Assembly: GCA_963709345.1 (NCBI GenBank)
Contig: CAVPVX010000002.1
Span: 64,001 to 128,000, forward strand
DNA length: 64,000 nucleotides
Direction: 5' to 3'
Origin: an uncultured Actinomycetes bacterium
GTDB lineage: Bacteria; Actinomycetota; Thermoleophilia; UBA2241
Part shown: in pieces, positions 1 through 64,000 of the stretch
Layout: every line of letters starts with the position of its first letter
Position numbering within the stretch: position 1 is the first letter of the stretch
Position numbers and translations under genes: made by a program
Notes under the pieces: generated by a model
What the model saw: only the letters and a program-made list of their open reading frames with translations
The model's database searches: none
What the model was told of the DNA's origin: nothing

Positions 1-401
1 GCCCTGACGCCGACCAGGTCCTTGTCCGGGCGCACCAGGGCGGCTGCCGTCACGAGCCCGCTGAGCTGGTCGGCGGCAATCAGACCGACGTCGAGCCGGG
101 TCGTCGCGACGACACCGGTCTCGGGGTTGTGCGCAGCCACCGCGTGGGCCGCCTCGTCGGGCAGACCGAGTTCGCGAACCGCGTCCGCGGCGACCGCGCC
201 GTGACGGGCCGCGTCGCCCTCGGTCTCCTCGACATCGAGGTCGTGAGCCAGCCCCGCGAGCCCCCACACATCGGGATCCTCCCCCAGACGGGCGGCCAGA
301 GCCCGCATGATCGCCTCCGTCGCCAGCATGTGCCGGCGTAGGTTGACGTTCGCGACGCGACCCTCGACCGCGGCCACGACGACGTCGCGGTCGGCGCTCA
401 T
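1..401 (-). CDS. HDIG/HD-domain metal-dependent phosphohydrolase (5' part; runs off window)
   Basis: Manually translated: MSADRDVVVAAVEGRVANVNLRRHMLATEAIMRALAARLGEDPDVWGLAGLAHDLD...HG...AAHN...AADQLSG...ALVRPDK. The ATG overlaps the coaBC stop (ATGA). Confidence 0.8.
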   Translation of the reverse strand, partial: MSADRDVVVAAVEGRVANVNLRRHMLATEAIMRALAARLGEDPDVWGLAGLAHDLDVEETEGDAARHGAVAADAVRELGLPDEAAHAVAAHNPETGVVATTRLDVGLIAADQLSGLVTAAALVRPDKDLVGVR

Positions 402-1612
402 CCGGAGAGCCCCTTCTCGATCTGGTCGACGATCACCGCGGCGCAGGCCGCCTTGGAGGTGCGCGGCACGTGAAGCTCGGAGTCGGCCGAGAGGATCGTG
501 ACCTCGTTCTCGTCCGAGCCGATGCCGACGCCCTCGGCGAGGATGTCGTTGAAGACGAGGAGGTCGACGCCCTTGGCGGCCTTCTTCGCGCGCGCCCTGT
601 CGAGGCGGGGACCGGCCTCGGCGGCGAAGCCCACTCTGTAGAGGTCCGGGCGCGCCGCCGTCGCGAGCACGTCGATGGTGCGCACGAGCTCGAGGACGAG
701 ACTGTCGCGCCCGCCCCGCTCGATCTTGCCGGCTTCCTCGTCGCGCGGCCGGAAATCGGCCACCGCCGCGGCCATCACGAGGACGTCCGCATCCCGCACC
801 TGCTCGCCCACCGCCACCGCCATCTCGGCGGCGCTCTCGACGTCCACGGTGTCGTAGGGCGCGCCGGAGACGGGCTGCGTCGTGACCAGCGTCACGCGGG
901 CGCCGCGAAGGTACGCCTCGTCGGCGACCGCGCGGCCCATCTTGCCGCTCGAGCGATTACCGATGAAGCGCACCGCGTCGATACGTTCGCGCGTGCCGCC
1001 CGACGTGATCACGACCTTCGTGCCGGCCAGCGGTCCTTCCGCCGAAGCCGCCAGCGCGCGGCGCACCGCCAGGCGGATGGCGTCTGGAGAAGCCATGCGA
1101 CCGGTGCCCTCCTCGCCGCAGGCGAGTTCCCCCCGCTCGGTGGGAAGCACCTCCACCCCGCGTCCGGCGAGAACGCGCAGGCTCTCCTGCGTGGCGGGAT
1201 GCTCGTACATGGCCCAGTTCATCGTGGGAGCCACGATTACCGGGCCGCGGAAGGCGAGGTAGGTCGAGGTGAGCAGGTTGTCGGCTATCCCGGCCGCCAT
1301 CTTCGCCAGCGTGTTGGCGGTGGCGGGAGCGACCACCATGACACTCGCCGACCGCGCCGCCTCGATGTGCTGGAACCAGCCGCCGCTCGCCTGCCAGGCG
1401 CTGTCGTCGTCGAGCACCGGCGCCTGCGAAACGGCGGCGAAGGTCAGCGGCATCACGAAACGGCGGGCCGCCTCGGTGCTGACCACCAGCGGCTTGAGAC
1501 CGTCCTTCACGAGCCCTCGCACCAACTCCACCGCCTTGTAGATGGCGATGCCGCCGGTCACACCGACGAGGACGGTGCGGGCACGAACTGGGCAGGGCGG
1601 CGCCGGATCCAT
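398..1612 (-). CDS. coaBC: Bifunctional phosphopantothenoylcysteine decarboxylase/synthase
   Basis: GVTGGIAIYKA, APATANTLAK, PTMNWAM, TSGGTRERIDAVRFIGNRSSGKMG, AAVADF, VGFAAE motifs; follows rpoZ. Confidence 0.95.
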   Translation of the reverse strand: MDPAPPCPVRARTVLVGVTGGIAIYKAVELVRGLVKDGLKPLVVSTEAARRFVMPLTFAAVSQAPVLDDDSAWQASGGWFQHIEAARSASVMVVAPATANTLAKMAAGIADNLLTSTYLAFRGPVIVAPTMNWAMYEHPATQESLRVLAGRGVEVLPTERGELACGEEGTGRMASPDAIRLAVRRALAASAEGPLAGTKVVITSGGTRERIDAVRFIGNRSSGKMGRAVADEAYLRGARVTLVTTQPVSGAPYDTVDVESAAEMAVAVGEQVRDADVLVMAAAVADFRPRDEEAGKIERGGRDSLVLELVRTIDVLATAARPDLYRVGFAAEAGPRLDRARAKKAAKGVDLLVFNDILAEGVGIGSDENEVTILSADSELHVPRTSKAACAAVIVDQIEKGLSG

Positions 1613-1619
1613 AGCGGTG

Positions 1620-1859
1620 TCAGTCGGGGGCCGTGTACTCGATCTTGTTGTCGACGATCTCCTCGAAGGAGATGGTGAGGAGGTTCGTGCTGCGCGTCGG
1701 GATGAGCGGCGGCGTGAGACCCTCGAGGCCGAGGGTGTTCTCGCCGAGGCTGTGGTAGTAGTTGTTGATCTGGCGGGCGCGCTTGGCCGCGACCATGACC
1801 AAGGCATAGCGCGAGCCGCCGGCGTGCGGCAGAAGCTCGTCGATGCGGGGCTTGTCCAC
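1620..1859 (-). CDS. rpoZ: RNA polymerase omega subunit
   Basis: P.IDELL...SRYALVMVAAKRARQINNYY actinobacterial-type omega; gmk-rpoZ-coaBC synteny. Confidence 0.93.
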   Translation of the reverse strand: MDKPRIDELLPHAGGSRYALVMVAAKRARQINNYYHSLGENTLGLEGLTPPLIPTRSTNLLTISFEEIVDNKIEYTAPD

Positions 1860-2419
1860 TAGGCTTCCTTCCTTCGTTCTCGGATCAGGGCGGCCACCTC
1901 GTCGGCAGCTCGCCCGGCTGTTTCGTTCACCACGATATGGTCGAACTCCTGTGCTGCGGCGACCTCAGCCTCGGCTCTCCTCAACCTCCGGGCGATCGCC
2001 TCGGCGGTCTCCGTGCCGCGGCCGCGCAGGCGCTGCGCCAACTCGGCCATGCTGGGCGGGGCGATGAACACAGACACCGCCTCAGGCAGGGCTCGCCGTG
2101 CGGCGCGCGCGCCCACGAGCTCGATCTCGAGGATCACATCGTCACCGGCCGCGACCTTGCTCTCGACCTCACGGCGCAGCGTTCCGTACAGATGGCCACT
2201 GTACTCCACCCATTCCAGAAAGTCGCCCGCGGCGACGGCGCGCTCGAAGCCGGCACGATCGAGAAAGTGATACTCGCGACCGTCCACCTCCCCGGGCCGA
2301 GGGGCCCGCGTCGTCGCCGAGACCGAGGTCACCACATGGTCCATCCGCTGCTTGACGAGGGCGATGATCGTACCCTTCCCGGCGCCGGACGGCCCCGACA
2401 CCACGAAGACCGCGGCGAT
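1859..2419 (-). CDS. gmk: Guanylate kinase (start uncertain; apparent ATC)
   Basis: SGPSGAGKGT P-loop, SVSATTRAPRPGEVDGREYHF, FLEW, YGT. Confidence 0.95.
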   Translation of the reverse strand: MAAVFVVSGPSGAGKGTIIALVKQRMDHVVTSVSATTRAPRPGEVDGREYHFLDRAGFERAVAAGDFLEWVEYSGHLYGTLRREVESKVAAGDDVILEIELVGARAARRALPEAVSVFIAPPSMAELAQRLRGRGTETAEAIARRLRRAEAEVAAAQEFDHIVVNETAGRAADEVAALIRERRKEA

Positions 2420-2423
2420 GGCG

Positions 2424-2756
2424 TCAGCCTCCGAAGAAGGCGAGGAGCTCGTCCCGCTGCCGCTCCGAGAGACCGCCGACGGTCTTGCTCGGGCTGATAC
2501 GGCACTGCTCGAGGATGCGGGCCGACTTGACGCGACCGCACTTGGGCGCGGCCATGAGCAGGTCGGAGACCTTGGCCGTGAGCAGGTACTCGGGCGGCGC
2601 GGCGAGCACATCGTCGATGCGCACAGCTCCGCGCTTGAGGTCGGCCTTGAGCGTCGCGCGCCTGCTGCGGACCTCGTTGGCCTTGCCCAGCGCGTCCATG
2701 CGCTGGTCGAGAGACCGCGCCGGAGCCTGGTTGAATTGCTTGGGAGAGCCGGACAT
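2424..2756 (-). CDS. mihF: Actinobacterial integration host factor (mIHF/sIHF)
   Basis: RMDALGKANEVRSRRATLK...KVSDLL...GRVKSARIL...ISPSKTVGGLSERQR H2TH pattern; directly upstream of gmk. Confidence 0.88.
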   Translation of the reverse strand: MSGSPKQFNQAPARSLDQRMDALGKANEVRSRRATLKADLKRGAVRIDDVLAAPPEYLLTAKVSDLLMAAPKCGRVKSARILEQCRISPSKTVGGLSERQRDELLAFFGG

Positions 2757-2862
2757 CGGGCGGAAGTATATGCGATTCCGCTCCCGGTGTTCAACACGGA
2801 TTCCTAGACAAAACCGTCGCCTAGCTGGACTTTTTCCGCCCGGGGCCGAGCGACGCCACGCG

Positions 2863-3834
2863 TCAGGCCAGTAGAGCCAGGCCGCGCGCAGCGGCAGCCG
2901 AGACCAGACTGCGCGCCTCGAGCTCGTCGCGAAGCTCTCCGAGGATGCGCTGGGGAGCCTCGAAGGCGGTGAAGTTCGCGGCGCCGACGGCCACCGCGGT
3001 CGCGCCGCACGCGATGAACTCAAGGGCGTCGAGTCCGGTCATGACGCCGCCCATGCCGACGATGGGCACGGCGGGAAACGCGGCCGCGACCTCGGCGACC
3101 ATGCGCAGAGCGATGGGCTTGATGGCAGGCCCGCAGAGACCGCCGGTGCGGTTTCCGAGAAACGGCCGCAACGTCTGCCGGTCGAGCACCATCGCCTTGA
3201 ATGTGTTGACGAGCGACAGCCCGTCGGCGCCTGCCTCGACGGCCGCCCGGGCGGCCGCGGTGACGTCGGCCACGTTCGGCGTGAGCTTCGCGAGCACAAA
3301 GCGCTTTGTGAGAGGGCGGCAGGCGCCGACGACCTCGGCCGTGGCCGCCGGGTCGGCGCCGATCTGCAGCCCGCTCGAGACGTTCGGGCAGGAGACGTTG
3401 AGCTCGTACCCTTCGATGCGCGGCATGGAGCTCGCCGGAGCAGCCTCGAGACGAGCCTCTATCGCCGCGATCACGGAGGCGTACTGGCCCGGTTCGTTGC
3501 CGCCGACGCTGACGATCACGGGCTGCTTCAACGGCGCCCAGTCCGGCAGCCCGCCGATCCACGCCTCGACACCGGGGTTCTCCAGCCCGATCGCGTTGAC
3601 CATGCCCGCCGCCGTCTCGGTCACTCGCGGTGCGGGGTTACCGGTGCGCGCATCCACGGTGACGGTCTTGGGCACGTACGCGGCATACGGGAAGTCGGCG
3701 AAGTAGTCGCCCTCGTAGCGGTTCGCGTATTCGAGGAGGTCGAACGTCCCGGACGCGTCGATCAGTGGGTGTTCGAGGCGGATCGGTCCGAGCCGCACGG
3801 AGAGGTCGGGTCCCATGTGAGCGGCGCCACTCAC
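2863..3834 (-). CDS. pyrD: Dihydroorotate dehydrogenase family 1B catalytic subunit (alternative start 3816)
   Basis: ASGTF, KTVT..GNP.PR, NAIGLENPG, ELNVSCPNV, KLTPNV, GGLCGPAIKP. Confidence 0.93.
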   Translation of the reverse strand: MSGAAHMGPDLSVRLGPIRLEHPLIDASGTFDLLEYANRYEGDYFADFPYAAYVPKTVTVDARTGNPAPRVTETAAGMVNAIGLENPGVEAWIGGLPDWAPLKQPVIVSVGGNEPGQYASVIAAIEARLEAAPASSMPRIEGYELNVSCPNVSSGLQIGADPAATAEVVGACRPLTKRFVLAKLTPNVADVTAAARAAVEAGADGLSLVNTFKAMVLDRQTLRPFLGNRTGGLCGPAIKPIALRMVAEVAAAFPAVPIVGMGGVMTGLDALEFIACGATAVAVGAANFTAFEAPQRILGELRDELEARSLVSAAAARGLALLA

Positions 3835-4618
3835 GACCGTACCTCGTCGAGCGCGAACACCGGTCCCTCGCTGCAGACGCGCAGCCTGCCACGCGCCGTA
3901 TCGACCACGCACCCGTGGCAGGACCCCGTGCCACAGGCCATGTGCGCCTCGAGCGAAGCGAAGCCTCTGAGCTTCTCCTCGACGACCCAGTGCTGGACGG
4001 CGGCGATCATCGGCGCCGGCCCGCACACGTAGACGGTCGTGCCGGGCGGCACGTCGAGATCGGCGAGGATGCGCAGCACCGTGCCGGAGCGGCCGACGCT
4101 CCCGTCCTCGGTCGCCACCCACAACCGATCGATGGCGAACGCTCCGGCGACGCGAGCGGCGCGGAAGTCGCGGAAGCCGAGGGCGGCGGTGACCTGGCTA
4201 TGCGCCGCCGCCAGCTCGTCGGCCACGTACTGGAGCGGGGCGCACCCGATGCCGCCGCCGACGAGCAGGGCGTTGGTCACACCTGCGGTGGGGAACGCGC
4301 TCCCCAGCGGCCCGGCGATGGTCACGGTCTCCCCCACCTCGAGGCCGGCGAGCCGTTCGCTGCCGCTCCCGCGCGCCTCGACCAGCAGACCGATGCGGTC
4401 GCCGCGCACGGTGAACAACGACAGCGGCCGCCGCAGCAGGTGGCCGCCGCCCGGCACGGCGACCATCACGAACTGCCCCGGCGAGGCCTTCGCGGCGACC
4501 CCTGGGGCGATCAGCTCGATCGCGGCGAAGGCGCCGTAGTGGCGCATGCCGGCGACCCTGCAGCGCGAACTCTCCGCCCACTGCGAGAGGTGGTGATGCG
4601 TCTCTTCGGCAGGCTCGG

Positions 4619-4622
<4 letters not shown>
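3831..4622 (-). CDS. pyrK: Dihydroorotate dehydrogenase electron transfer subunit
   Basis: [30 protein letters not shown]...VC [2Fe-2S] motif. Confidence 0.92.
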
Positions 4623-7815
<3,193 letters not shown>

Positions 7816-7816
<1 letters not shown>

Positions 7817-8925
7817 CAGGCCTCCCCGCCCCGCTTGAAGCGGTCGATCTCGTCACGGAACCGCTCGAAGAGGTACAGCGAATCGTGCGGACCCGGTGTC
7901 GACTCGGGGTGGTACTGCACCGAGAAGGCACACCTCTCCGGCGCCGCCACGCCCTCCACGGTGCCGTCGTTCAGGTTGAGATGGGTGATCTCGGCGCCGG
8001 CCGGCTCGTCGTCCTTCACCGCGAAACCATGATTCTGGGTCGTGATCTCTACGATCCCCGTGCGCAGGTCCTTGACCGGGTGGTTGGCGCCGCGGTGCCC
8101 GAACTTGAGCTTGTAGGTAGAGAAGCCGAGCGCCTGCGCCAGGAGCTGGTGCCCGAGGCAGATGCCGAACACGGGCACCTTGCCCAGCAGGCGTTCGACG
8201 GCCTTGATCGCGTACCCGACGGCGGCCGGGTCACCCGGGCCGTTGCTGAGGAACACGCCGTCGGGCTCCCGCTTGAGCACCTCGCGGGCGCTGGTCTGCG
8301 CGGGCACGACGGTCACGCGAAACCCGCGCTCGACGAGGCAACGGAGCATGGAGCGCTTGATGCCGTAGTCGTACGCGACCACGTGGAGGTCGGGCGCCGG
8401 CGCCCCTTCGAGCGCCGGCGCCTCGTAGGTCTCGTCGCAGGTGACGACTTTGGCCAGGTCGAGGCCGCCCATGGCGGGCAGACCCTGAGCGGCCTTGCGC
8501 AGGTCCCTGACGCCGGCGGCCTCGGTGCTGACGACGGCGCGGAGCGCCCCCTTCTCGCGAATATGCCGCGTAAGCGCTCGCGTGTCGACGCCGCTCACCG
8601 CGAGCACGCCGTGCTCCGCCAGCCAGTCCAGCCACGTCGTGCGTGAAGCACGGTTGAAGGCGTAGTTGGTGAGCTCCCTGGCGATGATCGCCCGCGCGTG
8701 CGCCCTGCCAGACTCGTCGCGCTCCGGGTCGGCGCCGTAGTTGCCGTTCATCGGGAACGTGTACGTGATGAGCTGGCCGCAGTAGGAGGGGTCGGTGGCG
8801 ATCTCCTGGTAGCCGGCCATGCTCGTGTTGAACACGATCTCGCCGCCGACGGTGCCGCCGCCGGTGAGCGCCTCTCCCGCGAAGGACGCTCCGTCCTCGA
8901 GCACGATAAGCGCCGGACTAGGCAA
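7816..8925 (-). CDS. carA: Carbamoyl-phosphate synthase small subunit
   Basis: [34 protein letters not shown]. Confidence 0.97.
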
Positions 8926-10234
8926 GGTCGTCCCAGGCGACGCGGCCGGCGGCGACCGTGAACCGCACCTTGGCGGTGAGCTCGCGGCCGAGCCACGGTG
9001 AGTTGAAGGAGCGCGACCGCAGCCCGTCCGCCGTGACCGTCCACTTGAGGGACGGGTCGACGACGCAGAGGTCGGCGACGGCGCCTGGGCTGACGCTCGG
9101 CGCCGGCAGTCCGGCGATGCGAGCCGGCGCGGAACTCATGCGCGCGACCAGGGTCGTCAGGTCGAGCGCCTTTGCGAGCACCAGTCCTTCGTAGAGCACG
9201 CTGAAGGCCGTCTCCAGACCGATGCAGCCGAAGGGCGCCTCCTCGAACGGAACGTCCTTCTCCTCGGAGACGTGCGGCGCGTGATCGGTAGCGACGCAGT
9301 CGATCAGCCCATCGGCGAGCGCCGCCACGAGCGCGTCGCGGTCGGATTCGGCGCGCAGCGGCGGGTTCATCTTCAGGTTCGGATCCAGCGTCGCGACGCA
9401 CTCATCGGTGAGCGTGAGGTGGTGCGGCGTCGCCTCCGCAGTTACCCGCACGCCGGCCTCCCTGGCGCGGGCGAGCGCCTCAAGCGACGCGGCGGTGCTC
9501 ACGTGACAGACGTGCAGCGTCGCGTCCTCGTAGGCCGCGATGTCCAGCGCGCGCGACACGTCGAGGCTCTCGCAGAGCGACGGGATGCCGGTGAGGCCGA
9601 GCCGCGCGGACGCGGGACCCTCGTGCATCTGGCCGCCCTTGAAGAGCGAGTCGTCCTGGGCGTGGATCGCCACGAAGCGCCCGCTTACTTTGACGTACTG
9701 CAGGGCGCGCCGCGTGAGCGCCGCCGTCGCCAGCGGGTGGCCGTCGTCGCTGAAGCCGATGGCCCCGGCGGCGCCGAGCTCGCCCATCTCGGTGAGCTGC
9801 TCGCCGGCGAGCCCACGGGTGACTGCGGCGAAGAAGCCGAGAGGTATCACGGCGTCGGCGCGCGCCTGCTCCGCAAGCCCCTTCAGGATCGTCGCGGTGT
9901 CGACTACCGGCTCGGTGTTGGCCATGCCGAAGGCGGCGACGTAGCCGCCCGCCGCTGCAGCGGCAGAAGCGGTCGCGAGGTCCTCTTCGTCCTCGCGCCC
10001 GGGCGTGCGGAAGTGCGCGTGCAGGTCGACGAAGCCCGGCATGACCAGCATGCCGTCCGCGTCCACCACTCTCGAGTTCTTGCCGGCCTCGAGGCCGGCG
10101 CCGACCTCGGCGACCTTGCCCTTCCTGACGAGCACGTCACGAACGGCGTCGACGCCCGACTCGGGATCGACGACGCGCCCGCCCTTGATCAGCAGGTCGG
10201 CGGCCGGCAGGCGCTTGCACCACGTGCGTTCCAT
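8918..10234 (-). CDS. pyrC: Dihydroorotase
   Basis: PGFVDLHAHFRTPG, EATPHHL, KMNPPLR, ATDHAPH. Confidence 0.96.
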   Translation of the reverse strand: MERTWCKRLPAADLLIKGGRVVDPESGVDAVRDVLVRKGKVAEVGAGLEAGKNSRVVDADGMLVMPGFVDLHAHFRTPGREDEEDLATASAAAAAGGYVAAFGMANTEPVVDTATILKGLAEQARADAVIPLGFFAAVTRGLAGEQLTEMGELGAAGAIGFSDDGHPLATAALTRRALQYVKVSGRFVAIHAQDDSLFKGGQMHEGPASARLGLTGIPSLCESLDVSRALDIAAYEDATLHVCHVSTAASLEALARAREAGVRVTAEATPHHLTLTDECVATLDPNLKMNPPLRAESDRDALVAALADGLIDCVATDHAPHVSEEKDVPFEEAPFGCIGLETAFSVLYEGLVLAKALDLTTLVARMSSAPARIAGLPAPSVSPGAVADLCVVDPSLKWTVTADGLRSRSFNSPWLGRELTAKVRFTVAAGRVAWDDLA

Positions 10235-11175
10235 CAGAGCACCTCCCCGCTCGCAGATCCGTCGCTGTAGCCGACGATGGTCCGGTACAGGATCGCCATG
10301 CGCACCGCGAGGCCGCTGAAGACCTGGTGGGCGATCAGGTTCTCGTCATCGTCGGCGATGTCGCTCGCGATCTCGACGCCGCGGTTGATCGGGCCGGGGT
10401 GCATGACCCTCTGCCCCGGACGCAGCCGCGCCTGCGAGATGCCGTAGAGCTCGCTGTACTCGCGCAACGACGGGAGGTAGTTGGCGCCCGCCTTGATGCG
10501 CTCCTTCTGGATGCGCAGCAGGTAGATGACGTCCGCGTCCTTGAGGTTCGCGAGGTCGTACTCGACGGTGACGCCCATCTCCTCGATACCGCGCGGCATC
10601 AGGGTCGGCGGCGACACCAGCGTCACGTCCATGCCGAGCATCTGGAAGCCCATGATGTCGCTGCGGGCAACGCGGCTGTGCAGGATGTCGCCGACGATGA
10701 AGACCTTGAGGCCGTCGAGGTCACGGCCGAGGTTCTGGCGCATGCTGAAGAGGTCGAGCAGGCACTGCGTGGGGTGCTGGTGCTTGCCGTCGCCGGCGTT
10801 GATGACGCTCGCCTCCGTGTTGGCCGAGAGTGTCTGGCAGGCGCCGGCCGAGGGGTGGCGCATGACGATGATGTCGGGCGAGTAGGCGCTCAGCGTGATC
10901 GCCGTGTCCTTGAGCGTCTCGCCCTTCTCGACGGCCGAGCCGCTGGACTTGAGCGCGAGCGTGTCGGCGGAGAGACGCTTGGCGGCCAGGTCGAAGCTCG
11001 AGGACGTCCGCGTCGACGCCTCCCAGAAGAGGTTGATGATGGTGCGTCCGCGCAGCGTCGGGACCTTCTTGATGTCCCGCTCGAGCACCGGCAGGAAGCT
11101 CTCCGCGGTGTCGAGGAGCAGTTCCACGTCGGCCCGGGTGAGGTCCTCGATGCTGATCAGGTCTCGTTTGGGCAT
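10234..11175 (-). CDS. pyrB: Aspartate carbamoyltransferase catalytic subunit
   Basis: FWEASTRT, NAGDG..HPTQ.LLD, MHPGPINRG. Confidence 0.97.
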   Translation of the reverse strand: MPKRDLISIEDLTRADVELLLDTAESFLPVLERDIKKVPTLRGRTIINLFWEASTRTSSSFDLAAKRLSADTLALKSSGSAVEKGETLKDTAITLSAYSPDIIVMRHPSAGACQTLSANTEASVINAGDGKHQHPTQCLLDLFSMRQNLGRDLDGLKVFIVGDILHSRVARSDIMGFQMLGMDVTLVSPPTLMPRGIEEMGVTVEYDLANLKDADVIYLLRIQKERIKAGANYLPSLREYSELYGISQARLRPGQRVMHPGPINRGVEIASDIADDDENLIAHQVFSGLAVRMAILYRTIVGYSDGSASGEVL

Positions 11176-11178
11176 TGG

Positions 11179-11760
11179 TCACGCCTCCTTGCGCACGAGG
11201 ACGACCTCGTCGACGCCGTCGCACTCTTCGACCCGCACCTTGATGCGCTCCCGCAAGGCTGTGGGCAGGTTCTTGCCGACGTAGTCGGGCCGGATGGGCA
11301 GCTCGCGGTGGCCGCGGTCCACGAGGACCGCGAGCTGCACCGCCGCCGGCCGCCCGTAGTCGAACAGCGCGTCGACGGCGGCGCGGATGGTGCGCCCCGT
11401 GTAGAGGACATCGTCGACGAGGACGACGCAGGCCCCGTCGATGGTGAAGGGCAGGTCGGTGTCCTTCACGACCGGCTGCGGTGTGCTGGGGATGACGCCG
11501 ACGGCGCCGCGCGCCGCCACGTCGTCGCGGTAGAAGGAGATGTCGAGATTGCCGGAGGCGTACGCGCAGCCTCCGACCTCGCAGAGCAGCTTGTGGATGC
11601 GCGCGCCGAGGAAGGCGCCGCGCGTGTGGATCCCCACGACTGCGAGGTTCTCCTCGCCGGGGTTCTTCTCGAGGATCTCGTGAGCGATGCGCGTGACCGT
11701 CCGCGACATCTGCTCGGCCGTCAGGACGACGGTCTCTGTGGAAGGTCTGGGTTCAGGCAT
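11179..11760 (-). CDS. pyrR: Pyrimidine operon regulator / uracil phosphoribosyltransferase
   Basis: RIAHEILE, LDISFYRDD, LVDDVLYTGRTIRAA, DRGHRELPIRPDYVGKN. Confidence 0.97.
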   Translation of the reverse strand: MPEPRPSTETVVLTAEQMSRTVTRIAHEILEKNPGEENLAVVGIHTRGAFLGARIHKLLCEVGGCAYASGNLDISFYRDDVAARGAVGVIPSTPQPVVKDTDLPFTIDGACVVLVDDVLYTGRTIRAAVDALFDYGRPAAVQLAVLVDRGHRELPIRPDYVGKNLPTALRERIKVRVEECDGVDEVVLVRKEA

Positions 11761-11803
11761 GAAAATAGCGTCGCCGGCACCTGATGGCGTACGGCAACGC
11801 TGC
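11761..11803 (-). terminator. Attenuator/terminator hairpin of the pyr leader
   Basis: Minus strand AGCGTTGCCG...CGGCGACGCT stem followed by ATTTT immediately before the pyrR ATG. Confidence 0.6.
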
Positions 11804-11841
11804 ACCCCCTTTCCGTCTCTCGGGACTTGGATTAAAGGTCA
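11804..11841 (-). promoter_or_regulatory. PyrR-binding RNA element
   Basis: Minus strand CCTTTAATCCAAGTCCCGAGAGACGGAAAGG matches the PyrR binding-loop consensus (CUUUAA...AGUCCnGAGAG) upstream of pyrR. Confidence 0.85.
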
Positions 11842-11846
11842 CGCGT

Positions 11847-11875
11847 ACTGTAGCAGCCGCGCCGGAGCGCGGCAA
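11847..11875 (-). promoter_or_regulatory. Sigma70-type promoter of the pyr operon
   Basis: TTGCCG-N17-TACAGT just upstream of the PyrR element. Confidence 0.6.
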
Positions 11876-11890
11876 GACCGCCGGACGTCG

Positions 11891-12823
11891 TCAAACGCCG
11901 GGCTGCGCCGGGAGGCCGAGCAGGCCGAGGAAGGCACTGAGCTCGCGTGGGAGCGGGCTTGCACACGCGATCTCCCGCCCGTCGTCCGGGTGGGGGAACG
12001 CGAGGCGGGCGGCGTGGAGGAACTGGCGCCCGAGACCCTCGGGGCGCGGCAGGCGTCCGTACTGCACGTCACCGGCCACGGGGTAGCCGAGCGCCGAGAA
12101 GTGCACGCGGATCTGGTGTGTGCGGCCGGTCTCGAGCCGAACCTTGGCGAGCGTGAACCCGCCGGCCCGACCGAGCACCTCGAAGTGCGTCACGGCCGGG
12201 CGCCCCGCCACGGTGTGCAGCGACATGCGCTTGCGGTCACGCACGTGCCGGCCGATGGGCGCGTCGATGGTCCCCACATCCTGCGGCAGGTCGCCCGCGA
12301 GCAGAGCCAGGTAGACGCGGTGGATGTCGCGACGCTCCATGGCCGCGACCAGGCGCCGGTAGGCGTCGTCGCGCCGTGCCACGATCAGCAGCCCGGAGGT
12401 GTCCTTGTCGAGACGATGCACGATGCCGGGTCGTCGCTCGTGGCCCCCACGTGCTCCCGCGGCGACCAGGCCCTGGGCGAGCGTGCCGTGCTCGTGCCCG
12501 GGAGCCGGGTGGACGACGATCCCCGCCGGCTTGTCGACGACGAGCAGCCAGTCGTCCTCGTACACGACCGCGTACTCCACATCTTCCGGAGCGAGAGCGC
12601 CGCCGGTGTCCGGCGGCGCCGTCCACGCCACCTCTTCGCCGACGCGCAAGACGTGCTTCTTGGGCGCCGGGGCGCCCCCGACGAGGACGAGACCCAGAGC
12701 GATGAGCCGCTGTGCCGCCGACCGGCTCAGGCCGGCGTGCTCGGCGAGGACGACGTCCAGGCGCGACCCCTCGTCGGCCGGAGGGACGGTGAAGCGAGCG
12801 CCCGACTCAGGCTCGCCGGACAT
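11891..12823 (-). CDS. rluD: RluA-family 23S rRNA pseudouridine synthase with S4 domain
   Basis: RLD S4 domain, [34 protein letters not shown]; follows lspA. Confidence 0.9.
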
Positions 12824-13256
12824 GGAGCACCTGCCAGCCGAGCAGTATGGTCCCCACCACGATGGCCACGTCGGCGACGTTGAAGGCGGGCCACGAGTAG
12901 AAAGCGACGAAGTCGACGACGGCGCCGTCGAAACGGAGGCGGTCGATCAGATTGCCGACAGCGCCGCCGAGGATGACGCCAAGCGCGATCCGGTACCTCG
13001 CCGGGCTCAAGGCCAGGGCGACGGCCACGCCTGCGGCTACGGCCGCCACCAGGACGACGACCACCGTGCCCGCCCCGGCCAGCCGGCTGAACGAGATGCC
13101 GGAGTTGTACGTGAGCACGACCCGGAGCCCGCCGGCGACGTCGATCGGCAGGTCGTCGGCCGCTGCGCGGACAAGCCACTTGCTGACCTGGTCCGCGATC
13201 AGGACGCCGGCCGCCAACGCCAGAGCGACGCCGAGCCGGCTGCTACTTCTTGCCAC
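12807..13256 (-). CDS. lspA: Lipoprotein signal peptidase II
   Basis: [31 protein letters not shown]. Confidence 0.93.
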
Positions 13257-13407
13257 GCAGCTTCCGCGGGGCGTCCAGTTCCGTGACCTCGAGGTGACCC
13301 ATGGGGCAGCTCGGCTCCTTGACTTTGCCGGACCGGCCGCCGTCGTGGACGACGATGTTCAGTGGATACGTCGCGTTGCAGCGCTTGCAGTAGGCGAGCT
13401 TCGCCAT
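13243..13407 (-). CDS. Small putative zinc-ribbon protein, 54 aa (not in the ORF track)
   Basis: [54 protein letters not shown]; AAAGGAG RBS; GC-rich third positions; fills the gap and overlaps the lspA start. Confidence 0.7.
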
Positions 13408-13426
13408 CGCACACTCCTTTGCTCGT

Positions 13427-13719
13427 TCAGAGACCGAGTCTATGCTTCGCCTCGGCCAGCGTCACCCCGGTCACCTTGAGCAGCTTGCGCCGCGACCGGG
13501 CGCCGGCGGCCACCGAGACGTCGCTCCGCCGTACCCCGAGCGTCTTGGCGAGCAGGCGCACGAGCTCGTCGTTCGCGCGACCCTCGATCGCCGGTGCGGC
13601 CAGACGGACACGCAGGCGACCGTCGACCACGCCGCTCACCTCGCTGCGGCGCGCTCCGGGCGCGACCCAGACGCTGAGACCCAGCCCGTCGCGCCCGTCC
13701 CTCAGCGGCGTCTGCTCAC
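13427..13719 (-). CDS. DUF167/YggU family protein (5' end lacks an in-frame canonical start)
   Basis: LSVWVAPGARRSEV...LRVRLAAPAIEGRANDEL...LGV...G.RSR.K; typical position after divIVA. Confidence 0.8.
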
Positions 13720-14762
13720 CACTTGAACTCGTTCTCGTTCACCCCGCTGTCGACATCGGCCAGCAGGTCGTCGCTCTCCCCGAACAGGATGCGCTCCCTG
13801 GCCGGCGCCGCTTCCGGCGCCGCGGGACTCACCTCGTCCGCCACGTCATCCGCCTGCTCGGCCTCCGGCGCGGGACCGCGACTCATGGTGACCTCGGGCT
13901 CGTCGGGAGCCCGACGGCGCCCACCCTCGACGCCGCGTCGTGCCGTGACCACGGCGCCGTCCGCGGGCGCGGATGCGCCCCTCGGCTGCGCCGGCTCTGC
14001 CGCGGACGCCGGCGCGGATCCCGCGACCGGGACGGCAGCGACCGGCGGGGCAGGCTCTACCGGCCGAGCAGGCTCCACCGGCGGGGCAGGGTCCACCGGC
14101 GGCGCAGGCTCTACCGGCCGAGCAGGCGCGTCCGGCCCGACCGGCTCGGGGCGCGCCGTGGCCGGCTGTGTCGCGGTGACGTCGGGCGCCACGGATCCCG
14201 GCTGCGGCCGGACCGAGGCCGCCGGAACCGCCGGCCCGGAGACCGTCTCTCTGGCGATGGCCTCCTTGATCGCCTCCGCCTGCCGGGCGAAATCGCCTTC
14301 TGGCGCCGCCGTCCGGGAGGCGGGGGCGTCGCCCAACTGCTGCAGATACCCGTCGAGCAACTGCCGGAACCTGAAGCGGAAGTCGTCCCGCGCGCTCTTC
14401 AGCTTGGCCGTCGCCTGTTCGAGCGACTGCCGTTCCGTGTACGCCTCGTCGATCATCTGACGCGCCTTGAGCTCGGCGTCCTGCAGGATGAGCTGCGCCT
14501 CCTTGCCCGCGTTCCGCTTCTGCTCCTCGGCGCTGGCCTGCGCGTTCACGAGCGTCTTCTGCAGCGTCTCTTCGATGCGCTGGTAACCGGCCACCTTTTC
14601 CTCGAGGGCTTCGACGCGCTCGCGGAAGTCGATGTTCTCCTTGAACAGGCGCTCATACTCGTCGGCCACCTCGTCAAGAAACTCGTCGACCTCGACGTCG
14701 GCGTAGCCACGCATGCCGCGCTTGAACTCCTTGTGACGGATGTCCAGCGGTGTGAGCTTCAT
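13716..14762 (-). CDS. divIVA: DivIVA-domain protein with Pro/Ala-rich C-terminal extension
   Basis: MKLTPLDIRHKEFKRGMRGY...EVDEFLD, coiled coil. Confidence 0.9.
   Translation of the reverse strand: MKLTPLDIRHKEFKRGMRGYADVEVDEFLDEVADEYERLFKENIDFRERVEALEEKVAGYQRIEETLQKTLVNAQASAEEQKRNAGKEAQLILQDAELKARQMIDEAYTERQSLEQATAKLKSARDDFRFRFRQLLDGYLQQLGDAPASRTAAPEGDFARQAEAIKEAIARETVSGPAVPAASVRPQPGSVAPDVTATQPATARPEPVGPDAPARPVEPAPPVDPAPPVEPARPVEPAPPVAAVPVAGSAPASAAEPAQPRGASAPADGAVVTARRGVEGGRRRAPDEPEVTMSRGPAPEAEQADDVADEVSPAAPEAAPARERILFGESDDLLADVDSGVNENEFKW
14041..14126. repeat. Imperfect 18-bp in-frame tandem repeat (~5 copies) encoding PA(R/P)PV(E/D) in divIVA
   Basis: accggcggggcaggctct / accggccgagcaggctcc / accggcggggcagggtcc / accggcggcgcaggctct / accggccgagcagg. 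Confidence 0.8.
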
Positions 14763-14826
14763 CGTGCTCCCTTCTCGCTCTCGCGGCCCGCGCCGCTCAA
14801 CCTGTCCATCTCCCGGGTCGCCACCG

Positions 14827-15621
14827 CTACGCCAGTTCCCCCGCTCGCCGGGATGCGGTCTCGACCGCGTGATCGATCGCGGCCGCGATCTCGTGCTCCT
14901 CGAGGGTCGCGATGGCCGCCGCCGTCATTCCGCCGGGAGTCGCGCCGGCGGCGATGATCGCCGCGGGGTCTCCCTGCTTGGCGATCATCGCGGCGGCGCC
15001 GTACACGCCGCTGATGGCGAGACGCACAGCCACATCCGGGGCGAGGCCGCGACGCTCCGCGGCGCTCGCGAAGTCGCGCACGACCATGGCCAGAATGCCG
15101 GGCATGCACCCGGCGACCACCGTCGCTGCGTCGAACTCGCTTTCGCGCATGGGCACGACGATGCCGGCACGGGCGAACACCGCCGCCACCACGTCCTCGT
15201 CGTCGCCCAGAGTGCCCGGCACCAGGAGGAAGACGCCCAGACCGAGAGCCGCGGCGAGGTTCGGCATCACCCGGCCGACCTTCGCGTCGTCGGGAAGTGC
15301 CGCACGCAGCCGCTCCATCGAGACCCCGGCGGCGACGGAGACCAGCACGCGCGACCCGAGCAGGCCGGCCACGTCGGCCAGCACTCCCTCCACGTGGTGC
15401 GGGCGCACCGCGACCACCACCACGTCGGCGGACTCGACCAGCCCCGCAAGGGTCGGCGCCGCAGCGCCACCGGTCTCACGCGCTGCGAAGGCGGCCGCAG
15501 CGGGAACGACGTCGTAGAAGGACAGCATGATCGTGTCGTCCGCACCGGTCCGCGCGAGGCCCTGCGCCATCGCGCGCGTGATGTGCCCGGCGCCGACGAA
15601 GCCGACGTTCACGGTCGACAA
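14827..15621 (-). CDS. proC: Pyrroline-5-carboxylate reductase
   Basis: GFVGAG Rossmann motif, VAVRP, SVAAGV, RVMPN, TPGGMT. Confidence 0.85.
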   Translation of the reverse strand: MSTVNVGFVGAGHITRAMAQGLARTGADDTIMLSFYDVVPAAAAFAARETGGAAAPTLAGLVESADVVVVAVRPHHVEGVLADVAGLLGSRVLVSVAAGVSMERLRAALPDDAKVGRVMPNLAAALGLGVFLLVPGTLGDDEDVVAAVFARAGIVVPMRESEFDAATVVAGCMPGILAMVVRDFASAAERRGLAPDVAVRLAISGVYGAAAMIAKQGDPAAIIAAGATPGGMTAAAIATLEEHEIAAAIDHAVETASRRAGELA

Positions 15622-15678
15622 GCGCGGCGAAGCGCGGCGGAACGGGTCACGGTGCGCCGGCCGGAGGCCTGCGGCGCC

Positions 15679-16209
15679 TCAGAATTGATTGAAGAAGCCC
15701 TTCTCAATGAGACGCGCCCGCTCCTCGGCCGAGACCTCGACATTACGCGGGGTGAGCAGGAAGATCCTCTCCCCCACCCGTTGCATGCCACCGTCGAGTG
15801 CGTAGGTAAGGCCGCTCCCGAAGTCGATCAGTCGCTTCGACAGGTCGGTATCGGCGCTCTGAAGGTTGACGATGACGGGTACGTCGACCTTGAACTTGTC
15901 GGCGATCTGCTGGGCGTCGTTGAAGTTCTTCGGGATCACCAGGTGGACCTCGACGCGCGCGGGGCGGACCGGCTCGATGGCGCGCACGACAGGCGACGCC
16001 GGCGCGCGGCGGCGCGGCTCATCTGAGAAGATCTCGTCGTAGTCGCTGCGGCCACGTCCCCCGTTCAGCTTACGAACGTTGGGGCGCTCCTGGTAGGACC
16101 GCTCGAGCTCCTCGTGCGGGGCCATGGTCTCATCTTCTTCGTAGTCATCGTCGTCGTCGGCGATGCCGAAGTAGACCGCCACCTTGTGCCACGAATCTCC
16201 CAAGCCCAT
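15679..16209 (-). CDS. sepF: Cell division protein SepF
   Basis: N-terminal amphipathic helix (WHKVAVYFG), P..FNDAQQIAD, PVIVNL, RLIDF.SGL.YAL.G, IFLLTP. Confidence 0.93.
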   Translation of the reverse strand: MGLGDSWHKVAVYFGIADDDDDYEEDETMAPHEELERSYQERPNVRKLNGGRGRSDYDEIFSDEPRRRAPASPVVRAIEPVRPARVEVHLVIPKNFNDAQQIADKFKVDVPVIVNLQSADTDLSKRLIDFGSGLTYALDGGMQRVGERIFLLTPRNVEVSAEERARLIEKGFFNQF

Positions 16210-16228
16210 AAGGTTCCTCCCTACCGGG

Positions 16229-16927
16229 TCAGAAGAGCACGCTTCCGACTCTCACGATGGTCGCCCCTTCAGCCACTGCGACCTCGTAGTCGGCGCTCGT
16301 ACCCATCGATAGCTGCTGGAAAGTATACGTTCCGCTCCACTCTGTAGAAAGCCGCTCCGCCAGTTCGCGCGCCCGGGCGAAGTAGGGGCGCGCCTCTTCG
16401 GCGTCCTCGAACAGCGGCGGCATGCACATCAATCCGGTGAACCGCGCCTTGGGAAACGCCGCCGCCGCCTCGAGAAACGCATCCACGCCGTCGAGCGGGA
16501 CTCCGCTCTTGCTCTCCTCGCCGGCGATGTTCACTTCCAAGAGCACCTCGATGGGGTTCGCGGCGCGCGTCTCGATCTCCTGCACCACGCTGAGGCTCGC
16601 GACTGAGTGGAGGAGGCTGACGAGCGGGATCACCGTCTTCGTCTTGCGGCTCTGCAGGTGACCGATGAAGTGGTACTCGAAGGCATCTCCGAAGCGCGCG
16701 TGCTTGGCGGCGAGGTCCTGGGCGCGATTCTCGCCGATGAGCCGGACGCCGGCGTCGCGGAGCGCGCCCAGGTGGTCGACCGCGACGTACTTCGTCGCCA
16801 CGAGCACGCGTACGGACGCCGGCTCGCGACCGGCGGCCTCTGCCGCGTCACCGACCCGGCGCCGCACCTCGGCGAACCGCTCCCGAACCTTCTCCGCGTC
16901 TGGAACGAACTGTCTGACCACGAACAT
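16229..16927 (-). CDS. yggS: PLP homeostasis protein YggS
   Basis: VATKY, GENRAQ, HFIGHLQS.K, GLMCM, LSMGTS.DY..A..EGAT.VRVGS. Confidence 0.93.
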   Translation of the reverse strand: MFVVRQFVPDAEKVRERFAEVRRRVGDAAEAAGREPASVRVLVATKYVAVDHLGALRDAGVRLIGENRAQDLAAKHARFGDAFEYHFIGHLQSRKTKTVIPLVSLLHSVASLSVVQEIETRAANPIEVLLEVNIAGEESKSGVPLDGVDAFLEAAAAFPKARFTGLMCMPPLFEDAEEARPYFARARELAERLSTEWSGTYTFQQLSMGTSADYEVAVAEGATIVRVGSVLF

Positions 16928-16957
16928 CCTCCTCGGCGCCCTCTTTCTGGGGCGACC

Positions 16958-17752
16958 CTACGCTTCCTGCCGCCACGCTATCGCGAGATGCCGTCCGGTC
17001 ACGCCGCCGTCGCGCCGGTGCGAGAAGAACCGCGCGTCCGTCGCAGTGCACAGGCCGGTGACCGTCACGCCCGCCGGCGGCACGCCGGCGGCCTCGAGTT
17101 CGAGCCGCGCGCAGCGCCAGAGGTCGACGGTGGTGGCGCCGGCGGACCCCGGGAATCGGGCCGCGAACCGGCGCCGCAGCTCTTCGTCGACGGCGAAGCA
17201 GCAGGGCCCGATGCTCGGGCCCACGATCGCCGCCACCAGACGGCGACCGCGGCCGAGCTCGGCGGCCGCCTCGCCGACGATCCCGGCGAGCATGCCGCGC
17301 CAGCCGGCGTGCACGGTAGCAAGCGCCGGTCCGTCGTCTCCCGCCGCGACGATGACGACCGGCACGCAGTCCGCGTAGCTGACGACCAGCGCCAGTCCCG
17401 GAGTGCTCGTCAGCAGGCCGTCGTGATCGTGGAGCACGCTCTCGCGGTCCCGCGCACCGCGGCCGGCCTCCGCCTCGCCGACCCACACCAGCGCGACGCC
17501 GTGCACCTGGCCGGGCACGACCAGCTGCTCGGGCGGCACGCCGACGGCGACGCAGAGACGCCTCCGGTTCTCGAGCACGAGGTCGGGCGCGTCGCCGACC
17601 GAGAGCCCGAGGTTCAGAGCAGCGAAGGGCGGGCTCGAGACGCCGCCCAGCCGCGTCGGGAAGGCGGCGCTCACACCGCCCGCATCCCAGGCGAGCCAGC
17701 TCAGACCGTCGCGCTCACGCCACTCCACGCGCGGCTTCTCCACGACGTTCAT
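16958..17752 (-). CDS. pgeF: Peptidoglycan editing factor PgeF / YfiH laccase-domain protein
   Basis: TRLGGVS, LNLG, QVHG, ADCVP, HAGWRG, GPSIGPCCF, FFSHRRD. Confidence 0.92.
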   Translation of the reverse strand: MNVVEKPRVEWRERDGLSWLAWDAGGVSAAFPTRLGGVSSPPFAALNLGLSVGDAPDLVLENRRRLCVAVGVPPEQLVVPGQVHGVALVWVGEAEAGRGARDRESVLHDHDGLLTSTPGLALVVSYADCVPVVIVAAGDDGPALATVHAGWRGMLAGIVGEAAAELGRGRRLVAAIVGPSIGPCCFAVDEELRRRFAARFPGSAGATTVDLWRCARLELEAAGVPPAGVTVTGLCTATDARFFSHRRDGGVTGRHLAIAWRQEA

Positions 17753-18390
17753 CCTCCCGGGAGGATCCGGAGTGCGAGGTCGAGCACGACGCCGAAGGTG
17801 GCCTCGAAGGCGCCGGGCACGGCGACGAGCACGACGAACAGCCCGATGAAGACCATGTTGCCGAACCGGTCGAGGTCGGCCCAGCTGCGGTACACGTCCC
17901 GCGGGAGGAAGCCGCCGACGACCCGCGAGCCGTCCAGCGGCGGTATCGGGATGAGGTTCAGCGTGCCGAGGATGATGTTCAGCACGAACAGCATGTACAG
18001 CGTCTCGGCGAGGAAGAGACTCCACGTGTACGTCAACCAGATGAGCCCGGCCGCCGCCAGAGCGACGGCGAAGTTCACGGCCGGCCCCGCGGCGCCCACC
18101 CACATCATGCCGCGCTGTTCGTTCTTGAAGTGACGGGGATCGACGGGGACGGGTTTGGCCCAACCGAAGAAGAAGGTGCCCTGCGACCCCAGGAACGTGA
18201 CCCCCAGCATGATCGTCCCCCAGGTGTCGAGATGCTTCAGGGGATTGAGCGTGAGCCGCCCGTGCGCCTTGGCGGTGGGGTCGCCGAGCTTCCAGGCCAC
18301 CCAGCCGTGCGCGAGTTCGTGCAGCACGAGGCTGACCAGCAGAAGCGGGGAGATGAGCAGAAAGCGTACGAGGAGGCTGGTCTCGGTCAT
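17749..18390 (-). CDS. Site-2 protease (M50) family membrane metalloprotease
   Basis: HELAH, LGDPT..GRLTLNP, AGP..N, NLIPIPPLDG. Confidence 0.92.
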   Translation of the reverse strand: MTETSLLVRFLLISPLLLVSLVLHELAHGWVAWKLGDPTAKAHGRLTLNPLKHLDTWGTIMLGVTFLGSQGTFFFGWAKPVPVDPRHFKNEQRGMMWVGAAGPAVNFAVALAAAGLIWLTYTWSLFLAETLYMLFVLNIILGTLNLIPIPPLDGSRVVGGFLPRDVYRSWADLDRFGNMVFIGLFVVLVAVPGAFEATFGVVLDLALRILPGG

Positions 18391-21009
18391 GCCTCGACCC
18401 GCATCTTCGCCGCCGCACTGAGTTGCTCGTCGCGCGTCCGGATGACGCCGTTGAGCTTGAGGTGGAGGACGCTGCGCAGCACCTCCCCGAGCCGCGGTCC
18501 CGTGGTGAAGCCGAGCCCGAGGAGGTCTTCCCCGCCGATCTCCAGGCGCACGTGCCGGGTCGTGTCGACGAAGCGGCCGAGGCGCCCGGCCGCGATCCCC
18601 GAGTCGTCGAGCGCCATCGCCGCGAGCAGCGCCTCGGCCGGCTCGCCGTGAGCCAGCTCGTAGAGGTCGGCCTCGCTGGGGCCACGGGCGACCCGCGCGA
18701 CGAGCAGGCGGCCGACGACCAGCGCCCGCTCGAGCACCTGGGCGTCGTCGTGACGCACCCGCATGCGTCCCGTCCACGCCGCGATCTCCTCCGGCTCCAG
18801 GTCGCGGAGCAGCCAGACGAGGCGGAGCCGCCAGAGCCGGACCTCACCGGCCAGGTCGTGCACGGCGCACAGGGCATCGGCGCGCCGCACGACGTCTCTC
18901 GTGTCCTCGTCGGCGCGAAGCCGCGCGTGGATCGACGACCAGAGACCGAGCGCCTCCAGCCGCTGCAGCGAGAACTCGATCTTCTCCTCGTCCAGCAGCG
19001 CCACCAGTTCGTCGCGCAGCCGGGCCGACGACAGGTCGCCGACCAGGTCCATGGCGCAGCAGGCCCGGGCGAGATTGAGCGTATGCTCGTCCATGCGTAA
19101 TCCGTACCGGGTCTCGTACCGTATCGCCCGAAGGATGCGCGTGGGATCCTCGATGAAGCTCAGGTTGTGCAGCACCGCGATGCGGCCGGCCGCGAGGTCG
19201 TCGACGCCGCCGAAGTAGTCGTAGAGGTCGCCGAAGGTCTCCGGCTTGAGCGAGACCGCGAGAGCGTTGATGGTGAAGTCGCGGCGCGCCAGGTCGCTCC
19301 GGATCCCGGCGTGCTCGACCTTGGGCAGCGCCGCGGGGTACTCATAGGATTCGCGGCGCGTCGAGGCCACGTCCACACGCAACCGTTCCTCCCCCGAGCT
19401 GCCGGCGACCACCACCGCGGTGCCGAACTTCTCGTGCGGGCGGACGTGCCCCTTGAGGCGACCGGCGAGCTCGGTCGCGAACGCGATGCCGTCCCCCTCG
19501 ACGGCGAGGTCGACGTCGAAGCCGGGCTCGCCGAGCAACAGATCACGGACGGCACCACCGACGAGGTAGCAGCCGCGGACGCCGGCGGCGACGGCCTGGA
19601 CGTGGCGCAGCAGCTCGTCCCGGCCCAGATCCCCCAGCTCGCCGGCGAGGTTCGCGACCGCGGGAGCGGCCGGCTCCTCCGCGACGAACCCGGCCACCGC
19701 CCGCCGCGTCACCACGCCGGCGACGGCGGTCAACGGCAGCGCCCCCTCGTCACTCTCGACGTCGGCGTGCGTGACCGTCAGCCAGCCTATGACATCCTGC
19801 GCAAGCTCCAGGGCCACGCGCTCGAGAGGGGCCCCGGCGCTCACGCTGGGAACGCGCGAGCTGGTCACGGCCTTGACGGGCGCGTGCCCCAGGCCGTGCG
19901 CCCCCGCACGCTCGAGGTCGGCGAGCGCGACGCGGCCGACGAGCATCCCACCGTCGATGACCCCGACGCCCCCGTAGCCGGCGCGCCGGCACTCGAGCGC
20001 CGCCTCGTCGACGGACGTCGTTGCCGTAACCGTGGGCGGCCCCGGCTCGAGCGCGTCGGCCGCGGTGCGCACCGGCGCGACCGCCCTGCTCGCCGCCGCC
20101 GCGACATCTGCCGCCACCGCCTCCAGCGCCCTGTCCTTGACGACGGCCGACGCGGCCGCCGGGTGCCCGCCACCGCCGACGGCCGAGAGCGCCCGCGCGA
20201 CGTCGAGCCGGCCGCCCCTGCTGCGCCCCGTCACGAACACGCGGTTCTCCATTGCCACGAGCAGGAAGTACGCGTCACAGCCGGTCAGATCCATGATGCG
20301 GTGCGCGACGACGCTGACGCCCTCGACGTAGAGATCCTCGCGGAGCGTCGAGAGAAGCACTACGGCGCCGGCGATAGGCAGTTCCTCTGCCGTCCCAAGC
20401 GCCGCCGCCAGCGTGCGCCGCTGCGCCGGCGAGAGCGCGCCGGTCAGCCACCTCTCGAGCAGCGCGACGTCGGCCCCGGCGCGCATGCAGAACGCGAGCG
20501 CCTCAGCATCCCGGGCCGTCGTGGTGGAGAAGGTCAGCGACCCGGTGTCCTCGTGGATGCCGAGCGCGAAGACCGTTGCCTCGAACGGCGTGACCGGGAT
20601 CCCCCGCTCGGCGATGATGTGCACGAGGAGCGTGACCAGCGAGCCGTCGCTCGAGCTCACGAGGTCGTCCGGCCGCAGGCACGGCGGGAGGTCGCCGGTG
20701 TGCCCATGATGGTCGAACGCCACGACCTGGACCCCGCTGCGCTCGCAGAGGTCGCCGAGATCGCCCAGCCGGTTCAGGGTGCACGGTGTCGACGAGGATG
20801 AGGCGTTCGACCGTGTCCCGGTCGACGTCGCCTGGGTCGATCACCGGCACGAGATCGGCGTGCAGCGCCTGGAACTCACGAACGTTCCGGTTGACGGCCC
20901 CGCCGAGGCAGATGGACGCTTCGGGGTAGAGCTTGTGCGCGGCGACCATCGCCGCGAACCCGTCGAAGTCCGTGTTGGTGTGTGTCGCGATCAGCTCGGG
21001 TGTACGCAT
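18387..21009 (-). CDS. DHH-DHHA1-CBS-containing tRNA nucleotidyltransferase (CCA/A-adding), with a +1 frameshift near 20778
   Basis: N-terminal TH.N.DFDG in one frame; FDHH, GGGHP.AAS, GGAVRD, DVD, RRDFTINA, EDPTR in the next. Confidence 0.85.
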
Positions 21010-21044
21010 GCCTGCAGTATACGGGAGCCGGGCGTGGCCGCCCG

Positions 21045-23207
21045 TCACGCCTTGAGCAACCAGCCGAGCTCGCGCCCGAAGGCCGCGTCGACCGCCGCCT
21101 TGAGGGGCGCGTTCACCGGGCTGCTCAAGCCGGGGTCATCGGCGAGGATGCCGGCGGCCAGCTCGCGGGCGCGGAGCAGGGCGGCACGGTCGCGAGCCAG
21201 GCGGGCGAGCTTGAGATCGGGCACGCCCGCCTGACGCACGCCGAGCACCTGGCCCTCGCCGCGGATCTCCAGGTCGCGATCGGCGAGTTCGAACCCGTCG
21301 TTCGTCTCGAGCAGCGCCCCGAGACGTGCCTGAGAACTGCCCGTCTCGGGGTTCGAGAACAGGAGGCAGTAGGACTTCTCGCTGCTCCTGCCGACACGCC
21401 CGCGGAGCTGGTGCAGCTGGGCGAGCCCGAATCGCTCCGCGCCCTCGACGATCATGACGGTGGCGTTCGGCACGTCGATGCCGACCTCGATGAGGCTCGT
21501 CGCCACGAGCACGTCGACCTTGCCGGCCTTGAACGCCCCCATCACCGCATCGCGGTCCGCCGACCTGAGTTGGCCGTGCGCCACCGCGACGCAAGCGTCG
21601 CGGAACGGCCCGGCCTGCAGTCGCTCCGCCTCGGCCACCGCCGTCGCCGCGTCGATCGACTCCGACTCGTCGATGGCCGGGCACACGACGTACGCCTGGC
21701 GCCCCTTCGCCAGCTGCCGCTTCACGAAGTCGTAGCCGTCCTCGCGGCGTTCCTCGTCGACCAGACGCGTGACCACCGGCCGGCGTCCGGCCGGAGCCGC
21801 GGCGATCGTCGTCACGTCCAGGTCGCCAAACACGGTGAGCGCCAGGGTCCGCGGGATCGGCGTCGCCGTCATGTGCAGGACGTGTGGCGCGGCGTCGTCG
21901 CGCTCCGCCCGGCGCACCAGCTCGTCGCGCTGCTCCACGCCGAAGCGGTGCTGTTCGTCGACGACCAGCAGGGCGAGCCGGGCGAAGCGGACGTCATCCT
22001 GAAGCAGCGCGTGCGTGCCGATGACGACCAGCGCCTCGCCGCTCGCCACACGCTCGAGCGCCGCGCGGCGATCCTTCGCCCCGAGCGCGGCGGTCACCAG
22101 CTGCACGGGGACGAGGGCGCCGGCGAAGCGCGCCGCGGTCTCGGCGTGTTGCAGTGCCAGCGTCTCCGTCGGCGCCATGAGCACACCCTGCATGCCGGCC
22201 TCCGCGGCACGCACCAGGCAGTGCAGCGCCACGACCGTCTTGCCCGACCCGACGTCGCCCTGCAACAGCCGGCGCATCGGCACCGTGCCCCGAAGGTCGG
22301 ACTCGAGCTCGTCGAGGGCCTCGAGCTGGTGCTCAGTGAGCTCGAAGGGCAGCCCGTCCAGGAACGCCCGGCTGAGATCGCCGGGCGGAGGCAGCGCCGG
22401 GGCGCGCAGGCGCCGCTGCTGCTCGCCCTTGTGCTGCAGCAGCCCCACCTGCATGAGGACGAGCTCCTCGAGAACGAGCCGCTCCCGCGCCAGTCTCGCC
22501 GCGGCCAGGTCCCGGGGGACGTGCACGGCAAGCGTCGCGTCCGCTCGGGACGGCAGGCGCTCCCGCGCGCGGAGCGCGGCGGGCAACGGGTCCGGCAGCC
22601 GCCGCATCACCGGCGTCACCTCACGCACGAGCCCTCGCAGCAGGCGCGCCGACACCTGCTCGCTGGCGGGGTACACCGCCACTACGCCCTCCGTATGGAC
22701 CCCTTCCCCGCCCTCTTCCTCGAGGATCTCGTGGCTCTTGACGACGAACGACTGGCGCCCGCCCTGCGGCCGGAAGGTGCCTCTCAGGCTGAGCCTCATC
22801 CCTTCCGCCAGCACCTTGCCGAGATACCGCTGGTTGAACCATACCGCCTCGACGGCGCCGGTCTCGTCGCGGAGCAGCACGCGCACGACGTCGACGCGCC
22901 GGCGCGCCGTGCGGTCGGCAGTCACGCGCGCCACCTCGCCGCGGATCGTCGCCTCCTCACCCACTCTGAGCTCGCGAATCCGCTTGCGATCGCGGTAATC
23001 CTCGTAGCGGCGAGGGAAGTGATCGATGAGGTCGCCGACCGTTTCGAGGTCAAGCGACGCCAGCCGCCGGGCGACGTGGGCCGTGACGTGCTCGAGGCCG
23101 GAGAGAGGCGCGGCGAGCGCCGAGGGATCGAACGAAAGGCGCGTGACCGGCGGCCGTTCGTGGTACCGGCCGCCGCCGAAGAGGAGCGGGAGTCCGGACT
23201 CGGTCAC
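21045..23207 (-). CDS. recG: ATP-dependent DNA helicase RecG
   Basis: Wedge domain, LQGDVGSGKT, DEQHRFG, MTATPIPRT, QLHQLRGRVGR; GTG overlaps the degV stop. Confidence 0.96.
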   Translation of the reverse strand: MTESGLPLLFGGGRYHERPPVTRLSFDPSALAAPLSGLEHVTAHVARRLASLDLETVGDLIDHFPRRYEDYRDRKRIRELRVGEEATIRGEVARVTADRTARRRVDVVRVLLRDETGAVEAVWFNQRYLGKVLAEGMRLSLRGTFRPQGGRQSFVVKSHEILEEEGGEGVHTEGVVAVYPASEQVSARLLRGLVREVTPVMRRLPDPLPAALRARERLPSRADATLAVHVPRDLAAARLARERLVLEELVLMQVGLLQHKGEQQRRLRAPALPPPGDLSRAFLDGLPFELTEHQLEALDELESDLRGTVPMRRLLQGDVGSGKTVVALHCLVRAAEAGMQGVLMAPTETLALQHAETAARFAGALVPVQLVTAALGAKDRRAALERVASGEALVVIGTHALLQDDVRFARLALLVVDEQHRFGVEQRDELVRRAERDDAAPHVLHMTATPIPRTLALTVFGDLDVTTIAAAPAGRRPVVTRLVDEERREDGYDFVKRQLAKGRQAYVVCPAIDESESIDAATAVAEAERLQAGPFRDACVAVAHGQLRSADRDAVMGAFKAGKVDVLVATSLIEVGIDVPNATVMIVEGAERFGLAQLHQLRGRVGRSSEKSYCLLFSNPETGSSQARLGALLETNDGFELADRDLEIRGEGQVLGVRQAGVPDLKLARLARDRAALLRARELAAGILADDPGLSSPVNAPLKAAVDAAFGRELGWLLKA

Positions 23208-24064
23208 TCCGCGATCATGGCAAAGGCGGCGGTCCCCGGGCCGATATGGGTACCGACCACCGCGGCGACGTGGCCCTGGAAGGTGTAGTGGGCGTTCGGA
23301 CGCAGCCGCTCGATCATCTCGCGGATGAGCGGAGGCTCCTCGTCGTTCACGGCGTCGATGATGCAGAAGTACAGGTCGTCGTCCGGCTTGCTGTTCTCCT
23401 CGACGAAGCGCTCCATCGCCGCCATCGCCTTCTTCTGACCGCGCACCTTGGCGTAGCCGGCGAGCGTGCCGTCCTGGGCGATGATGAGCGGCTTGATGTC
23501 GAAGACGCCGCCGATCAGCGAGGCGGCACGGCCGATACGGCCGCCGCGGCGCAGGTACTCGAGCGTGGCGGCGTGGACCATCAGGCTCGAGTGGTCGATG
23601 AAGTGCCCCACGTAGGCCTGCGCCTCGTCCATGGTGCACCCGGCCTCGAGGCGCACCCGGAGGCGCTCGGTGGCAAGGGACAGCGCGCTGGTCACGGTGC
23701 GCATGTCGTAGACGTGCACGGCGTCGAACTGCTCGGCCGCTTGCTCGGCTGCCCGCACCGTGCCGCTCATCTCGCCCGAGAGGTGCAGCGAGAAGACGTG
23801 CTCGTACTCCGCCAGGGCCTTCTCGTAGACCGCGGTGAACTCGCCGGCCGTCGGCTGGGACGTGGTCGGCAGGACATCCGTCGCCTCGAGCTTCGCGAAG
23901 AACTCCCTATACGTCATGTCGATCCCGTCACGGTACATCTCGTCGCCGAAGTGCACCTTGAGCGGCACCATGTACAGGCCGGGGCGGTCGAAGAAGCCCT
24001 CCGGCGGATCGCAGGTCGAGTCGCAGACGATGGCGGTGTTCTCGAGTGTCAGCAGTTGGGTCAT
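23204..24064 (-). CDS. DegV/FakB fatty-acid-binding protein
   Basis: DSTCD, PTTSQP, LS..SGT, L.YL.RGGRI, VGTHIGPG. Confidence 0.92.
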   Translation of the reverse strand: MTQLLTLENTAIVCDSTCDPPEGFFDRPGLYMVPLKVHFGDEMYRDGIDMTYREFFAKLEATDVLPTTSQPTAGEFTAVYEKALAEYEHVFSLHLSGEMSGTVRAAEQAAEQFDAVHVYDMRTVTSALSLATERLRVRLEAGCTMDEAQAYVGHFIDHSSLMVHAATLEYLRRGGRIGRAASLIGGVFDIKPLIIAQDGTLAGYAKVRGQKKAMAAMERFVEENSKPDDDLYFCIIDAVNDEEPPLIREMIERLRPNAHYTFQGHVAAVVGTHIGPGTAAFAMIAE

Positions 24065-25704
24065 TCGGCGCTCGCTAGGATCGGGTACAGGGGCTGACCG
24101 CCGTCGTGGAAGCTCACTTCGGCGGCCGGGACGAGCTCGGCGGCGAGCGTCTCGAGGGCCTCGCGGCCGACGCCCGAGCCGTTGAGCGCAGTGAGGACGG
24201 TGACGTACTCGGCATCACCGGCGGCGAACTCGCGAAGCACGCCGCCGAACGCCGTCTCGAGGTCGTCGGCCGCGGCCACGAGCAGGCCGTCGACGATGCC
24301 CATCGCCTGGCCCTCTCGGACGGCGACGCCATCGAGCTCGGAGTCGCGCACCGCGCGCGTCACCTCCGCAGACCGGAGGCCGTCGATGGCCTCCTGCATG
24401 AGCCTCGCGTTGCCGATGGCGTCCGACGCGGGATCGAACGCGACCATGGCCGCCAGGCCGCTGGGGATCGAATTCGACGGCACCACGGCGATGTGGAGGC
24501 CGCTCATCCCGGCCGCCTGCTCCGCCGCCAGGATGACGTTGCCGTTGTTGGGCAGCACGACGACCTCTTCCACGCCGAGTTCGTCCACAGCCGCGAGAAG
24601 CTGCGCCGCGCTCGGGTTCATCGACTGCCCTCCGTCGACGATCGCGTGGCAGCCCAACTCGCGGAAGAGCCGCTGATTGCCGGCGCCGGCGACCACTGCG
24701 ACGACGACCGTGCCGCCCTCGCCCACCACCGGGGCCGGAGAAGCGCTCAGGCGCTCGTCGCGTTCGCGCGTCTGCGCGTGCATGTCGTTGATCTCGACGT
24801 CGCCGATGGCGCCGTACTTGATCGCCTCGCTGAGCACGTGCCCGGGGTCGTTGACGTGGACGTGCACCTTGACGGCGCGCTCGTCTCCGACCACCAGGCC
24901 GCTGTCGCCCAGCGGCAGCAGGAAGGCCTCGAAGGCGTCGCGATCGATGCTCTCGCCGGAGATGAGGAAGCTGGTGCAGTACTGATAAGCGGAGAGCTCG
25001 CTGGGCTCCTCGACCGTCACGCGGCGCGGCGCACCGCCTCGCGCCCCGCCCGTCGCCGGCGCCACACGGCGCGCCTTCGCGGCCGGCGTCGCGTCGTGCG
25101 CAAGCGCCTGGATGCCGTCGATCATGCCACGGAAGAGCACGAGCAGGCCGTAGCCTCCCGCGTCGACGACGCCGGCCTTCGCCAGGGCCGGCAGCTGTGC
25201 GGTCGTGTTCTCGACCGCGACTCTCCCGGCCTCCTCCACCGCCGCCAGCAGGTGCTCCAGGCCGAGGCTGTCGGGCACACCCTGCGCCGCCGTGGACATC
25301 TCGCGGATCACGGTGAGCATCGTGCCTTCGACCGGCTCCTTGACGGCGCGGTACGCGGCCGCCTGCCCCTCTGCCAGCGCCTCCTTGAACACGGCGGTGT
25401 CGAGCGCGTTCGAGCGACCCCAGACCTCGCAAAGGCCGCGCACGATCTGCGACAGGATCACGCCGGAGTTGCCGCGCGCGCCCATGAGCGACCCCTTGGT
25501 CACCGCGGCCGCGACTGACGGGATATCGTTGACGTCGCTCTGCTCGAGCTCTTCGACGACGGCGCGGACGGTGAGCGCCAGGTTGATCCCCGTGTCCCCG
25601 TCGGGCACCGGATACACGTTGAGGTCGTTGATGTACTGCCGCTCGGCCTCGACAGCCGCCAGTCCGGATTCGATGACGCGGAGTGCGGCGCTACGGACGA
25701 TCAA
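24061..25704 (-). CDS. DAK2-domain protein / fatty acid kinase FakA
   Basis: INDLNVYPVPDGDTG, GARGNSGVILSQ, PVEGTMLT, VDAGG, KVHVH, GGQSMNPS; TTG overlaps the asp23 stop. Confidence 0.92.
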   Translation of the reverse strand: MIVRSAALRVIESGLAAVEAERQYINDLNVYPVPDGDTGINLALTVRAVVEELEQSDVNDIPSVAAAVTKGSLMGARGNSGVILSQIVRGLCEVWGRSNALDTAVFKEALAEGQAAAYRAVKEPVEGTMLTVIREMSTAAQGVPDSLGLEHLLAAVEEAGRVAVENTTAQLPALAKAGVVDAGGYGLLVLFRGMIDGIQALAHDATPAAKARRVAPATGGARGGAPRRVTVEEPSELSAYQYCTSFLISGESIDRDAFEAFLLPLGDSGLVVGDERAVKVHVHVNDPGHVLSEAIKYGAIGDVEINDMHAQTRERDERLSASPAPVVGEGGTVVVAVVAGAGNQRLFRELGCHAIVDGGQSMNPSAAQLLAAVDELGVEEVVVLPNNGNVILAAEQAAGMSGLHIAVVPSNSIPSGLAAMVAFDPASDAIGNARLMQEAIDGLRSAEVTRAVRDSELDGVAVREGQAMGIVDGLLVAAADDLETAFGGVLREFAAGDAEYVTVLTALNGSGVGREALETLAAELVPAAEVSFHDGGQPLYPILASAE

Positions 25705-26066
25705 TCTTGAAGATCCTCGACGCGGACGCTGATCTCGCCGACCGGCACGCCGCCGACCAACTCGACCTGGTACCGTACCTGCTCCTGCAGGTTCGCCGTG
25801 ACCTGCGCGATGTTGACGCCGCGCTCCATGATCACGTGCAAGCCGATGCTCACCTTGTCGTCGTCGACGTCGAGTTCGACGCCTTCTACGAAGGAGCCGC
25901 GGAAGAAACGGCCGATCTTCTTCATCGGCGACTCCTGCATGGCGACGACGCCGTACGTGGCGCGAGCCGCCGTGCCGGCCAGTTTGGCGATCACCTGATG
26001 GGACACGGTGACGCCTCCGCTGAGACCGGTACCGGCGAAGGGGATCCTGAGGTCGGACTGGGACAT
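25701..26066 (-). CDS. Asp23/Gls24 family protein (YloU-like)
   Basis: VIAKLAG.AA...YGVV.M...GV.I...LQEQV.Y...I.VRV; conserved position before DAK2. Confidence 0.88.
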   Translation of the reverse strand: MSQSDLRIPFAGTGLSGGVTVSHQVIAKLAGTAARATYGVVAMQESPMKKIGRFFRGSFVEGVELDVDDDKVSIGLHVIMERGVNIAQVTANLQEQVRYQVELVGGVPVGEISVRVEDLQD

Positions 26067-26080
26067 CGTCGGCCGCCCCC

Positions 26081-26293
26081 TCAGTCGCCCTTGAGATGGT
26101 TGAGTTCGTCCACCACGACGTCCGGATCGACCTGGTGGAGGATGGCTCCAGCCTCGATGGTCTCCGACTGCGCACCGATGCACAGGCTACAGGCCATCCC
26201 GTGGCCCTCGAAGATGTCGCGCGCGCCCGTGTGGGCGGCCAGCGCCTCGAAGATCGGCATGTCCTTGCTGAAACGCGTCATCGCATCTCGCAT
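26081..26293 (-). CDS. DUF1858-domain small protein (alternative start 26281)
   Basis: KDMPI.E.L...GMACSLCIGAQSETIE.GA..H.VD. Confidence 0.75.
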   Translation of the reverse strand: MRDAMTRFSKDMPIFEALAAHTGARDIFEGHGMACSLCIGAQSETIEAGAILHQVDPDVVVDELNHLKGD

Positions 26294-26332
26294 GGCTGGT
26301 GACCTCGCTCGATGGTCACGCCAGTCCCCCGT

Positions 26333-26361
26333 TTGCGTTGCCTGACCCGGTGCAGCATACT
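26333..26361 (+). promoter_or_regulatory. Putative rpmB promoter
   Basis: TTGCGT-N17-CATACT upstream of rpmB. Confidence 0.5.
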
Positions 26362-26398
26362 AGCGCGACTGTTCACCAATCAAGCTGAGGGTACACCC

Positions 26399-26590
26399 AT
26401 GTCCAAGATTTGCGTGACCTGCGGCAAGACTCCCGCGATCGGCAACAACGTCAGCCACTCGCACCGCCACACGAAGCGCCGCTTCAACCCCAATCTGCAG
26501 CGTGTGCGCATCCTCGTCGAGGGCCACCCGCAGAACGCCTACGTCTGCACCCGCTGCCTCAAGTCTGGCAAGGTAGTCAAGGCCGTCTGA
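26399..26590 (+). CDS. rpmB: 50S ribosomal protein L28 (Zn-binding C+ type)
   Basis: [10 protein letters not shown]...[20 protein letters not shown]...[11 protein letters not shown]; divergent from asp23-fakA. Confidence 0.96.
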
Positions 26591-26604
26591 CACCGCGCAA
26601 TGCC

Positions 26605-26634
26605 GGGCCGCGCCGCTCTACGGCGCGGCCCTTT
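26605..26634 (+). terminator. Rho-independent terminator of rpmB
   Basis: Perfect 11-bp stem GGGCCGCGCCG-ctcta-CGGCGCGGCCC followed by TTT. Confidence 0.7.
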
Positions 26635-26861
26635 CGCGTTAAGGGCCCGGTCACCCCGAGTCCTTGCCGAACACCCTCTCCCGCAGGATACGCCCCAGGG
26701 TATCCTGGTGCAGCATCCGACGCACACCACCGGAGAGGTTCGTGGGCGAAGAGCCAGGGATCCGACGCGCGCGTCCCGCGAAGCCGCACGCGAGACGGCC
26801 GGTCCCACCTCGCCCGCGGATGAGGCGGACGACGCGCCGCCACGGGCGCGCCGGTAGGCCG

Positions 26862-27326
26862 TCAGGGCAGGGTGCGCGCCAGACTGGCCATCTCCAGCGC
26901 CGTCGAAGCCGCCGCCCAGCCCTTGTTGCCGGCCTTCGTGCCGGCGCGCTCCACCGCCTGCTCGATGGTGTCGGTGGTGAGGACGCCGAAGATGACCGGG
27001 ACGCCGCTGTCGAGGCTCACCTTGGCGATGCCCTTCGCGGCCTCACCGGCCACGTAGTCGAAGTGCGGCGTCCCGCCGCGGATCACCGCGCCGAGGCAGA
27101 TCACGGCGTCGTAGCGGCCGCTCTCGGCGAGCTTCTTGGCCACCAGCGGCATCTCGAAGGCGCCGGGGACCCACGCCGAGTCGACATCGGCGTCGTCGAC
27201 GTCGTGGCGGCGCAGACAGTCCAGGGCGCCCGCGTACAGACGGCCGGAGATGAGTTCGTTGAAGCGCCCGATCACAAGGCCGAACTTCATCCCCTTGCCG
27301 TTGAGCATGCCTTCGTAGGTCGTCAT
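26862..27326 (-). CDS. ribH: 6,7-dimethyl-8-ribityllumazine synthase
   Basis: [40 protein letters not shown]. Confidence 0.95.
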
Positions 27327-27391
27327 CGTGCGGCTCCTTTGCCGTGGTTGCAGCCTGGTGAGTGGCGGCTGAGCGCCCTCAGTCGCGCGGC

Positions 27392-28697
27392 TCAGCCCTC
27401 GATGCCCTCGTCGTTCCCGAACAGGTCCTCGTGCACCAGCATGTGGCCCATCTTGTCGCGCTTGGTGCGCAGGTAGCACACGTTGTCCTCCATGCGGCGC
27501 CATCTCGATGGATTCACGGCCCGTGACCGTCAGACCGTAGCCCTGCAGCGCGACGATCTTCTTGGGATTGTTCGTCATGATGCGGATCGTCGAAAGGCCG
27601 AGGTCGGCGAGGATCTGCGCGCCGATGCCGTAATCGCGCAGGTCGGGGGCGAATCCGAGCTCCTGGTTGGCCTCCACCGTGTCGAAGCCCTCCTCCTGGA
27701 GCGCGTAGGCCTTGAGCTTGTTGATGAGGCCGATGCCGCGGCCCTCCTGACGCATGTAGAGAACGACCCCCAGGCCCTCCTCCTCGATGCGCCGCATCGC
27801 CTCGGCGAGCTGCTCGCCGCAGTCGCAGCGGAGCGAGCCGAAGGTGTCGCCGGTGAGGCACTCGGAGTGGACGCGCACGAGCACGTCCCTCTTGCCGGCC
27901 ACGTCGCCCTTGACGATCGCCACGTGATGGCCGCCGTCGAGCACCGACTCGTAGCCGATCGCTTTGAAGTCGCCGTACTTGGTCGGCATCGCCACCGTCG
28001 CGGCCCGGCGCACGAGCTTCTCGTTGCGGCGCCGGTACTTGATGAGGTCGGCGACGGTGATCATCTTGAGCCCGTGCTTGCGGGCGTAGGGGATGAGGTC
28101 GGGCACGCGAGCCATCGTGCCGTCGTCGTTCATGATCTCGCAGATCACGGCGGATGGGTTGAGGCGTGCCAGCCGGGCGAGGTCGACCCCGGCCTCCGTC
28201 TGGCCACTGCGCTCGAGCACGCCGCCGGGGCGGGCCATGAGCGGGAAGATGTGGCCCGGCTGCACGAGGTCCTCGGGGCCCGATTCAGGATCGATCGCGA
28301 CCTGGATCGTGTGCGCCCGGTCGGCGGCCGAGATGCCCGTCGTCACGCCCTCGCGGGCTTCGACGGACACGGTGAACGCCGTCTGCAGACGCGTCTCGTT
28401 GTGGCTCGTCATGGGCGGCAGATCGAGCTCGGAGCAGCGTTGCGGCGTCAGCGTGAGACAGATGAGCCCGCGGCCTTCCCTCGCCATGAAGTTGATGTTC
28501 TCGGCGGTGGCGAACTGGGCCGCAAGCGTCAGGTCGCCCTCGTTCTCGCGGTCCTCGTCGTCGCACACGATGACCATCTTGCCTTCGCGCAAGTCGTCGA
28601 GCGCCCCTTCGATGGCGGCGAAAGGGCCCGGCCGCTCCCCGTCCCCGGTCTCCTCATCGCCGCGACCCGCCGCGACGTCATCTCGGTCCAGCCTCAT
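27392..28697 (-). CDS. ribBA: Bifunctional DHBP synthase / GTP cyclohydrolase II, with a +1 frameshift near 27491
   Basis: [45 protein letters not shown]; the conserved C-terminus [16 protein letters not shown] lies in another frame. Confidence 0.9.
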
Positions 28698-29335
28698 CAG
28701 AACCCCGCTTCCGCTAGCTTCTCCCAGGTGAGTCCGCCGGCCGGCTTGCGCCCGCCGACGAACGAGTACACGTACTTGGCGATCAGATCCGCCTCCACAT
28801 TGACTCGGGAGCCCTTCGTCAGGCGCCCGAGCGTCGTGACCGCGGCAGTGTGGGGGATCAGCGAGACGCGTACGTGATCGCCCTCCACCCCGACGACCGT
28901 CAGGCTCACGCCGTCGACGGCCACGGAACCCTGCGGCACGGTCAAGCGCGCGACGGTCTCCGGCGCGTCGATGTCGACGACCAGCGCGTTGTCCTCCGGG
29001 GTGACGGCCACGACGACGCCGGGCCCGTCCACGTGACCGCTGACGAGGTGTCCGCCGAGTCGGGACCGCAGCGTCATCGCCCGCTCCAGGTTGAGTCCGT
29101 CGCCCGGCCGGCGCTCCGCCAGCGTCGTGCGGCGCACCGTCTCCGGCATCGCGTCGGCGGTGAACCCGTCGGTGCGAACGGCCGTCACTGTGAGACAGAC
29201 GCCGTCGGTCAGGATGCTGTCGCCGACAGCCGTCCCCTCCGTCACGGCCAGGGCGTGGACGTCGAGCACGGCGCTCGTCTCGCCGACGCGCAGGCTGCGC
29301 AACTCCCCAACCTCTTCCACGATGCCGGTGAACAT
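28697..29335 (-). CDS. ribE: Riboflavin synthase
   Basis: [35 protein letters not shown]. Confidence 0.95.
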
Positions 29336-30432
29336 CACGCGCCGCCCTTCTCGAGGTCTCCGCTGAGCACCAGGTCATCGCAGACCCGGCGCCACTCGAC
29401 GTTCGCCACACGCCAGGCCCCGGCGACCGCGTCGACCGCCGGCGCCGCGAACAGGTCGGGCGCGCCGCGCCCGACCACGAGCGGCGCCACGAACAGCAAC
29501 AAGCGGTCGATGAGCCCGTCGCCGAGCAGAGCCCCGGCGAGCGTCGGGCCGCCTTCGCAGAGGATGTCGAGCAGGCCGCGTTCGGCGAGCGCGGCCAGAG
29601 CCGCGCGCAGGCCTCCGTCGCCCACCTCGACGAGCTCCACTCTGCGCGCCGCGAGCAGGCGCCGCTGCGCCGCCCCCGCGCGCTCGGCCACGACGATCGT
29701 CGGTGAGCGGCCGGCCGTGGCCAGCAGCTTTGCCTCCGGGGGAAGCTCGGCCGCGCGGGAGATGACGACGCGCACGGGATCTCGCCCCTCCACCAGCCGC
29801 ACGGTGAGCTCGGGGTCGTCGCGGCGCACCGTCCCGGCGCCTACGAGCACCGCGTCGACCGACGCGCGCAGCTCATGCACGGCACGCCGGCTGTCCTCGC
29901 AGCTGATCCAGCGAGCGTCGCCCCCGGCGGCGGCCACCTTGCCGTCCAGTGTGACAGCCGCCTTGTACGTGACCAGGGGAAGGCCGGTGCGCTGGAACTT
30001 CACGAACGGTGCGTTCTGCGCCCGCGCTCTGCCACTCCAGCGGCTCTCGGCGAGATCCACAGCGACGCCCCCGGCGCGAAGACGCGCAAGGCCGCAGCCG
30101 TCGACCTGCGGGTTGGGATCCTGCAGGGCGATCACCGCCCTGGCGACGCCGGCGGCGACGAGCGCATCGGCGCAGGGAGGCGTCCTGCCTTCGTGGCTGC
30201 ACGGCTCGAGCGTGCAATACAGCGTGGCGCCGCGCGTGGCGGGGCCCGCCTCGGCGAGCGCCATGGCCTCGGCGTGCGGCTCACCCGGTCGCAGGTGCCA
30301 GCCACGCCCCACGACCTCCCCGTCGCGCACCAGCACGGCGCCGACACGAGGATTGGGGTGCGTGGTGCCCCGGCCGCGCTCGGCCAGATCGAACGCCTCG
30401 TCCATGAATCGCTCGTCGTCCATATGCAGCAC
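29335..30432 (-). CDS. ribD: Riboflavin biosynthesis deaminase/reductase
   Basis: PNPRVG, HAE, TLEPCSH.GRTPPC, TLDGK, DDP.LT, EGG. Confidence 0.95.
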
Positions 30433-30480
30433 GCCCCGGAGACACGCTCCAGGGCGGACGACGCCGAAGCGCCGACCCTG

Positions 30481-30592
30481 CTTCTCTCATCCGGACTGTG
30501 ACCGTCGGCCCAGGAATCTCACCTGGTCGGCCCCTCGCGGGGCTCGCGGGCTGTTACCGCCGGTGGGGACTTCCACCCCGCCCTGAAGCAGC
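30481..30592 (-). ncRNA. FMN riboswitch (RFN element)
   Basis: Minus strand CTTCAGGGCGGGGTGGAAGTCCCCACCGGCGGT...AGCCCGCGAGC...GGTGAGATTCC...GCCGACGGT..AGTCCGGATGAGAGAAG upstream of ribD; TATAAT at 30609-30614. Confidence 0.95.
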
Positions 30593-30609
30593 TTGATCTT
30601 CCGCCGTGA

Positions 30610-31290
30610 TTATACGGCGTTCGCGGCGGCCTGCGCCACTATCGCGAACCGCCCCTCGATATCGTTGCCGCCGAACACGCTCGAACCGGCCACGAGCAGG
30701 TTCGCGCCGGCGGCGACGAGCGTGCCCGCGTTGAACTCCGTCACGCCGCCGTCGACCTCGATCGCGACCTGCTCGGGCAGATACGCCCGGGCGCGCCGCA
30801 GCTTGGCCGTCGAGGTCTCGATGAAGCTCTGCCCGCCGAAGCCTGGGTTCACCGACATGATGAGGACGAGGTCGCAGTGCTCGCGCGCCTCGGCCAGCGT
30901 CTCCACGGGAGTCGCAGGGTTCAGCGCCACGCCGGCGGCGGCGCCGGCCTCCCGGATCTGGCCCAGCACCCGGTGCAGGTGCACGCAGGCCTCCTGGTGG
31001 ACGACGACGATGTCGGCGCCGGCCGCCACGAAGGCGTCGACGTACCGTTCCGGGTGCTCGATCATCAGATGGACGTCGAGCAGCGCGCCTGCGCCGTTGA
31101 CCAACGGCTGCAGGGCCTTGAGCACGAGGGGGCCGATGGTGATGTTGGGGACGAAGTGCCCGTCCATGACGTCCACGTGGATGACGCGGGCGCCCGCGTT
31201 CAGCACGGCCTCGACGTCGTCGCCGAGACGCGAGAAGTCCGCAGACAGGATCGAGGGTGCCACATTGATTCCGTGCAGGATGTCGTCCAC
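30610..31290 (-). CDS. rpe: Ribulose-phosphate 3-epimerase
   Basis: [42 protein letters not shown]. Confidence 0.96.
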
Positions 31291-31337
31291 TGCTCCTCCG
31301 TTGCCTGGTCGCCGCGGCGCGTCGCCGCAGGACAAGT

Positions 31338-32732
31338 CTACCTTCCCGGCGCATCCCCGCGGCGGAAACGGGCGATGAAGAACGCGCTCGACCCCCCGTC
31401 TGGCGGAAGGACGAGGAGGTACCCGCCGGCGGCCGGGTGCGCCAGGTGCGGCCAGACGGCGCCGAGATCGTCCGCCGCCCAACCCTCCAGCCGAAGGAGC
31501 GTCGCGGCGACGTCCAGGGTCTCGGCGCGGGTCACCGTGCACACGGCGTACGTAAGCGCGCCGCCGGGCTTGACGGTGGCGGCGGCGCGTTGCAGCAGGT
31601 GCTTCTGCAGCTCCCCGAGCCTGGGCACGTCGGCGGCGCGGCGGCGCCAGCGCACGTCGGCTCGCGACGCGAGTGTGCCGAGCCCGCTGCAGGGAGCGTC
31701 GAGCAGAACGGCGTCGTACGCCTCGTCGTAGCTTGCGGGAAGGTGCAGGACGTCGCCCGGCACGACGTCGACGCCTGTCGCGCCCAGGCGGTCGAGATTG
31801 CGGCGAAGCTCCCCCGCGCGCTCCTCGTCGAGCTCGACAGCGGTGAGACGGCGGGCGCCGGGCAGCAGCGCCGCCAACTGGCTCGTCTTGGCGCCCGGAG
31901 CGGCGCACAGATCGAGGACGGCGGCCGCCGGTTCCGAGACGCCTGCGGCGGCCACCAGCCCGGCGATCTGCGAGCCGCGCGACTGCGGCGTCACCAGGCC
32001 GTCCCTGAACGGCGCCGACGGCTCCAGCGGCGGCCCCTCGTACAAGAGGGCGTCGGGCAGACCCGCGACCCCCTTCGTCGTGTAGCCTGCCTCACCGAGC
32101 GTCACGCGCGCCGCCGGCATACCCCCCCGAAGATGGTTCACGCGCAGGCAGCGCTCCGGGGGCGCGTTCGCAGCCGCGAGGTAGCGATCAGCCGCGGCGT
32201 CTCCGAGATCGCGGCGCACCAGCTTCACGAGCCAGGGCGCATAGCTCAGCCGCACCGACCAGGCGCGCGTGTCGGCGCCCTCTCCGAGCTCTGCGAGTTT
32301 GGCGCGCCCATCCGCCGCCACCCGCCGAAGCACGGCGTTGACGAATCCGCCGGCCTTACGGCCCTTGCGCGACACCATGGCGACGGCGTCGTCGACGACC
32401 GCGTACGCCGGCACCCGATCGAGGAAGAGAAGCTGAAAGGCGGCGAGGCGCAGAGCGTCTCGCACCGCGGGGTCGGCGTCGCGCAAGGGCGCCTTGGTGA
32501 AGGCGCCCAGCACGGCGTCTATGGACCCTCTCCGTTTGACCGTGCCGATGATCAGCTCGTTCGCAAGGCCGCGGTCGCGAGGGTCCAGCGTGCGCAACTC
32601 CGGCAACGACGCCAGGGACTCGTCCAGCCGCGCTCCGGACGAGCGCACTCGCCGAAGAGCGGCGAAGGCGGCGACGCGCGCTGGACTGGCCGCAGCCGTC
32701 GAGCGCTTCCCCGCTTCGCCCCCGGAGCTCAC
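31338..32732 (-). CDS. rsmB: 16S rRNA m5C967 methyltransferase
   Basis: NusB-like N-terminus (GFVNAVLR), [25 protein letters not shown]; fmt-rsmB-rpe synteny. Confidence 0.92.
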
Positions 32733-33622
32733 AGCCGCCCCAGGGTCCGGCCGGCGCCGCGCAGAAACTCGCCGGCCGGCATCCGCTTGCGTCCGTCCTG
32801 CTGCACCTCGAGCACGTCCAGCCACCCGTCGCCGGTGCGCATGCAGAGGCGTCCGGAGCCGGACGACGGCAGCGGTCCGGCTCCGACTGCGGCGCGCCAG
32901 ACGCGCAGGCGGCGACCGCCGAGCTCCGTCTCGGCCCCGATGTGGGGTGAGAGAGCACGCACCTGGTCGGCGATCGCCGGCGCGGGACGCCCCCAGTCGA
33001 TGAGCCTGTCGTCACGACCGATCTTCGCCGCATACGTCGGCGCCCCCGCCTGCGGCCGCCAGACGACGGTCCCCGCAGCGATTCCTTCGAGGGTCGTCGA
33101 GACGCCCTCGACGGCCGCCGGCGCGAGCAGCTCGTAGGCGCGGCCCGCGTCCGCATCGCGAGGCACGTGGACCATTCGGATGTCGCCCACGGGGCCTTCG
33201 TCGACGCCCGCGGTCATGAGCAGGGTGCAGACCCCCAGTTCGGTCTCGCCGGCCATGAGCGCCCGCTCCACGGGCGCAGCCCCGCGCCAGCGCGGCACCA
33301 GGGACGGGTGCACGACGATCGTGTCGAGCGCGTCCAGCACCGTCTGGCCGACGATCTGCCCGTAGGCGCAGACGACGAACACATCCGGTGAGAAAGCAAG
33401 CAGATCGCGAAGAGAGTCCGGCGCCGACACGTCCTGCGGCTGCACGACGGTCACGCCGGCGGCCGCGGCCTCGCCCTTGATCGGCGGCGCCTGCGGCGTG
33501 CCGCGGCGGCCTCTGGGCCGGTCGGGATTGGTGACGAGCGCGACGATCTCGACTCCGCGAGCGAGCAGGCCCTCGAAGACGAGTCCCGCGAAGGGCGCGG
33601 TACCCGCGAAGACGGCCCGCAT
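32729..33622 (-). CDS. fmt: Methionyl-tRNA formyltransferase
   Basis: FAGT, PDRP.GR, AYGQ, HPSLVPRWRGAAP. Confidence 0.93.
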   Translation of the reverse strand: MRAVFAGTAPFAGLVFEGLLARGVEIVALVTNPDRPRGRRGTPQAPPIKGEAAAAGVTVVQPQDVSAPDSLRDLLAFSPDVFVVCAYGQIVGQTVLDALDTIVVHPSLVPRWRGAAPVERALMAGETELGVCTLLMTAGVDEGPVGDIRMVHVPRDADAGRAYELLAPAAVEGVSTTLEGIAAGTVVWRPQAGAPTYAAKIGRDDRLIDWGRPAPAIADQVRALSPHIGAETELGGRRLRVWRAAVGAGPLPSSGSGRLCMRTGDGWLDVLEVQQDGRKRMPAGEFLRGAGRTLGRL

Positions 33623-33627
33623 GCGAC

Positions 33628-34203
33628 TCAGAGGCCGCCGCCGGACGCGCCGAAGACGCCCGCGTCCTCGCGGTCGCGCAACGCGCGCAGCGCGGCGGCC
33701 CGGGCGCTCCTGCTCGTGCGGTCGACGATCAGGACGCCGTCGAGATGGTCGGTCTCGTGCTGGATCACCCGCGCCTCGAGACCCTCGGCGTGGAAGTCGA
33801 CCGGCTCTCCGGAAGCGTCGAACCCCTGCACGCGCAGACGCACGGCCCGCTCCACGGGCATCGTGACGCCGGGCACGCTCAGGCAGCCCTCGTCGGCCTC
33901 CTCGATCTCGTCCGACACCTCGGACAGGACGGGATTGACCAGCGCGCGCGGGTCATCGTCGATGTCGTAGACGAGCAGGCGCTGCAGCACACCCACCTGC
34001 GGCGCCGCCAGCCCCACGCCCGGCGCCTCGTGCATGACCCGGATCATGTGCCTGGCCAGTTTGCGCAGACTGCGGTCGAACTCGGTCACGTCTCGCGCGT
34101 GCTCGCGGAGCACGGGGTCGCCGATGACATGGATCTCCCGGAGAGCTTCACGCTGGCGCCTGGAGACCTCTTCGTACTGCGCGGTGTCGGTGCTTTCGCT
34201 CAT
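33628..34203 (-). CDS. def: Peptide deformylase
   Basis: GVGLAAPQ, EGCLSVP, QHETDHLDG. Confidence 0.96.
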   Translation of the reverse strand: MSESTDTAQYEEVSRRQREALREIHVIGDPVLREHARDVTEFDRSLRKLARHMIRVMHEAPGVGLAAPQVGVLQRLLVYDIDDDPRALVNPVLSEVSDEIEEADEGCLSVPGVTMPVERAVRLRVQGFDASGEPVDFHAEGLEARVIQHETDHLDGVLIVDRTSRSARAAALRALRDREDAGVFGASGGGL

Positions 34204-34228
34204 GGTGTCATGGTACCTCAAGTCTCCC

Positions 34229-36646
34229 TCATAGCCACTGCGGGTCCACGTCGGGGACAATGCGAACACCCCTGGCCGCATACCGGTCTCGGTTCGCCGC
34301 CAGCCAGAGGCGCAGTGTATCCGAGGTGTTCCCGATTTCGCCGGTCTTTATCACGACGCGGCAGGTGTGCCTGCCTCTCTCCCGCCACAGCGGGCCCGGT
34401 CCCAGGACCTCGGCGACACCCCCGAGCTTGGCCGTGAGCCGCTCGGCGGTGAATCGCCCCGCGACCTCGACCTTCTCCTCCGAAGCGCCCGAGACTTCAA
34501 GCGCGACGAGTGAGCCGGCGGGCGGGTACCCGAGCTCCCGCCGGCGCTGGAGCTCCTCGGCGTAGAACCCCTCGTGGTCGTCGCCCGCCGCCGCGGCTAT
34601 GGCCCGGGCCTCCGGGCTCAGGGTCTGCACGATGACCCGCCCGGGCTTGCCCCCCCTGCCGCTGCGACCCCCGACCTGAACGAGCATCGCGAACGTCCGC
34701 TCCTCGGCCCGGAAGTCCGGGAAGTGCAGGGTCAGGTCGGCGTTCACCACACCGACGAGCGTCACGTCGGGGAAGTGGTGCCCCTTGGCGATCATCTGCG
34801 TGCCGACCAGCACCTTCGCCCCCGGGGCAGCGAACCGGGCAAGCACGTCCTGAAGGCGCGCGTACGACCCCGCCACGTCGGAGTCGAGACGCAGAAGGTC
34901 GACGCCGGGCAGCAGCAGGCGCACCTCGCGCTCCAGTCGTTCAGTGCCGAAGCCGAAGCGGATCAGGTCGGAGCTCCCGCAGCCCGGACACGAGGCGGGC
35001 GCCGGTTCGCCGTGCCCACAGGTGCGGCAGCGCAAGCCGCGCCCGCCGAAGAGAGTCAGCGTGACATCGCAGTGCGGGCACCCCCACGTGTGACCGCAGT
35101 GGTCGCAGACGAGGTAAGAGGCGAAGCCGCGTCTGTTGAGGAAGAGGATGGCCTTGTCCCCGGCGTCGACGGTCGCCGAGAGAGCCTCGGCCAGCGGCGG
35201 TGAGAACACCCCGTGGTGAGCGCGCATGTCCACGATCTCGAGCGCCGGCGGCTGCGACCCGTCGACCCGCTGCCGCAGGCCGGCGTGCAGAGGAACGCGC
35301 GCGTGGCTCTCGACACTGGGCGTCGCCGACCCGAGCACGACCACGGCCCCGGATTCCTCGGCCCGCCAGCGCGCGACCATGCGCGCGTCGTAGGCGGGCT
35401 CGCTCTCCTGCTTGTACGAGGTGTCGTGCTCCTCGTCGACGATGATCAGGCCGAGGTCGACCAGCGGAGCGAAGACGGCCGAGCGAGCGCCGATCACGAT
35501 GCGCACCTCGCCGCGGGCCACGGCGCCGTACGCGAGAAGCCGCTCCCCCGCCGACAGCCCCGAGTGAAGGACGGCGACCGGGGTGGCCGCGAACCGCCGC
35601 CGGACGCGGGCGACGGTCTGCCCCGTGAGGCCTATCTCCGGCACGAGAAGCAGGACCGACCGTCCGGCGCCAAGCGTGGCCTGGGCAGCCTGCAGATACA
35701 CCTCGGTCTTGCCGCTGCCCGTGACCCCATGGAGCAGCACCTCGTCGCCGGGGCGGGCCTCGCAGAGGACGGCGTGCAGAGCCCGTCGCTGCTCCTCCAG
35801 CAGATCGGGGACGTCGCCGAGCGTCGCACAGCCCTGGAGGCGCGCCGCCTGCGCCGGCGCGGCCGGGCCCTCGCAGTCGTCGTCCGGGGCTTCACCGTCC
35901 ACTTCGGCGGCTCCCACCGCCGCCTCGCCGTCCGGGACGGCCACCAGCGCGCCGCTCTCGACCAGCCGGCGCAGTCCGGCCGCCGAGACGCCGCCGGCCG
36001 CGCGAAGCTCGCGCTCCTCGAGCACGCCGGCCTTCTCGACGAGTGCCAAGGCGGCGCGCTGCCTGGGGCCAAGGCGCGCGGGCGTGTCCGGGCCGCGCCG
36101 CAGCCTCCGCCCCGCCGGGGTCACTCCCACGACGTGTACCTGATACGAGATCCTCAGCCACCCTTTGCGCCGATACCGGTCGGCCGGCCCCGCAAGACTT
36201 CCACCGGGGAGCTTGAGATCGGCGAGATCCGCGAGCCCGTCCTCACCGGCATCCAGAGCCGCACGCCCCGCAGCCGTCAAGTGATACCGGCGCACGACCT
36301 TCAGAGCGCCCGTCGGGGGACACACGAGACCGAGCGCGGCGGCGAACGAGGTGAGATAGTACTCCTCGACGCGGCGCGCCAGGCGCAGAAGCGGCTCGGG
36401 GATGGCCGGTACGTCGAGAAGGTCTCGCACGGGGAGGATCCGGCCCTCGTGAGCCGTGGTCTCCCGGAGTTCGAGGACGACGCCGATCACCGTCTGCGGC
36501 CCGAGCGGGACGGCGACGAGGGTGCCGGGGCGCAGCCGCCCTTCGAGCTCGAAGGGGATGTGGTAGTCGAATGCCTCCGTGAAGGCGCGCGTGCGCACAA
36601 GCGGGAATACGGCGGCGTAGCTCATAGTGCGCCGCAGCGGGCTCAT
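34229..36646 (-). CDS. priA: Primosomal protein N' (alternative start 36625)
   Basis: GVTGSGKTEVY, DEEH, LGSATPS, four CxxC pairs, GTQMIAKG, QVGGRSGR. Confidence 0.95.
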   Translation of the reverse strand: MSPLRRTMSYAAVFPLVRTRAFTEAFDYHIPFELEGRLRPGTLVAVPLGPQTVIGVVLELRETTAHEGRILPVRDLLDVPAIPEPLLRLARRVEEYYLTSFAAALGLVCPPTGALKVVRRYHLTAAGRAALDAGEDGLADLADLKLPGGSLAGPADRYRRKGWLRISYQVHVVGVTPAGRRLRRGPDTPARLGPRQRAALALVEKAGVLEERELRAAGGVSAAGLRRLVESGALVAVPDGEAAVGAAEVDGEAPDDDCEGPAAPAQAARLQGCATLGDVPDLLEEQRRALHAVLCEARPGDEVLLHGVTGSGKTEVYLQAAQATLGAGRSVLLLVPEIGLTGQTVARVRRRFAATPVAVLHSGLSAGERLLAYGAVARGEVRIVIGARSAVFAPLVDLGLIIVDEEHDTSYKQESEPAYDARMVARWRAEESGAVVVLGSATPSVESHARVPLHAGLRQRVDGSQPPALEIVDMRAHHGVFSPPLAEALSATVDAGDKAILFLNRRGFASYLVCDHCGHTWGCPHCDVTLTLFGGRGLRCRTCGHGEPAPASCPGCGSSDLIRFGFGTERLEREVRLLLPGVDLLRLDSDVAGSYARLQDVLARFAAPGAKVLVGTQMIAKGHHFPDVTLVGVVNADLTLHFPDFRAEERTFAMLVQVGGRSGRGGKPGRVIVQTLSPEARAIAAAAGDDHEGFYAEELQRRRELGYPPAGSLVALEVSGASEEKVEVAGRFTAERLTAKLGGVAEVLGPGPLWRERGRHTCRVVIKTGEIGNTSDTLRLWLAANRDRYAARGVRIVPDVDPQWL

Positions 36647-36707
36647 GGAGCGGGCCTCCGTAGGCTCACCGCTCAGGCCACGCCGCCGTCCGCCCGCGGC
36701 AGACTCG

Positions 36708-37922
36708 TCAGCCCGTGAGGCCGGCGGCCGCGCGAAGCGCGTCGGCCTTGTCGGTGCGCTCCCACGTGAAGTCGCGATCGTGACGGCCGAAGTGACCATA
36801 CGCAGCCGTCTTCTGGTAGATCGGGCGCCGCAGGTCGAGGTCGCGCAGGATCGCCGCCGGGCGCAGGTCGAAATGCTCGCCGATCAGTCGCTCGATCGAG
36901 TGGATCTCGACCTTCTCGGTATCCTCACAGTCGACCATCACCGAGACCGGGTGCGCGACGCCGATGGCATACGCCACCTGCAGCTGACAGCGCTCGGCCA
37001 GGCCGGCGGCAACGATGTTCTTGGCCACGTACCGGGCCGCGTAGGCGCCGGAGCGGTCGACCTTGCTGGGATCCTTGCCCGAGAACGCGCCGCCGCCGTG
37101 CGGAGCGGCGCCGCCGTACGTGTCGACGACGATCTTGCGACCCGTGAGGCCGCAGTCGCCCATAGGCCCGCCGATCACGAACTTGCCGGTGGCGTTGATC
37201 ACCGTGATGTCCTCTAGCTTGCTCGCGTCGTACATGCCCTTCGGGAGGATCGGCTCGACCACGTGCTCGAGCAGGTCCGGGTAGATGATGCTCTGCAGGT
37301 CGGCGCTCTCCGCATGCTGCGACGCGAGGACGACCTTGACGATCTCCACCGGCTGCCCGGCCTCGTAGCGGACCGTGACCTGGGTCTTGCCGTCAGGACG
37401 CAGGTACGGGAGGATCTCGGCCTTGCGCACGTCGGCCAGGCGGCGCGACAGCTTGTGCGCCAGCGAGATCGGCAGCGGCATGAGCTCCGGAGTCTCGGTG
37501 CAGGCGTAGCCGAACATCATCCCCTGGTCGCCGGCGCCCTGCGTGTCGAGGACGTCGTCGTCGTTCACGTCCGTGCGCACCTCGAGGGCGGACGAGACGC
37601 CCTGGCCGATGTCCGGCGACTGCTCGTCGAGGGCCACCATGACGCCGCAGGTCTCGTAGTCGTACCCGTAGTGGGCGCTGGTATAGCCGACGTCCTTGAC
37701 CGTCCGGCGGACTATCTTGGGGATGTCGACGTACGTCTCGGTGGTGATCTCGCCGGCAACGAAGGCCAGACCGGTGGTCACGAGCGTCTCGCAGGCGACG
37801 CGGCCATACGGGTCGTCGGCGAGGATCGCGTCGAGGATGGCGTCGGAGATCTGGTCGGCGAGCTTGTCGGGGTGACCCTCGGTGACCGACTCCGAGGTGA
37901 ACAGATAGTCCCTCTTGTCCAA
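36708..37922 (-). CDS. metK: S-adenosylmethionine synthetase
   Basis: [35 protein letters not shown]; TTG start with GGAGG RBS. Confidence 0.97.
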
Positions 37923-38050
37923 AGTTCCGTCCTCCGGGGGACACGCGGCGCGGCCCATGCCGGCGCGGGTTGGATGCGGCGTCTGGCGGCCGCGCGAGGC
38001 CCGACGGGGCGCCCTCCGGGCGCCGGGACGGGCGGCTCGCGGCCTGGGCG

Positions 38051-38080
38051 AGTCTACCAGACGGCCGTGACGGGCGGCAA
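38051..38080 (-). promoter_or_regulatory. Putative metK promoter
   Basis: TTGCCG-N18-TAGACT with an extended TG. Confidence 0.55.
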
Positions 38081-38153
38081 CGCGACCGGAACTCCCCGCC
38101 CCTCCTCGCGACGGGCAGGGCGAACAGACGAGCAGCGGTTGAGAGCGGGGGCC

Positions 38154-39148
38154 TCAGCCGGCGTGGCGTTCCCTCTTCGGAGAGCGGCCCATCAAGTCGG
38201 CGACGCTCTCCTGCGGCGTGCGGTTGCTCTCGAGCACCTGGTATACGTTCTCGGTCACCGGCATGTCGATGCCGAGGCGCCCGGCCAGGTCGTGGAGGGC
38301 ATACGCCGTCGGGATTCCCTCCACGACCTGGCCGACCTGCGCCTGGACCTCGGCCGGCGAAGCCCCCTGGCAAGCAGTTCGCCCGCCAGCCGGTTGCGGC
38401 TGTGCCGCGACGTGCAGGTGGCGATGAGGTCGCCTATGCCGGCAAGACCCGTGAACGTCGCGATGTGCGCGCCTTGGATCATGCCGAGGCGCGTCATCTC
38501 GGCGACGCTGCGTGTGATGAGGCTGGCGCGGGAGTTGTCGCCGAAGCCGAGGCCGTCGGACATGCCGACAGCCACGGCGATGGGGTTCTTGACGGCGCCG
38601 CAGAACTCGACGCCGACGAGGTCGTCGTTGGTGTACACGCGGAAGGTCTCACTCGTGACGACCGCCTGCAACTCGAGCGCCAGCGCCTCGTCCGCGGCCG
38701 CGATCACGGTCGCCGAAGGCATGTCTTTGCTGACCTCTTCGGCGTGGTTGGGGCCGGAGAGCGCCGCGGCGGCGGCCCCTGTCTCCTCCTCGATCACCTG
38801 CGTCGGCCGCTTGAGCGTCCCGAGCTCATACCCCTTCGCCAGCGAAAGCTGCAGCGAGTCCGAGGCGCGCCGGGGCGCGATCCAGCCCGCAACCTCGCGC
38901 ACGGCTTGGGTGGGCACGGCATACACCAGCAGCTCGGCGTCGCCGAGATCGGCGTCATCCATCGCGAGAAAGCGGATGCTCTCCGGAAGCCGCACTCCGG
39001 GAAGGAAGTGCGGGTTCTCGTGTGTCGCCTCGAGCTCGACGGCCTCGGGCCGCGTGAGCGCCAAGACCTGGACGTCGTGGCCGCGATTCGCCAGCAGACG
39101 CGCGAAACCACTCCCCCAGCTTCCCGACCCGATCACGGTGACTCTCAT
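38154..39148 (-). CDS. gpsA: NAD(P)H-dependent glycerol-3-phosphate dehydrogenase, with a -1 frameshift at 38363-38367
   Basis: GSGSWG, LSGPNHA, GAVKN, GLAGIGDL.ATC.S.HSRN; the C-terminus (VVEGIPT...DMPV) continues in another frame. Confidence 0.9.
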
Positions 39149-39169
39149 CCCGCTCCCCTCCCAAGCCCG

Positions 39170-39796
39170 CTATGCCGCCGATCGTTGCCGCGTCCACGGA
39201 AGCGTCACGCGGTTCTCTTCGCCGGCGAGCAGACGGCTGATGTTGCCGCGGTGCGCCCACCAGACCAAGACGGCCACGAGCACGCCGGCGATCTCGTAGG
39301 GCAGCGGCTCGCCGAACGCGATGGTGAGGATCGGCACCATGAGAGCCGCGACCAGCGACGCCACGCTCACATACCTCGTCACGACGATGAGCAGGAGCCA
39401 TGTCGAGAAGATGATGAGGAAGGCAACGGGCACGAGCGCCAGCACCACGCCTGCACCGGTGGCGATGCCCTTGCCGCCCTTCCCCTTGAGGAAGATGGAG
39501 TAGATGTGCCCGAGCACCGGCGCTGAAGCGATGAAGATCGCGACCCACGGGTCGAAGAGCGCCGCGGCGACGACCGCGGGGATGTAGCCTTTGAGGATGT
39601 CGCTGATCATGACGGCGATCCCGGCCTTCTTGCCGAGCACGCGAAAGACGTTCGTCGTGCCGACGTTGCCGGAACCGAGTTCGCGGACGTCCACGCCGTA
39701 GAAGACCTTGCCGACGACGAGCCCGAAGGGGATCGACCCGGCGATGTACGCCAGGAAGAGCAGGACGGCGAACCCGATCACCTGGAGCGCGATCAC
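39170..39796 (-). CDS. plsY: Glycerol-3-phosphate acyltransferase PlsY
   Basis: GSIPFG, GSGNVGTTN, DILKG, GH, GGKGIAT, H..NI.RL..G.E. Confidence 0.95.
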   Translation of the reverse strand: MIALQVIGFAVLLFLAYIAGSIPFGLVVGKVFYGVDVRELGSGNVGTTNVFRVLGKKAGIAVMISDILKGYIPAVVAAALFDPWVAIFIASAPVLGHIYSIFLKGKGGKGIATGAGVVLALVPVAFLIIFSTWLLLIVVTRYVSVASLVAALMVPILTIAFGEPLPYEIAGVLVAVLVWWAHRGNISRLLAGEENRVTLPWTRQRSAA

Positions 39797-41106
39797 TTCT
39801 TGCCCTTGAAGTCGATCACGAGGGGCACGCCCTCAAGTCCGTAGCGGGCCCTGAGCCGGTTCTCGACGAAGAACCCGAAGTCGCGCGTGACCAGTGTGCG
39901 GTCGTTCACCTCGATGGCGAACCGCGGCGGAGAAGTCCCGAACTGAGAGATGTAGTACATCTTCAGGCGCTTGCCGTGCTTCATCGGTGCGCTGCGGTCG
40001 CCGGCGAGGTCCGCGAGGGCGCGGTTGAGCTCGCCGGTCGAGAGGTGGGCCGTGTAGCGAGCGTGCAGGCCGGCGATCGTCGCGAGCAGGTCACGGATGC
40101 CGCGACGCGTCTCCGACGAGACGACGACCACCGGAGGCCTCTGGCGGAGTTTCCGGCTGGCGATCCCCTCGATCTCCTCGAGGTCCGGCTCCACGAGATC
40201 CGACTTGCTCACCGCGATGACGGTGGCGCAGTGGTTACGGGTCGCCTCGGTGCAGATCGAGAGGTCGCGTTCCCCGAACCGCACGGTCGCGTCGGCGACG
40301 ATGACGGCGACATGAGCGCGACTGAGGCTCTGGACGCTGCGCAGGTACGAGTAGTACTCGACGCCGCTGACCTTGGCCGCCTTGCGCATCCCGGCCGTGT
40401 CGATGAAGCGGAAGGCGCCGTGGGGCGTCTGCACAAGCGTGTCGATCGAGTCCCTGGTCGTACCCGCGATCTCGCTGACGATCGTGCGTGTCTCGCCGGC
40501 GATGGCGTTGAACAGCGACGACTTGCCCGCGTTCGGCCGGCCGACGATGGCGACCGGCGTCTCGAGCGGCGCCGCGACCTCGGGCTCGCCCTCGACGGGC
40601 CGCTCGGCGCCGCTGACCTCGACGAGGCGGTCCAGCAACTCCCCGGTACCGAGCCCGTGGACGGCCGACACGATCAGGGGCTCGCCGAGACCCAACTGAT
40701 AGACCTCGGGAGCCGCGCTGGTCACCGCCGGGTCGTCCACCTTGTTCGCCACCAGGACGACCGGCACGCGGGCGCGGCGGAGGACGTCGGCGATGCCGTG
40801 GTCGTCGGCGAGAGGCCCGGTCCGGCCGTCGACCACGAACAGAACCGCGTCGGCGGTCTGGATCGCCCGCTCGACCTGATCGCGAATGTGCCCGGCGAAC
40901 GGGGCGTCCTCCGTCGTGTCGTACCCACCGGTGTCGACGAACAACATGCGGTGGCCCGTCCACTCGACCTCGATCTCCTTGCGGTCGCGCGTGACGCCCG
41001 GCGTCTCGTGGACGACAGCCGTGCGCGTACCGCTGAGCCGGTTCACGAGAGTGGATTTGCCAGCGTTCGGCGAACCGACGATGATGATGGTGGGTCGTTG
41101 ACTCAT
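39793..41106 (-). CDS. der: Ribosome biogenesis GTPase Der/EngA
   Basis: Two G domains (GSPNAGKS, GRPNAGKS; DTGG, DTAG) and a KH-like C-terminus. Confidence 0.95.
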   Translation of the reverse strand: MSQRPTIIIVGSPNAGKSTLVNRLSGTRTAVVHETPGVTRDRKEIEVEWTGHRMLFVDTGGYDTTEDAPFAGHIRDQVERAIQTADAVLFVVDGRTGPLADDHGIADVLRRARVPVVLVANKVDDPAVTSAAPEVYQLGLGEPLIVSAVHGLGTGELLDRLVEVSGAERPVEGEPEVAAPLETPVAIVGRPNAGKSSLFNAIAGETRTIVSEIAGTTRDSIDTLVQTPHGAFRFIDTAGMRKAAKVSGVEYYSYLRSVQSLSRAHVAVIVADATVRFGERDLSICTEATRNHCATVIAVSKSDLVEPDLEEIEGIASRKLRQRPPVVVVSSETRRGIRDLLATIAGLHARYTAHLSTGELNRALADLAGDRSAPMKHGKRLKMYYISQFGTSPPRFAIEVNDRTLVTRDFGFFVENRLRARYGLEGVPLVIDFKGKK

Positions 41107-42401
41107 CGGCACAGTGTAACAAACGCGTCGCGCAACGTATCAGCGACGAGAAGACGACCGCCGCACGCGGCACTCAACTCCTCCTCGCCGACGTCGTCCA
41201 GCGTCCGGCCGAGCGCCGCGGGAATGAACACGCGCGGAGCCACAAGCCACTCGTCCGCCGCCAGGGGCCGGCGGCCGAGCGCGGCCATCACCTCTTCGCC
41301 GCCGAGGAGACCCGTCACGGTCACATGCGGCCCGAAAAGCCGGTTCTCGACCGCGAACGGCCGAGTAGGCACGCCGGTCGCCGACGCCACCAGGCCACAC
41401 GCCCGCTCCACGACCGGCAGCGCCAGAGTCCCCGTGAGCAACCGTGCGGCGGCGGCGGCGGTGCCCGACCCCGGCATCGCGCCGAGCCCGGCGGCCTCGG
41501 CGAGCAGCGAGGCCGAGATGCCGACGCCGTTCTCGTACTGATCCGGAGCGTCGCCGAGCGGGGGCTCCGCTCCGGCGAGCAGGAACAACTCGTCGGCGCC
41601 GTGCACGACGTCTCGCCCGCGGCGCGCGCGGAACCGCCGCTGCGCACCGTCCACCACCTCAAGGACCGCTGCGGCATCGGCCGCGGTGACACGCCGGAGC
41701 TCACCTTCGGCGGCCAGCGACACGGGCACGATACCGAGGTCCGCGACCGCACCCAGATCGCCGGCGCGCGCGATGGTCTCCTCGAGCACGGCACCGTCGT
41801 TCCAGCCCGGGCACAGCACCACCTGCACGTGCAGATCCAGGCCGGCCGCCGCGAGCCGCTCCAGAGCGGCTCGAGAGCCGGCCGCGGCCCGCCCCATCAG
41901 ACGGACGCGGGCCTCGTCGTCCCAGGCATGCAGCGAAACGTACAGCGGTGACAGCCGCAGGTCCTCGATGCGACGCAGGTCGTCCTCGTCGAGATTGCTC
42001 AGCGTCATGAAGTTGCCGTGGAGAAAGGAGAGTCGGTAGTCGTCGTCCTTCACGTACAGCGCCGGTCGCAGACCAGCCGGCACCTGGTCGACGAAGCAGA
42101 ACCGGCAGGCGTTGCGACAGGTCCGCGGCTCGTCCCCCAGCCCGCCCTTTTCCAGCGAGACGCCGTGCCACTCACCCGCAGGCAGCGCGACGACGAGATC
42201 AAGGGGATGCCCGTCGCGCAGGACGGTCAGCCACAGGGCGCCGTCGGCGGCGGCGTCCTCGAGGTCCAGCACGTCCACGGGCCGCTTGTCGTTCAGACTC
42301 ACGATGCAGTCGCCGGCGCGCAGACCGGCGCGCGCGGCGGGCCCCCTGACGTCGGCGACAGTGACACCTGCGCCGGCGCCCCACCTCCGGGGCTCACTCA
42401 C
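41103..42401 (-). CDS. PDZ + radical SAM-like DUF512 protein
   Basis: AARAGLRAGD PDZ, CRNACRFCFVDQ, LYVKDDDYRLSF, QYENGVG, V.VTGLL. Confidence 0.88.
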   Translation of the reverse strand: MSEPRRWGAGAGVTVADVRGPAARAGLRAGDCIVSLNDKRPVDVLDLEDAAADGALWLTVLRDGHPLDLVVALPAGEWHGVSLEKGGLGDEPRTCRNACRFCFVDQVPAGLRPALYVKDDDYRLSFLHGNFMTLSNLDEDDLRRIEDLRLSPLYVSLHAWDDEARVRLMGRAAAGSRAALERLAAAGLDLHVQVVLCPGWNDGAVLEETIARAGDLGAVADLGIVPVSLAAEGELRRVTAADAAAVLEVVDGAQRRFRARRGRDVVHGADELFLLAGAEPPLGDAPDQYENGVGISASLLAEAAGLGAMPGSGTAAAAARLLTGTLALPVVERACGLVASATGVPTRPFAVENRLFGPHVTVTGLLGGEEVMAALGRRPLAADEWLVAPRVFIPAALGRTLDDVGEEELSAACGGRLLVADTLRDAFVTLCR

Positions 42402-43353
42402 CGCACAGGTCCAGAAGCGTGCGCACCGTCGCCTCGATCTCCGCGTCGGGCGTCGAGGCGCCTGCGGTGACTCCGATCCGCCGTGCGCCCCGCAGCCACT
42501 CCGCGCGCAGTTCCGCCGCCGATTCGATGTGGTGCGTCTGTGGCTCAATCGCCCGGCAGAGCTGCGCCAGGCGCGCTGTGTTGGCGCTGTTCCGCCCGCC
42601 GACGACGAGCACGACGTCCACCTCCCCGGCGAGCTCGCACGCGGCGGTCTGTCTCTTCTCGGTGGCGTCGCAGACCGTGTTGAAGACGAGCAGCTCTCGG
42701 GCGACCGGCGCCAGCGCCGCGGCCACGCCCGAGAGGTTGGCGCGCGTCTGCGTCGTCTGCACGACCACGCCCACGCGCCGCCCGCAAAGCAGTTCCAGCG
42801 GCAGTCCGGCCGCATCCTCGACCACCACCGCTTCAGCGCCGGCGAACCCCTCGAGGCCGGCGACCTCGGGGTGGTCGCGCTCACCGAGGATCACCACCGC
42901 ATACCCGGCCTCCTGCAACCCGGCCGCCTTGCGCTGCGCAACGGCGACGAAGGGGCACGTCGCGTCGACCACGTTCAGACTGCGCGAGCACGCCCGCTTG
43001 AGCACGTCAGGCGAGACGCCGTGGGTACGCACGATGAGTGTGCCGACGCCGGCCTGCTCGGCCTCGTCGACGTCGCCGACGACGTCGACGCCCCGAGCCT
43101 GCAGACTGCCGACGACGCTGGGGTTGTGGATGATGGGGCCGAGCGTCGCCACCGGCGCGGGGGCCGCATCCACGGCCTCCCCCGTGAGTCGCAGGGCACG
43201 CTCGACGCCGTAGCAGTACCCGGCGTACCGCGCGACCACGATATCGACCCCGCCGCGGCGCGCGTGACGCAGGTCGGCGCGCCGCTCGGGCTCGTCATCG
43301 TACGGCGGGCCGCCGAAGCAGGCCCCGCCCGCCGCGTCGTCAGAGCTGCGCAT
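42394..43353 (-). CDS. ispH: 4-hydroxy-3-methylbut-2-enyl diphosphate reductase (start uncertain)
   Basis: GYCYGV, IIHN, DATCP, H.EV, QTT, NTVC, S.N, TAGASTP. Confidence 0.94.
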   Translation of the reverse strand: MRSSDDAAGGACFGGPPYDDEPERRADLRHARRGGVDIVVARYAGYCYGVERALRLTGEAVDAAPAPVATLGPIIHNPSVVGSLQARGVDVVGDVDEAEQAGVGTLIVRTHGVSPDVLKRACSRSLNVVDATCPFVAVAQRKAAGLQEAGYAVVILGERDHPEVAGLEGFAGAEAVVVEDAAGLPLELLCGRRVGVVVQTTQTRANLSGVAAALAPVARELLVFNTVCDATEKRQTAACELAGEVDVVLVVGGRNSANTARLAQLCRAIEPQTHHIESAAELRAEWLRGARRIGVTAGASTPDAEIEATVRTLLDLCGE

Positions 43354-43981
43354 ACAGGTCCGCGACGTCGGCCTGCATCCGCCGTGCGGCCTCGTGATAC
43401 GCCTTACTGCCGCGACCGCCGATGTCGCTCAGGTCGACCGGAGGGCCGACCAGGCCACGCAGGGCCGGCAACCCGGGCCGCCCGGCCCGGATCATGCGCT
43501 GTGTCCCATCCATCGCCAGCGGCACCACCGGTGCGCCGCTACGCAGCGCGATCATGCCCACCCCGGGAAGGAAGTCGTGGACGGCGTCGTCTCTCTGGCG
43601 GTGGCCCTCGGGGAACATCAGCAGCACCTCGCCGCGGCCGAGGATCTCGAGAGACGTCCGGAGCGCCTCGCGATCGCCGGCCCCGCGGTCGATCGGAAAC
43701 GCGCCCAGGCTCACGATCAGCTTGCGGAACACCGCGTTGCCGAACAGCTCCTTCTTCGCCATGTACCGCAGGGGCCGGTCGAAGATCATGCCGGCGATGA
43801 CGGGGTCGAAGTACGCTTTGTGATTCATGATCACCATCGCGGGCCCGTCGGCCGGCAGGTTTCCGGCCCCCCGGACCCGGCAACGGTAGACACCGCCGAA
43901 GAGCGGGACGGCGAACCAGCGGCAGAACGTGTACAGGCCGCTCTCGCCGTGACCGGCGAGCGGTAGTCCCCAGGCCCTCAC
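43340..43981 (-). CDS. plsC: 1-acyl-sn-glycerol-3-phosphate acyltransferase
   Basis: NHKAYFD (HX4D), MAKKELF, FPEG. Confidence 0.88.
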   Translation of the reverse strand: MRAWGLPLAGHGESGLYTFCRWFAVPLFGGVYRCRVRGAGNLPADGPAMVIMNHKAYFDPVIAGMIFDRPLRYMAKKELFGNAVFRKLIVSLGAFPIDRGAGDREALRTSLEILGRGEVLLMFPEGHRQRDDAVHDFLPGVGMIALRSGAPVVPLAMDGTQRMIRAGRPGLPALRGLVGPPVDLSDIGGRGSKAYHEAARRMQADVADLYAQL

Positions 43982-44640
43982 GACGGGCCCGCCCCTTCCA
44001 GGACGACCCGCACGACCACGGTCACGACCTCGTCGAGCGTCATGTCCGACGTGTCGACCTCGATCGCGTCCTCGGCGCGGCGCAGAGGCGCGACGGCGCG
44101 CTCCGTGTCCCGCCGGTCGCGCTCCATCACCGCCTCCAGGACGTCGCCGGGGTCGACCTCGTCGCCCTTGGCCCACAGCTCGTCGGCGCGGCGCCCCGCC
44201 CGGATCTCCGGGCGCGCCGTGAGAAAGATCTTGACCGCCGCGTCGGGAAACACGTTGGTGCCGATATCGCGCCCTTCCATCACGGTATCGCCGCCGGCGC
44301 CCAGCGACCGCTGGCGCTCCACCAGCAGGGCGCGCACGGCCGGCAGCGCCGAGACGCGCGACGCGGCCGTGCCCATCTCGAGCGTGCGTATCGCATCGCC
44401 GACGTCGCGGCCGCCGGCGAACAGCCGGCCGGAGGCGTCAAAGCGCAGTTCGACGGACTCGGCGACACCCAGCACGGCGGCCTCGTCGTCCAGAGGCACG
44501 CCCGCCTCGGCCGCCAGCAGGCCCACGGCTCGGTACATCGCGCCCGTGTCGAGGTACAGGTACCCGAGTTGCTCCGCGGCGCGGCGCGCCACCGTGCTCT
44601 TGCCCGAGCCCACGGGACCGTCGATGGCCACGACGGTCAT
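43978..44640 (-). CDS. cmk: Cytidylate kinase
   Basis: AIDGPVGSGKST, DTGAMYR, EGRDIGT, RD..D..R. Confidence 0.96.
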   Translation of the reverse strand: MTVVAIDGPVGSGKSTVARRAAEQLGYLYLDTGAMYRAVGLLAAEAGVPLDDEAAVLGVAESVELRFDASGRLFAGGRDVGDAIRTLEMGTAASRVSALPAVRALLVERQRSLGAGGDTVMEGRDIGTNVFPDAAVKIFLTARPEIRAGRRADELWAKGDEVDPGDVLEAVMERDRRDTERAVAPLRRAEDAIEVDTSDMTLDEVVTVVVRVVLEGAGPS

Positions 44641-45749
44641 GCCACTTCCGCCCGGGTGCTGACCTCGAAGCCCAGGCTGCCGAGCACGTGAGCGGCACGC
44701 GCGCAGACGTCGCTTCCGAGGACGTAGACGGTCAGGGTGCCGCCCAGCTCGGCGCTCATGTGATGCATGGCGAGGTCTTCGACGTTGATGCCGGCGTCGC
44801 CGAGCGCCACCATGATCTCCTGGAACACCCCGGGCCGGTCGCTCACGGGGATGATGAGGCGGTACAGGTCACGCGCCGGCAGGCTGCCGGCCGCGAGCAG
44901 ACGCTCACGCTGCTCCGCGGCGCGGGCGATCGTGCCGCCGAGCTGCTCGGCGTCTCCGGCGGCCAGCGCCTCCAGCACCTCCTGAAGGCCGTCCTGGAAG
45001 GTCGCCAGAGCCGCGAGCATCGCGGCACGGTTCTCGAGGAAGATGTCGGTCCAGACACGGCGGTTGCTGCCGGCGATGCGCGTGAGGTCGCGGAAGCTGG
45101 GGCCGGCGGAGAGCAGCGCGTCGCGCGCGCCCGCGTGCTGGCCTGCCTGGCTCATCAGGATGTTGGCCAGCACGTGCGGCAGGTGACTCACCACCGCCAT
45201 GACCCGGTCGTGCTCTTCCGGGTCGACAGCCACCGGACTGGCGCCGATCTCGCCCAGAAACCCGTACAGAAGCTGGTAGGCGTCGGCGTCGACGTGCGCA
45301 CCGGGCGTGACGAAGTAGGTCGCGCCCTTGTACAGCGAAGCGCGCGCGTTGGCGACCCCTGCGGTCTCCGACCCGCAGAGGGGGTGTCCGCCGATGCAGC
45401 GCCGCTGTTCGGACGGCGTCAGCGCGCGCATGAGCGCCCCCTTCGTGCTGCCGACGTCGGTGACGACCGCGTCCCGCGGCGCAGCCGCGAACGCGGCTTT
45501 GACGTGTCCCACCACGAGCCGGACCGGCGTGCAGACGAAGACCAGGTCGGCGCCGGCCACAGCCTCTTCGAGAGTACCGCAGGCGTGCGTCACAGCGCCG
45601 CGCTCGAGCGCCAGATCGAGCGTCTCCCGCGTCTGGGTGAACCCGCGGACCTCGCCGACGCCGGCACGCTCGCGCGCGGCAAGGCCCAGCGAGCCTCCCA
45701 TGAGGCCGACGCCGACGAGCGCGACGGTATCGACGCGCCTGTCGTTCAC
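44637..45749 (-). CDS. tyrA: Prephenate dehydrogenase with C-terminal ACT domain
   Basis: GVGLMGGS, DVGSTK, GGHP, HD...SHLPH, FRDLTRIA; DRPG ACT motif. Confidence 0.92.
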   Translation of the reverse strand: MNDRRVDTVALVGVGLMGGSLGLAARERAGVGEVRGFTQTRETLDLALERGAVTHACGTLEEAVAGADLVFVCTPVRLVVGHVKAAFAAAPRDAVVTDVGSTKGALMRALTPSEQRRCIGGHPLCGSETAGVANARASLYKGATYFVTPGAHVDADAYQLLYGFLGEIGASPVAVDPEEHDRVMAVVSHLPHVLANILMSQAGQHAGARDALLSAGPSFRDLTRIAGSNRRVWTDIFLENRAAMLAALATFQDGLQEVLEALAAGDAEQLGGTIARAAEQRERLLAAGSLPARDLYRLIIPVSDRPGVFQEIMVALGDAGINVEDLAMHHMSAELGGTLTVYVLGSDVCARAAHVLGSLGFEVSTRAEVA

Positions 45750-45753
45750 GGCG

Positions 45754-46770
45754 TCAGACGACCCTCTTGCCGGTCCAGCGCGCAAGATCGAGGACACGGC
45801 CGGCGTACTCGCCGAATACGGCCGTCGGCAGCGACTGGGGCCCGTCGCACAGGGCGTGCTCCGGATTGGGGTGCGTCTCCACCAAGACCCCGTCGGCACC
45901 GGCGGCGACGCCGGCCAGCGAGAGCGGGAGCACCAGATCGAGGCGCCCGGCCGAGTGACTCGGGTCGACCACGATCGGCAGGTGGCTGGCGAGTTTGACG
46001 ATCGGGACCGCGCTGACGTCGAACGTGTTGCGCGTCGCCGTCTCGAAGGTCCGGATACCGCGCTCGCAGAGGATCACGTCGCGGTTGCCCTCCTTCACCA
46101 CGTACTCCGCCGCCATGAGGAGCTCTTCGATCGTGGTGGAAGGACCGCGTTTGAGCAGCACCGGCTTGCCGGTCTTGCCGAGCTCGGCGAGAAGCAGGAA
46201 GTTCTGCGTGTTGCGGGCGCCGACCTGCAGCACGTCGGCGTAGTTGCACACGACGTCCAGGTCGCGCGGGTCCATCACCTCGGTGACCACCGGCAGACCG
46301 GTGTCGTCGCGCGCGGCGGCCAGCATGGCCAGACCCTCTTCGCCGAGACCCTGGAAGGCATACGGCGAGGTGCGCGGCTTGAAGGCGCCGCCGCGCATCA
46401 TGTGGCCGCCGGCTTCCTTGACGGCGCGCGCTGCCTCGAGGACCTGCTCCGGTGTCTCGACCGAGCAGGGTCCGGCGATGAGCGCGAAGTGGCCGCCGCC
46501 GATCTTCACGCCGTTCACGTCGATGACGGTGTCTCGCTGCTGGAACTCGCGGCTGACGAGCTTGTACGGCCGCAGGATCGCCACCACGCGATCGACCCCC
46601 GGCATGGCCTCGAGAGGCAGCTGCGTCACGGCCTCGCGGTCGCCGATGACACCGACGACGGTGACGCGCTCGCCCGACGAGATGTGGGCGCTCGCGCCCG
46701 CTTCCTCGACGCGCGCGATCACGTTGGCGACCTCCTCTTCGGTCGCCGCCTCGTGCATGATGACCATCAT
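45754..46770 (-). CDS. aroF: Type I-beta DAHP synthase with N-terminal regulatory domain
   Basis: IAGPCSVE, FKPRTSPY, LLKRG, CERGIRTFE, DPSH. Confidence 0.93.
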   Translation of the reverse strand: MMVIMHEAATEEEVANVIARVEEAGASAHISSGERVTVVGVIGDREAVTQLPLEAMPGVDRVVAILRPYKLVSREFQQRDTVIDVNGVKIGGGHFALIAGPCSVETPEQVLEAARAVKEAGGHMMRGGAFKPRTSPYAFQGLGEEGLAMLAAARDDTGLPVVTEVMDPRDLDVVCNYADVLQVGARNTQNFLLLAELGKTGKPVLLKRGPSTTIEELLMAAEYVVKEGNRDVILCERGIRTFETATRNTFDVSAVPIVKLASHLPIVVDPSHSAGRLDLVLPLSLAGVAAGADGVLVETHPNPEHALCDGPQSLPTAVFGEYAGRVLDLARWTGKRVV

Positions 46771-46772
46771 GC

Positions 46773-47903
46773 TCAGCTCGGCCTCCCTTCATCGACTTCC
46801 CGCCCGCCCGCCTCGAGAGAGGCCAGCTTGCGCAGGAAGAACTCGATCTCGTCTTCTGTACCCACGCTGACGCGGGCCCACCCGGGACACCCGAGCGCAT
46901 TCCCGTCGCGCACGATCGCGCCCATCTCGAGGAGCGCCCCGCAGACCTTGTCGTGCGGATGCTGCAGGTCTCGCGTATCGACGAGCATGAAGTTCGCCTG
47001 GCTCGGCACGCTCCCGCGCCCGCGCTCTCGCAGGCGCGCCGCAAGATGCCCGCGGAGCCGCGCGTTCTCGTCGCGCCTCATCGCCACCTGAGCGCTCAGA
47101 GGCAGCGCGGCTAGCGCGGCGACCTGCGCCACACGGCTGACGTTGAAGGGCTGCCGCATCTTGTCGATCGCCCCCGTGATCTCGGGGTCGCACAGACCAT
47201 AGCCGACGCGCAGACCGCACAGACCGTAGATCTTCGAGAAGGTGCGCAGGACGACGACGTTGTCGTGCGCCTTCTGGATGGCCAGCGCGCCCTGGCTGTC
47301 GTCGGCGGTGACGAACTCATTGTACGCCTCGTCGATGATGATCAGCACGTCCTCCGGCACCGACTCGACGAGCTTCTCGACGGCGGCGGCGGGAACGTAC
47401 GTGCCACTGGGGTTGTTCGGATTGCAGACGATCACGAGCCTCGTGCGAGGCGTGAGCGCGGCCGCCATGGCCTCGAGGTCGTGGGCGAAGTCGACGAGCG
47501 GCACCGCCACCGGCACGGCCTCGTGCCGCAGGCAGATGTCGTTGTACACGACGAACGAAGGGTCGGCGAACACCACCTCGTCGCCCTTCACGAGCACGGC
47601 GTCGCCCAGCAGCATGAGCAGTTCGCACGAGCCGGCGCCGACGATCACGTTCTCCGGGGTGCGCGCGTAGCGCTCCGCCAGAGCGGCGCGCAGGTCGGTG
47701 CTGAAGCCGTCCGGGTAGCGATTCAGGTCGTCGAGCGCGTCGACGACGGCCTGCTTGACCTCGGGAAACGGGGGCAGAGGGTACTCGTTCGAGGCGAGCT
47801 TCACGACCTCGCTGAGCCCGAAGCGCCGCATGACGAGCTCGAGCGGCAGGCCGGGCTGATACGCCGTCATCCGCTCAAGAGCCGGGATCAGTCGTACGCC
47901 CAT
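46773..47903 (-). CDS. hisC: Histidinol-phosphate/aromatic aminotransferase
   Basis: KLASNE, RYPD, CNPNNPSG, DEAY, RTFSKIYGL.GLRVGY. Confidence 0.92.
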   Translation of the reverse strand: MGVRLIPALERMTAYQPGLPLELVMRRFGLSEVVKLASNEYPLPPFPEVKQAVVDALDDLNRYPDGFSTDLRAALAERYARTPENVIVGAGSCELLMLLGDAVLVKGDEVVFADPSFVVYNDICLRHEAVPVAVPLVDFAHDLEAMAAALTPRTRLVIVCNPNNPSGTYVPAAAVEKLVESVPEDVLIIIDEAYNEFVTADDSQGALAIQKAHDNVVVLRTFSKIYGLCGLRVGYGLCDPEITGAIDKMRQPFNVSRVAQVAALAALPLSAQVAMRRDENARLRGHLAARLRERGRGSVPSQANFMLVDTRDLQHPHDKVCGALLEMGAIVRDGNALGCPGWARVSVGTEDEIEFFLRKLASLEAGGREVDEGRPS

Positions 47904-47907
47904 GCGC

Positions 47908-48282
47908 TCACTCCGGCAGGTCGAGGCGCAGCTGTCGCGCGCCGTGCAGGTAGACGTGGTGGACGGCCCGGTCCCGAGGCACGTACACGTGCATGAGCAC
48001 CCGGATGCAGCGCTCGATCGCGCCGTCGACCACGATCTCCTGGCAGCAGAGCAGAGGAGTCTCCGAGAGGCCGACGCCCCGCGCCGCCGCGGCGGGGAAG
48101 CCGGCGCGAAGGTCCGGCGTGGCGCTGAAGATCGCACTGACGACCTCGTCGACCGCGAGCCCGTTGCGCTCCAGGATCGCCGTGACGAGCTCACCGGTGC
48201 GATAGCCGATGGCATCGCTCGTGTCACGGACGACGGTCGTCGCGCCGCGGATCGCGCGGAGTCGCTCCGAGGATTCGGTCAT
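47908..48282 (-). CDS. aroH: Chorismate mutase, AroH class
   Basis: RAIRGATT, FPA.AAR, CIRVL, HVYL.GA..LR.DL. Confidence 0.93.
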   Translation of the reverse strand: MTESSERLRAIRGATTVVRDTSDAIGYRTGELVTAILERNGLAVDEVVSAIFSATPDLRAGFPAAAARGVGLSETPLLCCQEIVVDGAIERCIRVLMHVYVPRDRAVHHVYLHGARQLRLDLPE

Positions 48283-48312
48283 GTGGGAAGAGGGCGCATA
48301 GGGAACGAAAGA

Positions 48313-49137
48313 CTATACACCCGCAAGACCTTCGTCCGCGGCTTCGACGGGCGCGGCTTCGGCAGCCAGCGGCACCGGTGGCCCCTCCACCTCCTGCGAG
48401 ACCTCGCCGTCGACCGACTCACCGGCGCGGCGCAACGACTCGACCTCCTCGGCCGACAGCTGACGGTGTCCACCGGGCTCGAGGCCCTTGTCGGTCAGCG
48501 TGCCGTACCGGCGGCGGCTCAACTCCTCGACCGGCAGGCCCACAGCCGCGAACATGCGCCTGACCTGGCGCTTGCGACCCTCGTGGATGGTGAGCTCTAC
48601 CAGCGCCGTCTTCGCGCTCTGCTTCCTGAGCTTGGCGTCCGCGGGTGCGGTCGGCCCGTCTTCCAGGTCGACTCCCTGGCGGAGCGTGCCCAGTGCCCGG
48701 CGGCTGACCTTGCCACGCACCCGCGCGACGTAGGTCTTGGGGACGCCGTAGCGTGGGTGCATGAGCTGGTTCGCCAGCACGCCGTCGTTCGTCAGAATGA
48801 TGAGGCCGGTCGTATCGACGTCGAGGCGCCCGACTGGGAACAGCGCCCGGCCGCCGGGGACCATGTCGACGATGACCTTCTCGGCGTGGGGGTCGCTGCG
48901 CGTGCTGGCCACGCCGCGCGGCTTGTTGACGAGGACGTAGCGCAGCTCACGAGCCTCGACCGGCTCGCCGCGCACGGCGACGACGTCGTCAGCGCCGACC
49001 TTCTGGCGCGGGAAGGTGACCACTTCGTCGTTCACGGTCACGACTCCCTCGCGGATCAGCTCATCGCACGAGCGCCGGGAGCCGACTCCCGAGCGAGCGA
49101 GGAACACGACCAGATTCATTGGCTGGGCGGGGCTCAT
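48313..49137 (-). CDS. rluB: RsuA-family pseudouridine synthase (RluB-like)
   Basis: S4 domain (GVGSRR), NKP.G, PVGRLD, EGRKRQVRRM; follows scpB. Confidence 0.88.
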   Translation of the reverse strand: MSPAQPMNLVVFLARSGVGSRRSCDELIREGVVTVNDEVVTFPRQKVGADDVVAVRGEPVEARELRYVLVNKPRGVASTRSDPHAEKVIVDMVPGGRALFPVGRLDVDTTGLIILTNDGVLANQLMHPRYGVPKTYVARVRGKVSRRALGTLRQGVDLEDGPTAPADAKLRKQSAKTALVELTIHEGRKRQVRRMFAAVGLPVEELSRRRYGTLTDKGLEPGGHRQLSAEEVESLRRAGESVDGEVSQEVEGPPVPLAAEAAPVEAADEGLAGV

Positions 49138-49709
49138 AGCCCTCTCCTCTCAGCGTTGGCGTGGAGGCGTGAGCGGATCTCCTCTACCTCGTCCGCGCGC
49201 AGGGCGAACTCTTCGAGCGGCGGCAGCTCCGCACGGCCGGACAAACCGAAGAGCTTCAGGAAGCGTTCTCCCGTGCCGTACAGGATCGGCGCTCCCGGGG
49301 TGCCGGCCCGGCCCTGCTGCTCGACCAGGCCGCGCTCTTCCAGCGACCCGAGCGCCCACTCCGACGAGACGCCCCGTACCTCGGCGATCTCTGCCCGCGT
49401 GAGCGGCTCGAGATAGGCGACCACGGCGAGCGTCTCGAGCAGCGCGGGGCTCAGATCCTCCGGTCGCTCAGCGCCGGTGAGGCGCCGTACGTCTTCCGCG
49501 CACTCCTCGGTGACCGCGAACGTCACGCCACCGGCAATGTCCCGCACAAGAAGCCCGTGGCGACCTGCGGCGTACTCCTCGCGCAGCTCCGCGAGGGCCT
49601 CCGCGACGTCGTCCTCTGAACGCTCGCAGGCCGCGGCCAGACGAGCGACCGAAAGAGGACGCGATGATATGAAGAGGAGCGCCTCGAGGCGCGTGGTGAG
49701 CGATCGCAT
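49134..49709 (-). CDS. scpB: SMC-Scp complex subunit ScpB
   Basis: LEALLF, LS.ALLETLAVVAY..P.TR.EI..VRGV, G.P.LYGT...FL..FGL. Confidence 0.93.
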   Translation of the reverse strand: MRSLTTRLEALLFISSRPLSVARLAAACERSEDDVAEALAELREEYAAGRHGLLVRDIAGGVTFAVTEECAEDVRRLTGAERPEDLSPALLETLAVVAYLEPLTRAEIAEVRGVSSEWALGSLEERGLVEQQGRAGTPGAPILYGTGERFLKLFGLSGRAELPPLEEFALRADEVEEIRSRLHANAERRGL

Positions 49710-49767
49710 GCTGGCCTGTGTCGAGTGCCGGGACGCGGTCGATGCTACCGCACACCGCCGTCCGGCG

Positions 49768-50577
49768 TCACCCGGTGGCGACGGCGGCCCTGCTGACGAA
49801 GATATCGCCGAAGTGCCGCGTCTGCCGGAGGCGAGCCTCGCCGGCGGAATGCAGTTCCAGCAGAGCGAAGAAGGTGACGGCTCGCTCGAGCCTGTCCGCA
49901 GGCGCCACCTCGGCGAACGTGAACTCGCCCTCGTCGCAGAGGATCAGCCGCAGCCGGCGAAGCTCCTTCACGAGCGAGACGGCGAGATCGGCCAGGTGGC
50001 TCGTATCCGGCACGGGCGGCTCGCGCAGGAGCGGCGCCAGCGCGTCGCCCAGCGCCTGCGCCGGCAGCGCGCCTTCTGCGGCCGGCCGGCGCAGGAGCTC
50101 AGCCGGCACCGGCACACCCCGATACAGCCTGCCGCTGTGCTCGTCCCAGCGAGCGCGCAGGCCTACGGCCGCGGCGCGGAACTGGCTATAGCGCACGAGA
50201 CGCTCGAGGAGCTGCCGCGCGGCCTCGTCCGGGTCGAGATCATCGAACTGCTCCTCGACGTCCTCTTCCAGAAGGAGCCGCGACTTCATCTCGAGCAGGG
50301 CGGCGACGAGCACGACGAACTGCGAGGTGGCGTCGAGATCGAACTCGCCGCTGTCGGCAAGCCGCAGCACGTACTCGGCGATGATGCGCGAGACGCGCAC
50401 CTCCCAGATGTCGATCTCGTCACGCAGGATAAGCGTGACCAGCAGATCGAACGGACCGTCGAAGACGTCGAGGTCGAGGTCGAATGAGCGGCGATCCTGC
50501 GGCGCCCCGCTCGCCGGTTCGCCTGCGGCGGCCAGTCCGACAGGCGGTGTGGCGACGGCGCTCGCTTCAGCGCGCAT
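49768..50577 (-). CDS. scpA: SMC-Scp complex kleisin subunit ScpA
   Basis: FDGPFDLL..LI, KSR.LL, F.ALLEL...Q...FGDI; GGAGG RBS. Confidence 0.92.
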   Translation of the reverse strand: MRAEASAVATPPVGLAAAGEPASGAPQDRRSFDLDLDVFDGPFDLLVTLILRDEIDIWEVRVSRIIAEYVLRLADSGEFDLDATSQFVVLVAALLEMKSRLLLEEDVEEQFDDLDPDEAARQLLERLVRYSQFRAAAVGLRARWDEHSGRLYRGVPVPAELLRRPAAEGALPAQALGDALAPLLREPPVPDTSHLADLAVSLVKELRRLRLILCDEGEFTFAEVAPADRLERAVTFFALLELHSAGEARLRQTRHFGDIFVSRAAVATG

Positions 50578-50686
50578 CGCCGTCACCTCCTCGCTCGCTC
50601 ATGCCGGCGTCAGCCCGTCTCGCCACGCGAGCACGACGTCCGCGAGTCGCCGCCCGCCACTGCGTCCGCGTCGTGCACAGCGCGTA

Positions 50687-51880
50687 TCATTTCTCGGGCT
50701 GATTCACAAAGGACGGGATGTCGAAGGCTCCGCTCTCGAAGTCCGGCGCGGGACCGAAGGGTGTGCCCCGGTCTTCCGCGGGCTCCCGCGGCGCGGCCCG
50801 CCCTGCGGGGGGATCAGCGGACGGCGGCGCCGTGCGCGCCGCCTCCTCTCCGAAACCGGTGGCCACGACGGTGATCGAGATCTTGCCCTCGAGACGCTCG
50901 TCCACGACGGCGCCGAAGATGATGTTGGCGTCGTCGTCGGCGGCCTCGCTGATGACTCCTGCCGCCTCGTTCACCTCGTAAAGCGTCAGATCCTCGCCGC
51001 CGGTGATGTTGAGCAGCAGCCCCCGCGCGCCGTCGATGCTCGTCTCGAGCAGCGGCGAGTTGATCGCCATGTCGGCGGCGGCCTGGGCGCGGTTCTCGCC
51101 GCCGGCGACGCCGATGCCGAGAAGCGCCGTCCCGGCGTCGTGGACGATGGTCCGAACGTCCGCGAAGTCGAGGTTGATGAGGCCGGGCACGGTGATGAGA
51201 TCCGTGATCCCCTGCACGCCCTGGCGCAGGATGTCGTCGGCGTGCTGGAACGCCTCCACGACGCTCGTGTTGCGCTCGACCACCTCGAGCAGCCGGTCGT
51301 TGGGGATCGCGATCACTGTGTCCGCGGCCGCGCGAAGCGCCAAGATGCCCTCGGCGGCCTGTCGCTGGCGGCGGTTGCCCTCGAAGCCGAAGGGCCGGGT
51401 GACGATGGCAATGGTGACCGCACCGAGCTCGCCCGCGACCTGCGCCACGACCGGCGACCCTCCGGTGCCGGTCCCCCCACCTTCGCCGGCGGTGACGAAG
51501 ACCAGGTCGGCGCCGCGCAGCGCCGTCTTCAGCTGGTCGCGGCTGATCTCCATGGCCTCGCGCCCGACCTCCGGGTCGGCGCCCCCGCCGAGGCCGTGAG
51601 TGAGCTCCTGGCCGATGTGGATCTTGACATCGGCGTCACACACGTCGAGCTGCTGAACGTCGGTGTTGACGGCGATGAACTCGACGCCCTTCACGCCCGA
51701 GTCGACCATGCGGTTGATGGCGTTCGTGCCGGCCCCGCCGATGCCCACGACCTTGATGCTGGTGACGTACGGGCGACCCTTGACCGGCGCGTCGGTCCCC
51801 GCGTCGGGAACAGTACCGCCGCTGTCCGTGCGCCGGAAGAGCTCGCTCAGTCCATCCTTCATGCTAGGACGATCTGCCAT
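50687..51880 (-). CDS. ftsZ: Cell division GTPase FtsZ with an N-terminal extension
   Basis: [22 protein letters not shown] signature, [12 protein letters not shown]7 loop, ITVVATG, C-terminal FDIPSF peptide. Confidence 0.96.
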
Positions 51881-52622
51881 TGAGCACCTCCCGCGCGAGG
51901 GCACGGTACGCTTCTGCTCCCCTGCCGGTTGGATCGTACTTGAGGACCGAGGCCCCCGTCACGGGCGCCTCGGCGAACTTGATGGTCTTGCGCACCACCG
52001 TGTCGAAGACGAGGTCGCCGAAGTTCTCGCGCAGGACCTCGATCGACTCCCTGCCGTGCAGCGTACACGCGTCGAAGAGCGTCGGTAAGATGCCCTTGAT
52101 GCGCACCTCGGGATTGAGATTCTCGCGGATCATCTCGAGCGTCCGCTCCAGCTGCAACAGCCCGCGCAGCGAGAGGTACTCGCACTGGACGGGCACGATG
52201 ACTCCTTCGGATGCAGTGAGCGCGTTGATGGTGAGCAGGCCGAGGCTCGGGGGCGTGTCGATCAGGATGTAGTCGTAGCGCTCACGTACCGCGTCGAGGG
52301 CGCGCTGCAGAGCCCGCTCGCGCCCGATCATCGTCGCCAGCGCCATCTCGGCGCCGGCCAGGTCGATCGTGGAGGCGGCGACGTCGAGTTCGCGCTCGTA
52401 GATGACGTCCTCGATGGGCGTACGATGCACGAGCACGTCGTACATGCTCTTCTCGAGGTCCTCGGTGTCGATGCCCTGACTCATCGTCAGGTTGCCCTGC
52501 GGGTCCATGTCGACCGCGAGCACGCGCAGATCGTGCTCCCGGAGGGCCGCGCCGAGGTTCACCGTCGAGGTGGTCTTCGCCACCCCGCCCTTCTGATTGG
52601 CGAACGCGATGACATGCGCCAT
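51864..52622 (-). CDS. parA: ParA/Soj family ATPase
   Basis: [39 protein letters not shown]. Confidence 0.92.
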
Positions 52623-52692
52623 GTGAGCGTTACCCCTGTGTCGACTCCACGTCAGAACGCAGTTCTGTACGCAGGCAAGAATCCCTGCACGA

Positions 52693-52723
52693 CACGGGCC
52701 CCGCAGGTTCTGCGGGGCCCGTG
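52693..52723. terminator. Strong hairpin downstream of yajC (probable terminator)
   Basis: Perfect 14-bp stem CACGGGCCCCGCAG-gtt-CTGCGGGGCCCGTG; no clear U-tract. Confidence 0.55.
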
Positions 52724-52763
52724 GGAGGTTCCTTTGAGATCATCCCGGTCGAGGTCGGGAGCG

Positions 52764-55511
<2,748 letters not shown>

Positions 55512-55515
<4 letters not shown>

Positions 55516-56081
55516 CGCGACCTCTTGCGCGCCGCACGCTGCTGCCACGCGTCCCACTTGCTCGCGGCGCAGCCGCAGTAGGGCTGCCGGTACAGGTCGA
55601 ACCGCCGGCTCTCCGCATAGCTCTGCCGGAACGACTCGCGCAGGTCGAGGTAGACGAAGGTGACGCCGTGCTCGGCGGCAGCCGCTTCGCCGGCCGCCTC
55701 GATGAGATCGTGCCGCTGGTAGGGGCTCACGCTGAGGGTCGTGCTGAACCGAGGTACGCCGAGCCGGGCGGCCGCAGCGGCGGCCGCACCGAGGCGGAGG
55801 CCGAGGCACGTGGCGCAGCGCTCGCCCGGCGTCGCGACCTTGAGCGACGCCTCCCACTCGCGCCACACCGCCACCGGAGCCGGCTCGCATTCCTCTACGA
55901 GTTCGACGCCGGCCGCGCGGCTGAAGCGCCGCAAGCTCTCGGTGCGGCGCTCCACCTCAGCGGCCGGCTGGATGTTCGGGTTGTGGAACCACGCGACGGG
56001 CTCGACGGCGCGATCGCGCCAGGCAGGCACGACGACGGTCGAGCACGGTCCGCAGCACGCGTGCAGGAGCAGATCGGTCAT
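55512..56081 (-). CDS. queH: Epoxyqueuosine reductase QueH
   Basis: LLHACCGPCS, NPNI.P, RC..C, FSTTL..SP, YRQPYCGC; next to queA-tgt. Confidence 0.9.
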
Positions 56082-56208
56082 CGTCCGAGTATAGCGCGAC
56101 GCCTGGGGCGGCTCCCATCCTGGGACGGGTCCGGCCGGACGACCGGCATCCCGCGCTTCACGGCGGCACCGGGCGCCTGAGCGGTTGCGAGCGACTCCGA
56201 CCCCCCGG

Positions 56209-57243
56209 TCAGCTTTCGTCGAACAGGGTGCCCGACTGCGCCGGCGGCGTGAGACCGCAGTGCTGGAATCCGCTGCGCGTCAGCACGCGCCCGCGCGGAG
56301 TGCGCTTGAGAAACCCCTGCATGATCAGATAGGGCTCGTACACGTCCATGACCGTGTCGGCCTCCTCACCCAGCGCCACCGCAAGCGTGTCGAGGCCGAC
56401 GGGCCCGCCGTCGAACTTCTGCGCGATGGCACAGAGGATGTCGCGGTCCAGCTTGTCCAGCCCTTCAGCGTCCACCTGGAAGAGCTCCAGAGCGTCCAGG
56501 CAGATGGGGCAGTCTATGATCCCTTGGTGGCGGACCTCGGCGAAATCACGGACGCGCCGCAACAGCCGGTTGGCGACGCGCGGCGTGCCGCGAGAGCGGC
56601 CGGCGATCTCGAGCGCCGAGTCGTCGTCGATCGTCACACCGAGGATCCCGGCGGACCGCCGCACGATCGCCGCCAGCTCCTCGATCTCGTAGTACTCGAG
56701 CCGCTGCCAGACGCCGAAGCGGTCGCGCAGCGGCGTCGTGAGCAGGCCGGTGCGCGTGGTCGCGCCGATCAGCGTGAACGGCTGCACCTGCATGCGGATG
56801 CTGCGCGCCGCAGGGCCCTCGCCGATCATGATGTCGATCTCGTAGTCCTCCATCGCAGGATAGAGGACCTCTTCGACCGCCGCGTTCAGACGGTGGATCT
56901 CGTCGACGAAGAGGACGTCGCCCTCCTGGAGGTTGGTGAGCAGCCCGGCGACGTCGACCTTGCGCTCGAGAGCCGGTCCCGACGTCGTATGCATCCCAAC
57001 GCCCAGCTCGTGCGAGATGATGCCGGCCAGCGTGGTCTTGCCGAGGCCGGGAGGCCCTGCGATGAGCACGTGGTCGAGCGTGTCGCCCCGGTTGCGCGCC
57101 GCCTGGACGAAGATCTCGAGCTGCTCCTTGGCCGCGCGCTGACCGACGAAGTCGGTGAAGCGGCGCGGCCGCAGACTCAGCTCCAGGTCGCGGTCGTCGT
57201 CGCGCTCGTTGGGGTCGCCGATACGATCGACCGGCGGGCTCAT
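56209..57243 (-). CDS. ruvB: Holliday junction helicase RuvB
   Basis: LRP...[29 protein letters not shown]. Confidence 0.97.
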
Positions 57244-57845
57244 CCGGCGTTCCGGTCACGCGTGAGCGCGAACTTCACGAGATCCTCGAGCGGTACGCCC
57301 TCGGGAGCGCCGCGCAGAGACTCCTCCGCCTCGCGCAAGCTCAGCCCCAGATTCTGCAGCGCCGACCGCGCCGCGATGAACGAGTCGGTGGGCGCGGGGT
57401 CGCCGGCGCCCACGGCTTCGCCGGAGCTCACCGGCGGCAGCTCGCCCACCTTGTCTTTGAGCTCGACGACCAAACGCTGGGCGAGCTTCTTGCCGATGCC
57501 CGGGATGCTCTCGAACTTCTTCACGTCGTCGCGCGCGACGGCCAGCTCCAGCTCCTCCACCGGGTACCCGGACAGCACCGCCAGGGCCACCTTGGGTCCC
57601 ACCCCGCTGACGGCGATCAGCCAGAGGAAGAAAGCGCGCTCGCGCACGCTGCGAAAGCCGAAGAGCTGCAGGGCGTCCTCACGCACGTGAAGGTGCGTGT
57701 GCAGCGTGACCTCGTCACCGAGCTGTGCGCTCAGACTGCCGAGTGTGCGCCCCGACGCCAGCACCTCGAGACCGAGGCCGCCGAGCTCCACGACCGCATG
57801 ATGGCGGTCGACCAACTGCAGCGTACCGCGCACGACGGCGATCAC
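57240..57845 (-). CDS. ruvA: Holliday junction helicase subunit RuvA
   Basis: HVRED..LFGF, VSGVGPK.A, IPGIGKK.A.R...ELK. Confidence 0.95.
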
Positions 57846-58408
57846 CTGCGGCCTCCCGAAGGCCGGCGCATCGCGTCCTGAAAGGCACGGCCGTTGTGGT
57901 GCGTGTGCGTGATCGCCACGGCGAGCGCGTCGGCCGCGTGGTCTGGCTGCGGAATGTGGGAGAGCCCCAGAATGACCTTGGTCATCTCCTGCACCTGGAT
58001 CTTGCTCGCGCGGCCGTACCCCGTGACCGCCTGCTTGATCTGCAGGGGCGAATACTCGCGCGGGGCGGTCTCGAGCTCCGAGGCAGCCAGGTACAGGACG
58101 CCCTTCGCCTGCCCGACCGCCAGGGCCGTCTTGACGTTCACGTTGACGAAGAGCTCCTCGAGTACGACGATATCGGGTTCGAAGCGACGGATGAGCCCGC
58201 GCGCCTGATCGTGGATCTGCCGCAGGCGGACGTGCGTTTCGTCCTTGGCTGAGGTGACGATGCAGCCGTGGCCCAGCGAGCGGAGCTTGTTGCCGTCCTG
58301 CTCGATCACGCCCCAGCCGGTACTCGCCGTTCCTGGGTCGAAGCCCAGCACGACCATCTTGCCCCCCGGCCGCTGCGGGTGCGCGGCCGCCCCCCCGGGC
58401 TTCGTCAA
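57842..58408 (-). CDS. ruvC: Crossover junction endodeoxyribonuclease RuvC (start uncertain)
   Basis: LGFDPG...GWG, EELF, K..VTGYGRA.K, DHAADALA.A. Confidence 0.95.
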   Translation of the reverse strand: MTKPGGAAAHPQRPGGKMVVLGFDPGTASTGWGVIEQDGNKLRSLGHGCIVTSAKDETHVRLRQIHDQARGLIRRFEPDIVVLEELFVNVNVKTALAVGQAKGVLYLAASELETAPREYSPLQIKQAVTGYGRASKIQVQEMTKVILGLSHIPQPDHAADALAVAITHTHHNGRAFQDAMRRPSGGRR

Positions 58409-58411
58409 CGG

Positions 58412-59161
58412 TCAGCCCGCCAGGGCCTCGAGGACGTCCTCGGGGATGTCGAAGTTGGCGAAGACCTCCTGGACGTCGTCGCTGTCTTCGAGCGCGTCGA
58501 CGATCTTCATGGTCTTTCGGGCATCGTTCTCCACGAGTTCGACCGTGTTCTTCGGGATCATCGTGAGCTCGGCCTGCACGAACTCGATGCCGGCGGCTAC
58601 GACGGCGTCGCGCACCGCCGCGAACTCGGCCGGCTCGGTGAGCACCTGGAACTCGTCGCCGTCCTGCGCCACGTCGTCGGCGCCGGCGTCGATGGCCGCC
58701 GCCATGATGTCGTCCTCGTCGAATCTGGTGCCGTCGATGACAATGGAACCCTTGCGCTCAAAGACCCACGCCACTGCGCCGGGCTGCGCCAGTTGACCGC
58801 CGTGTTTGCTGAAGATATTGCGGATGTCGGCAGCCGACCGGTTCTTGTTGTCGGTGAGCACGTCGACGATGATCGCGACTCCGGCGGGCCCGTAGCCTTC
58901 GTACATGATGCTCTCGTACGCGGCGCCGTCGGTGCCGCCACCGCCGCGCTGGATCGCGCGCTCGATGTTGTCTTTGGGCATCGACTCGGCCTTCGCCTTC
59001 TCGACTGCGTTGGCCAGTGCGATGTTCATGCTGGGGTCGGTGCCGCCCTCACGTGCGGCCACGGTGATGGCGCGCGAGAGCTTTGAGAACAGCTTGCCCC
59101 GTTTGGCGTCGGTCTTGCCCTTCTTGTGCTTGATCGTCGCCCACTTGGAGTGTCCGGACAC
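58412..59161 (-). CDS. yebC: YebC/PmpR family protein
   Basis: SGHSKWATIKHKK, YEGYGP.G, TDNKNR, DDVQ.V; GGAGG RBS. Confidence 0.95.
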   Translation of the reverse strand: MSGHSKWATIKHKKGKTDAKRGKLFSKLSRAITVAAREGGTDPSMNIALANAVEKAKAESMPKDNIERAIQRGGGGTDGAAYESIMYEGYGPAGVAIIVDVLTDNKNRSAADIRNIFSKHGGQLAQPGAVAWVFERKGSIVIDGTRFDEDDIMAAAIDAGADDVAQDGDEFQVLTEPAEFAAVRDAVVAAGIEFVQAELTMIPKNTVELVENDARKTMKIVDALEDSDDVQEVFANFDIPEDVLEALAG

Positions 59162-59180
59162 GAGGACACCACCTCCCTTC

Positions 59181-59927
59181 TTAGCGGTGGCCGGCGGCCG
59201 CTGCGGCGGCGCGGCCCGGCTCGCCGGAGGCTTGCGGCTCGGCCGCGCCCCGAGGCGCGGCCGCCGCAACCGCCCGGCGGCGGATCATCGTGATGAACAG
59301 CCCATGCATGCGGGCATCGTCGGTGAGCTCGGGGTGGAACGCCGTCACGAGTACGGCTCCCTGCCGAGCGGCGACGATGCGGCCGCGGTACGTGGCCAGC
59401 ACCTCCACGGACGGCGCCGCATTCTCGATCCACGGCGCGCGGATGAACACGGCCCGCACCGGCGCGCCGCCGATGCCTGCAACCGCAAGATCGGCTTCGA
59501 AACTGCGCACCTGACGGCCGAACGCGTTGCGACGGGCGACGATGTCCATGAGACCGAGCGTCGGCGGCGTGCCCTCGACCGTCTCTCGCGCGACCGTGAT
59601 GAGGCCCGCGCAAGTGCCGAAAATCGCGCCTCCCCCCGCGGCGAACTCCCGGATGGGGCCGGCCAAGCCGTACGTCGCCATGAGCTTGCTGATCGTCGTG
59701 CTCTCGCCGCCGGGGATGACCAGCCCGTCGAGACCGGCCAGGTCGGAGACCCTGCGGACCTCACGCGTCTGCACGCCAAGACCTTCGAGCATGGTCCGGT
59801 GCTCGCGAAAGTCGCCCTGCAGAGCGAGCACGCCCACGACCACGCCGACGCCCGGACCACGAGGGTCGAGCGCCGGCTCCGGTGACAGGATCCAGTCCAG
59901 TCGCTGCGTACGGCCGAAGGCGGTCAC
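59181..59927 (-). CDS. pdxT: PLP synthase glutaminase subunit (start uncertain)
   Basis: [40 protein letters not shown]. Confidence 0.95.
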
Positions 59928-59940
59928 GGTGCCCCCGGTC

Positions 59941-60825
59941 TCACCAGCCGCGGTGCTGGATCTTGGCTTCTTCGGGCATGCCCGCCGCGTCGATGCCGGG
60001 CATCGCCTCGCCGAGACCGACGCTGACCTCGGCGAGCACGGCGGCGTCGCGGTAGTTGGTCGCCGCCTTGACGATGGCGTTGGCGCGGCCTTGGGGGTCC
60101 TCGCTCTTGAAGATGCCGCTGCCGACGAACACACCCTCGGCGCCCAGTTGCATCATGAGCGCGGCGTCGGCCGGGGTGGCGATGCCGCCGGCGGAGAAGT
60201 TGACCACCGGGAGCTTACCGTTCACGGCGACCCATTTGACGAGGTCGTAGGGGGCCGGCAGCTCCTTGGCGGCCACGAAGAGTTCGTCAGGGTCGAGCGT
60301 CTGCAGATGGCGGATCTGGCCCATGATCGTGCGCATGTGGCGCACCGCCTCGACGACGTCGCCGGTGCCGGCCTCGCCCTTGGTGCGGATCATCGCGGCG
60401 CCCTCGCCGATGCGCCGGAGCGCCTCGCCGAGGTTGACGGCGCCGCAGACGAAGGGCACGTCGAACTTCCACTTGTTGATGTGGTTGGCTTCGTCGGCCG
60501 GCGTGAGCACCTCGCTCTCGTCGATGTAGTCGACCTCGAGCGACTCGAGGATCTGCGCCTCGACGAAGTGGCCGATGCGCGCCTTGGCCATGACGGGTAC
60601 CGAGACGCAGGCCTGGATCTCCTGGATCTTGGTGGGATCGGCCATGCGGGCGACGCCGCCCTGGGCGCGGATGTCCGAGGGGACACGTTCAAGAGCCATG
60701 ACGGCGCAGGCGCCGGCATCCTCGGCGATCTTCGCCTGCTCGGCGTTGGTGACGTCCATGATGACGCCGCCCTTGAGCATCTCGGCGAGGCCGCTCTTCA
60801 CGCGCATGGTGCCGATATCAGTCAC
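59941..60825 (-). CDS. pdxS: PLP synthase lyase subunit
   Basis: [42 protein letters not shown]. Confidence 0.97.
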
Positions 60826-60939
60826 GGGGACCTCCGTTGGGTTGCTGCACTGATTCTATCGCAGCGCCCAGACATCACGCCACCGGTGGGAGCAGCCCAG
60901 AATGCCCACCTTTGCGGGGAAAACCGTACCGAATTGGCG

Positions 60940-63012
60940 TCAGCCCTTGTGCGCTTCTTCTTTGTCCTTGGCGGCTTGGTCGACGATCTTCTGGGTCAGG
61001 TGAGCCGGGACTTCCTCGTAGCGGAGCATCTCCATGTGGTAGTCACCACGGCCGCCCGTCATCGACGTGAGGTCGGGTGCGTACGTCAGCATCTCGGCCA
61101 GCGGTACCTCGGCGCCGATCACGTTGCTGTGCCCGCGCGGCGTGGTGCCGAGCACCCGGCCGCGCCGCGAGTTGAGGTCGCCGATGATATCGCCGACGTT
61201 GTCGTCGGGCACGGTGATCTCGACGCTCATGATCGGCTCCAGCAGTACAGGTTGGGCCTTCTCGGCCGCGGCTTTGAAGCCGATGGAGCCGGCGATCTGA
61301 AACGCCATGTCGCTCGAGTCGACCGGGTGGTACTTGCCGTCGTAGAGCTTGACGTGGACGTCGACGACCGGATAGCCGGCGAGAAAGCCCTCGGCCATGG
61401 CTGCGCGCACGCCCTTCTCCACGGCGGGGATGTAGTTGCGCGGGATCGCGCCGCCGACGACCTTGTTCTCGAACTCGAACCCGTCGCCACGTGGCTGCGG
61501 GCGGACCTCCATCCAGGTGTCGGCAAACTGGCCGCGCCCCCCCGTCTGCTTCTTGTGCTTGCCCTCGGCCTTCGCCGTGCCCTTGACTGTCTCGCGATAC
61601 GGCACGCGCGGTGGCTTGAGCTCCACCTCGACACCGAAGCGGCGCCGCATGCGTTCGACAGTGACCTCGACATGGACCTGGCTCATGCCGCCGACGATCA
61701 TTTCGCCGGTCTGGTCGTCATGGTGCACCTCGAGCATGGGATCTTCTTCGCTGAGGCGCCGGAGGGCGGTGATGACCTTGTCTTCCTCACCCTTGCTCTT
61801 GGCAGTGATGGCGAAGCTCATGAGCGGCGTCGGGAAGGCGATGGGCGGGAAGCTCACGATCTCGGACTCAGCGCACAGCGTGTCGCCGGTGACGACCTCT
61901 TTGAGCTTGGCGATCGCGCCAATGTCGCCGGCGACCAGCGCCTCCGAGGGCTTGCTCTCCTTGCCCATCGTCTTCAGCAGCTGGCCGAGACGCTCCTTGT
62001 GGCCGTCACGCGCGATGACGACCTGGGAATCGCTGCTCACTGTGCCCTGGAAGACGCGGAACACGTTGACGTGGCCGCTGAAGGGGTCGGCGAGCGTCTT
62101 GAAGACGAAGGCGACCGCGGGCTTCGCGGGATCGCACCCGAGGGGTACCGCTTCCCCGTCACGGAAGGCGACGGGCAACGGGACGTCGGCGGGCGACGGC
62201 GCCAGAGCGAGCACGTCGAAGAGGTGATCGACGGCGACGTTCGCGGTCGCTGAGGCGCAGGCCACCGGGAAGAGCTGGGCGCCGGCGACGGCGCCGGCGA
62301 ACGCCGCATCGAGCTCGGCCTCGGTGATCTCCTCGTCCATGAGGTACTTCTCGGCGAGGTCGTCGTCTGTGCTCGCCACCGCGTCGACAAGCTTGTCGCG
62401 GGCCGCGGCGGCCGCGTCGGCAAGCGCGGCGGGAATGTCGCCCACGCTGGGTTTGCCGCCGACGTAGGTGTAGGCCTTCATCGAGAGCAGGTCGACCACA
62501 CCGCTGAAGTCGTGCTCCTTGCCGATCGGCAACTGCACGGCGACGACCTGCGCCCCAAACGACTCCTGCAAGAGCGAGACGGCGTGCTCGAAGTCGGCGC
62601 GTTCACGGTCGAGCATGTTGCAGACGATGACGCGACCGAGGCCGCGAGTGGCCGCGCGGTCCCACATGCGCTCGGTCTGGACCTCGACGCCGAGGACTGT
62701 GTTGATCACGACGAGAGCGGTCTCCACGACCTGCAGCGAGGCGATTGCGTCGGCGACGAAGCTCGAGTCGCCGGGCGTGTCGATGAGGTTGAACGAGAGC
62801 CCCCCGCGGTCGACGTGCGCCAGACCGGCCGAGAGGCTCATCTGGCGCTTCTTCTCGTCATCGCCCCAGTCGGAGACGGTCGTGCCATCGGAGACGTTGC
62901 CCAGACGAGTGACCCCACCGGCGTCGAAGAGCAGCGCCTCGAACAACGACGTCTTGCCGGTACCGCGGTGGCCGACGAGAGCGATGTTCCTGATCTTGGC
63001 TGGGTCGTTCAT
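60940..63012 (-). CDS. Elongation factor G-like paralog (EF-G2 type)
   Basis: IRNIALVGH..TGKT, DTPG, five-domain EF-G layout, KKQTGGRGQF, YHPVDSS; not in a str operon. Confidence 0.9.
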   Translation of the reverse strand: MNDPAKIRNIALVGHRGTGKTSLFEALLFDAGGVTRLGNVSDGTTVSDWGDDEKKRQMSLSAGLAHVDRGGLSFNLIDTPGDSSFVADAIASLQVVETALVVINTVLGVEVQTERMWDRAATRGLGRVIVCNMLDRERADFEHAVSLLQESFGAQVVAVQLPIGKEHDFSGVVDLLSMKAYTYVGGKPSVGDIPAALADAAAAARDKLVDAVASTDDDLAEKYLMDEEITEAELDAAFAGAVAGAQLFPVACASATANVAVDHLFDVLALAPSPADVPLPVAFRDGEAVPLGCDPAKPAVAFVFKTLADPFSGHVNVFRVFQGTVSSDSQVVIARDGHKERLGQLLKTMGKESKPSEALVAGDIGAIAKLKEVVTGDTLCAESEIVSFPPIAFPTPLMSFAITAKSKGEEDKVITALRRLSEEDPMLEVHHDDQTGEMIVGGMSQVHVEVTVERMRRRFGVEVELKPPRVPYRETVKGTAKAEGKHKKQTGGRGQFADTWMEVRPQPRGDGFEFENKVVGGAIPRNYIPAVEKGVRAAMAEGFLAGYPVVDVHVKLYDGKYHPVDSSDMAFQIAGSIGFKAAAEKAQPVLLEPIMSVEITVPDDNVGDIIGDLNSRRGRVLGTTPRGHSNVIGAEVPLAEMLTYAPDLTSMTGGRGDYHMEMLRYEEVPAHLTQKIVDQAAKDKEEAHKG

Positions 63013-63141
63013 CCGGGGTCTCCTCGTGTGTCCTTCGCCGGCACCTCGCGCACGGGCGCGCGAGCGACCGGTCGTGTCCTGTCGGAAGGGTGAAGTCTAG
63101 CACAGGGCCCGGGGATCAGACGCGCCTCCGGCGGCCTCTCG

Positions 63142-64000
63142 TCAGGGCGTCTCACCCGCGGCCGTAACGAGCTCGTCCGGCCCCGGCGCACCGGGATGGA
63201 AGGACCGTGCCGGCGACTCCCGCTCGAGGCACCCGCGCGCAAGAGCGCCGCCGGCGAGCGTGAGCGCTTTGAACCCATACTTCTCGCGCACCTTGTCGAC
63301 AGCCTCGCCGAGCGCGACCTCGCGCCAGCCGTCGTCGAGCGTGAGCTGGAAGGCGTTGTGGGTGAAGCCGCTCATGCTCACGCCGACCAGGCGCACCCAG
63401 CGCGCCCCGACATCGAGCTCGTCGAGCAGCGCCGCGGCCGTCTCGTAGAGAGGTCGCGCGGCGCCGACCGGCAGCGCCAGCGTGCGACGCCGGCTCACCG
63501 TGTGGAACGTGGAGAACCGCACCTTGAGCGTCACGGTGCGTGCCGCCAGCCCCTTGCGCCGCAACTCCGCGACGGCGTGATCGGTGAGCGAGAGCAGCGT
63601 CGCACGCAGAAGACCGGGGTCGTTGACGTCGTTGCCGAAGGTGACTTCGCGGCCGACCGACTTCGGCAGCGGCCGCTCGCTGCGCACCGGCGAGAGACTG
63701 CGCCCCAGTGCGAGCTGGCGCAAGCCGTGAGCGCCGCGGCCGAAGGCCGCGGCGAGCAGCGGGAAGGGCACGTCTTGCAGCATCCCTACCGTGGCCAGGC
63801 CGAGAGCGGCGAGCCGCTCCTGCGTGACCGGCCCGATGCCGCAGACCTCGCCCACCGGCAGGTCGCGCAGGCGACCGTGCACGTCGGCGGCGGTGAGCTC
63901 GCCGATGCCGGCCGGCTTGTACATGCCGGCGGCCAGCTTGGCCAGCACCTTGGTGGATCCGATGCCTATGGAACAGGTGACGCCATGAGCGTCGAACACC
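63142..64000 (-). CDS. dinB: Y-family DNA polymerase IV (3' part; start beyond window)
   Basis: TCSIGI...KVLAKLA...KP.G, GIG, KSVGRE.TF little finger, VRLVGV. Confidence 0.88.
   Translation of the reverse strand, partial: VFDAHGVTCSIGIGSTKVLAKLAAGMYKPAGIGELTAADVHGRLRDLPVGEVCGIGPVTQERLAALGLATVGMLQDVPFPLLAAAFGRGAHGLRQLALGRSLSPVRSERPLPKSVGREVTFGNDVNDPGLLRATLLSLTDHAVAELRRKGLAARTVTLKVRFSTFHTVSRRRTLALPVGAARPLYETAAALLDELDVGARWVRLVGVSMSGFTHNAFQLTLDDGWREVALGEAVDKVREKYGFKALTLAGGALARGCLERESPARSFHPGAPGPDELVTAAGETP

Follow-up and report, generated by a model that had tools for sequence, protein, structure and literature searches.

In Myxococcus xanthus, the DNA-bound ParA/MinD ATPase PomZ of the PomX/PomY/PomZ system determines where on the nucleoid the polymer-forming scaffold PomX sits. 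The MipZ-ParB system of Caulobacter is described as tying the division site to the chromosome through a ParA-family ATPase that acts directly on FtsZ; MipZ inhibits the sole FtsZ of that organism, which bears no partner peptide. For ParF-ParG of plasmid TP228 and other type Ib pairs, published accounts describe a small ParA and a small ribbon-helix-helix (RHH) dimer whose flexible, basic N-terminal tail stimulates the ATPase. PpfA-TlpT of Rhodobacter sphaeroides and McdA-McdB each use an orphan ParA to place a protein cargo on the nucleoid; that cargo is a chemoreceptor array or a carboxysome and not a division protein, and the activating N-terminal extension is borne by a cargo component (PMC7993993, PMC9178275). 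Orphan ParA-like ATPases encoded beside scpA-scpB (PldP of Corynebacterium glutamicum, Rv1708 and MSMEG_3743 of mycobacteria) have been described with division-site phenotypes, and the partner of PldP is given as still unidentified in a preprint (bioRxiv 10.1101/2025.07.02.662783).

The locus described here lies on a 64,000-nucleotide stretch of DNA (the window; contig CAVPVX010000002.1, positions 64,001 to 128,000) from an uncultured member of the class Thermoleophilia, and its features are collected in Table 1. Every feature from which a sequence-only reading had started is present, namely an intact ftsZ whose ATG (51880) overlaps the parA stop (ending at 51864) by 17 nt, an N-terminal extension on the encoded protein, and scpA-scpB downstream. 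An in-frame GTG lies upstream of the ATG, at 51904, and the Shine-Dalgarno sequence supports 51880 as the probable start, with likely translational coupling to parA. Inspection of open reading frames and Pfam matches at the locus revealed no fts or mur genes near this ftsZ, and no parB adjoins the window parA. The only ParB_N match of the genome is on another contig (C1), in a normal soj-parB pair, and the window ParA, the second ParA of the genome, is 43% identical to that Soj.

Table 1. Features of the parA-ftsZ2 locus, in window coordinates.
Feature	Positions	Strand	Description and basis
yajC, parA, ftsZ, scpA, scpB		-	Genes in this order; rluB downstream
parA	51864..52622	-	Orphan ParA-type ATPase, 252 aa (ORF 52622-51864); Pfam AAA_31 2e-61, CbiA, ParA
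Shine-Dalgarno GGGAGG	51887..51892	-	6 nt before the ftsZ2 ATG, within the parA 3' end; read from sequence
ftsZ2	50687..51880	-	Second FtsZ paralogue, 397 aa from ATG; Tubulin 6e-45 (residues 41-201), FtsZ_C 4.5e-34 (residues 250-343)
FtsZ2 N-terminal peptide, residues 1-19	51824..51880	-	Proposed ParA-partner motif (ATPase-activating-protein type)
Linker, residues 20-40	51761..51823	-	Gly/Pro/Asp-rich; between N-terminal peptide and GTPase core
FtsZ2 GTPase and C-terminal domains, residues 41-343	50852..51760	-	GIGGAG, GGGTGTG, NLDFAD
FtsZ2 C-terminal peptide, residues 386-392	50705..50725	-	FDIPSFV; translation
scpA	49768..50586	-	SMC-complex kleisin; Pfam SMC_ScpA 4.6e-19; 100 nt downstream of ftsZ2
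scpB	49134..49709	-	Pfam SMC_ScpB 8.4e-48

A count of the ftsZ genes in the genome returned two, the window copy and one within the dcw cluster in the order ftsW-murG-murC-ftsQ-ftsZ; the window ftsZ2 is thus a second paralogue beside the canonical gene and not the sole FtsZ of the cell. The dcw-encoded FtsZ1 (362 aa) is 65% identical to FtsZ2 and lacks the extension: because the Pfam Tubulin domain of FtsZ2 begins at residue 41, ~40 residues precede its core, as compared with 11 in FtsZ1. Both FtsZ2 domain matches (PF00091 and PF12327) exceed their cut-offs, and the protein carries the nucleotide-binding signature GEGGGTGTG and the T7 loop NLDFAD (N-x-D-x-x-D). Among 19 ParA-linked FtsZ sequences, GGGTG[ST]G is found in 18 and N[LVI]DFAD in 16, the remaining three having NLDLAD with both Asp residues retained. 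These 19 sequences form a single clade (SH-aLRT 97) in a tree whose columns exclude the peptide. FtsZ2 has been inherited vertically as a second FtsZ and keeps its GTP-binding and T7 motifs intact. The conserved tail of the FtsZs that have been studied binds membrane anchors; FtsZ2 ends in FDIPSFV and the FtsZ1 of the same genome in LDIPSFL. A D/E-[ILV]-P-x-F tail is present in the ParA-linked FtsZs of most families and absent from those of loci L040, L048, L052 and L054, so that, with one family's FtsZ2 lacking the C-terminal peptide, the output of FtsZ2 may vary among lineages.

The parA-ftsZ2 pair is conserved across Thermoleophilia. At least two FtsZ matches were found in 39 of 41 related genomes (G009 and G016 have one each) and in all 24 well-assembled Thermoleophilia genomes of a phylum sample, while the 277 genomes of that sample from outside the class had one match (264 genomes), none (2) or two (11). 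In 16 of 16 genomes from six other families of the class, one copy of ftsZ is linked to murC and a second stands immediately behind the gene of a ParA orthologue. This adjacency holds at all 16 ftsZ2 loci outside the window's genus and at 18 of 19 within it, the 19th ending at a contig edge; ParA orthologues (64-96% identity) precede ftsZ2 in every class locus uncut by a contig end, and the stop and start codons of the two genes often overlap. Other Actinomycetota families likewise include genomes with two FtsZ genes, but of nine such two-match genomes examined (of the 11), eight hold tandem pairs and one a split gene. The tandem copies adjoin each other, whereas the FtsZ2 copy follows ParA, apart from the dcw copy. 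The N-terminal extension was not seen in these nine genomes; in all of them the alignment to FtsZ2 begins at query residue 31 or later, so that no match to its N-terminal peptide was seen.

The proposal that ftsZ2 is co-expressed with condensin loaders does not hold for the class. Within the genus, scpA comes after ftsZ2 at 18 of 19 loci, and a contig end interrupts the remaining one. For the 16 loci of other families, by contrast, tblastn found neither ScpA nor ScpB within 4 kb, and at nine loci of five other families the downstream Pfam matches are to a gamma-glutamyltranspeptidase, YdjC, an aminotransferase or a sigma factor. The scpA-scpB linkage is therefore seen only in the window's genus.

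The N-terminal peptide is present at all 16 FtsZ2 loci outside the genus as well as at the genus loci, with the consensus (K/R)RAS-M-(R/K)-E-G-P-L-A-(E/D)-L-F-R-x-T or, in a looser form, (K/R)RxS-M-(K/R)-(E/D)-G-x-L-x-x-L-F-R-x-T. All 17 of the class sequences that were aligned have it, with no variation at L11, L14 or F15 and almost none at S6. Reading the alignment by eye, we find a K/R directly after the M/L in every row, and basic residues at -3/-4 and +1 relative to it in every aligned peptide; in the genus variant, however, acidic and basic residues are equal in number. The linker that follows ranges from ~20 residues in the window's genus to ~140 (L049, L060, L061 and L064) and is not conserved in sequence. 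Defined after the data had been seen, the pattern [KR].S[LM].{4,6}[DE]LFR.T has a single match in 5.56 million six-frame residues of the genome, at the N-terminus of FtsZ2, and none in 20 residue shuffles of the same genome.

In-frame ATG and GTG codons downstream of the first Met would allow for FtsZ2 being a redundant or decaying duplicate whose extension is an annotation artefact, the true start lying downstream. We regard this as very improbable. The paralogue is retained with intact GTPase motifs in every class genome sampled, a stop codon stands immediately ahead of the first Met in several genus ftsZ2 loci, and a Shine-Dalgarno sequence precedes the ATG here. The Met within the motif is not the start codon, since at L060 this position is a Leu encoded by CTG. 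Furthermore, among nine peptide sequences the differing codon pairs comprise 222 synonymous and 71 non-synonymous ones, and the differences fall at third (252), first (85) and second (35) codon positions, a pattern that shows the peptide to be under protein-level purifying selection across five families.

As the sequence-only reading had suggested, a small gene with an ELFR.T motif does follow a related orphan ParA in other Actinomycetota, where it is widespread. The unnamed product opens RRASLPGA(D/E)ELFR.T, is encoded after a related ParA in 14 of 25 loci outside the class, and is adjacent to ParA in every genome cross-checked between the ParA and small-protein searches. A search of 201 genomes of the phylum detected it in 49 but in none of the 15 Thermoleophilia among them, and a search of the class gave none in 61 genomes; it occurs in no fewer than 580 species records, among them those of Streptomyces, Nocardioides and Geodermatophilus. 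In an hhalign comparison the N-termini of FtsZ2 and the small protein fall on each other (pairwise E 1.4e-4, 22 columns, 45% identity), but the probability is only 53%, the stretch that would carry homology of the two peptides is short, and the spacing between RAS[LM] and ELFR differs by 1-2 residues. When an HMM of the small-protein N-terminus was run against the source genome, the genus FtsZ2 was not among the matches, and with an FtsZ2-peptide profile the small protein was the top match in only two of five other genomes, with weak E values (0.07 and 0.5).

Beyond its N-terminus, the small protein probably adopts an RHH fold, judging from an AF2 model in which each 10-residue block beyond residue 60 has a pLDDT of ~89 or higher (64 for the block with residues 58-60). 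The top VIA-align rows are mostly RHH proteins, with Z scores in the range that the tool calls common (TraM, Z 5.2, rmsd 1.4 over 48 residues; PutA, Z 4.5, 1.3 over 44); in the same range are pCXC100 ParB (Z 4.0) and ParG (Z 3.5). Foldseek with this model gave no match at E <= 0.001, and the protein has no Pfam match and no PDB sequence match. The small protein would share the layout of ParF-ParG-type pairs, but its system is chromosomal and its family lacks a Pfam model, and in Thermoleophilia an FtsZ stands in place of the probable RHH module. In the model, three residues at the corresponding DEL position form a helix, and the L-x-x-L-F core of the FtsZ2 peptide could form a short amphipathic helix, while the nearly invariant Ser in its R-R-x-S context may be a phosphosite. 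These features would suit a partner other than ParA, such as the membrane, a SepF-like anchor, a kinase or a protease, with gene adjacency reflecting co-regulation only. However, related peptides stand at the head of two domains with no relation to each other, FtsZ and the RHH-like fold, with a neighbouring ParA as the observed common factor, and the N-terminal site, flexible linker and conserved basic residues match known ParA activators; we therefore consider a non-ParA partner decidedly unlikely.

The window ParA itself carries a deviant Walker A motif (KGGxxK[ST]) with the signature lysine, in a run from N9 to T18 that is invariant in 17 orthologues. Among solved structures, those nearest to it are 8ray, 4pfs/5ihp and Soj (1wcv/2bek/6iub), and KGGVAKTT is common to it and 4pfs. 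A ParA tree groups the ParAs linked to FtsZ2, to the small protein and to scpA in one clade (99), separate from the Soj proteins linked to ParB, and the related ParAs outside the class are 49-55% identical to the window ParA, as against 43% for its own Soj. In the same tree the FtsZ2-linked ParAs are sister, with weak support (85), to a third group whose neighbour is a different, zinc-ribbon-like protein, and not to the small-protein-linked ParAs. The clade of the window ParA includes a sequence of the parA-scpA-scpB type (L091); the species of PldP, Rv1708 and MSMEG_3743 are without FtsZ2, and the small protein is absent at the one locus of this kind seen (L091).

Our results point, with moderate confidence, to parA-ftsZ2 as a two-gene positioning pair characteristic of Thermoleophilia, in which the N-terminal peptide of FtsZ2 would bind ParA and activate its ATPase. 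The fusion of a ParA-partner peptide to FtsZ, as originally suggested, thereby gains strong comparative support from the conserved gene pair, the conserved peptide and its likeness to the small protein, while the accompanying class-wide link to condensin falls away. The best reading of these comparisons is that such a peptide passed from a module that binds DNA to a paralogue of FtsZ, which may have happened in an ancestor of Thermoleophilia, with FtsZ taking the place of the DNA-binding domain. Dimers of ParA-ATP, attached to the nucleoid without specificity, would trap FtsZ2 polymers by way of many tethered peptides, and stimulated ATP hydrolysis would set ParA free. A resulting ParA gradient could shift the FtsZ2 assembly to, or keep it at, a set place on the nucleoid, most likely mid-nucleoid, like the PomXYZ cluster, where FtsZ2 might seed or join the FtsZ1 ring by co-polymerization or through shared partners of the C-terminal peptide; mid-nucleoid placement and co-assembly with FtsZ1 are purely conjectural.

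The same binding could also act with the opposite sign, ParA serving as a nucleoid-occlusion or MipZ-like inhibitor that sequesters or depolymerizes FtsZ2 over the chromosome; FtsZ2 would be captured by its peptide on DNA-bound ParA-ATP and rings would therefore form only in DNA-free space. The comparative evidence for a contact between ParA and the peptide fits this equally, FtsZ-inhibiting ParA/MinD ATPases have been described (MipZ, MinCD), and the window ParA has a weak match to the MipZ profile PF09140 (1.1e-9, profile positions 1-137 of 262, beside 2e-61 for AAA_31). However, the expected target of an inhibitor is the main FtsZ1, which is without the peptide, and tethered N-terminal peptides have to date been a mark of cargo or activators. 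MipZ, by contrast, is activated by ParB and works without any peptide on FtsZ, and here a second FtsZ takes the operon position of ParB. An inhibitory role thus appears unlikely.

A positioning role for FtsZ2 would, as had been claimed, fairly be called different from MinCD, MipZ, PomXYZ and SsgAB, yet its logic is closest to PomX/PomZ and TlpT/PpfA, as in these too the activating peptide sits on the cargo or scaffold. What sets it apart from PomXYZ is that an FtsZ paralogue would form the polymer carrying the peptide and that the ATPase is a Soj-like actinobacterial orphan ParA. Because the FtsZ paralogue itself bears the peptide, no separate scaffold or adaptor would be needed, which suggests a direct, adaptor-free placement of the division ring relative to DNA. 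Going further, we tentatively propose, at somewhat less than even odds, that a self-positioning FtsZ places the Thermoleophilia ring. An ancestral chromosomal ParA/RHH partition pair would have swapped its DNA-binding cargo module for an FtsZ paralogue, and FtsZ2 filaments would thus be both cargo and multivalent activator of a nucleoid-bound ParA ratchet; having located mid-nucleoid, FtsZ2 would serve as a template for the FtsZ1 ring, with no need of Min, Noc, MipZ, PomXY or SsgB. Lastly, the small RRASLPGADELFR protein would in this proposal belong to a class of ParA partners and, if the proposal is correct, would represent the long-sought partner class of the actinobacterial orphan ParAs.

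The gene order around the peptide-bearing FtsZ (FtsZ2) was established from the ORF list, Pfam searches and direct reading, which bore out every element that the sequence-only reading had described at the locus. The parA stop codon ends at 51864, and the ftsZ2 ATG at 51880, with GGGAGG 6 nt upstream of it, lies 17 nt inside parA. FtsZ2 carries GEGGGTGTG as its GTP-binding signature, NLDFAD as its T7 loop and FDIPSFV at the C-terminus, and the 40 residues ahead of its Pfam domain begin with the motif and continue as a Gly/Pro/Asp-rich stretch. Downstream of rluB, ORFs at window positions 44637-48282 read by eye as an aromatic amino-acid cluster (chorismate mutase, histidinol-phosphate/aromatic aminotransferase, DAHP synthase and prephenate dehydrogenase).

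Genes of the parA-ftsZ2 locus, in window coordinates
Gene or product	Coordinates	Strand	Evidence
yajC	53195-52764	minus	ORF list and Pfam
ParA-type ATPase, 252 aa	52622-51864	minus	Pfam AAA_31 2e-61
FtsZ (FtsZ2), 397 aa	51880-50687	minus	Tubulin 6e-45 (residues 41-201), FtsZ_C 4.5e-34
ScpA	50586-49768	minus	ORF list and Pfam
ScpB	49709-49134	minus	ORF list and Pfam
Pseudouridine synthase	49137-48313	minus	ORF list and Pfam

Searching the assembly (3.11 Mb, 98% complete) with FtsZ2 revealed two ftsZ genes. The second product, FtsZ1, has 362 aa and is 65% identical to FtsZ2, the alignment starting only at query residue 37; it has 11 residues before the core and is encoded in the dcw cluster, in the order ftsW-murG-murC-ftsQ-ftsZ, which answers the proposed check of ftsZ copy number and dcw context. 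A canonical rsmG-soj-parB locus on another contig encodes a Soj 43% identical to the window ParA and holds the sole ParB_N match of the genome; the window ParA is therefore an orphan, with FtsZ2 in the place of parB. Separately, the N-terminal open frame of the genome's canonical ParB (locus L066; 1492-2253 and 510-1661, minus strand) is long, and the occurrence of LGKGLGALI ~80 residues into it suggests that the true start is probably internal.

Duplication of ftsZ was traced in a set of 41 genomes (that of the window, 24 others of its genus and 16 belonging to six other families), 39 of which gave at least two FtsZ matches; one match each was found in G009 (95% complete) and G016 (87% complete). 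Within the genus, tblastn placed ParA directly upstream of FtsZ2 at 18 of 19 loci (L021 is cut by a contig end) and ScpA downstream at 18 of 19 (L022 is cut). Each of the 16 genomes of the other families has one FtsZ no further than 4 kb from murC and a second directly behind a ParA 64-72% identical to that of the window, so that the survey of parA-ftsZ synteny proposed in the sequence-only reading finds the pair well beyond the genus. Across an even sample of 301 genomes of the phylum, each at least 90% complete, all 24 members of the class Thermoleophilia had at least two FtsZ matches; outside the class (n=277), 264 genomes had one match, two had none and 11 had two. Nine of these 11 were examined (G232 and G242, of the same family as the tandem cases, were left out), comprising eight tandem ftsZ pairs and one gene divided between two contigs, and all align only from FtsZ2 query residue 31 or later. 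The tandem genes lie 100-600 nt apart (G083, G124, G137, G162, G210, G221, G257 and G263) and are an independent kind of FtsZ duplication in other actinobacterial families. Genomes flagged as unpublished (G041, G057, G085, G104, G123, G152, G176, G201, G244, G255 and G278) enter our tallies, and those for FtsZ only as single-match rows. FtsZ of Gaiella occulta, whose genus belongs to Thermoleophilia, was among the protein-search matches; its sequence agrees with locus L049 (genome G026, of the same class as the window), and this species has the FtsZ2 form.

A maximum-likelihood tree of 19 FtsZ2, 18 FtsZ1 and 20 other actinobacterial FtsZ sequences was built from 323 columns, each filled in at least 70% of rows, with the peptide excluded. 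FtsZ2 forms one clade (SH-aLRT 97), and its family subclades mirror those of FtsZ1 on longer stems; judged from this phylogeny, FtsZ2 is one old lineage. The GTPase motif GGGTG[ST]G is present in 18 of 19 FtsZ2 proteins, and the T7 motif N[LVI]DFAD in 16, the other three having NLDLAD. Most families retain the C-terminal D/E-[ILV]-P-x-F tail; one (L040, L048, L052 and L054) lacks it, which suggests that the usual membrane anchors are not usable by the FtsZ2 of that family.

The N-terminal motif, whose conservation had been posed as a check, lies near the start of the reading frame in all 16 ParA-linked FtsZs outside the genus. Alignment of 17 sequences gave the consensus xxxKRASMREGPLAxLFRxT, with L11, L14 and F15 invariant and S6 nearly so, and the residue following M/L, read by eye, is K or R in every row; the peptide of the genus lacks one residue relative to the majority form. 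Between the motif and the GTPase core lie ~20 residues in the genus and up to ~140 elsewhere (L049, L060, L061 and L064), and this stretch is not conserved in sequence. At the sequence level, the FtsZ2 N-terminus thus looks like a short linear motif held on a disordered tether. Comparison of the peptide codons in nine sequences from five families gave 252 differences at third positions, 85 at first and 35 at second, and among differing codon pairs 222 were synonymous and 71 non-synonymous, from which we conclude that the peptide is translated and under purifying selection. The conserved Met of the motif was considered as the real start and ruled out: in L060 it is a Leu encoded by CTG, the K/R-x-S before it is kept even where ftsZ2 does not overlap parA (L048 and L052), and in the window a Shine-Dalgarno sequence precedes the upstream ATG. 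A nearly invariant Ser lies within R-R-x-S-[LM] (window 51824-51880 and alignment A1), a context similar to a basophilic kinase site, and is a possible phospho-switch for the putative ParA contact. A complex predicted from 17-row alignments of both proteins (two ParA, two ATP and two Mg with FtsZ2 residues 1-45) scored 0.00 and 0.17 against a mark of 0.32, in runs without controls.

A protein search with the 45-aa N-terminal segments gave 6359 of 8000 scored candidates at E <= 1, and the best 120 listed were either FtsZ entries or short proteins with no Pfam domain. The 15 proteins read among the matches listed all start in the manner of MARKRASMREGPLA(E/D)LFR, and 13 of them are short or miss the greater part of the FtsZ core; most of these 13 have Arg-rich tails that look out of frame, a frameshifted core is partly preserved in two, and one continues into an unrelated hydrophobic segment. 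We take these 13 to be frameshifted or truncated calls of ftsZ2 and not small proteins in their own right. At the nucleotide level, no RNA record was listed as a match, and the DNA records listed have at most 0.13 of the sampled words in common. Many metagenome calls of Gaiellales FtsZ2 stop after the linker with Arg-rich tails, even on long contigs (for example, P0014, P0025, P0035, P0037, P0049, P0070, P0108 and P0083), the likely cause being frameshift errors in the GC-rich, low-complexity linker; FtsZ2 annotation is therefore often broken. Long linkers of the Gaiellales type contain a second conserved motif, ~ALEETVEHV(Y/H)DF(E/A) (L049, L060, L061; P0005, P0103 and fragments), which bears a faint resemblance to the HEEKVTFY strand in the small protein described below.

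Relatives of the window ParA in other classes of the phylum are 49-55% identical to it, closer than the Soj of its own genome, and neighbouring genes were scored at the 25 best such loci outside the class. Directly after ParA, 14 of the 25 have an ORF of 113-147 aa starting (M/V)x(R/K)RASLPGA(D/E)ELFRxT, and in L081 the C-terminal domain of this small protein follows ParA; the remaining loci have parB next (five), a different small protein with Cys pairs (three), an unrelated gene (one) or scpA-scpB directly (L091). The small 'ELFR.T' gene after an orphan ParA, which the sequence-only reading had mentioned, is thus real, and it is the key to the locus. In the third orphan-ParA group (L079, L087 and, from a genome flagged as unpublished, L095), the small protein encoded next has paired Cys motifs that resemble a zinc ribbon by eye; a DPLGKAALF-type stretch upstream of it in L087 may be another ParA-partner peptide.

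The small protein consists of the N-terminal motif, a variable linker and a conserved C-terminal domain, and the invariant positions in its alignment (A3) are R4 to F14, R15 and T17. Of the 12 rows, three come from genomes flagged as unpublished (G041, G057 and G085), and the motif is found as well in the nine public rows and in public species records. Neither Pfam nor PDB sequences (E <= 10) gave a match for the small protein, and Foldseek with its model gave nothing at E <= 0.001. The AlphaFold2 model, confident over the C-terminal domain, has an extended segment followed by three helices; mean pLDDT per 10-residue block is 64 where the block holds residues 58-60 and at least 89 from residue 61 on. 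Compared with 48,161 solved chains, it returned mostly ribbon-helix-helix domains in the top rows: the TraM N-domain (Z 5.2, rmsd 1.4 Å over 48 residues), the PutA domain (Z 4.5, 1.3 Å over 44 residues), several antitoxins, ParB of plasmid pCXC100 (Z 4.0) and ParG (Z 3.5). A ribbon-helix-helix fold is graded as likely for the modelled C-terminal domain because the Z scores are modest and Foldseek gave no significant match.

The small protein was detected in 49 of 201 genomes of the phylum, 48 of them strongly, and in some families in 14 of 14, 12 of 13, 10 of 11 and 4 of 4 genomes. It was detected in none of the 15 class members of the phylum sample and in none of 61 Thermoleophilia genomes in a class search for which the phylum search served as positive control. 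A scan of species genomes gave at least 580 confirmed records, those listed including Streptomyces, Nocardiopsis, Nocardioides, Geodermatophilus, Blastococcus, Modestobacter and Microlunatus together with Frankiaceae, Pseudonocardiales and Nanopelagicales; in Streptomyces-like genomes the protein is longer than 113-147 aa. In every genome cross-checked, no more than ~250 nt separate the ParA stop from the start of the small gene. Loci with the small protein are L072, L074-L076, L078, L080, L082, L083, L085, L088 and L090 (public rows) and L117-L196.

Profile-to-profile comparison aligned the FtsZ2 N-terminus with that of the small protein (kRaSMReGpLa-LFR-Te vs rRASLP-G-AdELFR-Ts) with a pairwise E of 1.4e-4 over 22 columns, 45% identity and a probability of 53%, and the spacing of the two motifs differs by one or two residues. 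The pattern [KR].S[LM].{4,6}[DE]LFR.T, defined after seeing the data so as to cover both forms, has one match in the six-frame translation of the genome, at FtsZ2, and none in 20 shuffles. An HMM of the first 22 alignment columns of the small protein did not return FtsZ2 among the matches listed from the same six-frame translation, and a profile of the FtsZ2 peptide gave weak best matches in two of five other genomes and otherwise missed. In the ParA tree, 17 FtsZ2-linked ParAs form a clade (99), and the FtsZ2-linked, small-protein-linked and scpA-linked ParAs with the third group form a clade (99) apart from ParB-linked Soj; the FtsZ2-linked clade is nearest the third group, at a weak 85, and not the small-protein-linked group. 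Based on the sequence evidence, the identical operon position and the mutually exclusive distribution, we consider it likely that the two peptides have a common origin.

The sequence-only reading had also coupled parA-ftsZ to the condensin genes, and this part did not hold for the class. While scpA-scpB follow ftsZ2 in the genus of the window, tblastn at 1e-8 found neither ScpA nor ScpB adjoining ftsZ2 at the 16 loci outside it, and Pfam scans of nine loci from five other families identified the next genes as a sigma-70 factor, gamma-glutamyltranspeptidase, YdjC or a class IV aminotransferase. Loci L076, L080, L081 and L090 of other classes have scpA no more than 1.5 kb beyond the ParA/small-protein pair, L091 has it directly after ParA, and one paper reports that mycobacterial Rv1708 interacts with ScpA and ParB (PMC10482377). 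A place next to scpAB is therefore probably the ancestral state, kept in the lineage of the window, and scpAB does not belong to the conserved functional unit.

According to two papers (PMC7993993, PMC9178275), activators of ParA/MinD ATPases differ in fold (ParB, ParG, MinE, PomX, and probably TlpT and McdB), peptides of ~20 residues can suffice for activation, and PomX forms a filamentous scaffold with a peptide through which PomZ can carry the cluster to mid-nucleoid, the site of the Z-ring. By analogy, the FtsZ2 peptide would both activate the neighbouring ParA and serve as its handle, and polymers of FtsZ2 would be a multivalent cargo on the nucleoid. PomXZ and TlpT/PpfA are the closest systems in logic, the difference here being that the peptide-bearing cargo is an FtsZ paralogue. 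ParA could instead be inhibitory, sequestering FtsZ2 in the manner of MipZ, which we regard as unlikely; since it is the extra paralogue, rather than FtsZ1, that carries the peptide, we tentatively favor FtsZ2/ParA acting as a positive marker. The small protein, in turn, is a candidate partner class for PldP-type ParAs. In the literature searched, largely without subscription journals, nothing was found about a ParA-linked FtsZ paralogue, about FtsZ of Thermoleophilia, or about the small protein when sought by Streptomyces locus names (SCO1771/SCO1772).

To our knowledge, actinobacteria are without Min and Noc, and the choice of division site in these bacteria is therefore an old question. The orphan ParA beside scpAB (PldP, Rv1708) affects septum placement, and a 2025 preprint states that the partner of PldP 'has yet to be identified' (bioRxiv 10.1101/2025.07.02.662783). 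Our results present a whole class with a candidate partner peptide on an FtsZ paralogue, which would be the first ParA activator fused to the division cytoskeleton, and the locus, with its predicted activator, is a clean natural example of the modularity of ParA-activating peptides. A second lead is the widespread small protein with a closely similar peptide behind a related ParA, and both are approachable in culturable species, the FtsZ2 form in Gaiella occulta and the small-protein form in Streptomyces.
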